From an uncultured Planctomycetaceae bacterium (GTDB lineage: Bacteria > Planctomycetota > Planctomycetia > Pirellulales > JAEUIK01), in contig CAZBWM010000023.1 in NCBI GenBank assembly GCA_964495375.1, positions 2,795 through 66,794 of the forward strand: 64,000 nt of DNA, in the 5' to 3' direction. A model generated the notes under the pieces. The model was given only the letters and a program-made list of their open reading frames with translations. It was not told the DNA's origin and did not search any database. Below are positions 1 through 64,000 of this stretch, one piece after another. A program made the position numbers and the translations under genes. Position 1 is the first letter of the stretch. Each line of letters begins with the position of its first letter.

Positions 1-879
1 GTCGGCCACGCATTGCTGCGAGCCTTCGAGGGCAGCGACGGCCGCGTACTGACTGACGCTCGATGGGTTCGAGGTCTCCTGACTTTGCAGATCGCCCATC
101 GCCGTGGCGACATTGGCCGGCGACATCGTCCAGCCGATTCGCCAACCGGTCATGGCGTAGGTCTTGCTGACACCATTGACAAGAATCGTGCGCTCGACGA
201 GCCCAGGCCGCACCGTAGCGAAACTCGCGAAGCGGTGACTGCCGTAGGTTAGCCGCTCGTAGATTTCGTCAGCCACGACGATCAGGTTGTGCTTGAGCAC
301 CACGTCGGCCAGGGCCGCCAACTCTTCGGGCGAATACATACTGCCGGTGGGATTCGACGGAGAGCACAACAGCAGCACCTTGCTGCGCGGCGTGATCGCG
401 GCGGCCAGTGCCTGGGGCGTGAGCTTGAAGTCGGCCGACTCTTCAGTCTGCAGAATGATCGGCTTCGCGCCGGTGAGCTTGACCAGTTCGGCATAGCTGA
501 CCCAGTAGGGCGCAGGAATGATGACCTCGTCGCCAGGGTTCAACAGCACCGTGAAGACATTGTGCAACGAGTGTTTGGCACCATTGGAGATCACGACCTG
601 GTTGGGCTTGTAGTCGATGCCGTGCCGGCGGGCGTAATCGGCAACGATCGCCTGCTTGAGCTCGGGAATGCCGCTGGCGACGGTGTAATGAGTGTGGCCT
701 GACTGCATCGCGCGGACGGCGGCGTCGCAGATGTGTTCTGGAGTATCGAAGTCGGGCTCGCCGACGCTGAAGTCGTAGACGGTTTTGCCGGCGGCTTTTA
801 GGGCCTTGGCTTTGGCGGCCATCGCCAAGGTGGCCGAGGGTTCGAGGGCCTGAACGATTTTCGAGATTTCGATTGCCAT
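1..879 (-). CDS. PLP-dependent aminotransferase class I/II (aspartate aminotransferase type), truncated by the window start
   Basis: Not in the ORF track. Manual translation from ATG at 879 gives MAIEISKIVQALEPSATLAMAAKAKALKAAGKTVYDFSVGEPDFDTP, then SPSNPTG, DEIY and SKTYAMTGW (PLP lysine motif). Confidence 0.93.
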   Translation of the reverse strand, partial: MAIEISKIVQALEPSATLAMAAKAKALKAAGKTVYDFSVGEPDFDTPEHICDAAVRAMQSGHTHYTVASGIPELKQAIVADYARRHGIDYKPNQVVISNGAKHSLHNVFTVLLNPGDEVIIPAPYWVSYAELVKLTGAKPIILQTEESADFKLTPQALAAAITPRSKVLLLCSPSNPTGSMYSPEELAALADVVLKHNLIVVADEIYERLTYGSHRFASFATVRPGLVERTILVNGVSKTYAMTGWRIGWTMSPANVATAMGDLQSQETSNPSSVSQYAAVAALEGSQQCVAD

Positions 880-1015
880 CGGGGTGTTGCTGTGGGGGGC
901 CAAGGAAGGGCGCCGGCGGGCACGTTAGAAACGGACCATCTTACGGGCGGCCGGGTTCGGTTCCAAGGAGCCGAATTGGGGACTTAATCGGGAGTGGAGC
1001 AGGGAATTGCCGATC

Positions 1016-1129
1016 TGTTAGCCGCGGGACTTGTCCCGCGCGCTAGCTCGACTCGGGTCTAAACCCCCAAGTTCGGTCTTGAAACGGCGTCGGACCAGCT
1101 AGCGCGCGGGGTAAACTCCGCGGCTAACA
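1016..1129. repeat. REP-like composite palindrome (two inverted 33-bp arms, each with an internal hairpin)
   Basis: Left arm tgttagccgcgg-gacttgtc-ccgcgcgctagct (1016-1048) is the reverse complement of right arm agctagcgcgcgg-ggtaaact-ccgcggctaaca (1097-1129) except in the 8-nt loops. Intergenic. Confidence 0.8.
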
Positions 1130-1152
1130 ATTGCACACCGTTCCGCTGCACT

Positions 1153-1677
1153 TCAGTCGTCGAGAATAAGGAGCTTGGGGAATTTTTGCTGCAGGGCGTC
1201 GGTGCCACGGCTGGTGACTAAAGGGCAGCGAAGGTCGAGCTCATCAAAATCGGTTACGCCCTGAAGATGTGCAACACCACTGTCAGTCAGTAAAGCGCTT
1301 TCAATCGAAAGATGGCGGATCTTTCCCATCTCATTAAGCGCCTTGGTGGCAGTTGCCAGATCCGAGTCAACCAACTGACGCCGCCCGTACTGTCCGAAGT
1401 ACACATGCCACGGGCCACGCCGCAACGGTATGAAACGATCAATGTTTGATTCTGGTGATCGAAGAACGACGACTCCGCCCAACTCCGTAATCGCCTCGAT
1501 TGCGGCTCTTTGACGAAGCCCTGGCCGAATCAACGGCCCAAGGATTCCGAAGACGATCGCCGCCAGCGTGACCATCACGATCAGCCCGCGGAGGCCGAAG
1601 CGAAACCGACGGCGACGCTTGGGCGCGGCCGAATCGTTCGCGGGCGTGGCGATTTCTAGCGACATAACCCCCATCAT
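1153..1677 (-). CDS. Hypothetical membrane-anchored protein with short leucine-rich-repeat-like C-terminus
   Basis: RRFRFGLRGLIVMVTLAAIV N-terminus plus TM helix; LTDSGVAHL / VTSRGTDALQQKFP resemble planctomycete LRR-like proteins. Confidence 0.7.
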   Translation of the reverse strand: MMGVMSLEIATPANDSAAPKRRRRFRFGLRGLIVMVTLAAIVFGILGPLIRPGLRQRAAIEAITELGGVVVLRSPESNIDRFIPLRRGPWHVYFGQYGRRQLVDSDLATATKALNEMGKIRHLSIESALLTDSGVAHLQGVTDFDELDLRCPLVTSRGTDALQQKFPKLLILDD

Positions 1678-1765
1678 GCCAGCGAGTTAGGCCAACTGGC
1701 AATTGGCTTTTAGTCGCACCCCCACAGAAATCGATGGCATTTACGTGTACAAATGCTATTGTTTC

Positions 1766-1779
1766 TGTACACACGTATA
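1766..1779 (+). promoter_or_regulatory. Candidate LexA (SOS) operator TGTAC-N4-GTATA overlapping a -10-like TATTAT
   Basis: Near-palindrome (1 mismatch to TGTAC-N4-GTACA) about 90 bp upstream of lexA, in an AT-rich patch. A second TGTACA lies at 1746-1751. Confidence 0.5.
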
Positions 1780-1868
1780 TTATATTGTTGCTGCGTCAAC
1801 GGAGTGCAGGTTCGGGGGGACGGCCGCAATTCGCCGGCTGTCCGCTCTCCCACGCGGAGTGTTTTGCC

Positions 1869-2489
1869 ATGAGTCATAGTCAGCAGATGGACAAGCTCAC
1901 CAGTCGCCAGCGGGAAGTGTACGAATTCATCCGCGACAAAATTCGTGCGCGGGGCTACGGCCCCACCGTGCGCGAGATCGGCACGCACTTCCATATCAGC
2001 TCGCCCAACGGCGTGATGTGCCACCTCAAGGCCCTCGAAAAGAAGGGGCTGATCAATCGCGAGCCGAACATGTCGCGGGCGATCATGCTGGCGACCGAGC
2101 CGGCCGAACAACGCGGCCTGCCGCTGGTGGGGCGTATCGCTGCCGGTGCGCTGGACGAAGCGATTCAGGAAGACAACCGCTTCGATTTCGAAGAGCTGTT
2201 CAGCTCGCAGCGCGACGACCTGTTCGTGCTGAAGGTCAAAGGCGATTCGATGATCGAGGACCAGATCAGCGACGGCGATTATGCCGTGATCCGCAAACAG
2301 CCGACCGCCCAGCGTGGGCAAACGGTGGTCGCCCTGACCGACGACGGCGAAGCGAGCTTGAAGCACTGGTTCCCCGAAGCGGGGCGCATTCGTTTGCAGC
2401 CGGCCAATTCGTCGATGGAACCGATCTATGTCGACAACGCCCAGGTGTTGGGCGTGCTGGTCGGCGTGGTGCGCCGCGTGCCGCGGTAG
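1869..2489 (+). CDS. lexA: SOS transcriptional repressor LexA
   Basis: LTSRQREVYEFI...GYGPTVREIG wHTH, VGRIAAG cleavage site, GDSM catalytic Ser, SLK catalytic Lys. Start is ATG 1869 or 1887, not 1734. Confidence 0.97.
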   Translation: MSHSQQMDKLTSRQREVYEFIRDKIRARGYGPTVREIGTHFHISSPNGVMCHLKALEKKGLINREPNMSRAIMLATEPAEQRGLPLVGRIAAGALDEAIQEDNRFDFEELFSSQRDDLFVLKVKGDSMIEDQISDGDYAVIRKQPTAQRGQTVVALTDDGEASLKHWFPEAGRIRLQPANSSMEPIYVDNAQVLGVLVGVVRRVPR

Positions 2490-2514
2490 GGTGTGGTTTC
2501 ATCGGCCGAGAATT

Positions 2515-2548
2515 GGTGTCAGGATTGCTCGGTAGAAATCCTGGCGTC
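2515..2548 (+). terminator. Hairpin downstream of lexA (terminator or short REP variant)
   Basis: ggtgtcaggatt / aatcctggcgtc pair with G-U wobbles. The left arm shares ggtgtcagga with the 48594-48674 palindrome. No clear U tract. Confidence 0.4.
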
Positions 2549-2727
2549 GTTTGAGCATCACCACGTTCAGCGTGATGGCTCGGAGGAAGGTTTCTCGGTA
2601 TTGGCTCCAGTAACGTCGCGCTCGCAGCGCCGATCCGAGCATGCGCTTGAGCGTACGGTTTGAGCATGCAGTTGAGGGTTTCGACTTGCCATTGTTGCGT
2701 GGAGTTGCATTGCGCGTAACGCCTCAC

Positions 2728-3687
2728 GTGCAGCCGCGATTCCATCTGGCGTCGCCAGTAGCTGCTCGGTTAGCTGCTCGGTGGTTTTTCATCCAGACTT
2801 CTCTGGTCTTCGCAATTATCTCGTGCCCGGTTGCTGCGGCCGATCCGCTGGAAAACTCGATTGGTTTGAAACTGGTTCGCATCCCGGCCGGCGAATTCAT
2901 CATGGGTTCGCCCGCGACCGAGAAAGGGCGACGCGAGGACGAGCCGCAGCGGCGCGTCCGCTTGACCCGTCCCTTCGAGTTGGGACAGTTTGAAGTGACA
3001 CGCGGGCAATATCGCCAGTTCGTCGATGCGACGAAGTACAAGTCGGATGTGGAACGCGGCCTACTCGGCGGCTACGGCTTCGACAGCGATACCGACCAGC
3101 TGGCCGGCCCTGACAAAAAGTACACCTGGCATTTCACCGGATTCCCCCAGACCGACGAACACCCCGTCGTGAATCTCACCTGGAATGACGCGCTGCGTTT
3201 TTGTCGCTGGTTGAGCACTAGGGAGAATCGCGTCTATCGTCTGCCCACCGAAGCGGAGTGGGAGTATGCCTGTCGAGGCGGTTCGCAGACGGCGTTCTGC
3301 AACGGCGATGACTTTGAGAAAGTCATCGAGGTCGGCAACGTCATTGATAAGGACGCGAGGGCGAAGTTCGACGACCGCATCGCAGTGGCTGGGAGCGACC
3401 ACTACGTTTTCACGGCCCCCGTGGGCAAGTTCAGGGCGAACGCCTTTGGGTTGCACGACATGCATGGGAATGTGTGGGAATGGACGGCGGATTGGTTTGG
3501 CCCGCCCCCCACGACCGACCAGATCGACCCCCGCGGTCCGGAAACTGGGGAGGAGAAGGTGATTCGTGGCGGCGACTGGTATCACGACTGGTCGTTCGCC
3601 CGCAGCGCTCAGCGTTACCCCATGCATCCGACTCTCTACCGTCGGCATGCTGGGTTTCGCGTCGTTCGAGAAGCGGACGCGGAGTGA
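2728..3687 (+). CDS. Formylglycine-generating-enzyme (SUMF1/EgtB/PvdO) domain protein, probably exported
   Basis: IPAGEFIMGS, FELGQFEVT, HPVVNLTWNDA, RLPTEAEWEYACRGG, NAFGLHDMHGNVWEW, RGGDW. Start uncertain (2641-2760). Confidence 0.9.
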   Translation: MQPRFHLASPVAARLAARWFFIQTSLVFAIISCPVAAADPLENSIGLKLVRIPAGEFIMGSPATEKGRREDEPQRRVRLTRPFELGQFEVTRGQYRQFVDATKYKSDVERGLLGGYGFDSDTDQLAGPDKKYTWHFTGFPQTDEHPVVNLTWNDALRFCRWLSTRENRVYRLPTEAEWEYACRGGSQTAFCNGDDFEKVIEVGNVIDKDARAKFDDRIAVAGSDHYVFTAPVGKFRANAFGLHDMHGNVWEWTADWFGPPPTTDQIDPRGPETGEEKVIRGGDWYHDWSFARSAQRYPMHPTLYRRHAGFRVVREADAE

Positions 3688-3765
3688 ACCTTGGAATACC
3701 GATCATTCTTCGGGCGGTTGGCTTTCCCACCCGCGCGAGGGAAAGCGTTCCCGACATCTTTTCGA

Positions 3766-4836
3766 TTATGCGGCGGCTCGCGTGGCCAGTTGTTGTTCGA
3801 TCCGCTCGATAACCATGGCGGATTCGAGATCGCGCAAACATCGATGTTCGTGGCGGCACTGCCGCAGTTTGCGCAAGTAGCAGGGCGAACACTCGAGATC
3901 CAGCCTCACGACCGCTTCGGGTCGTTGATAGGGCCCCGTGCGCAGCGGGCTCGTCGGCCCAAAGACGGAGACCAACGGGCGACCGCACGCCGCGGCCAGG
4001 TGCATGGTGCCTGAGTCGTTGGTGACACAGAGCGCGGCGCGCCGCATCAGGGCGGCCAGCACGGCGAGCGACGTGCGCCCCGCCAGGTCGATGGCGCTAT
4101 CGCACACTTGGGCGACCGTGCGGCAACGGTCGGCATCGCGCGCGGCGCCGACGACGAGGGTCCGCATGCCGCGCGCTTCGAGGTGCCGGGCGACTTCTCC
4201 GAACCGCTCGGGCGCCCAGTATTTAGTCTCCCAAGTGGTGCCAGGAGAAATCACCGCGAACGGCTGACCAGCCAGCCCGATATCGTCCAACAATTCGCTG
4301 GCTTTGTGTTCGACCTGCGACGGCAGGTGAACCGTGAAGTCGGGCGGATCGCGATCAAGGTTCAAGAGATCGGTCAACCACAGGTAGCGATCAACCGCGT
4401 GGCGATCCATCGTCGGCACTGGCACGCGATGTGAGTAGGCCAACCAGGCCCCTTCGCGGGCTCGCGAGTATCCGACGCGGCACTTCGCGCCGGTCGCCAA
4501 GGTGAACACGGCCGAGCGGGCTTGTCCGTGCACGTCGACGACCAGGTCGTAGCGAGCGCGCCACAGTTGGCGCAACAGTCGCGCGACACCGAGTGTCGCC
4601 GTCGGGCTGAAGGCAAATCGCGCGTACTGTCGGCGCGGGAAGAGCACCGTGCCCGATAACGCAGGATGGGCCCGCACCAGGTCGGCGTTCTCGGGCGTGA
4701 TGAACCAATCGATCTGCGCGTCGGGATAGCGCTTGCGCAGTTTGACCAGCACCGGCAGCGTGTGGATGACATCTCCCACTGCGGACGGTTTGATCAGCAG
4801 GATGCGGGAGAAGTTGCGCTGGGCCAGAGATGTCAT
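3766..4836 (-). CDS. Glycosyltransferase family 9 (LPS heptosyltransferase, WaaC/WaaF-like)
   Basis: RILLIKPSAVGDVIH, ISPGTTWETKYW, DLAGRTSL, VTNDSGTMHLAAA, VSVFGPT. Confidence 0.92.
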   Translation of the reverse strand: MTSLAQRNFSRILLIKPSAVGDVIHTLPVLVKLRKRYPDAQIDWFITPENADLVRAHPALSGTVLFPRRQYARFAFSPTATLGVARLLRQLWRARYDLVVDVHGQARSAVFTLATGAKCRVGYSRAREGAWLAYSHRVPVPTMDRHAVDRYLWLTDLLNLDRDPPDFTVHLPSQVEHKASELLDDIGLAGQPFAVISPGTTWETKYWAPERFGEVARHLEARGMRTLVVGAARDADRCRTVAQVCDSAIDLAGRTSLAVLAALMRRAALCVTNDSGTMHLAAACGRPLVSVFGPTSPLRTGPYQRPEAVVRLDLECSPCYLRKLRQCRHEHRCLRDLESAMVIERIEQQLATRAAA

Positions 4837-4949
4837 ATCAGTGGAGTGGGCCTTCACAGGTAATGGCATGGCGGGGGACAGGAGTCGTTTCTGGAGGAAC
4901 ACCCGTGAGCGATTCCAGTCCCCACTTCGACCAGTACCATCTACATTCA

Positions 4950-5579
4950 TCAAGCAAATGGGACGAGCTTCTTGACCGTGGCCGACACGCGGTGCTTCCA
5001 GACGTGCCAGCGGGCGCGGGCGTCGTCGGTCACCCAGTTGAACTGGATTACGCGGCGCGCGCCGACGAACTGCTTATGCCCGTGCCAGGAGTTGTTGCTG
5101 CGGCGGAACATCAGCAGCGTCCCTTCGTGCGGCGGGACTTCAGCGATGTAGTCGTCGAGGTTGTCGCGCGAACGGAGCAAGCGCAGCCGCCCACCAGGGC
5201 TTTCCCAGGCAGGGTTCATGTAGATTAGCGCCGTGATAATCTTGCTCGGCGTGTCGGTATGGATGCGACCATCCTTGGCGCAGCACTGGCCGCGAGCCGT
5301 GATGACCGTGGGGCGGTCGTCGAGGTCGATGCCAAACTTTTGTTCGCAAATCTCGCGAAACTCGGGGCCACGCAGCTCGTCGGCCATTTCGTTAAAGGCC
5401 GGGCCGCACGGCACGTGTTCGATCGGGAAGCTGCCATGCTGGGCGATGGTCGGATAATCGGCATTGATCGCCGCGCAGGCTGCGGGGTCGATGAAGCCGG
5501 GGAGGATCAGATAATCGAACGGTTCGCGCACCAGCGGCGCGGCGCGGAGCGCGTCGAGGTTCAGCATCGATTCGGACAT
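4950..5579 (-). CDS. 2OG-Fe(II) oxygenase family protein
   Basis: HTD (HxD) iron motif, ALIYMN, GGRLRL, SWHG distal His and downstream Arg. Start ATG 5579 (MSESMLNL). Confidence 0.85.
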   Translation of the reverse strand: MSESMLNLDALRAAPLVREPFDYLILPGFIDPAACAAINADYPTIAQHGSFPIEHVPCGPAFNEMADELRGPEFREICEQKFGIDLDDRPTVITARGQCCAKDGRIHTDTPSKIITALIYMNPAWESPGGRLRLLRSRDNLDDYIAEVPPHEGTLLMFRRSNNSWHGHKQFVGARRVIQFNWVTDDARARWHVWKHRVSATVKKLVPFA

Positions 5580-5641
5580 GAGTTTGGCCCTCCTGAAAGA
5601 CAGCGATTTGAGCGGCGAGCGAATGAATGGCCCCCAATCGC

Positions 5642-7021
5642 TCACGCCGACTGTTCGAGTTGATTGACCTGGTTGATTTTGTTGTAGAGCGTCTTGAGAC
5701 TGATCCCGAGCTCCTCGGCTGCCTTGGGCTTGTTGCCGCCGTGCTTTTCGAGGACCTGCTGGATGACTTGCATCTCGATCTCGCGCAAGGGGAGCGCACC
5801 GACGAGCTTGAACTGCGGGCCCTGCAAGCGGCGCTGCAGGAAGCGGCTCGGCAGGTGCTCGGCGCGGATCGGCCCTTCGTCGCACAGAATGGCCGAGTGC
5901 TCGAGGACATTGGCCAGTTCGCGCACGTTGCCAGGCCAACAATGTGATTCGAGGGCCTTGAGCGCGTCGGTGGCGATCAGCTCTTCACCCGCCTTGGAGC
6001 CGCGACGGAACCGCAGCAACAAATGCCGGGCAAGCTTCGGCAGGTCTTCAAGCCGCTCGCGCAGCGGGGGCAAGTGAATCTCGAACGTGTTGATGCGGAA
6101 CATGAGGTCTTCGCGGAAGTCGCCGTGTGCGACCATGTCGTCGAGATTGCGATGCGTGGCGCAAACGACACGAACATCGACAATGAACGACGTGTTGTCG
6201 CCAACGCGGCGGATCTCGCCACTTTCAAGAAATCGCAGCAGCTTGGCCTGCATCCCTTTGGGGAGCTCGCCAATTTCGTCGAGAAAGAGCGTGCCACCGT
6301 TGGCGACTTCAAATAGCCCGACGCGGTGCTCGTCGGCCCCTGTGAACGCGCCGCGACGATGGCCGAACAATTCGCTCTCGATCAGGCTTTCGGGGAGCGC
6401 GCCGCAGTTGATGGCCACGAAGGGCATCTCAGCCCGCAGGCTTTGATCGTGAATGGCGCGGGCAGCCAGCTCCTTGCCGGTGCCAGTTTCGCCGAGCAGT
6501 AGGGCCGTGGAATTGGTCGGGGCGACCTTGGAGATCAGCCGGCGCATTTGTTCCATGCGGGGCGAGTCGCCGACGAGCTCCGACTTGCCTTCGAGACGTT
6601 CGAGTTGGCGCTTGACGGCGCGATACTTGTTCGTCAGCTCGCGTTTTTCGGCGACACGGGCCAACAGCGCGTCGAGTTCAACGAGCTTGCAAGGCTTGGT
6701 CAGGTAGTCGAACGCGCCGTGCCGCAGCGCGGCAATCGCCGTTTCGACCGAGCTTTTGCCGGTGAGCACCACGGCTTCGGTATCGGGGTTGAGCTCTTTG
6801 GCCCGGGCGATTACTTCGATGCCGGTGAGGCCGGGCATGTCGAGATCGACGAGCAAGCAGTCGTAGGTGTTCTTTTCGAGCGCGGCAACGGCCGTGACGC
6901 CGTCGGGGCAGACGGTTGCCTCGTGCCCCATGCGGGGCAGTTCCAGGCTCATCAGCTCCTGCAACGAGCGCTCGTCGTCGGCGAAGAGCAGCTTGAGGCG
7001 CTTACGCGGCTTGGTAGCGAT
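5642..7021 (-). CDS. Sigma-54-dependent response regulator (NtrC/AtoC family)
   Basis: REC domain (LLFADDE, LLVDLDMP), AAA+ (GETGTGKE, GAFTGA, GGTLFLDEIGE), Fis-type HTH. Start probably a non-canonical ATC at 7021 or 7024. Confidence 0.95.
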   Translation of the reverse strand: MATKPRKRLKLLFADDERSLQELMSLELPRMGHEATVCPDGVTAVAALEKNTYDCLLVDLDMPGLTGIEVIARAKELNPDTEAVVLTGKSSVETAIAALRHGAFDYLTKPCKLVELDALLARVAEKRELTNKYRAVKRQLERLEGKSELVGDSPRMEQMRRLISKVAPTNSTALLLGETGTGKELAARAIHDQSLRAEMPFVAINCGALPESLIESELFGHRRGAFTGADEHRVGLFEVANGGTLFLDEIGELPKGMQAKLLRFLESGEIRRVGDNTSFIVDVRVVCATHRNLDDMVAHGDFREDLMFRINTFEIHLPPLRERLEDLPKLARHLLLRFRRGSKAGEELIATDALKALESHCWPGNVRELANVLEHSAILCDEGPIRAEHLPSRFLQRRLQGPQFKLVGALPLREIEMQVIQQVLEKHGGNKPKAAEELGISLKTLYNKINQVNQLEQSA

Positions 7022-8591
7022 GATGAATCTCCTCGACTTCGGCGCTCGACGGCAACGTGACGCGAAACTGTGTTCCCTGGCCTGGTCCCGCACTCGTGGC
7101 TTCGATCTGGCCGCCGTGGTCGGCCACGATGCGGTAGGTGATCGACAGACCCAACCCAGTCCCCTGGCCCCCTCGTTTGCGTGTGAAGAATGGTTCGAAG
7201 ATGTGCTCGAGCACGTCGGGCGTCATGCCGCAGCCATCGTCGGCCACGATCAGTTCAACCTGGCCGAGCCGCTCGCCGAGCGTGACTTTCACGCGGCCGC
7301 CGGCGTCGACGCTGTCGAGCGCGTTGGTTAGCAGGTTCAACAGCACCTGCTTGATCTCCTGCGGATTGACACAGGCTCGCAGCGCGCGGTTGGGTAAAAA
7401 CTCGATGCGTTTGTTTTGGTACTTGCCGAGGTGCCCGAGCATGCCGATGACGCCGTAGATCAGCTCGACCAGGTCGGCGTCTTGCCGCTGCACGTCTCCC
7501 AGGCGGGCGAAATCGAGCAGCCGAGACGTGATTTCCTTGCAGCGGAACGCTTCGTCTTGAATCATCCGCAGGTACTGCGGCGCGACCCCGCGATCTTCGC
7601 CCGGCGGAATCAGCTCGGCCAGGCGGCTTTCGAGCGACTCGGCGCACATCGCGATCGAGGCCAGCGGGTTATTGATCTCATGGGCGACACCAGCCGCCAA
7701 GAAGCCGACGCTCGCCAACTGTTCGCTCCGCACGACTTGCTTGGTGCGCTCTTGCACCTGGCGATCGAGATCGTCGCGAATGTGCTGGAAGCGTTCGGTC
7801 ATATCGTTCATCGCCTCGGCCAGCTCGGCCATTTCGTCGTAGCTGTCGAGCCGGATGCGATAGTCGAAGTGACCGGCCGCGACCTTGCGCGAGCCCTTGA
7901 TCAAGATTCGTAGCGGGCGGAAGACCCAGTCGTAGAACAGCTTGACTAACAACACCAACAGCAGGCCAGCGAGGATCGACGTGATCCAGCAGACGTAGAT
8001 CAGCGAGCGATACTCGTTGCGAACTTCGCCGGCCAGGTGCTGCATATCCTTTTGCAGCGACGTGGGGAGTTCGAAGGCCGACGATTGCAGCGCCGCGCAC
8101 TCGCGGGCCAGCGAAGCGGTTTGCGCCGGGTTTCGCAGCCAGCCGCGGTCGCCGGCGATGGCGGTCACGCGGGCAAACGTATCGGCAAAACCATCGAGCC
8201 GAGCCCGTTCGTTGCGGCTCGCGTAGAAACGCGTCTTGAGCTGCTCGTTGTGCTTGATCTGTTCCTGGTAGGAGTCGATCGTGTCGACGATGATCGCGAT
8301 GTGCTTCTCGATTTCGAGATGCAGCGATTCGTCGGATTGGCCGAGCTCGTTGTCGGGGAATTCAGAGACATGAATCCGCGGCAGATCGTCGATCAGCAGC
8401 CGCAGCTCGGAGGCCTCTTGAATGAGCGTGGTGGCCAGCGGCAGTTCGTTCGCGCGCGAGCTGAGGCTTTTGACCATGCCGCGGTAGGCATAAAGTCCAT
8501 GCAGGCCCGTGCCCGATGCGATCGTCACGATGACGACCAGCAGGACGAGACCGGCCAAAAGCTTATTGCGAATAGGCCAACGCGCAAGCAC
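7002..8591 (-). CDS. HAMP-domain sensor histidine kinase
   Basis: Two TM helices, HAMP, H-box AHEINNPL, N-box QVLLNLLTNA, DDGCGM, FEPFFT, GTGLGL. GTG start with GGAGG upstream. Confidence 0.95.
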   Translation of the reverse strand: MLARWPIRNKLLAGLVLLVVIVTIASGTGLHGLYAYRGMVKSLSSRANELPLATTLIQEASELRLLIDDLPRIHVSEFPDNELGQSDESLHLEIEKHIAIIVDTIDSYQEQIKHNEQLKTRFYASRNERARLDGFADTFARVTAIAGDRGWLRNPAQTASLARECAALQSSAFELPTSLQKDMQHLAGEVRNEYRSLIYVCWITSILAGLLLVLLVKLFYDWVFRPLRILIKGSRKVAAGHFDYRIRLDSYDEMAELAEAMNDMTERFQHIRDDLDRQVQERTKQVVRSEQLASVGFLAAGVAHEINNPLASIAMCAESLESRLAELIPPGEDRGVAPQYLRMIQDEAFRCKEITSRLLDFARLGDVQRQDADLVELIYGVIGMLGHLGKYQNKRIEFLPNRALRACVNPQEIKQVLLNLLTNALDSVDAGGRVKVTLGERLGQVELIVADDGCGMTPDVLEHIFEPFFTRKRGGQGTGLGLSITYRIVADHGGQIEATSAGPGQGTQFRVTLPSSAEVEEIHHRYQAA

Positions 8592-8760
8592 CGCAGGCGA
8601 CCTCCATGCCGCCTCTTGGCGCGGAAAAATCCCCTGCTTCCATGAGCACCGCGCCTAAGAGGGCCGAAGTGTAGCACCGTCCGGCGAAACCGGGCAAGGC
8701 CAGAGATTGGCGGACTGTTGTGCCCCCGGCGACGCGAAGAATCACGGGCTTTTCGATGAA

Positions 8761-9135
8761 TTAATCGAAATGCACCGACGCACCCGGCCGCACGTAGCCC
8801 CAGACTCGCAGGACGCCAGCGCTAGCGGTGAACGGTGCACCGACCCGCCGGAGCAGAGCGACGATTTCATCCCGCCGATCTTGTTGACCGCAAATGGGGT
8901 CAATCTCCAGCCATTCGATACCCAGGTATGGGCGCGGATGGTAGTACCATTCGGCGTCCCATTCGCTGATGCGCGATGTCGTTACTTCCTGGATTCGGAA
9001 ACGCGGCACCGGGGGACCAAGAGCAAGAATCCCATGACAGGTCTCACGCCACTTGGTTTCGTTCATTACCGATACAAGCTGACCTCGCCTGACATGGCTT
9101 GCGACGTCGGTTCGGTAGTGCTCCAAGTCAGTCAT
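8761..9135 (-). CDS. Conserved hypothetical protein (DUF6678-like)
   Basis: MNETKWRE...SEWDAEWYYH...IEWLEI pattern recalled for this family; 4-bp ATGA overlap with the upstream gene. Confidence 0.6.
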   Translation of the reverse strand: MTDLEHYRTDVASHVRRGQLVSVMNETKWRETCHGILALGPPVPRFRIQEVTTSRISEWDAEWYYHPRPYLGIEWLEIDPICGQQDRRDEIVALLRRVGAPFTASAGVLRVWGYVRPGASVHFD

Positions 9136-10298
9136 TTGGAATTCGCCATGATCTGGTGAATCGTCGGCAGCACGCCGTCGACCCAGGCCGCGCAGCCAGC
9201 GGGGGCCAGATGACAGGGATCGTCGAAATGCGCCCCGTCTTTAGGAATCACGGCGTCGAGATCGACGTAATGCACGTCGGGGTGCTGCGCAACCAGCTCA
9301 CGCAGGACGGCATTTTCGGCGGCGACGCCGGCCCGCACCGCCTCGGGCTCGCCCCAGCATTCGACCGGCCCGAAGTGGGCGCCGTAGCTCAACTCGTGCT
9401 TGACGAACTTTTTCTTGGTGTAATCGGCCGGGATGTGCGAGGCATATCCCAGCAGCAGCAGCGGCTCGCCACGCTGGGCGGCCAATTCGATCAGCCCCGT
9501 GACGTTATTGCGATAGCTGACCGTGGTTTTGACGTCGCGGCCAAAGTCGTTCCACTCGCCCCCCGGAGGATTGTCGCGCGGTAGATACCAGTGCAGCTTG
9601 GGGGAATCGAGCGCGCCGATCAGCGTGTCTTCGATCGTGAATGGGGTGACGAGCCAGTTAATTTCTCGATGCTGCTCGAAGCGGTCGAGCCGCTTGTACC
9701 ACGAGCAATGCGTGAGATCTTCGCGGAACATCTCCGGTGGGCAGTTGTTCATGCGCGTTTCGTTGATCGCTTCGTAGAAGACCACCAGATCGAAATGTTG
9801 GTGAGCCATCCGCTCGTACTTGAGCAGACAGTCGCGCGAGGTGAGCGCGCGGGCCGAGCAGTTCCAGATCTTGACGGGGCGCGACTCCTGGGCGTTGAGT
9901 TTTTCGCCGAGCAGCGCCGCGATGTTGCCATGCTTGGCGTGCAGCACCGAACCGCCGAGCAGCAGGATGTCGAACGTCTCGTCGCCGCGCGGAATGGCAG
10001 CCGTGGCCAGGCCCGTCTCTTCGAGTTCCGGATAGAAGCGGCCCGACCAGATCTGATCCATCCGCAGGAACGGAACTCCCCAGCGTTTCCACCAATACCC
10101 GCGGCAGACCAGTTCGACGATCACGAGCATGTAACAGGCGTAAACAACCCACCCGATCAGCCTGCGCTTCAGCGAGCGCGGCGCGGGGCTCGGCTTCTGG
10201 CCACGACGGTGGCCGGGCGTTCGCAGCGGTTCTTTCTCGTGGGTGGCAGCGTCGACTGCCGTCGGCGGAGCGTTCGAGAGCGTGGCAGTTTGATTCAT
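9132..10298 (-). CDS. Membrane-anchored SGNH/GDSL-like hydrolase fold protein
   Basis: TM helix, ILLLGGSV block I, YEAINE block III, FDDPCHL (DxxH-like) block V. Confidence 0.7.
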   Translation of the reverse strand: MNQTATLSNAPPTAVDAATHEKEPLRTPGHRRGQKPSPAPRSLKRRLIGWVVYACYMLVIVELVCRGYWWKRWGVPFLRMDQIWSGRFYPELEETGLATAAIPRGDETFDILLLGGSVLHAKHGNIAALLGEKLNAQESRPVKIWNCSARALTSRDCLLKYERMAHQHFDLVVFYEAINETRMNNCPPEMFREDLTHCSWYKRLDRFEQHREINWLVTPFTIEDTLIGALDSPKLHWYLPRDNPPGGEWNDFGRDVKTTVSYRNNVTGLIELAAQRGEPLLLLGYASHIPADYTKKKFVKHELSYGAHFGPVECWGEPEAVRAGVAAENAVLRELVAQHPDVHYVDLDAVIPKDGAHFDDPCHLAPAGCAAWVDGVLPTIHQIMANSK

Positions 10299-10725
10299 CG
10301 GAACGTTCCGTAAGTGGAAGCCGCGGCGGGCCCCAACGGGCGCAATCAACGGCGCGATCGGCTCGGGGCGGCGGATGTGCAGGGGCAAACTCTATCCCAG
10401 AGCCGCGCGACGGGGCAATGGAGATCCGGCGCCGCACGATCGTTAAACTCGGCCCGCCGACACCACGTCACGAATCGTTAAGCCGCGGCCGGCATTGCGC
10501 GATACCGATTCCTGGGAATGCTAGCAGTGAAAAGCGATTGCCAGCAGGCAATTCCAACCCGCGTTGCCGCGTTCTGCCGATCCACTTATTATCGTCCACC
10601 CCACATGGGGCGAGGCAGGGCGACGTACCGGACGTCAGCGCGCGGCGAGGCATCGTGCGGTCGGTGACCGCAAGCACACCGGGCGTCGCGGACCAATCGA
10701 ATCAATCAGTCACCGAAAGAGCGGC

Positions 10726-12066
10726 ATGTCTGGATTCTGGCGGCGAATGTCAGGTGGATCGCGTTGGCGGCTCTGCGGACGGGTTGTCGCCGTGCTGGCG
10801 CTCGTGGCGGCCGCGTTCGGCCTCAACCAGTTGTTCTGGAATCATCACGTCAAGCGTTTTCAAGAGTTGCGCCCGGGCGTGGCTTATCGCTCGGGACAGC
10901 CGTCGGAACTGGGACTCAAGTACCTCATCGCCCGGCGCGGCGTGAAGACGGTGATCAGCCTGCAACTTTATCCGGCGTCGCTGCGTAAGGGTGTGTACGA
11001 CCCGGGCAAGCCAAGCGGCGGTCCCGAGGCGCCGTGCGTCGAGCGGCTGGGAGCCCACGCCCTACATTGGTCTCTTGGCGAGGAAGCCTATTGGCCCTGG
11101 CCGAGCCCTTGGATTTACGAAGCCTGGTTTCGCACGGTCGATGATCCGGCAAACTGGCCGATCGTGATCCACTGCCAGGGAGGTCGGCATCGAACGGGCA
11201 CGTTGGCCGCACTCTTTCGTCTGGAATACGATCGCTGGCCGGTCGAGCAGGCGCTGGCCGAAATGTACTCATTCAAGTTTGGTTCCCCCGTTCCCTTGCA
11301 AGAACACAACCTGCGCACCTATTTGCCGCGACCGCGCCCGAGCGTCGAGGAGTGGGGGACACTGGCGGCCGAGCTGAGCCCTTGGTTGACGCCCGCCGAG
11401 CGTGGGGACTTTGCAGCGGCGGTGTATCGTTTGCGCCAGCGTAGGGCCGAGCCGGCGCTGCAAGCGGCGCTGCTGCGATCATTGAACGGCGACGTAGACT
11501 TCGCGCTGTGTCTCGTGGCGCGACTGGTCGACGCGGCCGACGAACCGTTGGCGGCTCCCTTGGCAGCGCGAGCTGCCGCGATCATCGAGCGGAATTCTGC
11601 GCCTGCTCGCGATTGGTCGACAGCGGCGGCCACGATCGCAGATTTTGGCACACCCCAACAGCAAACGCGGCTTATTGAGGTGTTGACCTCCGAACCGCTC
11701 GATCACCCTCCTACCGAGCGCTATGCCGCGTTGGCCGCGGGCGTGGCCAATCGCTACACGGCCAATCGTGCGCCGTATCTGCGCGTGCTCTTGGCCGACG
11801 AGCGACACCATCCGGAGCCGGCGGCACGGAAGTATCGATACTGTGAGACGGCAGCCGCCCGACTGTCGGTGCTTGCCGAGCAGAACTTCGTCGAAATCGA
11901 GGGGCATCTGGCCGACTGGCCGCATGCCCCCGAGCGTGCGAAGTGCTGGCTGGACACGCACGAGCAGCTAGAGCAGTTATCGACCTTGATTCCGCCCGAG
12001 ACCCCGGGCGTCGCGCGCGTGGCCGGGCGCGAGAACGACGAAGGACAAGGCGCGCTGCGGCCCTAG
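10726..12066 (+). CDS. Membrane-anchored tyrosine/dual-specificity phosphatase with helical C-terminal domain
   Basis: AYRSGQP, VKTVISL, HCQGGRHRTG (CX5R P-loop), N-terminal TM helix. Confidence 0.85.
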   Translation: MSGFWRRMSGGSRWRLCGRVVAVLALVAAAFGLNQLFWNHHVKRFQELRPGVAYRSGQPSELGLKYLIARRGVKTVISLQLYPASLRKGVYDPGKPSGGPEAPCVERLGAHALHWSLGEEAYWPWPSPWIYEAWFRTVDDPANWPIVIHCQGGRHRTGTLAALFRLEYDRWPVEQALAEMYSFKFGSPVPLQEHNLRTYLPRPRPSVEEWGTLAAELSPWLTPAERGDFAAAVYRLRQRRAEPALQAALLRSLNGDVDFALCLVARLVDAADEPLAAPLAARAAAIIERNSAPARDWSTAAATIADFGTPQQQTRLIEVLTSEPLDHPPTERYAALAAGVANRYTANRAPYLRVLLADERHHPEPAARKYRYCETAAARLSVLAEQNFVEIEGHLADWPHAPERAKCWLDTHEQLEQLSTLIPPETPGVARVAGRENDEGQGALRP

Positions 12067-12111
12067 ACGGGAAATCGAAGTTTCCGAAGCCGGCGACAGG
12101 CACCCAGCCGG

Positions 12112-13413
12112 CTACGGAGCGCGGCGCTGCTTGCCACGCTGGCTGCGCAGCTCGTTCATCATAAAGCTGATCGATTGGCAACGTGAGCGCACGGCCACAT
12201 CGAAGCGCTTTTCTTGAGCCGCGGATGCGGCCGCGTCGTCGAGCGTGCGGAAGCGTTGCCAGTCGATGTCCCAGCCTTCTTCCATGGCCGCCTGCTGGAG
12301 CTGCTGACTGATGTTCGCTAGTTCGTCTACCAGCTCTGGCCCGGGCGGGCAGTTGCACGTGCGGTGCGGGCCACGGCCATAACGCCCGGCGACCTGCGGC
12401 GTGGGAGTTTTCTTCTCCGGCTGCAACGGTCGCGCCACACGCGACAAGACCGCGCCTACGGCGCTGGCAGCCGCGGCTACCCAGCAAGCAATCGCCAAAG
12501 TGGACTGCCCAGCCGCGAGCAACACTCCACCGGTTGCCGCGAGACCGGCGGCCACGAGGCCGAAGATTACTGAGAGCGACGCCCCGGGCCCAGCAGCAAC
12601 TTCGGTGACCGGGCCCGCTTCGGGGGAGGAAATGAGGTGTGAATCTTTTACCTTGGCCACAATTACGGTGATGTTATCTGGCCCGCCGCGCAAGTTCGCC
12701 AGATCGATGAGCGACTGGACCGCTTCCTGCGGAGTACATGAGGCCAGGATCCCGCACAATTCTTCGTCGGTCACCTGGCCGGTCAAGCCGTCGCTGCATA
12801 GCAAGAAGGTATCGCCGACCGCCAAAGGAAATGGACCCTCGCGATCGACATCGACTTTGGGGCCGGGACCCAACGAACGAGTAATAATATTCTTGGGAAT
12901 AAACGCCGAGACCTGGTCGTCGCGCAGCGAACCGCCGGCGGCCATCTCCCACACCAGACTGTGGTCGAAGGTTAATTGATCGAGTTGGTGCCCCCGCAAT
13001 CGATAGACGCGACTATCGCCGACGTGGGCGACGACCGCGCCCGTGGGCAGCAGCAGCAACGTGCTGGCCGTGGTCCCCATGCCGTGAAACTCGGCATTGG
13101 CCTGGCCGCGCTCGTGGATCTTGTTGTTGGCCTCTTCGACCGCGTGGCGAATGGCTTCGCCCGGCGGATCGTCAAGTAGCTTGGCATAGGTGAGCGGCAC
13201 GGCGTCGGCCGCCAGCTTGCTGGCCAGTTCGCCGGCCGCGTGGGCCCCCATGCCATCGGCCACGAGAAACAGATGGCCACGCGCGCGCCATTGCTCGTCC
13301 GACTTAGCGATCGCCACGGCGAACGAGTCTTGGTTATTGGCCCGCCGCAAACCGACGTCGCTCTGAACGGCATAATCAACGCCGGTCGACCAGTTCGGCG
13401 TGATAGCAGTCAT
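12112..13413 (-). CDS. PP2C-family Ser/Thr protein phosphatase with C-terminal TM hairpin
   Basis: SDVGLRRANNQD, VADGMGAH, AHVGDSRVY, LCSDGL, GGPDNIT. Confidence 0.93.
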   Translation of the reverse strand: MTAITPNWSTGVDYAVQSDVGLRRANNQDSFAVAIAKSDEQWRARGHLFLVADGMGAHAAGELASKLAADAVPLTYAKLLDDPPGEAIRHAVEEANNKIHERGQANAEFHGMGTTASTLLLLPTGAVVAHVGDSRVYRLRGHQLDQLTFDHSLVWEMAAGGSLRDDQVSAFIPKNIITRSLGPGPKVDVDREGPFPLAVGDTFLLCSDGLTGQVTDEELCGILASCTPQEAVQSLIDLANLRGGPDNITVIVAKVKDSHLISSPEAGPVTEVAAGPGASLSVIFGLVAAGLAATGGVLLAAGQSTLAIACWVAAAASAVGAVLSRVARPLQPEKKTPTPQVAGRYGRGPHRTCNCPPGPELVDELANISQQLQQAAMEEGWDIDWQRFRTLDDAAASAAQEKRFDVAVRSRCQSISFMMNELRSQRGKQRRAP

Positions 13414-13825
13414 CGGAGGAGCCACGGGGGGAGGTTTGACGACGGTCGGAAGCCAGCAAATTCTACTCTGCCTATCCGCCGGACAATAGCACGCCCGGCA
13501 AGCCTTCGGCATTCGCTGGGAGCGTCCTGGGCTGCCCATTCCGCGCAGTCGCGCGATACGGTGCGGCCGGCGCGTCGCCAGCCGTGGTTTTGATCGCCGG
13601 CGGGGCGTCCGATTGCTCAGATCGCTCTGGTTCGCCGACGGGGCGGTTCGTATACTCCCGACCGTCAAAACCGGGCCGTTCGGCCCGCTTCGCGGCTCCC
13701 GCTGCGGTTCGTCCAGTTCCCTAGTCCGACGTCCCGAGCCCGGCTAAATCGCCGGGTCTGGGCTCGTACCAATCACGCACGCCATGCACAGATCGCACCG
13801 ACCGCCGAGAAGCCTAGCTACGCGA

Positions 13826-14446
13826 ATGGTGCTGTTGGCACTCGTCGTGTTGCTGATGCCGGCGCTCACCGGGTGCGTCCAACGTCGCTTGTCCATTCGC
13901 AGCAATCCGCCCGGCGCGTTGGTCTATGTCGACGGCTACGAGATCGGGCGGACGCCGTGCTCGACGCAATTCACGTACTACGGCAAACGCCAGTTCCGTC
14001 TGGTGCTCGATGGCTACGAAACGCTCACGACCGAGCAGCGAATCTGGTTTCCCTGGTATCAAGTGATCGGGGTCGACTTCGTCGCGGAGAACCTCGTGCC
14101 GTGGGAAATCCGCGACGAGCGCGACCTGGTGTTCAACATGCAGCCCTTGCGCGGCGTGCCGACCGAAGAGTTGCTCGAGAATGCCGAACGATTGCGCGCC
14201 GGGAGCCGTATGACTGGCCTGGTGCCCGCGGGCGGCGAACCGGCCATCTTGCAGACCGCGCCAGACACTGCGTCGCTAGTGCCGACTCGTGGCGCCGCTC
14301 CTCTGCGGCCTGGCGATCCGCCGGGCGCAGTGGTTGGATTGAGCCCGCCAGCGAGTGGGCCCAACGGAACACGGCCGGCTCCATCAGAAGCCGAGCGCAC
14401 GGCCGCGGCGCCGGTGCGTTGGCTGTCGCCGAACGTGCGACGCTAG
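13826..14446 (+). CDS. PEGA-domain lipoprotein
   Basis: Lipobox LTGC followed by IRSNPPGALVYVDGYEIGRTP and LVLDGYE. Confidence 0.85.
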   Translation: MVLLALVVLLMPALTGCVQRRLSIRSNPPGALVYVDGYEIGRTPCSTQFTYYGKRQFRLVLDGYETLTTEQRIWFPWYQVIGVDFVAENLVPWEIRDERDLVFNMQPLRGVPTEELLENAERLRAGSRMTGLVPAGGEPAILQTAPDTASLVPTRGAAPLRPGDPPGAVVGLSPPASGPNGTRPAPSEAERTAAAPVRWLSPNVRR

Positions 14447-14482
14447 GGGGACACGTCGCGTTGGCCGATTCGCAACCGCCGC

Positions 14483-15562
14483 TTAGCGGTTGTACTTGAC
14501 CGGCGCCTGTCGTTCGAGCGCGCCGCGCACACCCAGCCGCCCCGGCTCACGCGCAATCTTGTCAGTAAAGACGCGCGCGTCGTCAAGAATCGGCCGTAAG
14601 CGTCGCGTCAACTGCTCGACGTTGTCGATCGTGGCGGCCAGCTTGTTGTACAACTCCGGATCGTTGAGCAACTGGCCCAGCGAGCCTTGCGAGTTGTTCA
14701 GCGCGCCGGTGAATTGCCCCATCTCGTCAAGCACCAGCGAAAGCTTTTTCGTGCTGCGCTCGATATTGCCAACGATCTCCGGACCTTGTCGCCCCAAAGG
14801 CTCGGTCAGCCCCTTGAGATTCACGAGGTTGTCGTCGACGGTTTGGAACGTTTGCTGCAAGCCGTTGAGCGTGGTGCGCGCGTCTTGCAACAGGGTTGGC
14901 AACTCGGCGACACTCTGCTTCAAATCTGCTTTGAGTTTGTCGTCCCCCAAGAACTCATTGACGCTGCCGACCGCCGTTTGCAGTCCTTCGAGCGTCGACT
15001 CGGCCTTGTCGATGATGCGGCTAAACTGCTCGTCGTTCCCTTCGAGCAAATCGTTGACGCGGCCCGCCAATTCACCAATTTGATCGCTCGTGCTGCCCAC
15101 GGAACGCAGCAAGACCGCGAAATCTCCCTGCATGTTGCCCAGCACCTTGAACGGATCGGGCGTGGCGACACCGTACATCAATTGCCCATCTTTGACCGGT
15201 GCCGTAGGTAGGCCCTTATCGGTGACGCGGACGAATTCGAGATCCGAGGCCCCCAACAGCGAGCCGGTTGAACGGCAGATGTCGTTTTCTTGCAGGGGAA
15301 CGGTTCTCTGAATGCGGGCGGTGACCATCACGCCCCCTTCGGGCGCGAAACGCACGTCGCTGACGCGGCCAATGAGGATGCCGTGCATGCGGACGGCCGT
15401 GTCGTTGCTGACGCCGCGGACTTCGGGGAAGTGAACATACACGGTGTACGAACCCTGGAGCAGTGTCGGCAATTCGCCAAACAACAGCACCAGAATGACG
15501 GTGATGATGATGACGGCCACCACCATCACGCCGACACGGAACTGTACGATGCGTTCGTCCAT
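14483..15562 (-). CDS. mlaD: MlaD/MCE family protein
   Basis: N-terminal TM, MCE domain (VRMHGILIGRVSDV), long helical tail, GSLGQLLNDPELY; third gene of the operon. Confidence 0.9.
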   Translation of the reverse strand: MDERIVQFRVGVMVVAVIIITVILVLLFGELPTLLQGSYTVYVHFPEVRGVSNDTAVRMHGILIGRVSDVRFAPEGGVMVTARIQRTVPLQENDICRSTGSLLGASDLEFVRVTDKGLPTAPVKDGQLMYGVATPDPFKVLGNMQGDFAVLLRSVGSTSDQIGELAGRVNDLLEGNDEQFSRIIDKAESTLEGLQTAVGSVNEFLGDDKLKADLKQSVAELPTLLQDARTTLNGLQQTFQTVDDNLVNLKGLTEPLGRQGPEIVGNIERSTKKLSLVLDEMGQFTGALNNSQGSLGQLLNDPELYNKLAATIDNVEQLTRRLRPILDDARVFTDKIAREPGRLGVRGALERQAPVKYNR

Positions 15563-15665
15563 GATCGCTCTTGCCCGATGCTGGTGATGTCGCGGTCAGT
15601 TGACGCGAGCCGGCCCCAACCGAAAGTTGCGAGGCGCGGCGCATGCCCAGCGCGCGACGTCGGTG

Positions 15666-16511
15666 CTAGGTATCTTCCTGAAATTCTTCGGCGTAGTGGT
15701 TTTGTTCGTACATTTCGCTGAGTCGTTCGCCCGCCTCGCCGCGCACGAACTGCGAAACGCGCGGATCGTCGGAGTGTTCGATATCCTCGGACGAGCCGTC
15801 GAAGACAATCTGCGGCTCGTCCGGTTCCAAACGCGACGTCGGATAGAACATCACGACGCGATCGGCCACCTTGTGCGTCGTGCGCATATCATGCGTAACG
15901 ATGACGCTGGTCACTGGGTAGCGCTGGCGCGTGCGCAGCATCAGTTCGTTGATCACATCGCTCATGATCGGGTCGAGCCCCGTCGTGGGTTCGTCGTAGA
16001 GCACGATCTCGGGATTCAGCGCCAACGCTCGGGCCAGACCCACGCGTTTACGCATACCGCCCGAGAGTTCTGCCGGCTTCTTGGTCACGACCGTCGAGGG
16101 GAGGCCCACTTCTTCGAGCCGAGCCAGCACGATGTCGCGGATCTCGTCTTCGCTTTTACGCGTGTGCTGTCGCAACGGGAAGGCGACGTTCTGGCCGATC
16201 GTCATGCTGTCGAACAACGCCGCCATCTGAAACACAAAGCCGAACCGCGTGCGCGCGGCCGACAGTTCGCGTTCGGTCAGCTTCGCCAGATTGCGGCCGT
16301 CGAAGCGAACTTGCCCCCGGGTGGGCGTAATCAAGCCGATCAGCGTCTTGAGCAGCACCGTCTTGCCGCAACCGCTTTCGCCGATGATCGCCAGCGTCTG
16401 CCCACGCGGAATGTGCAGGTCGATGCCGCGCAGCACTTGCTGCTTGCCAAAGGTGACATCGACGTCGTCGATATCGACCAGGAATTCGGCATTGTCGTAG
16501 GCGGCAGGCAT
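15666..16511 (-). CDS. mlaF: ABC transporter ATP-binding protein MlaF
   Basis: GESGCGKT, FVFQMAALFDSM, ELSGGMRKRVGLARA, LYDEPTTGLDP, VTHD. Confidence 0.93.
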   Translation of the reverse strand: MPAAYDNAEFLVDIDDVDVTFGKQQVLRGIDLHIPRGQTLAIIGESGCGKTVLLKTLIGLITPTRGQVRFDGRNLAKLTERELSAARTRFGFVFQMAALFDSMTIGQNVAFPLRQHTRKSEDEIRDIVLARLEEVGLPSTVVTKKPAELSGGMRKRVGLARALALNPEIVLYDEPTTGLDPIMSDVINELMLRTRQRYPVTSVIVTHDMRTTHKVADRVVMFYPTSRLEPDEPQIVFDGSSEDIEHSDDPRVSQFVRGEAGERLSEMYEQNHYAEEFQEDT

Positions 16512-16514
16512 GGG

Positions 16515-16635
16515 TAGTGATTAGTGGTCAGTGGTCAGTGGCTAGGTGATCAGTGATCAGGAATAGAGGCGCGCTAACGGTGGAAGTTGGCTGAATCGGA
16601 ATTCCTAGCCACTAGTCACTGCTCACTAGCCACTA
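16515..16635. repeat. Inverted heptamer tandem-repeat element filling the mlaE-mlaF gap
   Basis: About six YAGTGRY units at 16515-16560 and four inverted units (gccacta/gtcactg/ctcacta/gccacta) at 16608-16635. The last unit contains the mlaE stop codon. Confidence 0.8.
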
Positions 16636-17511
16636 AATGAGTTTTCCCGCGTTCGGCCAGAGGAAGTAGTACAGCGAATTGAGCACGATACCCAATTGCA
16701 GATCGAGAATCAGAATCAGCACGAACGACGTGACGAACGCGCCCGTGGCGGCGCGACCGACGCCTTCGGCGCCGGGATCGCAATAGAAGCCGCGGTGGCA
16801 ACTCAAAATGGCGATCGCCGCGCCGAAGAACAGACTTTTGAACGTGCCGCCAAATACGTCGTAAACCCCGATGAACTCCTGCGAATTCTCCCAGTACTGG
16901 TGCGAGTCGATTCCCAGCCGCACGATACTGAAGAACGCGCCGCCGACGATGCCCATGAAGTCGGCCATGATCGTCAGCGTGGGAATCAGAATCAGGCAGC
17001 CGAGGAATCGCGGCACGACCAGGTAGTGGATCGGATTGGCCCCCATGCTGGCCAGGGCGTCGATCTGTTCCGTCACGCGCATGGTGCCGAGCTCGGCCGC
17101 CATGGCGCTCCCGACGCGGCCGGCCAACATCGTGGCCGCCAGCACCGGGCCCAACTCGCGGACCAGCGACATATTGATGACCGCCCCCAATCGCGATTCG
17201 AGATTGAGCATGCGGAATTGATCGTAGCTCTGCACGGCCAGCACCATGCCGATGAACGTGCCCGTGAGCGCGACCACCGGCAGGCTGAGCACGCCAATCT
17301 GATAAAACGCGGGGAGCAGCGTCTCGCGGCGCGGCAGGCGGGTGAACATCCACGCCACGACGCGCAGTCCAAAGACCGAGACGTTGCCCAGCGCTACGAT
17401 CCAATCGACGATCAAACTGCCGAGATCGGCGACCCATTCGCTGGCGGCAGCCAGCGGTCGAAAGCGGCGGCGGGGCAATTCCCACTGCGTGTCGTCGAAG
17501 GTCGTGGCCAC
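16633..17511 (-). CDS. mlaE: MlaE family ABC transporter permease
   Basis: [61 protein letters not shown]. Confidence 0.95.
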
Positions 17512-17766
17512 GGTTGCACCTGAATTGCTAGCTAGAGACGAGAGGCAAACTGCCGGCGCGCGGCAGCGCGTGCGCCCCGCTCTGTACGCGGCTAGTTTGT
17601 CGGTAGTTTTTTCGGCCGCCAGACCTTGACGCTTGAAGCGGATTTAAGGATCGGCGAAGCTGGGTAAATTGGCGATAATCGGCAAGCATTTTGCCGTGCC
17701 CACTCGACACGAACTCGCGGCTATGCCAGCGGCTGGTCGCCAGCACGGAGGAAGCCCATTCACGCT

Positions 17767-17793
17767 CCGCGCCAGAGGTCGATTGGCCGCTTG
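17767..17793. repeat. 27-bp direct repeat, copy 1 (displaced 3' end of the oxidoreductase gene)
   Basis: ccgcgccagaggtcgattggccgcttg, identical to 18569-18595. Confidence 0.95.
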
Positions 17794-17813
17794 ACAGGCG
17801 AAGTTACAAATCC

Positions 17814-18203
17814 TCACCAAGCGCGGTGTACGCCATAGGTGTCTAAGCCCGCGTCGGCACTGAGCAAGACTGCCCCCTCGGCAAGCGCTTGGGCGACCAG
17901 TAAGCGATCGAACGGATCGCGATGGTGATGAGGGAGGGCGACAAGCCGGGCCAGATGATCCAGCTCGATCGGAAGCAGCGTGGCCGCGGTATCAGCTAGT
18001 CCTGCCTGAATCGTATTCTCGAACGACCCGCCGTGTACGACGATCTTTCCGAGGCTGACTTTGATGGCAATTTCCCACAGGCTCGCGACACTGACCAACG
18101 ATTCGTTTGCCTCGTCATCCAGCAATTGTCGTCCGCGCTGGCTTATTTTCTCGGGGTCCAACACCGACCACAGTAGGACGTGAGTATCGAGCAACAGCCT
18201 CAC
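17814..18203 (-). CDS. vapC: Type II TA toxin, PIN domain (VapC family)
   Basis: LLLDTHVLLW, SVASLWEIAIK, HHRDPFDRLLVAQA, LLSAD; GTGA overlap with the antitoxin. Confidence 0.95.
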   Translation of the reverse strand: MRLLLDTHVLLWSVLDPEKISQRGRQLLDDEANESLVSVASLWEIAIKVSLGKIVVHGGSFENTIQAGLADTAATLLPIELDHLARLVALPHHHRDPFDRLLVAQALAEGAVLLSADAGLDTYGVHRAW

Positions 18204-18427
18204 GATACGTAGTCCTCAAAGCCCTGTAAGTGCTCGTCGTCGTCGGCAATGACCTCCAATTTGCCACGCAGCGTGCCGAATTTCCGCTTACGCGGGGCGA
18301 CAGGTGGCGGAACGAGCTGCGCCACGGGCTGCGTGCCGCGGACGATCACAATCGCGTCGCCGACGCCCAGGTTGTTTACCAACTCTTCAAGGTTGGCCTT
18401 GGCTTCTTCTAAAGAAATAATGGTCAT
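18200..18427 (-). CDS. Type II TA antitoxin (Phd/YefM-like N-terminus)
   Basis: MTIISLEEAKANLEELV...IVIVRGTQPVAQLVP...RKFGTLRGK, directly upstream of the PIN toxin. Confidence 0.88.
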   Translation of the reverse strand: MTIISLEEAKANLEELVNNLGVGDAIVIVRGTQPVAQLVPPPVAPRKRKFGTLRGKLEVIADDDEHLQGFEDYVS

Positions 18428-18507
18428 GTCGGTGCCTTGAAAATGGCAATTCTGCGCCCAGGCGAGATGGCGCGGAGTCGCGAACGAACGGCGTCGCAAT
18501 CAAGGTC

Positions 18508-18513
18508 ATTATA
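18508..18513 (-). promoter_or_regulatory. -10 element (TATAAT) for the TA operon
   Basis: Perfect TATAAT on the minus strand about 80 bp upstream of the antitoxin ATG, inside the islet. No clear -35. Confidence 0.45.
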
Positions 18514-18561
18514 CGGCGAAATCGGGGAATACGGGGCGCTTGACGACAAGAATAGCGACGC

Positions 18562-19674
18562 TCACACCCCGCGCCAGAGGTCGATTGGCCGCTTGGCGTC
18601 CGTCGTAAATGGCAGCTCGATCTTGCGCCCCTGACCGGCCGAAGCGTAAGCCGCTAGCACAATCTCGAGCGTGGCGCGGCCATCTTCGCCCGTGACTAGC
18701 GGTTGCCGATCGTCGCGGACGCACTCGACAAAGTGGGCCATTTCTTGTGGAAAGCCGTAGTTCCAGTTCTCTTCGTAGATTGTGTAGCTCCAGCCGGCCG
18801 TGGTGTCGGCCTTCTCGACTGCGTAGTCGTAACCGCGCTTCGAATAGGTGTGGATCGAGTTGCCACGCAGCAGGTCGGCGTAGGCTTGCCCCTCGGAACC
18901 AAACAACTCGGCGCGGTCGTCCATGCCGCCGGGCTTGCTCCAGCTTTCTTCGGCCAGGCCCGTGCATGGAGCCTGCAGGTGGCCTCCTTCAAACTGAATG
19001 ATGATCAGGGCGTCGTCGTCGCCGGTTGTTTTGGCGGCATGCACGGTCGTCTGCATGTGGGCCAGCACGCTGGTGGCGCGCGGCGGATTGCGGCCATCGG
19101 GGCCTGAGAGCAACCAGCGGAAAAACTGAATCGCGTGGCAGCCCATGTCGAGTGTGACACCGCCGCCGCTGCGGGCCACATCGTAGAACCAAGGGGCATG
19201 CGGCCCGTCGTGCTTTTCCGATTGCTTGACCAGATGCGGGCGACCCAGCGCGCCGGAGTCGAGCAGCCCCTTGAGACGCACGTACTTCGGCGCGAAGCAC
19301 AACTCTTCGGCGTACATCAGCTTGACGTTGGCCTTGCGGCAAGCCGCGATCATCCGGTCGCACTCGTCGAGGGTGAGCGCCATCGGCTTCTCGAGCACGA
19401 CGTGCTTGCCCGCCGCTGCGGCAGCCAACACCACTTCGCAGTGCAGGTCGTTGGGGATGCCCAGTACTACGAGATCGATCTCTGGCATTGCCAAGAGTCG
19501 GCGATAGTCGGTGAAGTGGTGCGGAATGCCGCGCTTCTCGGCGAAGGCGCGCACGTGCGCTTCCGTCGGTGAGGCCACGGCCAGCACTTCGGCATTGGGC
19601 ACGCTGCGCAAGGCTTCGTAATGAATGCTGGTGATGAACTGACTGCCGAGTAAGCCGACGCCGATTTTGGACAT
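18562..19674 (-). CDS. Gfo/Idh/MocA family oxidoreductase
   Basis: IGVGLLGSQF, HVVLEKPMA, YAEELCFAP, GGGVTLDMGCH. Ends KRPIDLWRGV inside repeat copy 2. Confidence 0.93.
   Translation of the reverse strand: MSKIGVGLLGSQFITSIHYEALRSVPNAEVLAVASPTEAHVRAFAEKRGIPHHFTDYRRLLAMPEIDLVVLGIPNDLHCEVVLAAAAAGKHVVLEKPMALTLDECDRMIAACRKANVKLMYAEELCFAPKYVRLKGLLDSGALGRPHLVKQSEKHDGPHAPWFYDVARSGGGVTLDMGCHAIQFFRWLLSGPDGRNPPRATSVLAHMQTTVHAAKTTGDDDALIIIQFEGGHLQAPCTGLAEESWSKPGGMDDRAELFGSEGQAYADLLRGNSIHTYSKRGYDYAVEKADTTAGWSYTIYEENWNYGFPQEMAHFVECVRDDRQPLVTGEDGRATLEIVLAAYASAGQGRKIELPFTTDAKRPIDLWRGV
18569..18595. repeat. 27-bp direct repeat, copy 2 (within the oxidoreductase 3' end)
   Basis: Identical to 17767-17793. 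Confidence 0.95.
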
Positions 19675-19867
19675 GGCTGTGCCTATTGCGGGTGCGATTG
19701 CCGATTCTGTAGGAGTGCAGAATCGCACGAGCCGCGGCGCGGGACAAGGGCCGGCCGCCGGCGCCAGGCTATGGACTTCAGGAATGGCAGGCCGGGAATC
19801 AGGCCTCCGGTGGCAACTCATGCCGCAGGAGCGGCTTGAGATACGTCAACACTGTTGGTTGAAGAGC

Positions 19868-21082
19868 CTACTTTGCCCGGCGCAGCCGCTGAGCCAGCTT
19901 GCTGCTCTTTTCGCGAGCCCGCGTGACCAAGAGCCCACCTTGGGCATCAATCGTCAGCTTACCGGTGATGACCGCGATTTGAAGTCCCCAGAAGCCGGCC
20001 ACCAACAGCGAGACAATACCGCCGCACCAAGGAGTTGAGCCGCGGGGGCTGATCGCCAGCAGGAAGATGGCCGAAACGAGCGAGACGACCAGCACCGACA
20101 ACTTGGTTTGCAGCATGCTGCGTCGTTCATCACGGGCGTGCTGCGCCAGGTGCGCCTTGGCGGACGCGTTGGCCAGCTCGCGCATCGCTGCCAGGTCGCA
20201 CTGACTCTCGGGTGCGATGGTGCGGGCAGGCTTCAGAGGTTTGCGTTGCGGTGCGGGCTCCAGGTCGAGCGTGGTCGTCGCCGATGGTGCAGCAGGGGCC
20301 GACCAGCGCGGCACACTCGGCTCGTGCGTTTCGTTTTGGACGGGCTGTGGAGGTTTAGGCGCCGGAGTCGTCGCTTTTGACGCGGAGCGATTGAGGAGCC
20401 GTTCCATGTAGCGATCGATCGACTCTTGCAGATCGTCCTCGTCGCCATCACGCCCAGCAGTTGACGACAACTTAACGGAGTCGGATCGAGTTTCCTCGCG
20501 ACGAACGATTTCGTTGCGAGGCGCTGACGCGGCCGTTTCGCCGCTGGGCAAGTCGTCTGCTTCGTCTTCTGACTCGCGAGTTGAAGTGCAGTGACGCACT
20601 TCGGTCGTGCGAACCGTCGTAATTGTCTCAGCGGTCACTTCGGTGGGGCGATCGACGGGATCGCGCAAAATGCCAGCGGCCTGCAAGCGGCGGAGGACGT
20701 CGGTGGCGTCGACGTCCGTTTCGTGCGACGCTTCGTCGTCGGCCGGGTCGGCGTCGCCCTCGAGTTCGTCTGCCGCCAAATCCGGCGTGGGGGCTCCGCT
20801 CAACTGCTGTTCGGCCTCAAACTTCGAACGCGATTGAGCCAGGGCGACTTCGGCTTCGGAGAGCCGCGATTCGCGCTCGGCGAGCTGCCGCAGTTGGTTT
20901 TCGATTTCGGCCTGACGAGCCGCTAGCGCCGCGATTTGCGCTTCGAGCTGACGCGAAGCGGCTTCCTGGGAGTCGGCGCCCTCGCCTGATTCGCTGTCGC
21001 GATCGCGAGCGTGGCACTCGCGCGGAGCTGCGGGGCCGCCCGTATCGAGAATCACGCTACTCCCGGACTTCCGACGCCCCAT
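19868..21082 (-). CDS. Hypothetical protein: coiled coil, acidic disordered region, C-terminal TM hairpin
   Basis: 404-aa ORF; heptad-rich segment (LEAQIAALAARQAEIENQL); two hydrophobic helices near the C-terminus. Confidence 0.7.
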   Translation of the reverse strand: MGRRKSGSSVILDTGGPAAPRECHARDRDSESGEGADSQEAASRQLEAQIAALAARQAEIENQLRQLAERESRLSEAEVALAQSRSKFEAEQQLSGAPTPDLAADELEGDADPADDEASHETDVDATDVLRRLQAAGILRDPVDRPTEVTAETITTVRTTEVRHCTSTRESEDEADDLPSGETAASAPRNEIVRREETRSDSVKLSSTAGRDGDEDDLQESIDRYMERLLNRSASKATTPAPKPPQPVQNETHEPSVPRWSAPAAPSATTTLDLEPAPQRKPLKPARTIAPESQCDLAAMRELANASAKAHLAQHARDERRSMLQTKLSVLVVSLVSAIFLLAISPRGSTPWCGGIVSLLVAGFWGLQIAVITGKLTIDAQGGLLVTRAREKSSKLAQRLRRAK

Positions 21083-21306
21083 GATGACAACGGCCCTTAC
21101 AGTGGGAGGCTGACGACGACTCGACCGGAGGTAGCGACACCGCTATCGCGGCCGCATTTGCCGAGCGACTTTCGGCCCTAAGGTCATGTAGCTCATAGCA
21201 CTGCGACAGTCAAAATGGGGAGCCATCGTGCGGCAGCGAGCGTAACGACTGTGCCGATGCCGACCGCTCGTGCGGCGCGTGCCGCGCTCCGAGGTGATCC
21301 ATTCGA

Positions 21307-21319
21307 TATAATGCTGGAG
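21307..21319 (+). promoter_or_regulatory. -10 TATAAT and RBS for the 21322 gene
   Basis: TATAAT at 21307-21312, GGAG at 21316-21319, ATG at 21322. Confidence 0.4.
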
Positions 21320-21321
21320 CA

Positions 21322-22557
21322 ATGAGCTCCCTCCGCGCTGAGCGATCCGCCGACGCCGAAAGCCGGCCCCCTTTGGAACAGCCACCGGCCGAGCCGACGG
21401 TTTTCGAGTTGGCTTGCACCTGCGGCGCCGTGGTTCGAACTCGCCAACCGGTCGCAGGTATGACCTGCCCGGTCTGCAGCTTGGCGCTGGCGATGCCCCC
21501 GGCCGTGACGGTGCGATCAAATGCGCCGGGCGCGGTGACGACTGCGCCAGCTAACGAATCAAGGCCCGCAACGGTGGGCCGCAAGCGTCCGTTCGAGGAT
21601 CACGCGACCCGTCGGCTTCCCCCGGCCCGTCTCGGATGGGCTCCGAGTTGGCGACGCACCCTGTTGTTGTTGATCGTTGCCTGTGCGGTTGTGATCGGGC
21701 TAACACTTCGTTTTGAGTGGCGACGCCGAGCGGCGATCCAACTTGGCGACCACCTGGCTACCGGACGCCAAGCGCTTGGTGCCGGAAAGTTCGAGGAAGC
21801 GGCGACGTCGCTGTCGCTAGCCGCGCGGGCGGCGCGGAACTTGGGTGGCAACTCGCCGCAGGTCGCATTAGCCTTGTCTCTCGACCGCGAGGCCCAGGTT
21901 TGGAACCGCCTCTCGCCGCGCACGATCGACGAGTTCTTCAGCGAGCACGGTCCGTCGGGCGGTTCCGACCCGGCGCGTACTTTTGATCGCCAGTTCGCCG
22001 GCCGCGCACTCGTGTTCGACGGTTTTGTTGAACCGGTCGTCGGTCGTGCGAACTACGGTGGCGAGGAACCTTTTGAACCGCGGCAGCCGATGCCCGCCGA
22101 CGGCGTCGATCCTGGTAACCTGCCACTCGATCAGCCTGCGCGGCCGGACGACAAAGCAGATCTCATTAGACTGCGTGACAAAGCCAACTCGGCGTCGGCC
22201 GGCAAAGCCAACGCCGGTGTGGCGGAAAATCCCTGGCAATTCGATTGGCAACTTGCGGGGCCGGGCTACGTGGTCGAGTTGGCGAGCGACGAGCTGACGC
22301 TATTCGAGGGTTTGCCACGAACGGGAGCAACCCGGGTGATCTTCGGTGGATTGATTGACCGGCTCGAACGATTGCCCGGCGCCGCAGCTCGCTGGCAATT
22401 GCACCTGGTGCCTGAGAGTTGTGTGTTGCTCACGGCCGCCGGTCCACTCGAACAGCAACAATGGCCCGACGAAGCCGGCTGGCGCGCGGTCTTGGCTACA
22501 CAATCGCGATTGCTATCCGCGCCAGAGGCCGGCCATGCTGCAGGAGCGAGACCGTGA
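21322..22557 (+). CDS. Hypothetical membrane protein with N-terminal Zn-ribbon (CTCG...CPVC)
   Basis: Two CxC/CxxC pairs, a TM helix, then a TPR-like helical segment. Confidence 0.7.
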   Translation: MSSLRAERSADAESRPPLEQPPAEPTVFELACTCGAVVRTRQPVAGMTCPVCSLALAMPPAVTVRSNAPGAVTTAPANESRPATVGRKRPFEDHATRRLPPARLGWAPSWRRTLLLLIVACAVVIGLTLRFEWRRRAAIQLGDHLATGRQALGAGKFEEAATSLSLAARAARNLGGNSPQVALALSLDREAQVWNRLSPRTIDEFFSEHGPSGGSDPARTFDRQFAGRALVFDGFVEPVVGRANYGGEEPFEPRQPMPADGVDPGNLPLDQPARPDDKADLIRLRDKANSASAGKANAGVAENPWQFDWQLAGPGYVVELASDELTLFEGLPRTGATRVIFGGLIDRLERLPGAAARWQLHLVPESCVLLTAAGPLEQQQWPDEAGWRAVLATQSRLLSAPEAGHAAGARP

Positions 22558-24080
22558 ATGCACATATTCGCCGGCGCTGCAGTTCGGCCACTGTCTTGTT
22601 TGTCATGCTCGCCAGTTTCCTGAGCGTCGCAATTAGTAGGGACGCGCTGCTGGCAGCCGAAGTGCCGGAGGTGCACCAGGTCGAGGCCAACCCCGCTGAC
22701 TATCTCGATCGGCCGATCACACTCTCGGGGCGGTTCTCGGCGTTTGGCGCCGGTCGGCTGCGCCTGGCCGATTCGCGAATCGACTTCTACCTGCTGCCGG
22801 AAGCACGCGCGGTGCGCCGCGCCATGACGCACGTGGAGCTTGCGGGCCGGCTGCGACAGGCCGGCAAGGGGCTTGCTTTCGACATCACCGCAATTGCGCC
22901 AGTCGCGAGCGAAGCGCAGCGGTTCGCTGAGCGCCGAGCTGCGCTGCACGCGCCGCAATTCGACGCACTCTTCGAACTCAGCCGCTGGGTTCGGCAACGC
23001 GGCCGGTGGTACAACGACGAATCGTTGCTGGAGTTGGCTTGGACGAGCTATCGCGAGGCATTTCGCTGGGAAGAGGATGAGATTGCCCGCGTGCAGGATG
23101 CCGAGGCCCTGCTAGCCCTGGCGTCGCGCGGCGAGGCGCTGGGGCTCGAACCTGGCGAAGCGACGCGCATCCGTCACCGGGCGCTATGGCTCAAGGCCGC
23201 ATCGCTGCCGGCTGCACAGCCATCAGCCCGTCGACAGTTGGCCAGCGAGGTTCGCAAGCTACTACCTGGCAGCGACGTGCCGCTGGGCGCCGACACCCAT
23301 GCGCGCTGGGCCGAGTATGAGCAGCATCCCATCGCGACGTACAATGAACTAACGGCCGACGATCGCCAGCTTGCCCATCGCGCGTTCTGGGTCTGGCTTG
23401 TTGGCCAGGCGATTCAGGAAGAAGCTGGTCGCGAAGGGACGAATCTCACCACACTACTGGATGAGTCGCGGGCGTCGCTCCCGGATCGACCCGATCTAGC
23501 GCGCCTACTCGAAGTGCAACTATGGCTCCAGCGCACCGCGCGGCTCGACCGCATGACGCGTTCGGACTTGGAGCGCGCCCGCGCCGCCTGGAATCGCTTG
23601 GGCGAACCGGACCGCGCGAAATCGCTCACCAATAACTGGCTTGAAGTGCAACTGGGGCAGTTAATCGCCGGCGACGCCGAGGCCCGCCTGCGGCTCGCCC
23701 AAGATTACCTCGATTTAGCCGACGATCGTGAAGCCGCCGCACGGCTCGCTCTCGAATCGGTGCGGCTGTCACCCGAACTGGGTGAGGCCGCCAAGCTATT
23801 GCAGCAGCTCGGTTACTTGCATGTCGCCGGGCAATGGAAGCGGCCCGAGGACGTGCCGACCACGACCGCGGGCGCCGGGAGCGAAGGGCTCGTTCGCCCG
23901 GGAGATTCGGAAGCCGTGGTGCTCGAGAAGCTCCGCCCGCCCGACCGCATCACGCGCGTGGCGGGTCGCGGCTGGATCGGCGAGCAGTGGAAATACGACG
24001 GTGCCGTCGGATTCTCGGTTTACTTGCTACGCGCGACCGCGACTGGCCGTGCCATCGTCGTGCGCGTCATTTCTCCCTGA
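22554..24080 (+). CDS. Hypothetical exported protein, helical repeats with SmpA/OmlA(BamE)-like C-terminal motif
   Basis: GTG start after CAGGAG, GTGA overlap with the previous gene, signal peptide; C-terminus GDSEAVVLEKLRPPDRI...EQWKY. Confidence 0.7.
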   Translation: MNAHIRRRCSSATVLFVMLASFLSVAISRDALLAAEVPEVHQVEANPADYLDRPITLSGRFSAFGAGRLRLADSRIDFYLLPEARAVRRAMTHVELAGRLRQAGKGLAFDITAIAPVASEAQRFAERRAALHAPQFDALFELSRWVRQRGRWYNDESLLELAWTSYREAFRWEEDEIARVQDAEALLALASRGEALGLEPGEATRIRHRALWLKAASLPAAQPSARRQLASEVRKLLPGSDVPLGADTHARWAEYEQHPIATYNELTADDRQLAHRAFWVWLVGQAIQEEAGREGTNLTTLLDESRASLPDRPDLARLLEVQLWLQRTARLDRMTRSDLERARAAWNRLGEPDRAKSLTNNWLEVQLGQLIAGDAEARLRLAQDYLDLADDREAAARLALESVRLSPELGEAAKLLQQLGYLHVAGQWKRPEDVPTTTAGAGSEGLVRPGDSEAVVLEKLRPPDRITRVAGRGWIGEQWKYDGAVGFSVYLLRATATGRAIVVRVISP

Positions 24081-24385
24081 GCTTCCTGAGCTACTTGCGA
24101 TCCGAGCGGCCGTAATCCGTCGCGGGCCCAGAAACTCTTGACGGGGAAACGACTTGCCGCCAGCGGCGCCTGCCCCCTAGGCGATGGCAGCGTCACGGTC
24201 GAATCAAGCGATTGCCAAAATCGGCTGCATATCCCTGCCGGTTTTGACGATTATCCGTAAGCCAACGGCTGGGTAGTTCGGCTCTGCATCGGGGTCGGCC
24301 GGCACCGCAAAAGTGTCCGCTCCGACATTCGAACCAGGGTGAAATAGCCATCCGAGGCTGCCACACCGACGGTGAGCGCCGTGGT

Positions 24386-24406
24386 GTAAGTCGATAGCTG
24401 ACTTAC
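24386..24406. repeat. Perfect intergenic palindrome GTAAGTC-N7-GACTTAC (arms extend to 24384-24408)
   Basis: gtgtaagtc/gacttacac are exact reverse complements. Confidence 0.7.
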
Positions 24407-24646
24407 ACTTCGCGTGGCTACGGCAATTGGTATTGATTTTTGCGCCGATGTCGCGATTGCGCGACCTGTTTTGGACTGGGTGCGTACTATAGTTTGGTTG
24501 CGACCTGCCCGGTAAGAACCCGGCAGCCCGCGCAACCGGTATTCGCACGCCACTTGTCAAGGAACACCTAGATCGTTCGAGCGGCTGGTCTGAAGGGGGG
24601 TATGAGCCTTCAGCGTGGCCCGACCGGACAGCGAGGGGAAGCACCA

Positions 24647-25093
24647 ATGGCACGCAAAGACGCCATCCTGCAGATGCGGCAGACGCTCGTGAAGCGTCGG
24701 GACGCGCTCCGTAAAGCCTTGGCGGGCGATCTCAGCCTGCTCAAGGAGCTCAGCAACCAAACCTCGGGCGACATGGTCGATGCCGCGCTCGATTCGGCGC
24801 AGGACGAGATCAACTCTCAACTGGCTGAAGTCGAGAGCCGCGAACTGGGCATGATCGAGAAAGCTCTCGAACGTATGCGTAGCGGCGACTACGGCGTTTG
24901 CGAAAGTTGCAATTCCAAAATCAAGCTCGAGCGCCTCAAAGCGCTGCCGTATGCCGTGCTCTGCATCGAATGCCAACGGGAGTCCGAGCGCGATGGCAGT
25001 TCGAACATGGATTCGGCCGACTGGGGCCGCGTGCTCGATAGTGGCAGCGACCACGATTTGACGATCAATGAGATCGAAATCGACGTGCCGTAA
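24647..25093 (+). CDS. dksA: DksA/TraR family RNA polymerase-binding factor
   Basis: Coiled coil with DMVDAA (DxxDxA tip) and C4 zinc finger CESC...CIEC. Confidence 0.9.
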   Translation: MARKDAILQMRQTLVKRRDALRKALAGDLSLLKELSNQTSGDMVDAALDSAQDEINSQLAEVESRELGMIEKALERMRSGDYGVCESCNSKIKLERLKALPYAVLCIECQRESERDGSSNMDSADWGRVLDSGSDHDLTINEIEIDVP

Positions 25094-25157
25094 AGTCGTC
25101 GTCCGCCTGGAAGGCCGCTTCCACCTCGTTGCACGGATGCTCCCGAGGAGCGCCAGA

Positions 25158-26303
25158 ATGGCTAGTCTGCGCAGCGCAGGCGTTCGCGCCTGCTCCGCAG
25201 TGTTTTGCCTTGTGCTCGGTTCGGTGCTCTACGCGCCGATCCGCGCGCAGGATCCCGAACCCGAATTCGACACCGCTGCGCGCGAGCGGCTCTACGAGCA
25301 GCTCGGCCGCGAGGCGGACGAATTCGAGCGGCATGGGCAGTTGCTCAAGACCGTCGTCAAGCTGATTGCACCGACGGTTGTGCATATCGAGACCGAAAAG
25401 ACCGAAGGCGCGCGCGGCACCGCGCGACGCCTGGTCGAAGAAGCCGGCTCGGGCGTCATCATTCAGCTCAAAGACCGCTTCTATGTCCTGACGAACTACC
25501 ACGTCATCAAAGGAACCGATCTGGGCAATATCCAGATTGGCCTGGCGGATGGCCGGCAAATCTCTCCCACGAAGACCTGGGAAGACCCGCCGACCGATAT
25601 CGCGGTCATGGCCGTGCAAAGCAACCACCTGTTGGCAGCACGAATTGGCAACAGTGCCCGCGTGGACATCGGCGACTTTGTCGTCGCCGTCGGGAGCCCC
25701 TTCGGGCTTAGTCATTCAGTCACTTACGGAATTGTCAGCGCCAAAGGTCGCCGCGACCTGGAACTCGATTCCGAAGGGGTGCAGTACGGCGACTTCATGC
25801 AGACCGATGCCGCGATCAACCCGGGCAACAGCGGCGGCCCGCTGATCAATCTGCGGGGCGAAGTGATCGGCATCAACACGGCAATCGCCAGCAACTCAGG
25901 CGGAAACGAAGGGATCGGCTTCAGCATCCCCATCAACGACGTCATGAAGGTGGTGCGGCAGCTCGTCGAGCGAGGCGCGGTGACGCGTGCCTTCTTGGGA
26001 GTGCAGCTCGATCGCCACTTTGGCCCCGCCAAGGCGACCGCCATTGGGCTTTCTCGGCCACGCGGGGCCTTGATTAACGGCATCACCGAGGGCTCGCCGG
26101 CCGCTCAATCGGGGCTGCGCGTGGGTGATGTTGTCTTGCGTTTTGGCGATGCTCCGGTCGACGACGATTCGCACTTAATTAACCTGGTGGCGCTCGCCGA
26201 AGTGGCCGGCGCGACGCCAGTGGTCGTGTTCCGCGACGGCCGCGAAGAAACGCTCAGCGTGCAACTCGTCGATCGCAAACGCTTTAGCCGGCCTGCCCAG
26301 TAG
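25158..26303 (+). CDS. HtrA/DegP-family trypsin-like serine protease with one PDZ domain
   Basis: GSGVII, LTNYHV, TDIAV, QTDAAINPGNSGGPL, GIGFSIP; GAGGAG RBS. Confidence 0.95.
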   Translation: MASLRSAGVRACSAVFCLVLGSVLYAPIRAQDPEPEFDTAARERLYEQLGREADEFERHGQLLKTVVKLIAPTVVHIETEKTEGARGTARRLVEEAGSGVIIQLKDRFYVLTNYHVIKGTDLGNIQIGLADGRQISPTKTWEDPPTDIAVMAVQSNHLLAARIGNSARVDIGDFVVAVGSPFGLSHSVTYGIVSAKGRRDLELDSEGVQYGDFMQTDAAINPGNSGGPLINLRGEVIGINTAIASNSGGNEGIGFSIPINDVMKVVRQLVERGAVTRAFLGVQLDRHFGPAKATAIGLSRPRGALINGITEGSPAAQSGLRVGDVVLRFGDAPVDDDSHLINLVALAEVAGATPVVVFRDGREETLSVQLVDRKRFSRPAQ

Positions 26304-26383
26304 CGGGCGAGCTTCACTTCGATGTGCCGCACGGCATGCGGCGGGGAGCAAACTTGGTTGCCCCGCCTATTCTGGTGTAGTCG

Positions 26384-28432
26384 CTAGCGCGGCGCGGCGG
26401 GCTGATGGCCTGCCGCCGAGGCGGCCGACGCTTGATACACGCGCGGATGAGGCGGTCCCGCGTCAGGCCGGCGCGGCCATGACTCGATCTCGGCCAGATG
26501 CTGCCTGAGCACGCGACGCACCTCGAGTACTGCCAGCGGATGGCGGTGGATCCGCAGGTGATCGGCCGGCACGATAATCTCTGAGTCGACGTTGTCGAGG
26601 TGCGCGCTGTCGTACTCGACGATACCGTCGCCGCGCCCGGCCACTTTCCGCACAAGCGCTTTGTCTTCGATCACCCCGACGATGTTGTGATGGTGGACCC
26701 AAGGAGGGCGTGGTGCGCCGAGCATCACCGGCAGCAGAGGACAGCTCGGCGACAGCGAGTCGATCGAGGTGGTGATATTCAACAACGAGTCGGACGCGAA
26801 AGCGCCGGGGTTCTCACGATAGATCTCTTGGGTGCCGCGGACCATCGCCTGCGGAACCGTGATGAGTTTGTGGGCGGCGAAGCGTGTGAAATCGTTGGCG
26901 AACTTGCTGCCGCGATGCGGTGTGCCAATCGTGATGATCCGCCGCACTGCCGGATTCGCCTGGAAGTAGAAAACCTTTTGCAGATTCTCGTGAACCTCGG
27001 GATCGGCTTTGACTAGCTGGATCGGTTCCTTGGTCACGGTACGCCAGACTTCGTCGCCACTGGAGAAGGACTGCAGCTTGGAGACCAGGCCTCCCATGCT
27101 GTGCCCCACGAGCACCATGTGATCGAGGGCCGGTTCGCGCCGCGCGGGGTCGATCAGTTCGCGGGCGCCGGATAAGTCGCGCCGCATTTGGGCCGCGCTT
27201 ACCCAGAACGGTTGTCCGGTGGGATAGAGATAGAACCAGAACTGATAACGATCGCGAATCTCCGGTGAGCTGCGCAGGTCGTTGAACATTTCCATCCACG
27301 TGATCGGACTCGACCACAGTCCATGCACCATCAACACCGGAATCTTGCCGGGCTGGTAGGGCTGCACCATGTAGAGCCCTTCGAGCCCTTCGTATTTGTC
27401 CGGGTTCAGCAGGCCGAGCGTCGGCAGTTCGGCCAGCGAGGGCTTGTCGAGAAAAAACGCCAACGGCGTCGTCAGGTCGCTTTCCAATGGCACGCGCGTG
27501 CCGGCAACATCGATATCGCGCGTGGTGAGTGGGTCGTAAAACTCGAGTTGGCAACGATGCGACGCGCCGGGCATTGCTTCGCCGCGCGCCGGCACCGCTT
27601 CAAAGCGCAGGAACACCGTGACCGGAAAACTCAGATCGGGAGGATAGAACTTCTCGCGCGGATCGGTTGCGTCGCGACAATGGCGCACCGCGATCAAAGG
27701 CACGCCAAGCCCGAAGCCGCGATACTGATTCGTAAGCCCCTTGACCTCGTAGTCCGAGGCGAACTCCAAGCGGGCAAAATCCTCGTTCTTCCAAGTCTTG
27801 CTCTTCTCGACGACCTCGACGTCGAAGTGCCGCGTGGCGGTTTCCAACTGCAATGCGCCGCCGGGCTGCAGCACGTTTTCTTTGAGCACGATCCGCAGGG
27901 CGCTTTCGAGCGCCTGGTTATACAGATTGCAGGCGCCGCGGAACTCGGGGTCGTAGACGTTGCGCGGCAGACGCGGATCGAACAAAAACTGATGCGAGTG
28001 GACGAGCGTCGCTCCGTACAGATCGAGCGCCTCCTTGGGATCGCCCGTGGCGCGCCGCGCCGCCAGGTAGGCGACTTCGGCGCAGGCGTAATGCGTCTCG
28101 GGCGTCGGTTCGCGCTCGTGATAGCCTTCGACCTGTGCGTACAGGTCGCGTCCGTCGCCGCGCAGTTGCTGCTCGAGACCGAAGCGACGCAACACCTGCA
28201 TCGTGCGCTCGCTCGGCTGCAGGCCTTTGATGGCGGTGAACTGGAACTGGTTCTCGAGTGGGTTTTGCGGTGTCTTGCGAAGCGTGGCATAGCGTTCGGG
28301 ACCACAGCCAGTGGCCGAAAGTGCCAATGCCAGACAGAGCGCAGCGATCACTGCACCAGCGCGCGGCCTAGGCGCCGCGCGCCCCCGGGCGCCGCGCGAT
28401 GATAAACGAAGATCGGCGATGCGTGATGGCAT
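26384..28432 (-). CDS. Lipoprotein with C-terminal alpha/beta hydrolase (lipase/esterase-like)
   Basis: Lipobox ATGC, VLMVHGLWSS, LVGHSMGG, IGTPHRGS, GDGIVEY. Confidence 0.85.
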   Translation of the reverse strand: MPSRIADLRLSSRGARGRAAPRPRAGAVIAALCLALALSATGCGPERYATLRKTPQNPLENQFQFTAIKGLQPSERTMQVLRRFGLEQQLRGDGRDLYAQVEGYHEREPTPETHYACAEVAYLAARRATGDPKEALDLYGATLVHSHQFLFDPRLPRNVYDPEFRGACNLYNQALESALRIVLKENVLQPGGALQLETATRHFDVEVVEKSKTWKNEDFARLEFASDYEVKGLTNQYRGFGLGVPLIAVRHCRDATDPREKFYPPDLSFPVTVFLRFEAVPARGEAMPGASHRCQLEFYDPLTTRDIDVAGTRVPLESDLTTPLAFFLDKPSLAELPTLGLLNPDKYEGLEGLYMVQPYQPGKIPVLMVHGLWSSPITWMEMFNDLRSSPEIRDRYQFWFYLYPTGQPFWVSAAQMRRDLSGARELIDPARREPALDHMVLVGHSMGGLVSKLQSFSSGDEVWRTVTKEPIQLVKADPEVHENLQKVFYFQANPAVRRIITIGTPHRGSKFANDFTRFAAHKLITVPQAMVRGTQEIYRENPGAFASDSLLNITTSIDSLSPSCPLLPVMLGAPRPPWVHHHNIVGVIEDKALVRKVAGRGDGIVEYDSAHLDNVDSEIIVPADHLRIHRHPLAVLEVRRVLRQHLAEIESWPRRPDAGPPHPRVYQASAASAAGHQPAAPR

Positions 28433-28638
28433 CGGGTCGTGCACTTTTGCGGAAGAAATAAAAGCGTAGACGAGCGCCGACGGGACGAGGCTCTCCGGAG
28501 TTCTGCCACACGTGCCGGCCGCGGGGATCGCTGGCCCTGGGGCCGTGCGCGAACCGCTGGCGGTGCTAGCAATTCCTCGGGAGAGTGGGGTGGGACAATA
28601 GCGGCGCGGCGGCGTGGGCGTCAAGAGAGGTCGCCGCG

Positions 28639-30369
28639 TTACCGCGCCGTTTCGACGCGCTCGGCTGGCTTTGCCCGCTTACCTCGGTGAGGTCCGCCGT
28701 TGGTCAGCGTGGGCTCGACGGACGTCTCGGCAGACTCGTCCGGCGCCAGGTCGCCGGCAGCGGAGCTCGCAGCGCCATTGATCTGGCCATTCCCCTCGTG
28801 ATGTCCCGGCGGCGCGAGCCATTCCAATTTGAGGTGCGTGCGGAAGGCACGCTCGAAAAGCTCTCCGCGGCGGCGGGCGCCCCACAAGTCAACTTCGGGC
28901 ATTTCGTCGGCCACGAGCAGAATCTGCACGCTGTGTGGCGCGGCGTCGACCTGCACACTCCGCACTTGCTGGCTGTGGCTGCGATCGAAACCGACCGCCA
29001 ATCGCAAGATGCCGGCCAATTGTCGTACGCGGCGCCGATCCTTGCGCGACAGGCTGCGAAAGTTGGCGTGCTTTTTCTTGGGTCGCGCGCCGCGATGGTA
29101 GCGGGCGATGTTGGCCACGAGCTCCAGCTCGTGCGGCTGGAAGCCGGCCAAGCGGCTGTTGAGTATCAAGTGGTAACTGTGCTTGTGATGCTGATCGTAG
29201 TTGATCAAGTAGCCGACGTCTTGCAACCAGGCCGCGGCTTCGAGCAGCGATTGATCCGACGGGACCAGCCCAAACCGCTCGACGAGTTGCGAGAAAATCG
29301 AAACGGCCAACCGCGCGACGTGCCGACAATGCGGCAAGTCGACCCCGCAGCGGGCCGCAAAGCCCAGGGCACTGGCCTGGCGATCGTGCGTGGGCGTGGC
29401 CGCCGGGCCAAGCGTGGCGTTGACCATCGTCAGCAGCAGGCCGTCGCGGACGCCACCGGTATGCACGGCCAGCGTGTTAACGTGGAACCGCCGCATGACG
29501 CTGTCGATGACTGCCAAACCCGCCACGATAATGTCCGCGCGATCGGGGCTCAGGCCGGGCACCGCGCGGCGCGCCTTCGGTGGCAGCTTGCGTATTCGGT
29601 CCAGCAAGTGACGCACTTCGGCTCGCGACACTTGGTACCCCTGCACGGGCAAGTTGCCCAACCCCTTGGCGGCCATGATCATCGCGGCCAACGTGGTGAA
29701 GGTGCCCCCCGAACCGATTAACAAATGCGGGGCGAAATGCGGTTTGGCCGTGTGCTTGCGCAGCATGCGATCGATGGAGCGGAGCAGCCGTTCGAACTGC
29801 TCGTTGGTCAGGGCCAGTGCACCGCCGTAGCGTTCGGTGAGTCGTACGGCCCCCAGCGGCGTGGTGTCGATCGATTCGATCAGATTATTTGAGGACAGCA
29901 CGATTTCGGTGCTGCCGCCGCCGATATCCACAACGGCGACATTCTTGTTTTCCAAATCGAAACTGCGCTGCACGCCATAAAAGGCCAGCCGCGCCTCTTC
30001 GTCGGCGGTGACGATCTCGATCGACAGGCCGACCTCGTCTTGCACGCGCCGGCAAAATTCGGCGCCGTCGGCAGCCTCGCGCACGGCGCAGGTGGCGATC
30101 GCGCGCAGGTCTTGCACCTGGTAGCCGGTGACGATCTGGTGCATGCGGCGGAGCGTTTGGATGGCGCGCTCGATGGCTTCGGCGTCGAGCCGGCCCGTCG
30201 TGGCCAGATTCTTGCCGAGACGCGTGGCGTCTTTCTCGTCGTCGAGAATGCGATATTTGCCGTCGCGCAGCCCTTCGGCCACGATCATACGGATGCTGTT
30301 GGTGCCGATATCGATCGCCGCCAGCCGATGGCCGAGTTCAGGCGACAGAATGTATTGCTGGCTTTCCAT
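28639..30369 (-). CDS. Ppx/GppA exopolyphosphatase / pppGpp phosphohydrolase with C-terminal HD-like domain
   Basis: AAIDIGTNSIR, ATCAVREA, DEEARL, DIGGGSTE, GSGGT, RADII, GVRDG, HHKHSY. Confidence 0.95.
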   Translation of the reverse strand: MESQQYILSPELGHRLAAIDIGTNSIRMIVAEGLRDGKYRILDDEKDATRLGKNLATTGRLDAEAIERAIQTLRRMHQIVTGYQVQDLRAIATCAVREAADGAEFCRRVQDEVGLSIEIVTADEEARLAFYGVQRSFDLENKNVAVVDIGGGSTEIVLSSNNLIESIDTTPLGAVRLTERYGGALALTNEQFERLLRSIDRMLRKHTAKPHFAPHLLIGSGGTFTTLAAMIMAAKGLGNLPVQGYQVSRAEVRHLLDRIRKLPPKARRAVPGLSPDRADIIVAGLAVIDSVMRRFHVNTLAVHTGGVRDGLLLTMVNATLGPAATPTHDRQASALGFAARCGVDLPHCRHVARLAVSIFSQLVERFGLVPSDQSLLEAAAWLQDVGYLINYDQHHKHSYHLILNSRLAGFQPHELELVANIARYHRGARPKKKHANFRSLSRKDRRRVRQLAGILRLAVGFDRSHSQQVRSVQVDAAPHSVQILLVADEMPEVDLWGARRRGELFERAFRTHLKLEWLAPPGHHEGNGQINGAASSAAGDLAPDESAETSVEPTLTNGGPHRGKRAKPAERVETAR

Positions 30370-30722
30370 CGCAACCGTGGAGCTGACAAGGCCCAAAGGG
30401 GCGGGACAATCGGACATCCGTTTCCGGTAAAGGCGGTCGATGACCGCCGGGTGGGCGCCGGACCGCCTGACGACACCGCCGCCGCTCAAAGGATAGCACA
30501 GCGACGGCCCCGGCGCGAACCGCCACGGGGCGTTCGTTGCCCCGTGAAAGCTGCGATTTCACGCGAACTTCATCGATGGGTTGCTAAGCGCCGCCTGTCG
30601 GCGAACATTGTCAAACCGACGCCGACGACTTGGCGAGCGCCTCGCCGACGGTGTATAAGAACAGAAGAAACTCCGTGCCGATCGCCGCTTCGGCGAGCCG
30701 CACTCTCAGCGAGGCGCCCACG

Positions 30723-31064
30723 ATGTCAGAAGCTCGATACCAATCGTTCGCCGAATTCTGGCCCTACTACGTCCGCGAACACAGCCAGCCGGCTTGCCGG
30801 GCGTTGCACTTCATCGGCAGCACGTTGGCCCTCGTGCTGCTGGGCACGATGTTCTACACGCAAAATTGGTGGCTACTGCTCGTAGGGTTGGTGGTGGGCT
30901 ACGGATTCGCGTGGGTGGGGCACTTCTTCATCGAGCACAATCGGCCGGCCACGTTCAAGTACCCGCTCTGGTCGTTTATCGGCGACTGGAAGATGTGGGG
31001 CCTGATGCTCACCGGGCGGATGCGAGCGGAGGTCGCGCGGGCGCATGCGCTCGTCGCGAAGTAG
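30723..31064 (+). CDS. DUF962 (Mpo1-like) membrane protein
   Basis: YQSFAEFWPYYVREHS...LHFIG...YGFAWVGHFFIEHNRPATFKYP. Confidence 0.88.
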   Translation: MSEARYQSFAEFWPYYVREHSQPACRALHFIGSTLALVLLGTMFYTQNWWLLLVGLVVGYGFAWVGHFFIEHNRPATFKYPLWSFIGDWKMWGLMLTGRMRAEVARAHALVAK

Positions 31065-31113
31065 AGCTTCAGCCCAACGAGCCACGACGCGCCTGGCAAG
31101 AATCAACGGTCCA

Positions 31114-32064
31114 CTACTGGAGCGGTCCTTTCCGCTCGGTCCAACTAAACGGCTGCTGCGCGGCGCGCAGGTCGATGAAGTTGGCGATTCGTTCTTCGAG
31201 TCCGAGCCCCTCGCCGAGCATCTTCGTCCCTTGTAGGCGAGTCTTGTAGCCGATATCGAGAAACAGCATCTGCTGCGGCTTGTCGACGTAAAGCTTCTTG
31301 GCCAGGTTGTGCAACTGGCGCGCGTTCTTGACGGCCTTCGGATCGTTGCCACCGGCTACGATCTGCACGGCCACTTGCCCGGCGATTGGCGGTGTCGTCA
31401 ACATGCTGCCTTGCAGGTTCTTGAATCGCAGCTCCGGTGAAATCAACGTCAGGGCTTTGACGTCGCGCCCTTGCTTGACGGTACTGGCGCGCTGCGAGCC
31501 CCAGGCCCAGTCGCCCCAAGCCCAGCGGATGCCGACCATCGCACCCATCTCAGCCCCGACGATGCAGAGCTTTTCGATATTCAGTTCTTGTTCATTGTTC
31601 TTGCGCATCAAGAAGCGTTTCACGGCTTCGACATCCTCGGTCGCCATGAGATCGAATTCTTCGGGGCGCAAGCGCTCGACGTCGAACCGGCCCGTCGCGC
31701 CGGCGCGCTCCCAGACCAGGCTGTCGCCATGTCCGCGCAAGTCGGGCACAATCACGGCATGCCCCTTTTCGCGCTGCAAGAACAAAGCCAGATCGCGGAA
31801 GTCACCCCGGTTGCCGTGGAACTGGTGCAGCAGAATAACCGGCACCGCTTCCTTCTTCTTGTTGCTGGCGTACCAGGTCGCCTTGAGCTTCACGCCGTCT
31901 TTGGTGACCAACTCGATATCTTCAGGCTCGGGGGGGCCTTTCTCTTCTTCTTCGGCGCCCAGCGTCGTGAGCGGAAATGCCAGGCACAAAGCCAGCGACC
32001 AGGCCAGTAGCCCGCGGCGGTTTAAAGTTGGCGAAGCGGCAAAGCAAGCGCGCGGTCGAATCAC
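31114..32064 (-). CDS. Exported alpha/beta-fold hydrolase
   Basis: Signal peptide, VILLHQ, PDLRGHGDS, nucleophile-elbow-like GAEMGA. Confidence 0.8.
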   Translation of the reverse strand: MIRPRACFAASPTLNRRGLLAWSLALCLAFPLTTLGAEEEEKGPPEPEDIELVTKDGVKLKATWYASNKKKEAVPVILLHQFHGNRGDFRDLALFLQREKGHAVIVPDLRGHGDSLVWERAGATGRFDVERLRPEEFDLMATEDVEAVKRFLMRKNNEQELNIEKLCIVGAEMGAMVGIRWAWGDWAWGSQRASTVKQGRDVKALTLISPELRFKNLQGSMLTTPPIAGQVAVQIVAGGNDPKAVKNARQLHNLAKKLYVDKPQQMLFLDIGYKTRLQGTKMLGEGLGLEERIANFIDLRAAQQPFSWTERKGPLQ

Positions 32065-32308
32065 GGTGGCCCCCGTGTGGAAAGCAAGAAATAACGCCGT
32101 CTTAACCTATGTTAGAAGTGGGACCAGGGGGCGTCAACGCGGGGCAGTTTGGCACGATTGTTCGGCTATCGAATGCCGCATTCCGGCCGGCTTCGCGGCG
32201 CGTTTCGACTGGGAGAAGGCCGCCGCTACGGTACATTGAACAGACTTGGGGGCGCTTGCCGGCGCGCGGCAGCACCAGTGGATCGTTTGTGTCAGGAGCG
32301 TGAGTTTC

Positions 32309-33364
32309 GTGAAGACTTACAACATTACCGAGTTGTTGGGTGACGGCATTGGCACCGAGTTGGCCGCCGCCGTGCGCATCGTCGCCGCCAAGTTTCCGAT
32401 TCGCTTGAATTTCGAGCCGATCGATCTCAGCCTGCGCAATCGCGAAGCCCGCGGCATGCCGATCTACGACGAAGCGATGGAGTCGATGCGGCGCAATCGC
32501 TTCTCGCTCAAGTACCCGACGGTCACCTCGAAGGAAAGCCCCAACGCGGTGCTGCGGCAGCGCTGCAATTTCTCGGTGATCCATCGACCGGTGTCGACGA
32601 TCCCCGGCGTGGTGACAAACTTCCGTCAGCCGCTGGCCCTGAACATCATTCGCGTCGCACGCGGCGGTACCTACGACGATCCTGGCCGCATGATCGGCAC
32701 CGAGGCGGCCGTCAGCTTGCGAATCGTCGAGCGGCAGCCCTGCTGGGAAGCGGCCCGCTATGCGTTTCTGCTCGCGCGCCGTTCGGGGCGCAGCATGACC
32801 AGCGCTTCGAAACGCACGATTCAATCGGGAACCGACGGGCTGTTCGCGCACGTTGTCGAAGAGGTGGCGCTCGACTTTCCCGACGTGCTGCACCAGGAGG
32901 AATTGTTCGACGCCCTGTTGGCCAAAATTATCATGCACCCCGATCGTTACGCGGTCGTGCTGGTGCTTAATGAATACGGCGACTTCCTAAGCGACATGGC
33001 GTGCGGACTGGCTGGCTCGATGGGGATCGGCGCCAGCGCCAGCCTGAGCTTCACGCCTGATGGCCAGGTGCACTTGGCAATGTTCGATCCCGCGGGGGGA
33101 ACCGCGCCCGACATCGCGGGCAAGAACCTGGCCAACCCGACGGCCATCTTCCTGGCTTTGGTGATGCTGCTCTACGAGCTCGATGAGCGCGAACTGGCCG
33201 CCACGCTCAAATCCACCGTGCTTGATCTGCTGCGCGATGGCGAGCGCACCAAGGACCTGGGCGGTTCGCTCTCGACCACGCAGTTCAGCGAGCGCGTGGC
33301 CGACGAATTGGCGAAGCGCCTCTCCGCCGAACAAGCGGCCACGTCTGCCACTAAGAGCAGCTAA
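32309..33364 (+). CDS. Isocitrate/isopropylmalate dehydrogenase family protein (divergent)
   Basis: GDGIGTE, NEYGDFLSD, GTAPDIAGKNLANP; GTG start about 10 nt after AGGAG. Confidence 0.88.
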   Translation: MKTYNITELLGDGIGTELAAAVRIVAAKFPIRLNFEPIDLSLRNREARGMPIYDEAMESMRRNRFSLKYPTVTSKESPNAVLRQRCNFSVIHRPVSTIPGVVTNFRQPLALNIIRVARGGTYDDPGRMIGTEAAVSLRIVERQPCWEAARYAFLLARRSGRSMTSASKRTIQSGTDGLFAHVVEEVALDFPDVLHQEELFDALLAKIIMHPDRYAVVLVLNEYGDFLSDMACGLAGSMGIGASASLSFTPDGQVHLAMFDPAGGTAPDIAGKNLANPTAIFLALVMLLYELDERELAATLKSTVLDLLRDGERTKDLGGSLSTTQFSERVADELAKRLSAEQAATSATKSS

Positions 33365-33437
33365 ATCCGCGGCTATTTCACCGCGTGGCATCGTCGCAGG
33401 TGCGCGATCCCCATGCCGAACGTTGCTGGCCCGGGCA

Positions 33438-34097
33438 CTACATGCCCGGGTTATGCGGCGCGATGTCCGCATGCGCATCGTGCGGATAGAAGTAACGGCC
33501 GATTTCCTCGGCCAGCACGCCGACAAACTCGCGGCGGAACTCGGGTTCGCGTTTTTCCTGCGTAGGAATCGCGTAATTGGGGGGCCAGAGCAACCGCGGC
33601 GGCTGCTTCTTGAAGACGACGTCCCCTTCGTTGTCGCGATCGATCACTTCGATCGAGTAAACCACTTCACCCTGGTAGAGGGTTTGGCCCTGGTAGAGAC
33701 TGAAATGGTCGATGTCGACGTCGACGATCATCTGAGCATCGAGCGCCTTGCCGACTTCGCGCGGGTCGTCCCATTCGTTTTCGTCCATCCAGCGATCGAC
33801 GTCACGGGCGTCGACGACTTCGATCTTGGAGACATTCATCTGCAGCCGACGGCCAAGCTCGGTGGCCAGTTCGCGAGTCACATTGGTGCTCGAAAACTGC
33901 ATCGCGGCCGGCGTGCGGCACACGACCACCACGCGTTTCTCGCGCAGGCCGTTGTACTCCGCCGGAATGCGGTTCCCCTTGACGACGTAAATAGCCGTGG
34001 CCAGCAAGCCGGCACAACCACCGGCGAACATCGGCAACGTCAACACGACCAGGCACAACCATCCGGCCAGTGGGTGACGAAAAGCGCGGCGGTCCAT
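33438..34097 (-). CDS. Hypothetical lipoprotein
   Basis: Signal peptide ending in lipobox AGGC; last gene of the minus-strand run. Confidence 0.72.
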   Translation of the reverse strand: MDRRAFRHPLAGWLCLVVLTLPMFAGGCAGLLATAIYVVKGNRIPAEYNGLREKRVVVVCRTPAAMQFSSTNVTRELATELGRRLQMNVSKIEVVDARDVDRWMDENEWDDPREVGKALDAQMIVDVDIDHFSLYQGQTLYQGEVVYSIEVIDRDNEGDVVFKKQPPRLLWPPNYAIPTQEKREPEFRREFVGVLAEEIGRYFYPHDAHADIAPHNPGM

Positions 34098-34223
34098 CGC
34101 GGAGCCCTTCTGATCTATTGCAGGAAGCCGCCCGGCGTGGGCAGCGTCGTTCACAAGAAAAGCATACTTTCGAGACGTATCGACCCGTCGCGGCGCCGGC
34201 GCAGTTCGCCGGATCGTCACCGC

Positions 34224-34664
34224 TTAGGTCCACAACTTCACGATCCAATCCACGAGTGTGATGGCGATGACCGCAGCGGCCACCGCTACCAGCACCCGAT
34301 CGCTGGGGAGCCGGAACCACAGTCGCCCCGTGGTTGCCGACACCAACGACCAGACCATAGTTACCGCGGCAAGTGCCGCCAATAATGTCCCACCCATGTT
34401 CGCTCGCAGAGCCGACAGCCACTGGCCGCGCACAAAGTGCGCCCAGGAGGTCGTCATTCCGCAAGCCGGACACGGCTTATCAAACAGCATTACGAACGTG
34501 CACGGCGGCAAACCCAATTGTTGATGAGTTCCGCGACCGCGAGGATTCGGTTCGAGCCAGGCGGCGATGGCCAGCAGGGTCGCGAGACCCAAGCCGAGCA
34601 CTGCCAGCCCGCCGCGCACCGACAGGACACGTCGCCCTGGGTTCTTCGTGGTCGCTTGGGTCAC
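34224..34664 (-). CDS. DUF2752 domain membrane protein
   Basis: GTHQQLGLPPCTF...PCPACGMTTS...ANMGG; start uncertain. Confidence 0.8.
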   Translation of the reverse strand: MTQATTKNPGRRVLSVRGGLAVLGLGLATLLAIAAWLEPNPRGRGTHQQLGLPPCTFVMLFDKPCPACGMTTSWAHFVRGQWLSALRANMGGTLLAALAAVTMVWSLVSATTGRLWFRLPSDRVLVAVAAAVIAITLVDWIVKLWT

Positions 34665-34889
34665 GGCCGTTGCATGAAAGGAGCGGGAAAGTATCGTAAC
34701 GCAGTCGCCGGGACAAGAGCGGTTTGCCAGCCGAAGTCGGACGGCTCGCACCTATTGGTAACCGATCGCCAGTCCTCTGCCTTCAGGTCGCCCGCGTGCG
34801 ATTAGCTAGCTTACGCGCTGCCGACGACCGCGAACAGCCGGCACGTGAGTTCGCGCTGGGTGCGGTGTTATGCTGGATTTCGCCCGCGG

Positions 34890-36023
34890 CTACCGCCGCC
34901 GCAAGTTCGGCCGAGCCGGTTTCCCCTTCGACTTTGTCGGGGGCTTTTTCTTCGCGGGTTCTTCCGCGGACTCGACCGCTTCGGGAGCCTTGGCCACGCG
35001 TGGTGAAGTCGTCGCTTCGTCGTCGGTGGGTTTTTCGGCGACGGCATCGGCTGCCGGAGCGTCCACGGTCGGCGCCGGCTTAATCAGCGGTCGCGAAACC
35101 GTGGGGATCGCCGGCACCAGGTCTTCGGTAAAACGCGTCACATAGTGCAAGCTGCTTTGCTCGCCGCTGAAGCCGACGACGCGCTTATCGAGCTCGAGCC
35201 GCTGGGCGAGCAACCGCCCGGCTTTCAAATCGAACTGCAATTCGCCGGCGCTTTGTCGCTGAATGAGCTGGGCTTCGATCTCGGGCTCTTCGCGGATCGG
35301 CGTGATGACCTGTGACTCGACTTCAATCTTGGCGATGCCGTCGCGAACCTCGGCCAGCGTGCAGCGCTGCCGCAGCTTGATCACGCGCGATTCGCCGCTC
35401 GAAAGTTTGACGGTCGTTTCGGAGGGCGCGTACCAGGTGTGGCCGACGGGAATTTCTTCTTCAGGAAGGGGGATGGTCAGCGGCGATTGGGCCTCGGCGT
35501 CGGTCGCAGTGTTTCCCTCTCGATTAACGATGATGCCGCGGAGATCCATGGTCACCCGCGCCAGCACGACGCCCACCGATTGCGCGGTCGCCTCGAAACC
35601 GGCCGGCGGCACGACGTCGGTCGCACTGTTGTAAACAACTTCCTCGCGGCCGCTGATTTTCTGCCGCATTTCGACGTTTTCGACCATGTGCTCGAAGATC
35701 ACCGCCGGCTGGGGGGCCGCGGCCATTTCTTTGACGCGCCACACCTTGATCGAGCGGCTGAGTGTTTCGGCCGTCTGCGTGGAGCCCGACACGGTGGTCG
35801 TCACCCGCGCGCGGTGTTCGACTTGCCAGCGAATGGTCTCACCGGCCTTGAACCGATAGCGGAGCCGATACTTGGGAGCGTCGGCCGCGGTGGCAGGTGC
35901 ATTAGCACCGGCCGCGGGGGCCGGGGCCTCGGTGCTCTCCGCGGCTGGCAAAGCTACGCCGCCGAAGAGCACGAACAGGCCAAAAACGAAAGCCCGTCGC
36001 GCGAGCAGAAATTGAGAGGTCAT
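34890..36023 (-). CDS. Exported hypothetical protein (DUF6263-like)
   Basis: Signal peptide, YRLRYRFKAGE, PLPEEEIPVGHTW, beta-rich body, Lys-rich tail. Confidence 0.7.
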   Translation of the reverse strand: MTSQFLLARRAFVFGLFVLFGGVALPAAESTEAPAPAAGANAPATAADAPKYRLRYRFKAGETIRWQVEHRARVTTTVSGSTQTAETLSRSIKVWRVKEMAAAPQPAVIFEHMVENVEMRQKISGREEVVYNSATDVVPPAGFEATAQSVGVVLARVTMDLRGIIVNREGNTATDAEAQSPLTIPLPEEEIPVGHTWYAPSETTVKLSSGESRVIKLRQRCTLAEVRDGIAKIEVESQVITPIREEPEIEAQLIQRQSAGELQFDLKAGRLLAQRLELDKRVVGFSGEQSSLHYVTRFTEDLVPAIPTVSRPLIKPAPTVDAPAADAVAEKPTDDEATTSPRVAKAPEAVESAEEPAKKKPPTKSKGKPARPNLRRR

Positions 36024-36146
36024 CGATTACCTCGCATCCCTTCGAGGTTAGTTGATTCGTAAGCAATTCGCGGCGATCCGTCGCCACAGGACTTGTTGTC
36101 TTGTGCTGTTGCCGACTTGCTGACTACTTCCGGCGAGGCGGCTCGG

Positions 36147-37100
36147 TCATTCGCCCAGCCGCAACTGACCGCCCCAACCGAGTTTTTCTCGCAAGGTGCG
36201 ATAGTAGCTGTGGCCAGGAACCTCGACGAGCTGAAACTTTGGCTCGGCCCTCACGATCCGCACGCGATCGTAGGGGGCCAAGAGCGACAGCGTGCGACCG
36301 TCGGACACGACCGTAGTGCCCGGGTTCGGCCGCGTGACTTCCAGCTCGTAAGCCCGCTCGGCGGAGTCAACCACCGGGCGATTGGTCAGCGTATGGGGAC
36401 TGATCGGCGACACGACAAACGCCTGCAAGTCCTTGCGCAGGATCGGTCCGCCGGCCGACAAGCTGTGCGCCGTCGAACCGACGGGCGTGGCTACGATCAG
36501 GCCGTCGCAACTATAGGTAGTGACCAATTCTGCGTCAACGTAAAGATGTACTTCGAGAATGTGGAACGGCGCCCCGGCATGCAGCACGACGTCGTTCAGC
36601 CCAAGGTGCGTTTCGATCGCGTGTCCGTCGCGCAGCACGCTGCACTCGAACATTAAATGCTCGACGACGCGATAGTCGCCAGCAGCTAGCCTTGGCAGTG
36701 CTTGCTCGAGCTCGGCTGGGGCCAGGTCTGCCAGAAAACCCAGCTTCCCCAGGTTCACGCCGACAATCGGCCGCTGACGGTAGCCCATCTGCCGCACCGC
36801 GCGCAGAATAGAGCCGTCACCACCCAGGACAATCGCCAGATCGAAGTCGAGCGCCGCCAGGTCGATGCTGGCCTGCAGATCCCAAGCGAGCACTTCGAGG
36901 TGCGCTTCAATGAGCGGGCGCAGTCGCGCGGTCTCGCTCTTCACGCGCGGTCGCTCGGCGGAACCAAGCACAACCACGCGAGGCCGACCCGCGGGACGCT
37001 GAGAACCAGACTGCGGTGCGCTCGCAGCGCCCGCTTGAGCCGCGGCGAGTAAATCGCGCGAAGCGCTCGTCGCTGGGGCACTGCCGCGGCGCATGGCCAT
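36147..37100 (-). CDS. nadK: NAD(+) kinase
   Basis: LGGDGSIL, GVNLGKLGFL, LNDVV, DGLIVATPVGSTAHSLSAGGP; TAATG overlap with the dxs stop. Confidence 0.95.
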   Translation of the reverse strand: MAMRRGSAPATSASRDLLAAAQAGAASAPQSGSQRPAGRPRVVVLGSAERPRVKSETARLRPLIEAHLEVLAWDLQASIDLAALDFDLAIVLGGDGSILRAVRQMGYRQRPIVGVNLGKLGFLADLAPAELEQALPRLAAGDYRVVEHLMFECSVLRDGHAIETHLGLNDVVLHAGAPFHILEVHLYVDAELVTTYSCDGLIVATPVGSTAHSLSAGGPILRKDLQAFVVSPISPHTLTNRPVVDSAERAYELEVTRPNPGTTVVSDGRTLSLLAPYDRVRIVRAEPKFQLVEVPGHSYYRTLREKLGWGGQLRLGE

Positions 37101-39043
37101 TATCCTGTCTGCCGCGCGGCGCCCGCCGCCGCGAGCACGCCGCGGCCACGAGCAACGCCAAGTTGATTGGCCAGGTCGCGGCAGGTTTGCGCGACGCCAT
37201 CGCGATCGAGCCGGAGATCGGCCAGCAGCTCGCCCCGTTCGCCATGCTCGACGAACTGATCGGGGATGCCCAGGCGCCGTACGTGCCGGGTATCGAGCCG
37301 GGCTTCGTTGGCCGCTTCGAGCACGGCGCTGCCGAAGCCGGTCATCAGCGCGCCTTCTTCGACGGTGACGACGAAAGCACAATCGCGCACTGCCCGCAGA
37401 ATCGTCTGACGATCGAGCGGCTTCGCGAAGCGGGCATTGATGACCCCCACGTCGAGCCCTTCAGCTCGCAGCGCCGCGGCAGCCTGCACACAAGCCGGCA
37501 GCAGTGTGCCCAGCGCGATGATCATGCCATCGGTGCCCCATTCGATGATCTCCGCGCGGCCCGCTTCGATCGGCGCGGGCGTTCGTTCGACCCGCTCGGC
37601 CTTGGCCTTGGGATAGCGCAGCGAAACTGGGCCGGGCGCCTGCAACGCGAAGTCGAGCATCGCGGGCAGATCGGCTTCATCTCCTGGGGCCATGACGGTC
37701 ATGTTGGGGAACAACCGCATGTAGCCGATGTCGAACATGCCGTGATGCGTCGGCCCGTCGGGGCCGGTCAGCCCGGCGCGATCGAGCAGGAACGTGACGG
37801 GCAGATTCTGCAGCGCCACTTCCTGAAAGATCTGGTCGAAGCTGCGCTGCAAGAAGGTGCTGTAAATGTCGACGATCGGCCGCAGACCAGCCTTGGCCAT
37901 GCCCGCGGCAAAGGCCACGGCATGCGACTCGCAGATGCCGGTGTCGAAGAAGCGATCGGGGAAACCGTCGCGGATCTTCTCCAGGTTATTCCCCTGGCAC
38001 ATCGCGGCGGTCATCACCGTGACCTTGGCGTTCGCGGTCAACTGTTGGCAGATCGCCTCGCTGGCGACGTTGGTGTAGGCCCGCGACGAGCTTTGCTTGA
38101 CCGACACCACGGCGTCGTCTTCGCATTCGAAGGGAGCCGGCGTATGGAAGTAAACCGGGTCTTCGGCGGCCGGCTTGAAGCCATGCCCCTTCTCGGTGAT
38201 GACATGCAGCAGCACGGGCCCCGGCACGTCCTTAACGATCCGCAAGAACTTTTTCAGATGCCCGATGTTGTGCCCGTCGATCGGCCCGAGATAGCGGATG
38301 CCGAGCTCTTCGAAGAGCATGCCGCCGTGATGCAGGCCGGCCTTGATCGAGTCCTTGGCCTGGCCGAGCAGCTTCTCGACCGGATCGCCGATGACCGGCA
38401 AGTTCTCCAGAAACCGCAGCACTTCGGTTTTCAGACCGTTGTAGAGCGGGTGGACGCGGACCTGATCGAGGTACTCGGCCAACCCGCCGACGCGCGGGCA
38501 GATCGACATCTTGTTGTCGTTGAGGATCACCAGCAGCTTCTTCTTGAGCCCGCCGGCGTTGTTGAGGGCCTCGAAGACGATGCCCGAGGGGAGAGCGCCG
38601 TCGCCGATGACTGCCACCGAATGGCGATCGTCTTCACCTGGCAGCAGGTCGTCGCCACACTTCAGGCCCAGAGCGGTCGACACGCTGCAGCCGGCGTGCC
38701 CCGTCATGAACAAGTCGTAAATGCTCTCATGCGGATTGGGGTAGCCCATCAGGCCCCCCTTGGTGCGCATGGTGCTGAATTCGTCGTATCGCCCCGTGAT
38801 AAGCTTGTGCGGATAAATCTGGTGACCCGTGTCCCAGATCAAGCGATCGCGCGAAAAGTCGAACGTGGTGTGCAGCGCCAGGCAAAGCTCGACGACCCCT
38901 AAGTTCGAGGCGAAGTGGGCGGTGCGGCTCGACACCAAGTTGCAGAGCACTTCGCGCATTTCGAGCGCGACTTGCTCTAACTCGGGGAGCGACAAGTCAA
39001 CCAGATCGCGGGGCGACCGGATCTTGGCAAGCAATCTCTCCAT
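37100..39043 (-). CDS. dxs: 1-deoxy-D-xylulose-5-phosphate synthase
   Basis: HFASNLGVVEL, WDTGHQIYPHK, GDGAL...LNDN, GPIDGH, TEKGHG, GPDGPTHHG. Confidence 0.98.
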   Translation of the reverse strand: MERLLAKIRSPRDLVDLSLPELEQVALEMREVLCNLVSSRTAHFASNLGVVELCLALHTTFDFSRDRLIWDTGHQIYPHKLITGRYDEFSTMRTKGGLMGYPNPHESIYDLFMTGHAGCSVSTALGLKCGDDLLPGEDDRHSVAVIGDGALPSGIVFEALNNAGGLKKKLLVILNDNKMSICPRVGGLAEYLDQVRVHPLYNGLKTEVLRFLENLPVIGDPVEKLLGQAKDSIKAGLHHGGMLFEELGIRYLGPIDGHNIGHLKKFLRIVKDVPGPVLLHVITEKGHGFKPAAEDPVYFHTPAPFECEDDAVVSVKQSSSRAYTNVASEAICQQLTANAKVTVMTAAMCQGNNLEKIRDGFPDRFFDTGICESHAVAFAAGMAKAGLRPIVDIYSTFLQRSFDQIFQEVALQNLPVTFLLDRAGLTGPDGPTHHGMFDIGYMRLFPNMTVMAPGDEADLPAMLDFALQAPGPVSLRYPKAKAERVERTPAPIEAGRAEIIEWGTDGMIIALGTLLPACVQAAAALRAEGLDVGVINARFAKPLDRQTILRAVRDCAFVVTVEEGALMTGFGSAVLEAANEARLDTRHVRRLGIPDQFVEHGERGELLADLRLDRDGVAQTCRDLANQLGVARGRGVLAAAGAARQTG

Positions 39044-39939
39044 CAACGATCCCTTTCCAAGACGTAGCGAGCTAAAGCCTCGAGCGGCTGGGCCCTGGGG
39101 CCCAAAGGCTCAATCGCGCCGATGGCCGCGTCGATCAACTCGGCGGCCCGACGTTGGCTCTCGGCGATGCCCCACACTTTGGGAAACGTGAGCTTGCCTC
39201 GGCTCTCGTCCTTACCGACACGTTTGCCGACCGTCGTCGCGTCGCCCGATACATCGAGCAGATCGTCGACAATCTGGAAGGCCAGCCCCAAATGACGTCC
39301 GTATTCGTTCAGCGCCGATTCTTCGTCGACCGAGCATTGTGCGGCGACCGCCCCCAGTTGCAGCGACACACTGAGCATGGCGCCGGTTTTTCGCGCGTGA
39401 ATGCTCTCGAGCGCCCCGGCCGTGGCGGCGCGATCGGGGTCGAGATCATCGGCCTGACCTCCGACCAGGCAGCACGGACCCGCGGCATGAGCGAGCAGTG
39501 CACAGCAACGCGCGGCGACCGGCGCGGGTTGTAAGTCTCTCGCGACGATCTCCAGCGCCATCGCCTGCAAGGCGTCGCCGGCCAGGATCGCCACGGCTTC
39601 GCCATAGACTTTGTGACAGGTGGGCCGGCCACGACGCAGGTCGTCGTCGTCCATGGCGGGCAGGTCATCGTGAATCAGCGAATAGGCGTGGATCATCTCG
39701 ACCGCGCACGCGGCCGGCATCACGTCTTCGGCAGCGCCACCGACGGCCATCGCCCCCCAAACACACAGCAGCGGACGTAACCGCTTGCCGGGTGCCAGAA
39801 GGCTATAGCGGATCGCCTCGGCTAGCGCCGTCGGACAGCCAGGGGCAAAGTCGCAGTAGGCCCCCAGCGCGCGATCGATCTGGGCGCGCGGGGCGGACGA
39901 CAGCTCGGCGAACGAGGTGCGGGGGGTCGAAAGTGCCAT
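39043..39939 (-). CDS. ispA: Polyprenyl (farnesyl) diphosphate synthase
   Basis: PGKRLRP, HAYSLIHDDLPAMDDDDLRRGRPT, AILAGDAL, KTGA, FQIVDDLLD. Confidence 0.95.
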   Translation of the reverse strand: MALSTPRTSFAELSSAPRAQIDRALGAYCDFAPGCPTALAEAIRYSLLAPGKRLRPLLCVWGAMAVGGAAEDVMPAACAVEMIHAYSLIHDDLPAMDDDDLRRGRPTCHKVYGEAVAILAGDALQAMALEIVARDLQPAPVAARCCALLAHAAGPCCLVGGQADDLDPDRAATAGALESIHARKTGAMLSVSLQLGAVAAQCSVDEESALNEYGRHLGLAFQIVDDLLDVSGDATTVGKRVGKDESRGKLTFPKVWGIAESQRRAAELIDAAIGAIEPLGPRAQPLEALARYVLERDR

Positions 39940-40001
39940 TACGCCCTGACTTACTCCACGTTGCCTGGGGCCGCCTCTTGCGACCCAAGTGCCACTTTAT
40001 C

Positions 40002-40475
40002 CTACAAAGCAAATGGGGGCTCGTCTACTTCCCTTTGCGACGATTCGTTCGAAGCGGGCTGCGTTCGCCGTTGGTCGGCAGCCGAGTGAGCTGCCGACCC
40101 ACCTGCGGCCGTTCGCTCAGATGGCTCGCTCATCTGCTCGCCGGCAGGGCCCCCGCGCCGCAGCCGCCGCCCCTGCTGTTTTTGTTCTGTGCCCGACTGC
40201 GTGTCGTCGAGGGGCTCGGTTCGAGGGCGGCCGGCGCCGTCGACCCCTGTCAACAATTCGATGCGTCGTTCGGCTCGCTCGAGAATTGCCTGGCACTGCC
40301 CGAGTAGTTTCACGCCTCGTTCGTAGCGTGTGAGGGCATCGCTCAGGCAGATTTGTCCCTCTTCGAGTTCCCGAACCACTTTCTCCAACGCGGCAACCGC
40401 CGATTCAAAGCTCAGCTCCGCCGCGTCGGCGGAGGGCTCTGCTGCGGTCGCCTTGTTCGAGTTGGTTTCGGACAA
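40002..40475 (-). CDS. xseB: Exodeoxyribonuclease VII small subunit with C-terminal extension
   Basis: SFESAVAALEKVVRELEEG...LSDALTRYERGVKL...LERAERRIE; TTG start inferred. Confidence 0.93.
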   Translation of the reverse strand: MSETNSNKATAAEPSADAAELSFESAVAALEKVVRELEEGQICLSDALTRYERGVKLLGQCQAILERAERRIELLTGVDGAGRPRTEPLDDTQSGTEQKQQGRRLRRGGPAGEQMSEPSERTAAGGSAAHSAADQRRTQPASNESSQREVDEPPFAL

Positions 40476-40573
40476 CGTTCGTTTCCAAGCTATCAACCGC
40501 AGCGAGATACGCCGGGTAACCGCCCGACGGCCCGCCTTCGTGTTACCAGACCGCTAATCGGTCCCCGGACGCG

Positions 40574-42025
40574 TCACCTTTCTTCGCCAGAACTTGCCGC
40601 GTCGTCGACCTGCTCGACGCTGCTCAGCACGCTTCCCCGTGCAAGACGCGTCCGCAACCGATCCCCCATCTTAAGGGTTCGTGCGTCGCGCACCAGATGC
40701 CCGTTTTCTGCCCGCTCGGTCAGGCTGTATCCCCGTGCTAGCACTTGTAGCGGGCTAAGTGAATCGAGCATTCCGCGTAATCTCTCCACGCGATGCTTGG
40801 CCTGGTCGAGCCGGCGATGCTGTGCTTTCGTCGCCCGAGCGTCCAGTTCGTCGAGCCGGCGAGCCAAATCGTGAATCCGCTCTAGGGGGCGCCGCAGCAC
40901 GCGACTGGCAGCTAGCGCCGTCAAACGCGTACGTGCGACCGCCGCACGGCGACTCAGTCCGGTCCGCAATCGGCCGCCGAATTGTCCCAGCAAAACGCGC
41001 ATTTCTTCGGCCGAGGGGACTACCAGTTCGGCGGCCTCGCTCGGTGTCAGAGCCCGCACGTCGGCGGCCAGATCGGAAAGGGTGACATCGATCTCATGCC
41101 CGACGGCCGACACCACCGGAATCTGCGAAGCGGCGATCGCCCGCACGACCCGCTCTTCGTTAAAAGCCCAAAGATCCTCGGCGCTACCGCCACCGCGACA
41201 GACCACGAGCGTGTCGATTTCCGCTTCAACGCGATTGGCCAGCGCGATGCCGGCGGCAATCTCGGCGCCAGCGCGTTCTCCCTGAACGCGCGCGGGAATG
41301 ATCCAAACGTCGGTGCCGCGCCAGCGACGGCGCAGCACTTCGAGAAAGTCCTTGATGGCAGCGCCGGTCGGGCTCGTGACGACCGCGATCCGCCGCGGGA
41401 AACGGGGGAGCGGCCGCTTGCGCTCGGGCGCGAACAGTCCCTCGGCCGCGAGCTTCGTATGCAACTGCCGCAAAGCGAACTCGAGGGCGCCCATGCCGCG
41501 CGGCACGATGCGATCGACCACGAGCTGATAGGTGCCACGCGCGGCGTAGACTTCGAGCCCGCCGTGGCAAACGACTTCGAGCCCATCGTGCAAATCAAAT
41601 CGCAGCCGGGCGGCAGCACTGCGCCACATGACGGCCCGCACCTGGGCGTGGTCGTCCTTGAGCGTGAAATAGCAGTGCCCCGAGTGGGCCCGCGAGAAAT
41701 TGGTGATTTCGCCCGTCACATCAACAGCCGGAAACGCTCCCTCGAGCAATTCCTTGACGACATCGGTGAGCTGCGAAACCGACAAGACGACCGGCTCGGT
41801 CGGTGCTTTCGGTTCAGCGGGGGGAGGGGGCGAAACGTACGTCGAGGACTGCCCGCCGGCCACCGCTGATTGCAGTCGCTTTGCGGGGCTGGACGCACGC
41901 GGTGGCGCGCCGGTCCCAGGGAGTTTTGTACGGGCTTTTTTCTTCCCGCCGCGGGGAGCCTTTTGCGGGGCCGGCGGCTGCGCCACCTGCGGTTCGGGAT
42001 CGGGAAAGAGATCGAACTGGCGCAT
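40574..42025 (-). CDS. xseA: Exodeoxyribonuclease VII large subunit
   Basis: LSVSQL, GEITNF, SGHCYFTLKD, VVTSPTGAAIKD, RGGGSAEDLWAFNEE, SAVGHEID, LSPLQVLARGYS. Confidence 0.97.
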   Translation of the reverse strand: MRQFDLFPDPEPQVAQPPAPQKAPRGGKKKARTKLPGTGAPPRASSPAKRLQSAVAGGQSSTYVSPPPPAEPKAPTEPVVLSVSQLTDVVKELLEGAFPAVDVTGEITNFSRAHSGHCYFTLKDDHAQVRAVMWRSAAARLRFDLHDGLEVVCHGGLEVYAARGTYQLVVDRIVPRGMGALEFALRQLHTKLAAEGLFAPERKRPLPRFPRRIAVVTSPTGAAIKDFLEVLRRRWRGTDVWIIPARVQGERAGAEIAAGIALANRVEAEIDTLVVCRGGGSAEDLWAFNEERVVRAIAASQIPVVSAVGHEIDVTLSDLAADVRALTPSEAAELVVPSAEEMRVLLGQFGGRLRTGLSRRAAVARTRLTALAASRVLRRPLERIHDLARRLDELDARATKAQHRRLDQAKHRVERLRGMLDSLSPLQVLARGYSLTERAENGHLVRDARTLKMGDRLRTRLARGSVLSSVEQVDDAASSGEER

Positions 42026-42322
42026 GGGGCGGACAAACAAATCGGGCCGTAGTTGAGCCGTTCGTGGCGAATCTCCGTCAGCTTAACGAATTCGCCCCTG
42101 GCAAGGGAAATGTCGCCCACAGTGCCCCCGGCTGCCGAACAAGGTTGAAGCGGCAGGCAGGATCGCGAAAAACACGTCCGAAAGGGCCCTTTCATCGGTA
42201 GCGGGGTCGGCGTTACATTAGAGGGCCCAAGAAAAGCCGTCCCCGGCCATCGGAACCATGAGCCACTTCGGGCTCTCCGATTCGGCCTGCGGACAGCCGA
42301 GCGCTTTCAGGAAGCAACGAAT

Positions 42323-42487
42323 ATGGCCAAAGGTAAGAAGAAAGTCGAAACCGTCTTCCTCGTTTGCGAGGAGACCGGCGACTACAACTACGTGCTACGT
42401 CGCAAGACGGGCGGCGAAAAGCTCAAGCTGATGAAGTACTGCCCGCGCGTCCGTAAGCACACGATGCACACGGAAAAGAAGAAGTAG
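42323..42487 (+). CDS. rpmG: 50S ribosomal protein L33
   Basis: Not in the ORF track. Manual translation: MAKGKKKVETVFLVCEETGDYNYVLRRKTGGEKLKLMKYCPRVRKHTMHTEKKK. Confidence 0.95.
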   Translation: MAKGKKKVETVFLVCEETGDYNYVLRRKTGGEKLKLMKYCPRVRKHTMHTEKKK

Positions 42488-42535
42488 ACGCGCGCCGCCT
42501 TGGCGAGTGTGTCGCTTCGTCGCGTCGCCATCCGT

Positions 42536-42569
42536 TTGGCACAGCGCAGCAATTGGCACAGCGCAGCAA
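42536..42569. repeat. Perfect 17-bp tandem duplication
   Basis: ttggcacagcgcagcaa twice, at 42536-42552 and 42553-42569. Confidence 0.9.
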
Positions 42570-42570
42570 A

Positions 42571-42598
42571 AAGCCCAGGAGTTTCGACCCCTGGGCTT
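42571..42598. terminator. Probable bidirectional intrinsic terminator
   Basis: aagcccagg/cctgggctt stem with A/T-rich flanks, between the convergent rpmG and 42628 genes. Confidence 0.7.
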
Positions 42599-42627
42599 AT
42601 TCGTTTCATAAGCCTACTTATTTGGCG

Positions 42628-43236
42628 CTATTCTCCAGCCGATGCGGCAGGCGCCGGTCGCGGCGGGGGGCTCACCGGTGCCGGGGGGGCACCTTCTGTA
42701 GCGGGTTTTGCCGCCGGTTTGCGCGGCGGTTCGATCACCAAGAACGGTGCCCGCTGATTCGCCTGCTGGATGGCTCGCAGTGAATTCTTGCCGAGCACGC
42801 GGCGCAACTGAGGTTCGGCCTCGTCGAACATCGCGCTGACCGACTTACGGTCGTCGTCGCTCTCGACGTCGGCTTCGGCCAGCGAACGGCGCAGCTCGCG
42901 AATCAACGGAACTTCGTCCTCTGGGGCTGGTCGCTCATCGCGCGGACGAGCGGGCACAGGCCGCGCCGGCCGGCCATCGGCAGTCTGACTCGCGGCGCTC
43001 GGTCGTGGATTCGCCGGACGCGGCACGCCCGGTTGTACGACCTCGGGGGGCGACAATGGCGGGCGCGTGCTGCTCTGCGCGGCGGAGCCAGTATCAACGA
43101 GAGGAGCGCCGGCGCCACCCGTCGGGTTCTGCGGGGTGACAGCCGTCGCCGGCGGAGTCGACTTGCGACCGCAACCGGCCAGCAGGAGCCCGCCTGCCAG
43201 CAATCCGGCGGCAAAACAGCACAATTCGCGTTTCAT
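42628..43236 (-). CDS. Hypothetical Pro-rich lipoprotein
   Basis: MKRELCCFAAGLLAGGLLLAGC lipobox followed by a low-complexity body. Confidence 0.7.
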   Translation of the reverse strand: MKRELCCFAAGLLAGGLLLAGCGRKSTPPATAVTPQNPTGGAGAPLVDTGSAAQSSTRPPLSPPEVVQPGVPRPANPRPSAASQTADGRPARPVPARPRDERPAPEDEVPLIRELRRSLAEADVESDDDRKSVSAMFDEAEPQLRRVLGKNSLRAIQQANQRAPFLVIEPPRKPAAKPATEGAPPAPVSPPPRPAPAASAGE

Positions 43237-43317
43237 CGGTAGTCGGCCAGGTGCATGGAATTGATCGCTTGGCGACGAGCTTCGCCGCCAGTGTTCCACG
43301 CTAGTTCGACCCGCGCG

Positions 43318-44067
43318 TTACAGCAAGCTTTCGAGCAAAAGCCGCAGTTTTCGCAGTTCGGCCAGATGGTCGACCCCTTCCTGTTGGACGATATGGACGG
43401 TCAGGGCCTGGCTGTAGCGAACCTTGTTGAGCTGCGTAATCAGTCGCCCATACTCGATTTCGCCCTGGCCCACGCGGACCTGCAATTGGTCCTTGGTCGT
43501 GTCGCGCAGCCGCACGTGATAGGTGTGCTTGATCAGGTGGTCGTAATTTGCGCCGGCGTGCGGCCCACAGATGTAATGGCTCGGATCGAGCGTAATGCCA
43601 AGTCCCTTGACGTTGTCGCAGAGCACGACGGCGGTCGCTGGGTCTTCGGTCATGTGGCCGGCTTCAGTGTTCACGCTCACCCGCACGCTTTCGTCTTCGC
43701 CGATGCGGACCAGCTCGCGCAACCGCTCGATCTCTTCATTGAACGGGGTGCCGAGCACGGCCGCCGGCACCGTCACCGACACCACGCCCGTCGCTTTGGC
43801 CAGCTTGCAGCAGGCGGCGAACTGCTTGTAGTACTCGCTGCGGGGGGCGTCCAAATCGACGATCAGCGCGACCGGCTTCAGGCGGTGCGTTTCTCGACAG
43901 GCTTGCACGGCCTTGTCAAGATTGGCCAGCACCTGCGAGGGTTTTAATTGGTTACCGTGCTCGCGGACGGCAAACTCGACGCGCGAGAACTCCAGCTCGA
44001 CGAGCCGGGCAAGCGCGGCATCGAGCGACAACTCGGGAAAGCAATCCGTTGAGGCAGCGACAAACAC
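43318..44067 (-). CDS. Sugar phosphate isomerase/epimerase (xylose isomerase-like TIM barrel)
   Basis: GTG start 8 nt after GAGGAG; LGITLDPSHY, YHVRLRD, VGQGEIEY. Confidence 0.85.
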   Translation of the reverse strand: MFVAASTDCFPELSLDAALARLVELEFSRVEFAVREHGNQLKPSQVLANLDKAVQACRETHRLKPVALIVDLDAPRSEYYKQFAACCKLAKATGVVSVTVPAAVLGTPFNEEIERLRELVRIGEDESVRVSVNTEAGHMTEDPATAVVLCDNVKGLGITLDPSHYICGPHAGANYDHLIKHTYHVRLRDTTKDQLQVRVGQGEIEYGRLITQLNKVRYSQALTVHIVQQEGVDHLAELRKLRLLLESLL

Positions 44068-44361
44068 TCCGTTAACTCCTCGGGCAGCGGGCCGGCGGGG
44101 GCGACAATCCGTTCGGAACAAGCCGCCGTAGCTTACCGCTGCTGGCTGTCGTCGTGCAACACCGCAGCCCGCCGCAAGCAGGCACTTGTGCGGCAAGCCC
44201 GGTATCGCAAGACTTACAGTCGATCCCCGAAACCACCGCCAAGCGACCCACGCACACTACCGAGCGGCCCACGCTGCTAACCTGCCAGGGTCGCGCCGGC
44301 GGGCCGCCCACCAGCAACTTCCCATTCAACGGCCACGCCCAGTTCCGAAAGGCAATTCGCA

Positions 44362-45468
44362 ATGGATTCATCAGGCATGCCAGCGGGCGGATATCGTCAG
44401 CCGGGTTACGCGCCACCACCGCCCCCTCGTGGCATGGGTTTTGGCTCCTGCGCGATGGGTTGCCTGGTCGTGTTGCTTCTGGGAGGGCTCGCCCTGTCGC
44501 TCTTGGCGAACGTGACGCTCGTGGCCGGACAGGCCGATACGGGCCTTTACGAGTACGGCCTTTCGGAGAAGTACCATTCGCTCAATCGCAAGGCGACCAA
44601 CAAGATCGCCATCATCCGGCTCGAAGGGGCGATCCTCGACGAGGACAAATTCGTCCGCAATCAGGTCGAAGTCGCGCTGCGCGACGAGAACGTCAAAGCC
44701 GTCGTGCTGCGGGTGAACTCCCCCGGCGGCACCATCAGCGGCAGCGACGAAATCTATCACCGCGTCCGCAAGCTGATCGCTGAGCGCGAGCTGCCCGTGG
44801 TGGTCAGCATGGGCGGCATCGCGGCCAGTGGCGGTTACTACGCGGCGATGGCCGTCGGCGATGGCGAGCGCCGCATCTATGCCGAACCCACCACCTGGAC
44901 CGGCTCGATCGGTGTGATCATTCCGCACTACAGCTTCGCCGGCTTGATGCAGGAGTGGAAAATCGAAGACGACTCGATCAAGAGCCATCCGCTCAAAGGG
45001 ATCGGCAGTCTGACGAAAGTCATGACTCCCGAAGAACGAGCGATTCTGCAGGCGTTGGTCGATGACGGTTTCACCCGCTTCAAAGATGTGATCAAGACCG
45101 GCCGAAAGCAATTCGCTGAACATCCCGAAGAGCTGGACGCCCTGGCCACGGGTCAGGTGTACGCCGCGACCGAAGCCAAGGCGAGGGGGCTGGTCGACGA
45201 AATCGGCTATCTCGACGACGCGATAGCTCGCGCGCTCGAACTGGCCAGCATCGACAAGACCGACGCCAAGGCGATCGAGTATCAGAGCCACGGTGGATTG
45301 TTGCAGGACATCCTGATCGGCCCGAGCGGATCACAAACCTTGGAGGGAGCAGCCGCGGCGATTGAAGGTCGCCAATTCGACTTGCGCGGTTTGATCGAGC
45401 TGGCGACCCCCCGCGCATATTTCCTCTGCACGAGCTTGCCGCCGCTGGAGAAGCTCGCGCGGCCGTAA
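44362..45468 (+). CDS. sppA: Signal peptide peptidase SppA (S49)
   Basis: VLRVNSPGGT, SMGGIAASGGYY, TGSIGVI, ATGQVY, GLVDEIG. Confidence 0.93.
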   Translation: MDSSGMPAGGYRQPGYAPPPPPRGMGFGSCAMGCLVVLLLGGLALSLLANVTLVAGQADTGLYEYGLSEKYHSLNRKATNKIAIIRLEGAILDEDKFVRNQVEVALRDENVKAVVLRVNSPGGTISGSDEIYHRVRKLIAERELPVVVSMGGIAASGGYYAAMAVGDGERRIYAEPTTWTGSIGVIIPHYSFAGLMQEWKIEDDSIKSHPLKGIGSLTKVMTPEERAILQALVDDGFTRFKDVIKTGRKQFAEHPEELDALATGQVYAATEAKARGLVDEIGYLDDAIARALELASIDKTDAKAIEYQSHGGLLQDILIGPSGSQTLEGAAAAIEGRQFDLRGLIELATPRAYFLCTSLPPLEKLARP

Positions 45469-45636
45469 CTTTGCCATGCACCGCGAGAGCGAGGCGCAAC
45501 CCGGTGCGTCCTCGTGTCGTTGCGCGATAGCAGCTTGCTGAAGAAACGAAGAAATGTAGCCGGTCACTTCGAGGCCGGGGATTTGCCGCGAATTCCGCGG
45601 TCACAGACCCCAACTGCTGAGTACTTCAACGGGCCG

Positions 45637-47265
45637 CTAAGCACTACCGAAGCGCTTTCTGATCGCCGCCGCGGCTTCCAGCGCGCGACGCCGATCGTGA
45701 GCGTCGAAGCCGAGCCACCAGGCGAGCGGCGCCCAAACCAACATGGTCAGGCCGATTTCGGCAATCAAGACAACGGGCGTGACCGCGGGGACCAAGAGTT
45801 GCACGCCGCAGGCGAGCGCGGCGAGAATCGCGCCGACCATTACGGCCGCGGCAAAACCGTGCAGCAGGTAGTGCCCAAGCCCGACGTCGAGCGTCCGCGT
45901 GACATGCACCGTGATCACGGCGCGCTGGAGCCAACTGAGCACGATCGTGGGGATCACGATTGCGGGGATCGCCCATTCCATTGGCCAGCCGACGGCCTTG
46001 GCCCAAAAGACGATGATCACCGACGCGGCAATATTGATCGCGGCGGCAATTGTCTGCACGGCGGTCAAAAAGCGGACGCGGTTCACCCCTAGCATGACTT
46101 GCCACTGGGCGCCCGTAGCGTTCGAGGCCAGATCGGCCACGGCCCAGGCAATCAAGGTCCAACTGGTCGCTTCGAAACCTGCACCCAGCCAGAAATGGAC
46201 TACCGGAAACGCGAAGGCCACAAAGACGACGGTGAACGGGACCGCCATTAATGCGCCGATGCGAGTGCCGCGCACCAACAGCTCGCGAACCAGGTCGTGC
46301 CGGCCGGAAGTGAAGTAGGCCGTCGCCAGTGGTCGCAACTGCCGGCTGAGGACTGCCGAAAAGGGTTGCGCGAAGGTCACCAAGAGGAGCGCGGGATTAT
46401 AAAATGCGGCGGCGGCCGGGCCGTAACGGCTCGAGAGCAGCGGCACGTCGGTCTGCGAGGTGAGCTTGAGCACGAGCTGTTGCACGAAGGTTACACCGGC
46501 CAGCGACGAGAGCTCGTCGACTACATTGCGACGCAGATTCCGCCCGACCAATTGAAGCGTCGGCACCACGCGCCAGGCCACGACCGCAGTCAGCACGAGG
46601 CCGATGCCCTTGGAAATTAGCATCGCGCCGGCCCAGCCGTGCAAGTCGAATTGCCACAGACCGACCGCCAGCGCGATCAACGACGCGCGGCTGATGATTT
46701 CGGCAATATGCGCAGCGTCGACCAGGTCGAAGCGATGCTCGGCCTCGACTAGCGCGCCGAGAATCGCGGTGATGAACTGCATTAGCGCGTAGGGCACCAC
46801 GAAGTAGCGCACCAGCGCGATCGCCACGACGCGATCGGGGCCGGTGATTTTCAAGAGATCGACAATCAGGCCGGCCCCGGCGAAGACCGCGACTTCGGCG
46901 ACGATGGCGGCAACGCTAAACCCCGCCAGCACGGTGGTGACCAGTTCATTGATGCGCGACAGGTTGCCGGCGGCAATGTGCTCGGCGAGTTGCCGCCCCA
47001 TGGCGGTGCGGATGCCGGCATCGATCATCAACAGCATGCCGACCAGCCAGGTCATCAAGACGATGACACCGTACCGTTCGCGCGGCATCTGGTCGACGAG
47101 AAATGCCACGATCCAGAACGAGGCGGCGCCGGCGACCACCACGTTCAACCAACCGGTCGTCGCGTTCAGTGCGAACCGCGTGGTTGGTTTCACCGGTACA
47201 AATACCTGTTGGTCCGAGTGCGATCCTCGCCACATCAGCGCGGCCGTTCGGAAAGCGTACGCCAA
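45637..47265 (-). CDS. Oligosaccharide flippase (Wzx/MOP family)
   Basis: About 12-14 hydrophobic helices, YGVIVL, DAGIRTAM, QTDVPLL; near the glycan genes. Start uncertain. Confidence 0.82.
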   Translation of the reverse strand: MAYAFRTAALMWRGSHSDQQVFVPVKPTTRFALNATTGWLNVVVAGAASFWIVAFLVDQMPRERYGVIVLMTWLVGMLLMIDAGIRTAMGRQLAEHIAAGNLSRINELVTTVLAGFSVAAIVAEVAVFAGAGLIVDLLKITGPDRVVAIALVRYFVVPYALMQFITAILGALVEAEHRFDLVDAAHIAEIISRASLIALAVGLWQFDLHGWAGAMLISKGIGLVLTAVVAWRVVPTLQLVGRNLRRNVVDELSSLAGVTFVQQLVLKLTSQTDVPLLSSRYGPAAAAFYNPALLLVTFAQPFSAVLSRQLRPLATAYFTSGRHDLVRELLVRGTRIGALMAVPFTVVFVAFAFPVVHFWLGAGFEATSWTLIAWAVADLASNATGAQWQVMLGVNRVRFLTAVQTIAAAINIAASVIIVFWAKAVGWPMEWAIPAIVIPTIVLSWLQRAVITVHVTRTLDVGLGHYLLHGFAAAVMVGAILAALACGVQLLVPAVTPVVLIAEIGLTMLVWAPLAWWLGFDAHDRRRALEAAAAIRKRFGSA

Positions 47266-47271
47266 AAACGC

Positions 47272-48384
47272 TTAGCCCGACTGCTTTTGAAAGTCGCGCA
47301 TGACTTCGGCCAGCCGCTCGACCCCCTCGCGCGGCATGGCGTTATAAATTGACGCCCGAATGCCGCCGACCGAGCGGTGCCCCTTGAGCTGGAAGAGCTG
47401 CTGGGCTTCGGCCGCCTTGAGGAACCGCTTTTCCAGATCGTCATTCGGCAGTCGAAACGTGACATTCATCACCGATCGGCAGCCTGGCTCGGCGTGGCCG
47501 CGATAGAAGCCGTCGCTGGCGTCGAGCACGTCGTAGAGCAACCGGGCTTTGGCGGCATTTTGCGCTGCCATTTTTTCAAGCCCGCCGATTTCTTCGAGCA
47601 ACCAACGCGTGACCAGCATCACGATGTAAATGCCGAACACGCAGGGCGTGTTGTAGCGCGAATCGTTCTCGGCAAAGGCCTGATAGCTCAAGATCCCCGG
47701 CAGCGACTTGGGGGAACGCTGCACGAGATCGTCGCGCATGATCACGACGGTCACGCCCGCGGGCCCGGCATTCTTTTGAGCGCAGGCGTAAACCATTCCG
47801 TAGTCGGCGATCGGCACCGGTCGCGAGAGAATGTCGCTCGACGAGTCACAGATTAGCGGCACATCCGCTGGAGGCGCGACGCCGGCCGCGCGGGGATCGG
47901 TCGACATCTGCACGCCCTGGATCGTTTCGTTCGAGGTGACGTGCAGGTAGGCAGCATCCGGGCTGAGCTTTAACTCGTCTGGGCGGGGCAGGCGGTTAAA
48001 GGCAGTATCGGCGCCATCCCACACGGCACGCACGGGGCCTTCGAGGGCGGCCTCTTGCTTGGCTTTCTTCCCCCAGGAACCGGTGACGAGGTACTCGGCC
48101 GTGCGACCGCTGTCGCGCAGCAGGTTCATCGGGATCATGGAGAACTGTAGCGCCGCGCCCCCTTGGAAGAACAACACGCGATAGTTTTCGGGAATGCCGA
48201 GCAGCTTGCGGAGATTGGCCTCGGTTTCGGCCAGGATCTCATCGAAGGGCTTCGAGCGATGGCTGATCTCGAGCACCGACATGCCGACACCGGGCAGCGC
48301 CAACAGGTCGCGCTGCGCTTGTTCGAGCACTGGCAACGGGAGCACCGCCGGCCCCGAGGAAAAATTGAAAACGCGCTCGGCCAT
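47272..48384 (-). CDS. serC: Phosphoserine aminotransferase
   Basis: FNFSSGPAVLP, EISHRS, QGGA, NETIQG, DSSSD, AQKNAGPAG, NTPC, GHRSVGGIRASIYNA. Confidence 0.98.
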   Translation of the reverse strand: MAERVFNFSSGPAVLPLPVLEQAQRDLLALPGVGMSVLEISHRSKPFDEILAETEANLRKLLGIPENYRVLFFQGGAALQFSMIPMNLLRDSGRTAEYLVTGSWGKKAKQEAALEGPVRAVWDGADTAFNRLPRPDELKLSPDAAYLHVTSNETIQGVQMSTDPRAAGVAPPADVPLICDSSSDILSRPVPIADYGMVYACAQKNAGPAGVTVVIMRDDLVQRSPKSLPGILSYQAFAENDSRYNTPCVFGIYIVMLVTRWLLEEIGGLEKMAAQNAAKARLLYDVLDASDGFYRGHAEPGCRSVMNVTFRLPNDDLEKRFLKAAEAQQLFQLKGHRSVGGIRASIYNAMPREGVERLAEVMRDFQKQSG

Positions 48385-48593
48385 AATTGCTGATTCTCCG
48401 CACGCCGCGGGGGCGTGGTCAGGAACTAAAACTCGTACTGGTTGTTTAATCTCTCGGTTCGTCGCGCCGGCGAGACCGCACCTTTGGGGGGCCGCACCGT
48501 GACCGGTCAGGCTTTGCTGCTCCGTGCTAGATGCGCCACGTGGCGAATCCGTTCGCGCGTCCGAATCGTGGGTCAGTCGAGTCAGCTCGTAGC

Positions 48594-48674
48594 CCGAACG
48601 GTGTCAGGAACCGATTCAAATGCGAGCCAACGATTGGTGGCCGGCCGTTTGAATCGGTTCCTGACACCGTTCGG
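48594..48674. repeat. REP-like palindrome with perfect 27-bp arms
   Basis: ccgaacggtgtcaggaaccgattcaaa (48594-48620) and its exact reverse complement (48648-48674) around a 27-bp spacer. Confidence 0.9.
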
Positions 48675-48925
48675 ATGTCGGTTCCAATTCGACTGACCCA
48701 TGACTCGCCGTCGCGGGCAAGCCGGGTATTGTAGGGCCGAGGGGCCACCCGCTGGAACGGGGGGGCGCCGGGCTTCGACAGAATGATTCGCCGGTTCGCC
48801 GATCAGGCAGTGGTAGTTCGACGAGCGCTGTCTAAGAGCACTCGATTCCCGCTGCGGTCGGTTGGCTGCCGGTGCCCGAGCATCGTATACTCAAATTAAA
48901 GTCCTTCAAGGAGTTACCTATCGCC

Positions 48926-49879
48926 GTGACCGGTAGTTCGCCCGCAATCGCCGATTCCAATGTGCCTGCATACCAGGGGGCCGGCGGCGAGCCCGCCTGG
49001 ACGCGGCAGTTCATTCTCGAGGTGGGCGCTGCCCGCAGCGGCACCAATTTCCTCGGCGAAGTTCTCTCCCAGCACCCGAAGCTGGCCTACTGGCGGCGCC
49101 CGAAATACGTGTGGCGCTACGGCAATGCCTGGAAGCCCGACGATTGCCTCACGGCGGCCGACGCTCGCCCGCGCGTGCGGCGCTACGTGCAACGGCGATT
49201 CGGCGAGTTTCTCGAGCGCTCGGGCCGCGAGCGGCTGTTGGTCTGCACGCAGGCCAATTCGCTGGCCCTGGACTTCGTCGACGCGATTTTTCCGCACGGC
49301 AAGATCGTGCACATTATCCGCGACGGGCGCGAGGTCGCGGCGTCGCAAAAAGCGGAATGGCAGATTCATAACGCGGTGTTCAAAAGCAAGGGGAGCCGGC
49401 CGCCATTCGTGACCCTCGTGGCCCGGCGATTGCGCGAAGTGCCGCTGGCCGACCTGCCCGCGTATCTGCCGGAATTTTTGGGCACTACGTGGACGATGCT
49501 CAACGGAAGCAAGTACCGCTACAGCATGGGGCCAAAGATCCGCGACTGGCGCCAGCGCTCGCGGGGTATGGATCGCCTGGCGTTTGGCGCGCTCACCTGG
49601 CGCGAATGCGTGACCGCTGCCCGCGAGGTCGGCCGGCGGTTGCCGGCGTCGCGTTATTACGAAGTGAAGTTCGAGGATGTCGTGTCGCGTCCCGACGTGA
49701 CGATCCCCCCGCTGTTGGATTTTCTCGAGTTGCCGCCGTCGCGCGAGATCGACGAGTTCATCGCCAAACGGGTCGATCGCAGTGTGTCGGGCAAGTGGCT
49801 CACCCGGCTGACGCCTGACGAAATGGCGCTCATCATGCCGATCATCGGCGATTTATGCCGCGAGCTCGGGTACGTGTAA
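48926..49879 (+). CDS. PAPS-dependent sulfotransferase
   Basis: 5'-PSB motif GAARSGTNFL and 3'-PB motif HIIRDGREVAAS. Start inferred at GTG 48926. Confidence 0.88.
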   Translation: MTGSSPAIADSNVPAYQGAGGEPAWTRQFILEVGAARSGTNFLGEVLSQHPKLAYWRRPKYVWRYGNAWKPDDCLTAADARPRVRRYVQRRFGEFLERSGRERLLVCTQANSLALDFVDAIFPHGKIVHIIRDGREVAASQKAEWQIHNAVFKSKGSRPPFVTLVARRLREVPLADLPAYLPEFLGTTWTMLNGSKYRYSMGPKIRDWRQRSRGMDRLAFGALTWRECVTAAREVGRRLPASRYYEVKFEDVVSRPDVTIPPLLDFLELPPSREIDEFIAKRVDRSVSGKWLTRLTPDEMALIMPIIGDLCRELGYV

Positions 49880-49880
49880 C

Positions 49881-50600
49881 GTGAACGACACCGCCGACGG
49901 CGATCGCCAGCAAATTCTCTCCGACATTCGCGCCGAATACGCGCGCCGCACCGAACGCTGGAACCAGTTTGATGAAGCGCGCCGCCAGGCGAATGCCACG
50001 CTGTTGGAGTACACGCTACGGGCCTACGACCGGCTGCTGTCGCGCAACGGCCTGCTGCCACTGGGGGACCGCAGCGTGCTGGACGTGGGTTGCGGGCGGA
50101 ACGAGGTGCTGGTCGCCTGCCGCGAGCGCTGGGGGCAGACCGCGCCGGAGCTGTGTGGAATCGATTTGCTGAGCGAACGAGTCGCGGCGGGAGTGCGTGA
50201 TGCGCCGTATTTGCGGCTCGTAGCGGGCTCGGCCGATCGACTTCCCTGGGGGGACGAGCAATTCGACCTCGTGCACCAAGCCATGCTTTTAACGTCGATC
50301 GTGGACGCGGAGTTTCGGCGGCGAATTGTCGCGGAAATGCGTCGCGTCACGCGACCGGGCGGGTGGGTTCTGTGGTACGACTTCGTCTGGAATCCGACGA
50401 ATCGCGCGGCCCAAGGCATTGGCTTGCAAGCCATGCGAGCGTACTTTGGGGACTGGAGGCTGGTGGATCGGCAACGCGTGACCGTGGCTCCCCCGCTGGC
50501 ACGGCTTTTGAGCCGCGTCTGGGCGCCGTTGGTCGGTGTGGTCGAACGCTGCCGCGTGCTGAATTTCTGGGAGCTGGCGCTGTTGCGCAAACCTGGCTAA
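49881..50600 (+). CDS. Class I SAM-dependent methyltransferase
   Basis: VLDVGCG, GSADRLPW, EQFDLV, RVTRPGGWV. Confidence 0.9.
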   Translation: MNDTADGDRQQILSDIRAEYARRTERWNQFDEARRQANATLLEYTLRAYDRLLSRNGLLPLGDRSVLDVGCGRNEVLVACRERWGQTAPELCGIDLLSERVAAGVRDAPYLRLVAGSADRLPWGDEQFDLVHQAMLLTSIVDAEFRRRIVAEMRRVTRPGGWVLWYDFVWNPTNRAAQGIGLQAMRAYFGDWRLVDRQRVTVAPPLARLLSRVWAPLVGVVERCRVLNFWELALLRKPG

Positions 50601-50705
50601 CGGACCGCAACGCGCAAGGCGTCGGCCAGGGAGCAAGCGGAGCAGCAAACGCCATGCGCGGGTGGATTTCTCGCTCGCAAAGCATGGCGACGAAGAGGCC
50701 ATTGC

Positions 50706-52082
50706 GTGTTCATGCGTCGACGAAAACGGGGCGGGCCTGACGGCAGTCCCGGCGAGCGCTGGGTGATCCTCACTCAGTACTACCCGCCGGAGCCTGGCGC
50801 GCCGCAAATCCGTTTGCATACGTTGGCCACGCACCTGCGCCAGGCGGGCATTGAAGTGCGCGTGCTCACCGGCATGCCCAACTACCCGCAGGGGGTCGTC
50901 CACGAAGGCTATCGCCGCAAGCTCTACGCGACCGACGTGATCGACGGGATCCCCGTCACCCGCGTCTGGCTGTACGCGGCGACCGGCCGCAGCATTTTTC
51001 GCCGGTTGGCCAACTACCTGTCGTTCACGTTCACGGCGACCTGCTACCTGCTGTTCATGCGGCGCATCGACATGCTGTTCGTCGAGTCGCAGCCGATTTC
51101 GCTGGGGATTGCCGGGGTGATGCTCAAGTGGTTCCGCGGCATTCCCTACGTCTACAACATCCCCGATCTGCAAGCCGACAGCGCCAAGCAGTTGGGGTTT
51201 GTCGGCGCGCGGATTCTGCTGCACATTGCCGTCGGCATGGAACAGTTCTTCATGCGGCAATCGTGGACCGTCTCCACGGTGACGCATCGCTTCATCGATT
51301 ACTACGTGGAGCGCGGCATCCCGCGCCCCAAGCTGACGTTTTTGCCCAACGGCGCTGACATCGATGTGCTGCGCCCCCTCCCCTACGATGAAAAGTATGC
51401 CGAGCGCCTGGGAGTCCGCGGCAAGAAGGTATTCACCTACGCCGGCACGCACGCGTACTATCACGGGCTCGAAGTGCTGATCGAAGCGGCCCGCCTGCTC
51501 CAGGATCGCCCCGACATTGTGATCTTGCTGGTCGGGCAGGGGCCCGTGCGCGAAAACCTTAAACGCATGGCGCGCGTCTACGGTCTCGAGAACGTGGTGT
51601 TCGGCGATTCCCCGTTCGCCGAAATGCCGCAATTGATGTCGATTACGTATGCCTCGGTCGTGGTGATGAAAGACATCGAAACGGCCGAAAAAATGCGGCT
51701 CTCGAAAACCTTTCCGCCGCTGGCCTGCGGGGTGCCCGTCATTCACTCCGGTCGTGGCGAAGCAGCCGATCTGATCGTCGAACGAAATTGCGGGCTGTGC
51801 GCCCCGCCCGATTCTCCCAACGATTTGCAGGACGTGATTCGCCGACTTGCCGATGACCGTCCGCTGCGCGATCGGTTGGGGCAAAATGGTCGCCGCTTCA
51901 TCACCGAAGAGCTCTCCTGGGAAACGATCATCACCCGCTGGCTCGCGCAGCTCCGTGAGTTGCGGGCGAACGAGTCGGATCGTGGCGCCGCGTCGCCGAA
52001 CGAGGTCGCCCCGTCGCGCGAGCAAGATCCGCGTCATCAGTCCGTCGGCGCTCGGCGCTCGGGCGAGGCGGATGAACCATGA
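50706..52082 (+). CDS. Glycosyltransferase family 4 (WbuB-like)
   Basis: TQYYPPEPGA, GMPNYP, RRLANYLSF, FTYAGT. Confidence 0.92.
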   Translation: MFMRRRKRGGPDGSPGERWVILTQYYPPEPGAPQIRLHTLATHLRQAGIEVRVLTGMPNYPQGVVHEGYRRKLYATDVIDGIPVTRVWLYAATGRSIFRRLANYLSFTFTATCYLLFMRRIDMLFVESQPISLGIAGVMLKWFRGIPYVYNIPDLQADSAKQLGFVGARILLHIAVGMEQFFMRQSWTVSTVTHRFIDYYVERGIPRPKLTFLPNGADIDVLRPLPYDEKYAERLGVRGKKVFTYAGTHAYYHGLEVLIEAARLLQDRPDIVILLVGQGPVRENLKRMARVYGLENVVFGDSPFAEMPQLMSITYASVVVMKDIETAEKMRLSKTFPPLACGVPVIHSGRGEAADLIVERNCGLCAPPDSPNDLQDVIRRLADDRPLRDRLGQNGRRFITEELSWETIITRWLAQLRELRANESDRGAASPNEVAPSREQDPRHQSVGARRSGEADEP

Positions 52083-53455
52083 TCGAAACCAGCACGCCGG
52101 CCGGCGCACAGTTGACCGATCGTACCGTGGCCGTGTTCGGCATGGGCTACGTCGGTACGGTCTCGGCGTGTTGCCTGGCCGATCAGGGCGCCCAGGTCAT
52201 CGGCGTCGAGATCGTTCCCGAAAAGGTCGCGGCGCTCAACCGCGGCGAAGTGCCGTTCGTCGAGCCGGGGGTGCCCGAGTTGGCACGCGGGCTCGTGGCC
52301 TCGGGCCAACTGCGAGTCGTCAGTGCGGCCGCCGAGGCGGTTGCCGCCGCCGACACGGCGCTCATCTGCGTGGGCACACCAAGCGGCGCCGACGGCAAGC
52401 CCGACTTCAAACGATTGTTCCAGGTCGCCGAGCGCATCGGCCAGGCCATGCGCGAGCGGAAGCGACCGCTGGATGTGGCCATTCGATCGACGGTGCTCCC
52501 CGGCACGGGCGAAGAGTTCGCCGCCACGCTGGCCCGTGAATCGGGCGGCATTGAAGGGCGCGATTTCCGCGTCTTCATCAATCCCGAATTCCTTCGCGAA
52601 GGAACGGCCGTCGCCGACTATCACCAGCCGCCGTTCACGGTGGTCGGCGCACGGCCCGAGGACGATGCCAGCGCGCTAACGAGCTTATACGCGTCGCTGC
52701 CGGCGCCGGTGTTCGTGGTGCCGCGCCGCGAGGCAGAGCTCGTCAAGTACGCCTGCAATTTGTTCCACGCCTTGAAGGTGGTCTTCGGCAACGAAATCGG
52801 ACGCATCGGCAAGGCCGCGGGCATCGACACGCATCATTTGATCGACATCTTCTGTCACGACCAGAAACTCAATCTGTCGCGCAACTACTTGAAGCCGGGC
52901 TATGCCTTTGGTGGATCGTGCTTGCCGAAAGACTTGCGCGCGATTCTGGCGTTTGCCGCCGAGCAGTCGCTCGATTTGCCGATGCTGTCGTCGGTGCAGG
53001 AGAGCAATCGGCAGCAGGTCGAGCTGGGATTCCAACTGATCGAGCGGCAAGCGAAGCGTCGGATTGGACTGGTGGGTTTGGCGTTCAAGCCCGGCACCGA
53101 CGATCTGCGGGAAAGCCCGCTGGTGTTGCTCGCCGAAAAACTCGTGGCGGCTGGCTATGAACTGCGCGTCTTCGACCGGCACGTCGCGCCGGGCCAAGTG
53201 ATCGGTGAGAACCGCGTGTTCTTACGCAAGCACCTTCCGCAGGCCGCCGAGCTGGTGACCGACAAATTGGCAGATGTGCTACACTGGGCCGACGTGCTGG
53301 TGATCGGCAATCGCTTGCCCGAGGTCGATGAGTTGCTGGCGCGGGCCCGCGAAGATCAAGTCGTGGTCGATCTGATTCGCGCTGCCGAACAACCAAGCAC
53401 CCGGGCGACCTATCACGGCCTGGGTTGGGAACTCGAGCGCCAACCGCCCGTGTGA
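52079..53455 (+). CDS. UDP-glucose/GDP-mannose dehydrogenase family (AlgD-like)
   Basis: GMGYVG, ICVGTP, NPEFLREG, KYACN...LKV.F.NEIG, GGSCLPKD, GLAFKPGTDDLRESP. Confidence 0.93.
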   Translation: MIETSTPAGAQLTDRTVAVFGMGYVGTVSACCLADQGAQVIGVEIVPEKVAALNRGEVPFVEPGVPELARGLVASGQLRVVSAAAEAVAAADTALICVGTPSGADGKPDFKRLFQVAERIGQAMRERKRPLDVAIRSTVLPGTGEEFAATLARESGGIEGRDFRVFINPEFLREGTAVADYHQPPFTVVGARPEDDASALTSLYASLPAPVFVVPRREAELVKYACNLFHALKVVFGNEIGRIGKAAGIDTHHLIDIFCHDQKLNLSRNYLKPGYAFGGSCLPKDLRAILAFAAEQSLDLPMLSSVQESNRQQVELGFQLIERQAKRRIGLVGLAFKPGTDDLRESPLVLLAEKLVAAGYELRVFDRHVAPGQVIGENRVFLRKHLPQAAELVTDKLADVLHWADVLVIGNRLPEVDELLARAREDQVVVDLIRAAEQPSTRATYHGLGWELERQPPV

Positions 53456-53596
53456 GCGCAGAGCATGATTGCCGGTGTGCCCGGGGCCAGTAGCCGCGCG
53501 AGCGAAGCACTCGCCGGCGCCGAGCGCAGCAGAAAGTTGTGGGGCCAAGGAGATACGGGGCCAGTCAGGGGTTAGTGAAGGTAGTTAACGGTTGCG

Positions 53597-54817
53597 ATGC
53601 GTCTGTTGTTGTTAACTCAGTATTTCCCGCCCGAGATGGGTGCCCCGCAGGTGCGCTTGTCGGAGTTGGGTGAGCGCTTGATCGACCGCGGCTGGGAAGT
53701 CGAGGCGCTCACGGCGGTGCCCAACTATCCCACGGGCCGCATCTTTCCGGCGTATTCGCGGTGGCGCGCTTGCCGCGAGCAGATTGGCCGCATCAAGACG
53801 GTGCGCGTACCGCTGCTGCCGGCACGCACCGGCTTCATCAAGCGACTCGTGTCGTACTTCTCGTTCGTCTTCTCGGCCTGCTGGTACGGCCCGCGGATGT
53901 GCGCGCGGCCCGACATCATGCTGGTCGAATCGCCCCCGTTGTTCATCGGCTACGCGGCCCGTTATTTGTCCTGGCGCTGGGATTGTCCTTACACGTTCAA
54001 CGTCAGCGATCTGTGGCCCGAGTCGGCGATCCGCATGGGCATATTGCGCCCTGGCTTTGCCACGCGACTGGCCGAGCGGCTCGAGCTGTCGCTCTATCGG
54101 CAAGCCTCGGCCGTGACCGGGCAATCCGAAGAGATCATCGCCGCCGTGCGGAAGCGCGTGCCCGAAACTCCCAATGAAGTGATCACCAATGGCGTGGCGC
54201 CGCGGCGCTTCGGCAAAGACAAGGCGAACCCCGCGATCACCGGCCTGCTGGGCAACGAGCCGGGGCCAATCTTCATTTATGCCGGCTTGTTCGGTTTGGC
54301 CCAGGGGCTCGATCAATTGCTCGACATCGCGGCCGCCTGGCCCGCGGAGGTCCCTGGGCGATTTGTGCTTGTCGGTGATGGCCCAGCGCGTGAGTTGATT
54401 CAAGATCGGATTCGCGACGAAGATCTGTCGCGGGTGCGCGTGCTGCCGGCCCAGCCGCGTGAAGATATCCCCGCGCTGTTGGCGGCTGCCGACGTGGCGT
54501 TTATCAGCTTAGGAATGTCGATCCCCGGCGCGGTGCCGAGCAAGATCTACGAGGCCATGGCCTCGAGCCTGCCCATCGTGCTCATCGCCGATGGCGAGCC
54601 GGCGCGGCGCGTGGAGCGCGCGGGCTGTGGACTGGTGGTTTCGCCCAACCACACTGAGGAGGCGCGCCAGGCGTGTCTCAAGCTGGCGCGCGATAGCTTC
54701 CTGCGCGAACAACTGGGGGCCGCCGGCCGCCGTGCCGCCGAGCAAGACTACAATCGCGAGAAGATCGCACAGCGGCTCGATATTTTTCTGGCCCGCGTCG
54801 TGGCGAATCCCAAGTAG
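53597..54817 (+). CDS. Glycosyltransferase family 4 (WbuB-like)
   Basis: TQYFPPEMGA, AVPNYP, ESPPLF, DLWPESA, YAGLFG, PSKIYEAMA. Confidence 0.93.
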   Translation: MRLLLLTQYFPPEMGAPQVRLSELGERLIDRGWEVEALTAVPNYPTGRIFPAYSRWRACREQIGRIKTVRVPLLPARTGFIKRLVSYFSFVFSACWYGPRMCARPDIMLVESPPLFIGYAARYLSWRWDCPYTFNVSDLWPESAIRMGILRPGFATRLAERLELSLYRQASAVTGQSEEIIAAVRKRVPETPNEVITNGVAPRRFGKDKANPAITGLLGNEPGPIFIYAGLFGLAQGLDQLLDIAAAWPAEVPGRFVLVGDGPARELIQDRIRDEDLSRVRVLPAQPREDIPALLAAADVAFISLGMSIPGAVPSKIYEAMASSLPIVLIADGEPARRVERAGCGLVVSPNHTEEARQACLKLARDSFLREQLGAAGRRAAEQDYNREKIAQRLDIFLARVVANPK

Positions 54818-54857
54818 TCGGCAAGCGACGGTTGCTATCGCTGTTGACCCGTCGCAC

Positions 54858-56402
54858 TCAGCGGCGCGAAGAGTGCCCCACGCTGAGCAAGCGGCGCGAG
54901 CGTGATCGCTTGGCGTCGTGCACTGAGCTGTCGATCTCGCGCGCCGGATTGGCGAAGCTTACCTCTGGACCGACCTCGCTCGGCTCGGCGGGTCGAATCA
55001 CGTCGGCCTGGGCAAAGTGGCGCAACTCCGCCAGCACTTGCGGAGCTTCGACGTAGCTATTGAGCACATGATGTCGGCGCACGCTGCGCGTCACGTCCAT
55101 CTGCGAGACGAGTTGACTGCGGGATTTCAGTTTCGCGGCCTCGAGCACGCCGCTGTAGCCGAGCGCCGGGGGACCGCCCGCCCCGTAGAGCAGCGAATAG
55201 AAACACAGGTACGGATCGCGCGCGTTGACCGTGGCCAGCACGCAATCGACGGAGAACAGCGCCGCGCTATATCGCCCATCGACGCCAAAGCAGTTGGCGT
55301 CAATCGCCGCGGCAATCAGGATCGCACGAATTCCGCAGCGCTCGGGGTGGACGCGCGGCTCCAGCCGGCGATGGTGAACGGCGCCACCACCAAGCAGGTG
55401 CAACCCGCTGGAGATCAACCGCGTGCCGTAGCTGTAGCCGACGAGCGTCACCGGCACGCGCGGATCGAGTTGATCGAGCAGCCAGGCCAGGTAGTAGGAT
55501 TGAGCCTCGGCGCGGGCGGCCTTCATGCGCGCGTCGCGCACCATCGACTTACCGCAGCGATCGGCCGGCCAGGTGAAGATGACGAAGCGCCACGAGCCGC
55601 AGGCCCCGTCGGTGAGCAGTTCGCGCATCCGGTTGCCGGTGAAGTGGGCGTCGTCTTCAGTCGCCCAATTGCCGTGCACGTAGAAGGTCGTACGCGTGTT
55701 TGGATCGTCGGTGGCCAGAAAGGCTGCAAGCGTCGACGGAACCCAGCCTTCGCCGGCCGCATAACATTCGAAATCCATCTGCGCGGCCTGCGCGGCGGGG
55801 TCTCCCTCGAGCGGCAGATTCCGCGTGCTGACGTACCACACGCTGCACCCGGGAGCGACCGGCGCGATGCGGTCTCCCGCGGCGATGTCCTCGGTAGAGG
55901 GTGTAGCGAATTCGCTCGGCGAAAGGGCGCTCTCGATTTCATCATTCGACGGCAGATCGGAAGGCGGCTCCGCAAGCTCGGCGGCCGGCTCTTCCGCGGG
56001 CGGATCGGCAACTTCGTCAGCAGGTGGTTCCGCAGGCAGATCTCCAATGCCGAAATCGAGCACGTGCGGCGCCGGGCGGCGCGGCGATGGCAATACGTCG
56101 TCATGCTCAGCGCGTGGCGCCTGGAGATCGCGAGCACTGTCCTCGGTTGCATGCTCGTCTTGTGCGGCGTCGCTCGACTCGACGACGGGCTTGAATTGGC
56201 GCCGCGCGACGAGCGCTACTTCGTCCGCGCGTGCAGCGCTTGTCGCTACGACCAGCGCGACGAGTACAAACAGGCTGCGCGATACCGTCGCTAACACGCC
56301 TTTGATCCTCGTCACCGCTGCGCTCCACACGGTCGTCGCGATCGCGCACCTGCGGCGCGTGATCGCTCGAATTGCACTAATCAGTATTCGGCTGCCGACC
56401 AT
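54858..56402 (-). CDS. Exported alpha/beta hydrolase (DUF900-like)
   Basis: TFYVHGNW, FTWPA, LVGYSYGTR; signal peptide and acidic Pro-rich linker. Start uncertain. Confidence 0.75.
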   Translation of the reverse strand: MVGSRILISAIRAITRRRCAIATTVWSAAVTRIKGVLATVSRSLFVLVALVVATSAARADEVALVARRQFKPVVESSDAAQDEHATEDSARDLQAPRAEHDDVLPSPRRPAPHVLDFGIGDLPAEPPADEVADPPAEEPAAELAEPPSDLPSNDEIESALSPSEFATPSTEDIAAGDRIAPVAPGCSVWYVSTRNLPLEGDPAAQAAQMDFECYAAGEGWVPSTLAAFLATDDPNTRTTFYVHGNWATEDDAHFTGNRMRELLTDGACGSWRFVIFTWPADRCGKSMVRDARMKAARAEAQSYYLAWLLDQLDPRVPVTLVGYSYGTRLISSGLHLLGGGAVHHRRLEPRVHPERCGIRAILIAAAIDANCFGVDGRYSAALFSVDCVLATVNARDPYLCFYSLLYGAGGPPALGYSGVLEAAKLKSRSQLVSQMDVTRSVRRHHVLNSYVEAPQVLAELRHFAQADVIRPAEPSEVGPEVSFANPAREIDSSVHDAKRSRSRRLLSVGHSSRR

Positions 56403-56530
56403 GCCGGCGCGCAGATGAATCGTGTTGAAAAAAAACGACACGGTGAATTTGCACATCAAGGCAAGTGGGGTAGAGTTGCTTGACCTCAACGGCCACTCGC
56501 CGGCGAAACGAATTTGCACGGAGACGTGTC

Positions 56531-56737
56531 ATGAAGATGCTGAAGTTTGTGGCGGTCGTAGCGTTGCTCGCGGCGAGCACCGTCGGCTGCAAGTCGGGAA
56601 ATTGTTTTAATCGCGGCGCCTCGTGCCCCTCCTGCGGACAACAGCCGGCGCCCCCCTGTGGTGCTGAAGGCTGCTACGGTCCGCAAGGTGGCGGAATGGG
56701 CATGCCGTCCGAAACGTTCGCGCCTGGCCCGGCCTAA
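56531..56737 (+). CDS. Small Cys/Gly/Pro-rich lipoprotein
   Basis: GGAG RBS, then MKMLKFVAVVALLAASTVGC lipobox and CFNRGASCPSCG...C...C. Confidence 0.75.
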   Translation: MKMLKFVAVVALLAASTVGCKSGNCFNRGASCPSCGQQPAPPCGAEGCYGPQGGGMGMPSETFAPGPA

Positions 56738-56865
56738 GGCGGACGCTGGCTGCCGCGGCGCGCACTCCACCGCGCTAGCGGCCGCGACGGCCACACCAGG
56801 CCTTGGCCAGTCGCGCGCAATGTCTCATGTCAGAAGCCACGCAGGACCCCGAACTCAACGGTCAC

Positions 56866-57030
56866 GCTGCGTCGCGGCGATCTTGCCCTCCGGGTGATCG
56901 CAGCACGAACTGCGTGATCGTTCGAGGACTCGACGGGCTCCGTGAGCGCAGCGTCGAACTGCCCCGCGGTTCAGGCAACGCGCCCACGGTCGCTCCCAGG
57001 CGATCCCGCCCACGGCTGCTGGCAGACGTT
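56866..57030 (+). ncRNA. Candidate 6S RNA (ssrS)
   Basis: Nested rod of stems with an asymmetric central bubble; contains TCGAAC...GGTTCAGG, like the 6S 3' motif TTGAACC...GGTTCAAG. Four G-U pairs favour the + strand. Ends approximate. Confidence 0.5.
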
Positions 57031-57096
57031 GCGAAGCAGCGCTGCGAACGCGCCGGCGCGGCGTGACAATACTCTCCCCAAGAGCTACCCGCGGAT

Positions 57097-57145
57097 TCCG
57101 CAGCCGAAGTAATCCTGACTTCGGCTGCGGAGCCGCGCGGTTTTT
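57097..57145 (+). terminator. Intrinsic terminator
   Basis: Perfect 14-bp stem tccgcagccgaagt/acttcggctgcgga with a 7-nt loop, followed by TTTTTCTT at 57141. Confidence 0.7.
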
Positions 57146-57242
57146 CTTGTCGCGGCCGGCTGCCATGCCGTCGAGCCGAACCGATGAGTTTGTCCGAGTC
57201 CGCGCGGCTCAAGGACGATGCGCAAGCGTAAAGGAGTCTGCG

Positions 57243-57530
57243 ATGAAGTCGCGAGCCTCGAGTGCTCGGCCGCACGTGCGTGGTCGCGCGCTATTGCGTC
57301 AACTATTCGCAGAGCAGCCGGAGCGCTCGCTGGTGGCGCCACCTGCGCCCGCAGCCGCTGCGCGATTAAGCGCTCCGCCCGCGCTCTCAGCGCTCGCCTG
57401 GCTCAAGGGCTTTCGCGTCGACGCGCCCGCCGAGCCGAGCTTCACGCCGGCGAGCAAACGCACGGCCGAACGGTCGACCACGTCGCGCGACACCGCGCGG
57501 CCACTGGCCCCCGCGCCGCGGGCGCGTTAG
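57243..57530 (+). CDS. Possible small hypothetical protein
   Basis: AAGGAG 6 nt before ATG 57243. Low-complexity Ala/Pro/Arg sequence with no recognisable family. Confidence 0.35.
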   Translation: MKSRASSARPHVRGRALLRQLFAEQPERSLVAPPAPAAAARLSAPPALSALAWLKGFRVDAPAEPSFTPASKRTAERSTTSRDTARPLAPAPRAR

Positions 57531-57571
57531 ACTGCCGCGCTTTCGCCTTGTAGAAAGCGCACCTTCTGTCG

Positions 57572-58948
57572 ATGACCGCTCCACATGACTCGCCTGTTGG
57601 CGACCCACTCGCGGCTCGCGATCGAGCCGTGCTCATTCATTCGCTGCACAATCGCGCGCTGCAGCAGCATCCGCACATTTGGACCCGCGGCGCTGGCGCG
57701 CTGTTGTGGGATCAAACCGGCCAGGAGTTTCTCGACGGCCTGGCCGGCCTGTGGAACGTCATCGCCGGGCACGGTCGCCAAGAGCTGGCCGACGCCGCCG
57801 CGCGGCAAATGAGCGAGTTGGCGTATGCCTCGGCTTATGCCGGCTGTTCGAGCCAACCGGCAATCGAACTCGGCGAACGCCTGGCCGAGCTGTTCTATCC
57901 CGGCATCACGAAGTTTTTCTTTACGTCGGGTGGCGCCGAAAGCAACGAATCGGCCATCAAAACCGCGCGCTACTTCGCGCGGCTCAACGGTTACCCAGAC
58001 AAGCATAAGGTGATCGGCCGCCGCTGGGGCTATCACGGCACCACCTTGGCCGCGATGTCGGCCACGGGCATTGGCAGCTACTGGCCGATGTTCGAGCCGC
58101 GCGTGCCGGGCTTCCTGCACATCGAAGGTCCGTATCCGTATCGATTCAACGCCGCGCCGCGCGGAGCCGACGATCGGCGCACGCCCGGCGAGATGGCGGC
58201 CGACCTGCTCGAAGAAGCCATCTTGCGCGAAGGGCCCGACACCGTGGCCGCCTTCCTGGGCGAACCGGTGCAAGGGGCCGGCGGTGTGATCGTCCCTCCC
58301 GATGATTACTGGCCGCGCATTCGGCAAATCTGCGACCGCTACAAAGTGCTGCTGATCGCCGACGAAGTTATCACCGGGTTCGGTCGCACGGGGCCTTGGT
58401 TCGCGCTGGAGCGCTACGGAATCGAACCCGACCTCGTCACCTTCGCCAAAGGAATCACCAGCGGATATTTTCCGTTGGGAGGAGTCGGGCTGCGGAGCGA
58501 TATTGCTGACGCGATCGACGCCGCCAGCGGACCACAAACGTGGATGCACGCGTTCACCTACTCGGGTCACCCGACGGGCTGCGCCGTGGCGCTGGCCAAT
58601 CTCGACGTGATCGAGCGCGAAGGCTTGCGCGAGCGGGCAGCGGAGCTCGGGCAACGCCTGTTGACTGGCCTGCAATCGCTGGCCGGACATCCGCACATCG
58701 GCGACGTGCGCGGCTTGGGGCTGATGGCGGCCGTGGAATTCGTCGCCGACAAAGGGACGAAGGCGGAGTTCCCCCCTGAGCGGGCGATCGGCGCCAAGGT
58801 TCACTTGGCGACGCAGCGCCGTGGTCTCTTCACCCGGCTGCGTGGCGACGTCTATAACCTGGCCCCTTGCTACGTCACAACCGACGCCCAAATCGACCGT
58901 ATGGTCAGCATTTTGGGCGATTCGATCGACGAAGTGCTGGGGAGCTAG
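57572..58948 (+). CDS. PLP-dependent aminotransferase class III (omega-amine/putrescine-pyruvate type)
   Basis: DGLAGLWN, GGAESNE, YHGTT, GEPVQGAGG, LIADEVITGFGRTG, FAKGITSGY, HAFTYSGHP. Confidence 0.95.
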   Translation: MTAPHDSPVGDPLAARDRAVLIHSLHNRALQQHPHIWTRGAGALLWDQTGQEFLDGLAGLWNVIAGHGRQELADAAARQMSELAYASAYAGCSSQPAIELGERLAELFYPGITKFFFTSGGAESNESAIKTARYFARLNGYPDKHKVIGRRWGYHGTTLAAMSATGIGSYWPMFEPRVPGFLHIEGPYPYRFNAAPRGADDRRTPGEMAADLLEEAILREGPDTVAAFLGEPVQGAGGVIVPPDDYWPRIRQICDRYKVLLIADEVITGFGRTGPWFALERYGIEPDLVTFAKGITSGYFPLGGVGLRSDIADAIDAASGPQTWMHAFTYSGHPTGCAVALANLDVIEREGLRERAAELGQRLLTGLQSLAGHPHIGDVRGLGLMAAVEFVADKGTKAEFPPERAIGAKVHLATQRRGLFTRLRGDVYNLAPCYVTTDAQIDRMVSILGDSIDEVLGS

Positions 58949-59126
58949 GTCCCGCGACAGACCGTTTTGCCCGCCGCTTCGGCCCGATTTGCCGCCCAAT
59001 TCTGGCACCTAAACCGGCCGCAAATCCGCGAAGTACACTAGAAAGTGCGCGCAAGCCCGGGTCGGATGATCGCATCCGGGCTGCTCGCCGGGTGGAATCC
59101 ATCGCGATTTTTCGAGGCCGCCGGTC

Positions 59127-60410
59127 ATGCGATTCTTGTCTGTCGTCGTTTGTTTGGCACTGCTGGTGATTTGCTGGCCCGCTCCCAGCGCGCGTTCGGC
59201 GCCAGGATCGGCGACCGAGCCCGCCGGCGCGGCCGGTGGTTCAGCGACGTTTGAAGACGACACGCTGAAGCCTGATGGCGAACGCCCGACGAAGCCATCG
59301 CCCGGCGATCGCAAACCGACGACAAAGAAGAAAAAGCCCAAGCCGAAGTCGTCCGACGACAATGCCGGCGCGGATAGCGCCAACAAGCCTGACCTCGGCC
59401 CCAAGCTGGGAGACACGCAGGTTCAGCAGATCAAGATCGGCATCAGCATCACGGCCGAAGGGGGCGCGTGCGAAGGAATTGTCGCGACGACGCCGGTGCC
59501 GATCGACTGGGCCGAGCAACAAGTCAAAGTCATCGAGCAGGATGTCTCTGCGGCGGTGCGCGAGTTCGAAGACTTCCGCATGATCGATGGCACGGTGAAG
59601 CAGATGGTGCTCACCGTTCCCTATCTGGCGGCCGGCGAAGAGGCGCACGCGATCCTCACGTTCGAGGTCACGCGCCGCGGGCTGGTTTCGCCCGACAACA
59701 CGGCGGAGCTGATTGTTCCCAAGAAGCTCGATCGGCAGCTTCGCACCTACCTGGCGGCAAGCATCGGGATCGAAGTGCGCAGTCCCAAGATTCGCGCGCT
59801 GGCGAAAGAGATCGCCGCCAAGCTGAAAGCGGATGGCCCCAGCGACGAAGCGCTCGCCACGGTGGCTGACAAGCCGTCGGAAAACCAGGACGTGCAAGAT
59901 GCCGTAGCCGGGGCGGTTGGTGTCGCTGGTGAAGACCGCTCAGAAGCTGCAGAAAGCGGTGAGCCCACCACCTGGCAACTCGTCGAGGCCATGTACGACT
60001 GGGTGCGCGCGAACGTCGAGTACAAAGAAGGCCCCTTCAAAGGGGCGATGGACGCGCTGAAGGACGGGCACGGCGACTGCGAAGAGCTCAGCTCACTGTT
60101 CATCGCGCTCTGCCGCGCGAGTGGTATTCCGGCCCGCACCGTGTGGATTGCCGGGCATTGCTACCCCGAGTTCTACCTGACCGATGCGGAGGGCAACGGT
60201 TACTGGTTCCCTTGCCAGGCGGCCGGCAGCCGCGATTTCGGCGGCATCGCCGAGCACCGGCCGATCCTGCAAAAGGGAGACAACTTCTCTGACCCCGACC
60301 GGCCGGGCCGCAAGCTGCGCTACGTCAGCGAGCACCTGAAGGTGGCGAACGCGGTTGGCAAGCCGCGGGTGAAGTTCATTCGCGAGCCGATCGGCATCGC
60401 AACGCCGTAA
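59127..60410 (+). CDS. Exported transglutaminase-like domain protein
   Basis: Signal peptide; GDCEELS..FIALCRASGIPAR and GHCYPEF. Confidence 0.87.
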   Translation: MRFLSVVVCLALLVICWPAPSARSAPGSATEPAGAAGGSATFEDDTLKPDGERPTKPSPGDRKPTTKKKKPKPKSSDDNAGADSANKPDLGPKLGDTQVQQIKIGISITAEGGACEGIVATTPVPIDWAEQQVKVIEQDVSAAVREFEDFRMIDGTVKQMVLTVPYLAAGEEAHAILTFEVTRRGLVSPDNTAELIVPKKLDRQLRTYLAASIGIEVRSPKIRALAKEIAAKLKADGPSDEALATVADKPSENQDVQDAVAGAVGVAGEDRSEAAESGEPTTWQLVEAMYDWVRANVEYKEGPFKGAMDALKDGHGDCEELSSLFIALCRASGIPARTVWIAGHCYPEFYLTDAEGNGYWFPCQAAGSRDFGGIAEHRPILQKGDNFSDPDRPGRKLRYVSEHLKVANAVGKPRVKFIREPIGIATP

Positions 60411-60433
60411 CTGCGAATAAGAAGAAGGTGAAC

Positions 60434-60458
60434 CACGGATTGCACGGATGACACGGAT
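60434..60458. repeat. Nonamer tandem repeat (CACGGATnn x3)
   Basis: cacggat at 60434, 60443 and 60452, period 9, intergenic. Confidence 0.85.
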
Positions 60459-60523
60459 GTGTTCGACTTAGTGGCGCGTTCGCGGCGACGTTTGACTTGC
60501 TCAATCTCTCAGGATCGCCCGCC

Positions 60524-61129
60524 ATGTCGCTGGTGCGGTGGGGTAAACGCTGGTACCCGACCATTAAGGACACGCAGTACGCGAAAGTGCTGCATGACAT
60601 TCGCCACGCGCGACGTGTCGCACTTCACGAGGGAATTCGCCCCACCAGTCTCATTACTTGGCGGGACGACTTTCGCCGTATCATCCGCAACGGACGTGTG
60701 ACGGCCTGCTTCCCGAATCTCAACCAGCGCGACATTGAATCGGTTTGTATCGCTCTGTGGTTAGTCGGGCGCATGCAGGCGAAGCACGGCGTGTCGATCG
60801 TGGCCGACCATCGCAGTCACGCCGATGCAAGGGTGCGACGCGAAGCGGCGCGCGCCTTGCGACGGCTCGGAGCGTGGTCCGAACTGCGTGCGATGGTCGA
60901 CGACACGAGCCCGCTCGTGCGGGGCTTCACGCGCGACGATGGTCCGCGCCCGCTTGCGGTGCGCCTCGAGCGCTTCAAGCAAATGGTCGCGCCGCTCGAT
61001 CGACCGAAGTCCCACGCTCGCGCGTCGTGGTTTGCCAGGTTGCCGATTGAGCCAGGGCGGCAGCCGAAGCCCGCGCATCTAATCCGCGCAATCCTCGAAC
61101 GCATCCGCCGATTGGTTCACGGTATCTGA
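60524..61129 (+). CDS. HEAT-repeat-containing hypothetical protein
   Basis: SHADARVRREAARALRRLG...MVDDTSPLVR. Confidence 0.68.
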   Translation: MSLVRWGKRWYPTIKDTQYAKVLHDIRHARRVALHEGIRPTSLITWRDDFRRIIRNGRVTACFPNLNQRDIESVCIALWLVGRMQAKHGVSIVADHRSHADARVRREAARALRRLGAWSELRAMVDDTSPLVRGFTRDDGPRPLAVRLERFKQMVAPLDRPKSHARASWFARLPIEPGRQPKPAHLIRAILERIRRLVHGI

Positions 61130-61152
61130 ACCACATCAACTGACGAGCACCT

Positions 61153-62697
61153 CTAAACGTGCTCCGCGCGGCGCTCGACGACGTATTCGGCCTTGATGCC
61201 ATTGCGGGCGAAGAGTCGCTTCTCGAGATCCGCTTCGTTCGGCTCGAAAACGACGCGATCGGCCGACACTTCGGTGTAGTACTTGAGCCGTTCTTGAATC
61301 TTGGCTTCGATGTCCGCCTGGGGGCGACCCTGTTCGGCCACCACGTTCACGGCCAGCACATCGCGGGCGTACTGCTGGTCCCCTTCCGACTCGATCGACA
61401 CCTGGAAGTTGCGCACACCCGGCGTGTCGCGGATCGCCTCGATCAAGCTCGAAAGATCGACGCGCGTTCCTTTGATCTTGGTGAAGTCTTTCACCGCGCG
61501 GCAAATCGGCGGGAACAGTCGCGGGAACGTGTAACCGCAGTGTGGGCAGCGATCCCAGCGCATGCCCCCTTTGATGAGGTCGCCCGTCCAGTAGCGCACC
61601 AGCACCGTGCCGCGCCAACCGATGTGGCTGAATACCAGTACGCCCGGCTCGCCGGGGGCCACCGGTTCGCGCGTCTCAGGGTGCAAAATCTCCCAATAGA
61701 AAAACTTGGGATTGAGGTGGATGCCGCTCGCTTCGCAGCATTCCAACGCGGGCCACTTCATCTCGGTCATGCCGAGCGATTGATAGATGCGGAAACGCGG
61801 ATGGGCACCGAGTTGAATCGCCAGCGAGCGAATGTAGTCGCGGAGCGATTCGCTCATTGGCTCGGCCCCTACCGCCACGCGCTTGAAATTCGAGAGCGGG
61901 CCGATCGCCCCTTCCTGCTGCAACACGAGCGCACGCCGCAGCCAGTGCACCAGGTAACTGGGGACCGCCGTGAGCGACGAGAAACCGCCCGCCGCGAAGA
62001 TACTGATCTGCCGATCGGTGGGGATGACGTTGCCGCCGAAGGTGTCGAACGTCGAGGTGCCGATCGCCGCCTTGGCCAGGACAGGCGTAAAGAACGCCAG
62101 GTGAGGAGCGCCGGGAAAGATGTTCAGCGCGCGCTCGGCCCAATCGAAGTAGGGCTCTTCGGGATCGACCTTTTTCGGCAGGATCATCAGCGAGACGATC
62201 TCGGGGATGACGTGCGAGAGCTCAAAGTGCGTGTAGGTCGACGGTGTAGGATTGCCGGTCGAACCGGTCGACACATGAAAGTGAATCGGCAACCACTCGG
62301 CCAGCCCGCGGCGGCGAGCGCGTTCTCGCAGGTTCGAGCGCCGCACGGGGCGCGACCAATCGCGCGGGCGATCGATCAGGGCCTCCCACACGTACTTGAG
62401 CAGCTTGCCGCGCGCGATGGGGGCGGTCTCGTAGCCGGCCGGTGGGCCAGGCACGCCGGGAAACTTCGGCTGCAGAATGAACAGCGTGGGGTCGGCCCGG
62501 AGCACGTCCTTCTCGACGATCGGCAACCGGCGCAAGTCGTCGGCCGTGCGGAGCGACGCGAGGTCGATCCCTTTTTCGCGGTACAGGCGCCGCAGATACG
62601 GGTGATACGGCCCGACGTATTCGCGGAGGTAGCGGATCAGGCGATCGGCCGCGCGGCGCTGCTGCTCGTGCGGCTCGAGGTCGTAGTAGTTGGCCAT
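61153..62697 (-). CDS. Phenylacetate-CoA ligase-like adenylate-forming enzyme (PaaK family, divergent)
   Basis: HPYLRRLY, LRRLPIVEKD, VSTGSTGNP, LGMTE, PVAPGEPGVLV, RYWTGD. Confidence 0.85.
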   Translation of the reverse strand: MANYYDLEPHEQQRRAADRLIRYLREYVGPYHPYLRRLYREKGIDLASLRTADDLRRLPIVEKDVLRADPTLFILQPKFPGVPGPPAGYETAPIARGKLLKYVWEALIDRPRDWSRPVRRSNLRERARRRGLAEWLPIHFHVSTGSTGNPTPSTYTHFELSHVIPEIVSLMILPKKVDPEEPYFDWAERALNIFPGAPHLAFFTPVLAKAAIGTSTFDTFGGNVIPTDRQISIFAAGGFSSLTAVPSYLVHWLRRALVLQQEGAIGPLSNFKRVAVGAEPMSESLRDYIRSLAIQLGAHPRFRIYQSLGMTEMKWPALECCEASGIHLNPKFFYWEILHPETREPVAPGEPGVLVFSHIGWRGTVLVRYWTGDLIKGGMRWDRCPHCGYTFPRLFPPICRAVKDFTKIKGTRVDLSSLIEAIRDTPGVRNFQVSIESEGDQQYARDVLAVNVVAEQGRPQADIEAKIQERLKYYTEVSADRVVFEPNEADLEKRLFARNGIKAEYVVERRAEHV

Positions 62698-62893
62698 GAG
62701 TAGCAGGTGAGCTGCGCGCGAGTGTGGGAAGAAGCTGCGCGTGACGGCAGCCAGCGTGATGCAGGTGCTGCCCTTCTATCGGCTAGGTGGCGGGTTGTCA
62801 AACCGCGGGTGACCACCAGTTGCCTCGTTTCGCTTGAGAACGCAGCGCGAAATCTGGCTAGAATAAGGCGACCTTGAATTCATGGAGGATGGC

Positions 62894-64000
62894 ATGAGCG
62901 AATATCAATACATCGAGTTCCGGGCGATCGACGGGCCGGTGAGCGACAAAAACCTCGAGTACATGCAGAAGCAATCGTCACGGGCTGAGATTACTGCGTG
63001 GTCGTTCACGAATGAGTACCACTACAGCGATTTCCGCGGCAACGTGCTCGAAATGCTGCGGCGCGGCTACGACATGCACCTGCACTACGCCAACTTCGGC
63101 ATTCGCACCCTCATGGTACGTTTGCCGAGCGGATTGCCAAACGAGCAAGCGGCTGCGCCGTATCTGGACAGTGAGAACTTGATGCTGCACCGCGACAAGA
63201 CGGGGCGAGGTTGCATTTTGGAAATCAGTCCCAGCTACGAGCCGGGCACTCTCGAAGATCTTTGGGATCTCGATGTTTGGTTGCCGCGCATGCTGGACAT
63301 TCGGCGCGAGCTGATCGAGGGAGATTTACGACCCCTTTATATCGCGCGACTCGGCGCCGATTCCGATTCTTATCATGAGCGGTCCGAGACTAAGGAAGCG
63401 CCACTGCCCGCGGGCATGGGCAAGCTCAGTGCTGCGCAGCTTGCGCTGGCCGAGTTTTACGGACTCGATCGGGCGACGTTGGCCGCCGCGGCGCAGGGTG
63501 CCCCTCCGCTACCAGCGAACTCCGGCCTGAAAGTCAGACCTCAGCAATGGCTGCAGGGGCAATCGCCCGCGCGCAAGGATGCCTGGTTGGCTAGGCTGTT
63601 GTCTGAGGATCATGCGGCCGTGCGTCCAGAACTAATGCAGGCGTATCGAGACGATCAGCCCGTGGCGGCGTGGCCTGTGGTGGAGACCGGGCGCACGCTG
63701 GAGCAAATCGGCGCGGCGGCGGAGGAAATCCAACAAGACGTGAAAGCGAAAGCGGCGGCCAAGCGCGAGCAAGAGAGAAAAAAGCGGCTCGCCAAGATGG
63801 CCAAAGACCCCGACACCTTGCTAAAGCAGGTGAACGAATTGGTAACCAAGTTCAGCACGTCAGGGTACGAAGAGGCGAGCAAGCTGCTGGCGGAGTTGCG
63901 CGAGGCGCGGCCCGTAGACGGGGCCAAGCTGGCGAAAGCCAAAGCGCAAATGCTGCGGAAACAATACCCCACGAAATACCGACTGGTCGCGGCGCTTCGA
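62894..64000 (+). CDS. Conserved hypothetical protein (MSEYQY family), truncated by the window end
   Basis: Not in the ORF track because it has no stop in the window. GGAGG RBS; MSEYQYIEFRAIDGPVS...SSRAEIT...NEYHYSDFRG...HLHYANFGIR; frame appears open to 64000. Confidence 0.85.
   Translation, partial: MSEYQYIEFRAIDGPVSDKNLEYMQKQSSRAEITAWSFTNEYHYSDFRGNVLEMLRRGYDMHLHYANFGIRTLMVRLPSGLPNEQAAAPYLDSENLMLHRDKTGRGCILEISPSYEPGTLEDLWDLDVWLPRMLDIRRELIEGDLRPLYIARLGADSDSYHERSETKEAPLPAGMGKLSAAQLALAEFYGLDRATLAAAAQGAPPLPANSGLKVRPQQWLQGQSPARKDAWLARLLSEDHAAVRPELMQAYRDDQPVAAWPVVETGRTLEQIGAAAEEIQQDVKAKAAAKREQERKKRLAKMAKDPDTLLKQVNELVTKFSTSGYEEASKLLAELREARPVDGAKLAKAKAQMLRKQYPTKYRLVAALR

Follow-up and report, generated by a model that had tools for sequence, protein, structure and literature searches.

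An 802-bp unit in the genome of an uncultured planctomycete of the Pirellulales is best explained as a fixed, old chromosomal toxin-antitoxin (TA) islet that is not currently mobile and that would be the scar of one ancient integration, which restored the end of the gene it entered; we put the probability of this reading at roughly 55%. We followed the islet in a 64-kb stretch of DNA (hereafter the window) and in related sequences. Judged by these sequence comparisons, the islet is a real but old insertion, lacking in some relatives, and nothing shows continuing movement.

Overall structure of the islet

All genes of the locus lie on the minus strand, in the order Gfo/Idh/MocA gene, leader, antitoxin, PIN/VapC toxin, 20-nt spacer, second copy of the gene end, mlaE, mlaF and mlaD, which puts a sugar-type oxidoreductase gene on one side of the cassette and the mla lipid-transport genes on the other. 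The features are as follows.

18562..19821, minus strand: Gfo/Idh/MocA-family oxidoreductase gene (Pfam GFO_IDH_MocA, _C and _C3), ending KRPIDLWRGV-stop
18562..18595, minus strand: proximal copy of the repeat, in use as the working 3' end of the Gfo/Idh/MocA gene (KRPIDLWRGV plus TGA)
18428..18561, minus strand: leader of the cassette; both its -10 box (TATAAT, 18513..18508) and a 5'-UTR/operator-like stretch are conserved
18200..18427, minus strand: antitoxin, 75 aa, with a Phd/YefM-like N-terminal domain (Pfam PF02604, slightly below the cut-off)
17814..18203, minus strand: VapC-type PIN-domain toxin, 129 aa, GTG start (Pfam PIN 46.6 bits, cut-off 23.6)
17794..17813, minus strand: 20-nt spacer from the VapC stop to the distal repeat, of equal length in L081 (12/20 identical)
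17760..17793, minus strand: distal copy of the repeat, a duplicated gene end that is non-coding (KRPIDLWRGA plus TGA); native intergenic DNA adjoins it directly
17512..17759, minus strand: native spacer between Gfo and mlaE; upstream of mlaE it holds a strongly conserved ~85-nt element (~17575-17660)
16633..17511, minus strand: mlaE permease (domain search), the first gene downstream of the islet
16511..15666, minus strand: mlaF, after mlaE
15562..14483, minus strand: mlaD, after mlaF

The longest open reading frame of the Gfo/Idh/MocA gene encodes 419 aa, and its orthologues in JGI calls start internally, giving 370 aa. The protein matches inositol 2-dehydrogenase-like NCBIfam models at sub-threshold scores only, and orthologues are present in L001, L002, L081, L082 and L089. 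In the leader, the TATAAT box is conserved in all four cassette-bearing lineages, and CCGTATAATG is invariant in the four-lineage alignment; a sigma-70 consensus scan finds no acceptable -35 box and therefore does not call the TATAAT promoter.

The antitoxin scores slightly below the cut-off of the Pfam family PhdYeFM_antitox (PF02604; 28.4 bits, cut-off 29.8), while its C-terminal 30 aa bear a weak likeness to VapB (NCBIfam, E 1.8e-4; VapB equivalog 22 bits, cut-off 60), and it is 89-100% identical at the amino-acid level to the antitoxins of L081, L082 and L171. The GTG start of VapC and the antitoxin stop overlap by 4 nt. The VapC acidic residues D6, E44, D96/D99 and D117 are invariant across 20 homologues, and the PIN acidic quartet is present. 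The coupled antitoxin-VapC pair also occurs in L081, L082, L083, L178 and L179. Together, the intact PIN residues and the 4-nt overlap are consistent with a functional, addictive TA module, as predicted from sequence. A PDB sequence search with VapC returned no match, and the region, including the conserved ~85-nt element, has no Rfam match. The GC content of the cassette (57-60%) is only slightly below that of its neighbours (60-66%), so composition is not diagnostic. The sole metatranscriptome with related sequence (X23) stems from a 90-95% relative, and the cassette lies outside its coverage.

The repeat is a duplicated gene end

A repeat search delimits a 34-nt direct repeat at 17760-17793 and 18562-18595, with 32/34 positions identical (94%) and a spacing of 802 nt. 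Within it, 27 nt are fully identical between the copies, and this 27-mer (CAAGCGGCCAATCGACCTCTGGCGCGG, minus strand) has exactly 2 occurrences in the window. The repeat unit equals the last 34 bases of the Gfo/Idh/MocA gene; both copies encode KRPIDLWRG(V/A)-stop, and between them lie only the TATAAT box, the antitoxin and the PIN/VapC toxin. The first-pass annotation had described just this arrangement, with the coding 3' end of the gene repeated as KRPIDLWRGV-stop proximally and KRPIDLWRGA-stop distally, and the repeat search, the shuffles and independent assemblies confirm it. Its further description of the architecture as attL/attR-like, with the gene end restored, is formally right. Past the distal copy, the DNA is homologous (72.7% over 99 nt) to what follows the lone gene end at the empty site L089.

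Because the data are metagenomic and several related strains co-occur in them, the repeat might be fortuitous or an assembly error such as two strains joined into a chimera. The evidence refutes this reading, whose probability we regard as practically nil. None of 100 dinucleotide-preserving shuffles matched the 27-mer with 3 mismatches tolerated, and the window contains no direct repeat longer than the 34-nt one at distances up to 20 kb. Logan contigs from three runs of the same study (X1, 1257 nt; X3, 11,897 nt; X2) cover the cassette and its two repeats without a single difference, a 209-kb JGI contig (L169) is identical at the islet, the same structure recurs in independent assemblies from at least four studies or sources, and the diverged lineage L081 shows the same architecture.

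As for the sequence of the repeat, direct reading reveals no dyad symmetry in the 27-mer, no inverted repeat is reported there, and 2/11 Xer arm positions are complementary. A fold test for an attC- or dif-like site shows that the repeat folds no better than shuffles and forms no hairpin. In L081 the repeat is extendable past the stop codon to 44 nt at 91%; this extra similarity is weak and is not relied on.

Filled and empty sites among related lineages

Clean empty sites with a single gene end are present in L089, L001 and L002, including the closest relative (Gfo 90.5% nt), and in runs X6 and X7, where an empty-site contig belongs to a ~90% relative. The islet is thus an insertion/deletion polymorphism. 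The single-copy site that the first-pass annotation had proposed to look for therefore exists, and not all relatives carry the TA genes with both repeats. Filled sites with the same junction, namely the 20-nt spacer followed by the repeat, occur in L081, L169-L174 and run X5, and identity over the 27-mer is 26/27 in L171, 25/27 in L081 and 24/27 in X5. In the flank trees, each of the two subclades mixes filled and empty sites: the window and L081 are filled and L089 is empty in one, while L082 is filled and L001 and L002 are empty in the other. Outgroups lack the Gfo-mlaE synteny, so the ancestral state is not polarisable.

L082 and L176 carry a 2-kb variant, in which the same leader and TATAAT box stand directly after the Gfo stop. 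This variant contains two extra genes and lacks the distal repeat, also by local alignment. The two extra open reading frames have no match in Pfam, NCBIfam, PADLOC or PHROG.

Age and recombination history of the cassette

Between the window and L081, the dS of the cassette is 0.52-0.55 and that of five flanking genes 0.41-0.68; between the window and L082, dS is 0.40 for the antitoxin and 1.20 for VapC, with 0.63-1.07 in the flanks. The same cassette thus sits at the same junction in lineages whose flanks have diverged by dS 0.4-1.2, and its own dS matches that of the flanks, which identifies it as an old resident. This long residence and co-divergence point to a cassette inherited with its flanks, as far as the compared sequences can tell.

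Comparison with closer strains shows a recombination mosaic. Specifically, the window and the L171 strain have 0 differences over 519 nt of the cassette (18482-17964), but diverge by 14% over the 79 nt adjoining the proximal repeat and by 10% at the 3' end of Gfo. Because the identical cassette core stands beside divergent repeat-proximal DNA, the between-strain breakpoints lie inside the islet and not at the repeats; the recombination tracts run across the proximal repeat and end inside the islet. Two strains that are ~5% apart genome-wide have nearly identical TA genes.

The distal copy differs from that of L081 at 5/34 positions, compared with 53% identity in the DNA just after it and 60% in the preceding spacer (binomial P 0.001-0.04), and lineage-specific synonymous states are common to both repeat copies. 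Gene conversion has probably kept the distal copy unusually like the proximal copy, which is under selection as a gene end. The conservation of the distal copy could equally reflect a function, e.g. as an att site or a regulatory element.

Search for signs of mobility

A Pfam search of the ~50 main open reading frames of the window found no integrase, transposase or resolvase domain. As the first-pass annotation had stated, the islet contains no recombinase, and neither do the extra genes of L082/L176. Additionally, there is no tRNA or tmRNA target in the window, and the islet ends bear no terminal inverted repeats.

VapC relatives of >85% identity occur only at the Gfo-mlaE locus, the next closest being at most 64% identical and standing in other contexts. 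No plasmid copy of the TA pair is closer than 51% aa, the plasmid VapC homologues (at most 51% identity) being annotated as VapC beside Phd/YefM antitoxins, and no phage DNA matches. The same TA pair beside other duplicated gene ends, for which the first-pass annotation had suggested a search, was found at no other locus, plasmid or phage. Among 163 Gfo-homologue loci no other element occupies the gene end, so the site is not visibly a recurrent att site; a second copy of the gene end within 6 kb appears only at TA-bearing loci of the window's own subclade. In the related TA pairs of other contexts (L083-L088, L177-L179), flanking repeats are mostly absent, and L083-L086, L178 and L179 have none. 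L087 shows a tandem duplication of the TA genes only, and an apparent 21-nt match in L179 proved not to be a duplicated gene end. Among the related pairs checked, only that of the distant relative L177 has a flanking repeat, a 14-nt direct one that brackets it tightly.

In the contigs of 8 runs, neither a circle-type joint nor a same-strain empty joint was present; contigs drop rare variants.

Comparison with known systems

The islet resembles a CIME, an att-flanked remnant, in that direct repeats flank the cargo and include the intact 3' end of the target gene, no recombinase lies inside, and relatives have empty sites. It differs from such remnants in that we found no related integrase-bearing element at the same att site, its cargo comprises only 2 genes (768 bp), it dates back to the split between the host lineages, and the L082 variant has no second repeat. 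Genomic islands and prophages can be inserted by tyrosine recombinases at the 3' ends of tRNA or protein-coding genes. The islet shares their Campbell-type signature, the element-side gene end replacing the native one with the stop at the same offset, but it has no integrase, excisionase or mobility genes, and its size falls short of theirs by two orders of magnitude.

Type II VapBC-like modules on chromosomes, with antitoxins of the Phd/YefM type, form small, strain-variable islets. The present islet agrees with them in its antitoxin-then-toxin order, 4-nt overlap, own promoter, PIN catalytic residues and patchy distribution among close relatives; most such islets are without recognisable flanking repeats, whereas here a 34-nt duplicated gene end is preserved. 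Xer-dependent elements (IMEX) and the pdif modules found on Acinetobacter plasmids have no integrase, and TA pairs are frequent among their genes. Like the islet, they are small, have no recombinase of their own, use sites of ~28 nt and frequently bear TA cargo; unlike them, the islet is chromosomal, and its repeat is coding, has no XerC/XerD dyad-symmetric arms and occurs in direct, not alternating, copies. A Xer/dif module, with two inverted 11-nt arms and a 6-nt centre, does not apply, since the repeat has no dyad symmetry and its fold is no better than those of shuffled sequences. TA-bearing integron cassettes are likewise small and promoter-proximal, but there is no attC-like imperfect palindrome, no integron integrase and no cassette array. 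A transposon, IS or MITE is rejected as well: terminal inverted repeats and a transposase are absent, and the duplication measures 34 nt, not 2-14 nt. Our literature search turned up the CIME concept in general form but no paper describing a TA cassette that lies between duplicated gene ends.

Origin of the islet

We propose that the last 34 nt of the Gfo/Idh/MocA gene received, in a single integration event, DNA bearing a self-promoted operon of a Phd/YefM-like antitoxin and VapC (a PIN RNase), probably in an ancestor of a group of related Pirellulales lineages. As the gene end stands on both sides of the insert, the C-terminus and stop codon of the gene stayed intact. The most likely route would be site-specific integration of the Campbell type, by a larger integrative element with an attP that imitated the gene end, after which deletional decay may have left only the addictive TA pair and the att scars, that is, a CIME-like remnant. 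The islet would then have been kept by addiction, inherited with its flanks and swapped between strains by homologous recombination, and the lineages lacking it may have lost it when the DNA between the repeats was deleted or when an empty allele took its place. A decayed integrative island is thus the most likely origin, with illegitimate or homologous recombination as its rival, and the suggestion of the first-pass annotation that the islet is the remnant of a larger island holds as the leading hypothesis; the one larger variant found, that of L082/L176, however has neither a recombinase nor a distal repeat. The two extra genes of this variant are of unknown function and not mobility genes, which argues against a decayed island, and an integrase origin has no positive evidence because no recombinase turned up in any version of the islet. 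A single old integration additionally requires that the islet was lost independently at least three times, or that several alleles were replaced, despite the resistance of TA modules to loss.

Alternatively, the duplication could have been born from recombination, with no site-specific recombinase ever involved, which we consider possible but rather unlikely. A fragment from an L082-like, repeat-less relative would have entered an empty-site genome. One end would have recombined homologously within Gfo, and the other would have formed an illegitimate joint in the recipient's gene, 34 nt upstream of the stop codon. The mechanism could be homology-facilitated illegitimate recombination, or a circularised fragment inserting by a single crossover. 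In this account the donor's orthologous gene end would form the proximal copy and the recipient's gene end the distal one. Such an event would give a natural account of the similarity of the copies ending at the stop codon, and it suits the repeat-less arrangement of L082/L176 with leader and TATAAT box directly after the Gfo stop, the frequent homologous recombination demonstrated at the locus, the lack of a recombinase anywhere nearby, and the absence of flanking repeats in most other contexts of related TA pairs. However, no microhomology or donor sequence is identifiable at the right-hand junction, the illegitimate joint must fall by chance within the last 34 nt of the gene, and the lineage-specific synonymous variants in both copies still demand later gene conversion. 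Events of this kind are also rare compared with integrase-mediated insertions at gene 3' ends, which we count against this reading.

Far less probable is a live, integrase-free mini-element, a TA circle excised at the 27-34-nt repeats and reinserted at the Gfo end by a recombinase acting in trans from the host or another element, as the first-pass annotation had also envisaged. The gene-restoring attL/attR-like architecture and the clean empty sites in close relatives agree with it, as do the higher conservation of the distal copy than of the adjoining non-coding DNA, the co-variation of the two copies within lineages, the near-identity of the TA genes in two strains ~5% apart genome-wide, and the bracketed pair of L177. 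If the repeat were a working site for a host recombinase, the similarity of the distal copy and the alternation of filled and empty alleles would be explained, and L177 would be a second instance. Against it, the cassette co-diverges with its flanks in deeper comparisons, occupies a single locus only, and does not maintain the identity of the 27-nt repeat in other strains (24-26 of 27). Moreover, the near-identical tract shared with L171 begins 80 nt inside the islet, beyond the 79 nt that are 14% divergent, so the unit did not move as a repeat-to-repeat block. The absence of circle and same-strain empty joints from the contigs of 8 runs, the lack of the dyad symmetry or hairpin expected of a Xer/dif or attC site, and the lack of a recombinase among the ~50 main open reading frames scanned in the 64-kb window argue in the same direction.

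Biological significance

The principle behind the preferred reading, an ancient integration that decayed to its TA pair, is already known, and the islet adds little new to it. If the repeat were instead an active site for a trans-acting recombinase, mobile TA elements would gain, through the islet, a very small class that is integrase-free. If the decayed integration holds, the islet would be a natural example of TA pairs as the last genes of a decaying integrated element, of a short duplicated gene end that persists over dS ~0.5-1, probably through gene conversion, and of a presence/absence polymorphism in an uncultured planctomycete population.

Architecture of the islet

The Gfo/Idh/MocA oxidoreductase gene and the mla genes are separated by an 802-bp islet that encodes an antitoxin and a VapC toxin (TA). 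A repeat search identified a direct repeat of 34 nt around it (17760-17793 and 18562-18595; 32/34 identical, spacing 802 nt), and no longer direct repeat within 20 kb exists anywhere in the 64-kb window. The features, in minus-strand order, are:

19821..18562, minus: Gfo/Idh/MocA oxidoreductase, C-terminus KRPIDLWRGV-TGA
134 nt, minus: leader, with TATAAT at 18513..18508
18427..18200, minus: antitoxin, 75 aa, Phd/YefM-like N-terminus (28.4 bits; cut-off 29.8)
18203..17814, minus: PIN/VapC toxin, 129 aa, GTG start, 4-nt overlap with the antitoxin stop
20 nt, minus: spacer between VapC and the distal copy
17793..17760, minus: second gene-end copy, reading KRPIDLWRGA-TGA
downstream of the distal copy, minus: native spacer, then mlaE, mlaF and mlaD

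The window contains two and only two copies of the repeat's first 27 nt (minus strand, CAAGCGGCCAATCGACCTCTGGCGCGG); 100 dinucleotide-preserving shuffles yielded no match, even with 3 mismatches permitted. The structure was reproduced with no differences in Logan contigs of three sequencing runs (X1, X2 and X3) and in a 209-kb JGI contig (L169). The first-pass annotation had described gene ends KRPIDLWRGV and KRPIDLWRGA, each closed by TGA, around a TATAAT box, an antitoxin and VapC; all of this is present, and with independent assemblies identical and no shuffle matching, the duplicated gene end is confirmed as real rather than an assembly artefact.

The TA looks like an ordinary VapC module with a Phd/YefM-like antitoxin. 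The acidic PIN residues D6, E44, D96/D99 and D117 are invariant in 20 homologues. Antitoxins of this family neutralise the VapC RNase and autoregulate their operon, and the antitoxin here presumably does both. Transcription of the operon probably starts at a promoter of its own, as judged from the alignment, in which four lineages conserve the -10 box; a consensus promoter scan found no -35 box. Additionally, the VapC TGA shares its reading frame with the distal KRPIDLWRG(A/V)-stop, 7 codons on (17760-17816; L081, a filled relative, 5359-5415). Read-through would add 17 residues, and the shared frame is probably a coincidence (1 in 3).

The annotation had also noted the lack of a recombinase, which is borne out: no integrase, resolvase or transposase turned up when about 50 main ORFs, spread over the window, were scanned with Pfam. 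No tRNA is present in the window, and the surrounding genes have housekeeping roles (LexA, a sigma-54 two-component pair, MlaFED, DksA, Ppx, Dxs, XseA and glycosyltransferases). There are no terminal inverted repeats at the islet ends. The repeat contains no dyad symmetry or hairpin and is thus neither dif- nor attC-like.

On the mla side, a non-coding element of about 85 nt upstream of mlaE (17575-17660, minus strand; CTTCGCCGATCCTTAAATCCGCTTCAAGCGTCAAGGTCTGGCGGCCGAAAAAACTACCGACAAACTAGCCGCGTAC) hardly varies among six relatives, whereas identity in the adjoining spacer is only about 53%. The element has no Rfam match and may be an mla promoter or leader. The mlaF-mlaE spacer contains a 32-nt inverted repeat of AGTGGTC-like units (16515-16546 and 16604-16635); in a relative's contig from RNA run X23, 102 nt of this spacer are replaced by 76 other letters, so this spacer is variable too.

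Empty and filled relatives

Not all relatives carry the TA with both repeats. In L089, L001 and L002 (Gfo 90.5%, 86% and 82.5% nt identity, L089 being closest in the Gfo tree) the mla genes directly follow Gfo, with one gene end and no TA. Specifically, the window's sequence past the distal copy is homologous to what follows the one gene end of L089 (72.7% over 99 nt), and about 88 nt separate the L002 stop codon from the conserved element before mlaE, the same distance as for the distal stop in the window. Likewise, a contig of a ~90% relative in runs X6 and X7 joins the Gfo stop (18562) to 17674, with about 83 nt between in X6, judged from the contig's length. By sequence comparison, the islet is an insertion relative to these empty sites; either repeat copy may be the native one, as for any repeat-flanked insertion. 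The L001 spacer (7165-7350) holds about 190 extra nt within an 18-nt inverted repeat (gctagcccgcatttctca / tgagaaatgcgggctagc) that look MITE-like, and thus the Gfo-mlaE spacer took up different DNA in different lineages.

The cassette occupies the identical junction (20-nt spacer, then repeat; spacing 800-802) in L081 (Gfo 88.6% nt, VapC 91% aa) and, at about 95% genome-wide identity, in L171-L175 and the strain of run X5. A larger variant, L082/L176 (Gfo 83% nt, VapC 86% aa), has the TA after the Gfo stop with the leader as in the window, followed by two ORFs of 66 aa and 221-228 aa (L082:2456-3680); no distal gene-end copy was found there, and the extra ORFs of L082 have no matches in Pfam, NCBIfam, PADLOC or PHROGs. 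In trees of three genes (mlaE, Gfo and the upstream gene) the genomes fall into two subclades, {window, L081, L089} and {L082, L001, L002}, each mixing filled and empty genomes.

In these comparisons cassette and flanks have diverged equally at synonymous sites: dS between the window and L081 is 0.55 for the antitoxin, 0.52 for VapC and 0.41-0.68 for five flanking genes, and against L082 the values are 0.40, 1.20 and 0.63-1.07. This places the cassette at the locus before the lineages split; its patchy presence then stems from losses or allele replacement, not from independent gains of recent date.

Recombination at the locus and upkeep of the distal copy

Divergence between the window and the L171 strain, about 5% genome-wide, is uneven across the locus, which is therefore a mosaic from homologous recombination. 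It is 10% in the Gfo 3' end (500 nt), 14% in the 79 nt adjoining the proximal repeat (18483-18561), zero over 519 nt covering the 5'-UTR, antitoxin and half of VapC (18482-17964; also in L171-L174), 2% in 17963-17759 and about 5% beyond 17759. The 519-nt identity points to recent gene conversion, or to a piece of the TA having passed between strains. The breakpoints are internal to the islet and run through the proximal repeat; on this alignment, the islet was not moved as one unit from repeat to repeat. The 27-mer is perfect only in the window strain (L171 26/27, L081 25/27, X5 24/27).

The distal copies of the window and L081 differ at 5/34 positions, and this copy is conserved above the adjoining non-coding DNA (binomial P 0.001-0.04), which is 53% identical just after the copy, 60% in the spacer before it and 70% in the leader. 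Both copies share lineage-specific synonymous states, GCGGCCAATC in window-type strains and GCGCCCGATC in L081. This is most simply read as occasional gene conversion templated by the coding copy, which is under selection; the distal copy may itself be selected, either as a site of recombination or as a portion of the mla control region.

Related TA pairs elsewhere

VapC proteins above 85% identity occur only at the Gfo-mlaE locus; the next best (at most 64%) lie in unrelated contexts, plasmid homologues reach at most 51%, and phages gave no DNA match. Of the related TA pairs in other contexts, only the one in L177 (VapC 58% identical) is flanked by a significant direct repeat, 14 nt long and tightly surrounding the TA (2225-2238 GTTAATTCCGGCCT / 2898-2911 GTTAGTTCCGGCCT; 0/200 shuffles). 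Its antitoxin looks frameshifted, and 2.2 kb upstream there is a gene for a large serine recombinase. In L087 (13-1462) a related pair is tandemly duplicated with a period of about 973 nt, the second toxin copy being cut to 35 aa. In L179 (858-2887) a related TA (61% identical) begins 43 nt past the stop of a different, 458-aa Gfo/Idh/MocA-family gene, with no repeat around it. Chance may account for this second TA behind a Gfo-type gene, such genes being numerous in planctomycetes.

Origin of the islet

We consider the islet old and now immobile, most likely derived from site-specific integration of a larger element (probability about 0.55). The attP of that element would have mimicked the gene end, leaving the duplication as a scar through which the oxidoreductase retains its C-terminus and stop codon; the element would then have decayed to a remnant in which the addictive TA pair survives. 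Integrative elements at gene 3' ends share this architecture, as do CIMEs, att-flanked remnants of such elements (PMC5704250). We call it CIME-like rather than a CIME because neither a cognate recombinase nor a related integrase-bearing element was found among about 50 main ORFs of the window, the L082 ORFs and 163 Gfo loci. The earlier suggestion of a larger island's remnant thus agrees with our top-ranked origin, although the larger variant L082/L176 lacks the distal repeat and its ORFs lack database matches.

Ranked next, and appreciably less probable, is homology-facilitated illegitimate, or single-crossover, recombination from an L082-like donor allele. Ranked last, a live integrase-free mini-circle, which the annotation had offered as one possibility, mobilised in trans, is made unlikely by the evidence: the cassette co-diverged with its flanks, occurs at one locus only and has breakpoints inside it. 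Of the 163 Gfo-homologue loci scanned, only the TA-bearing ones from the window's own subclade carry a further copy of the gene end within 6 kb. Neither a circle-type joint nor a same-strain empty joint was seen in eight runs, which is weak evidence because only assembled contigs were searched. High significance would follow only if the islet were an active integrase-free TA mini-element, which is unlikely; as it stands, it adds one case to known kinds and is of modest significance.
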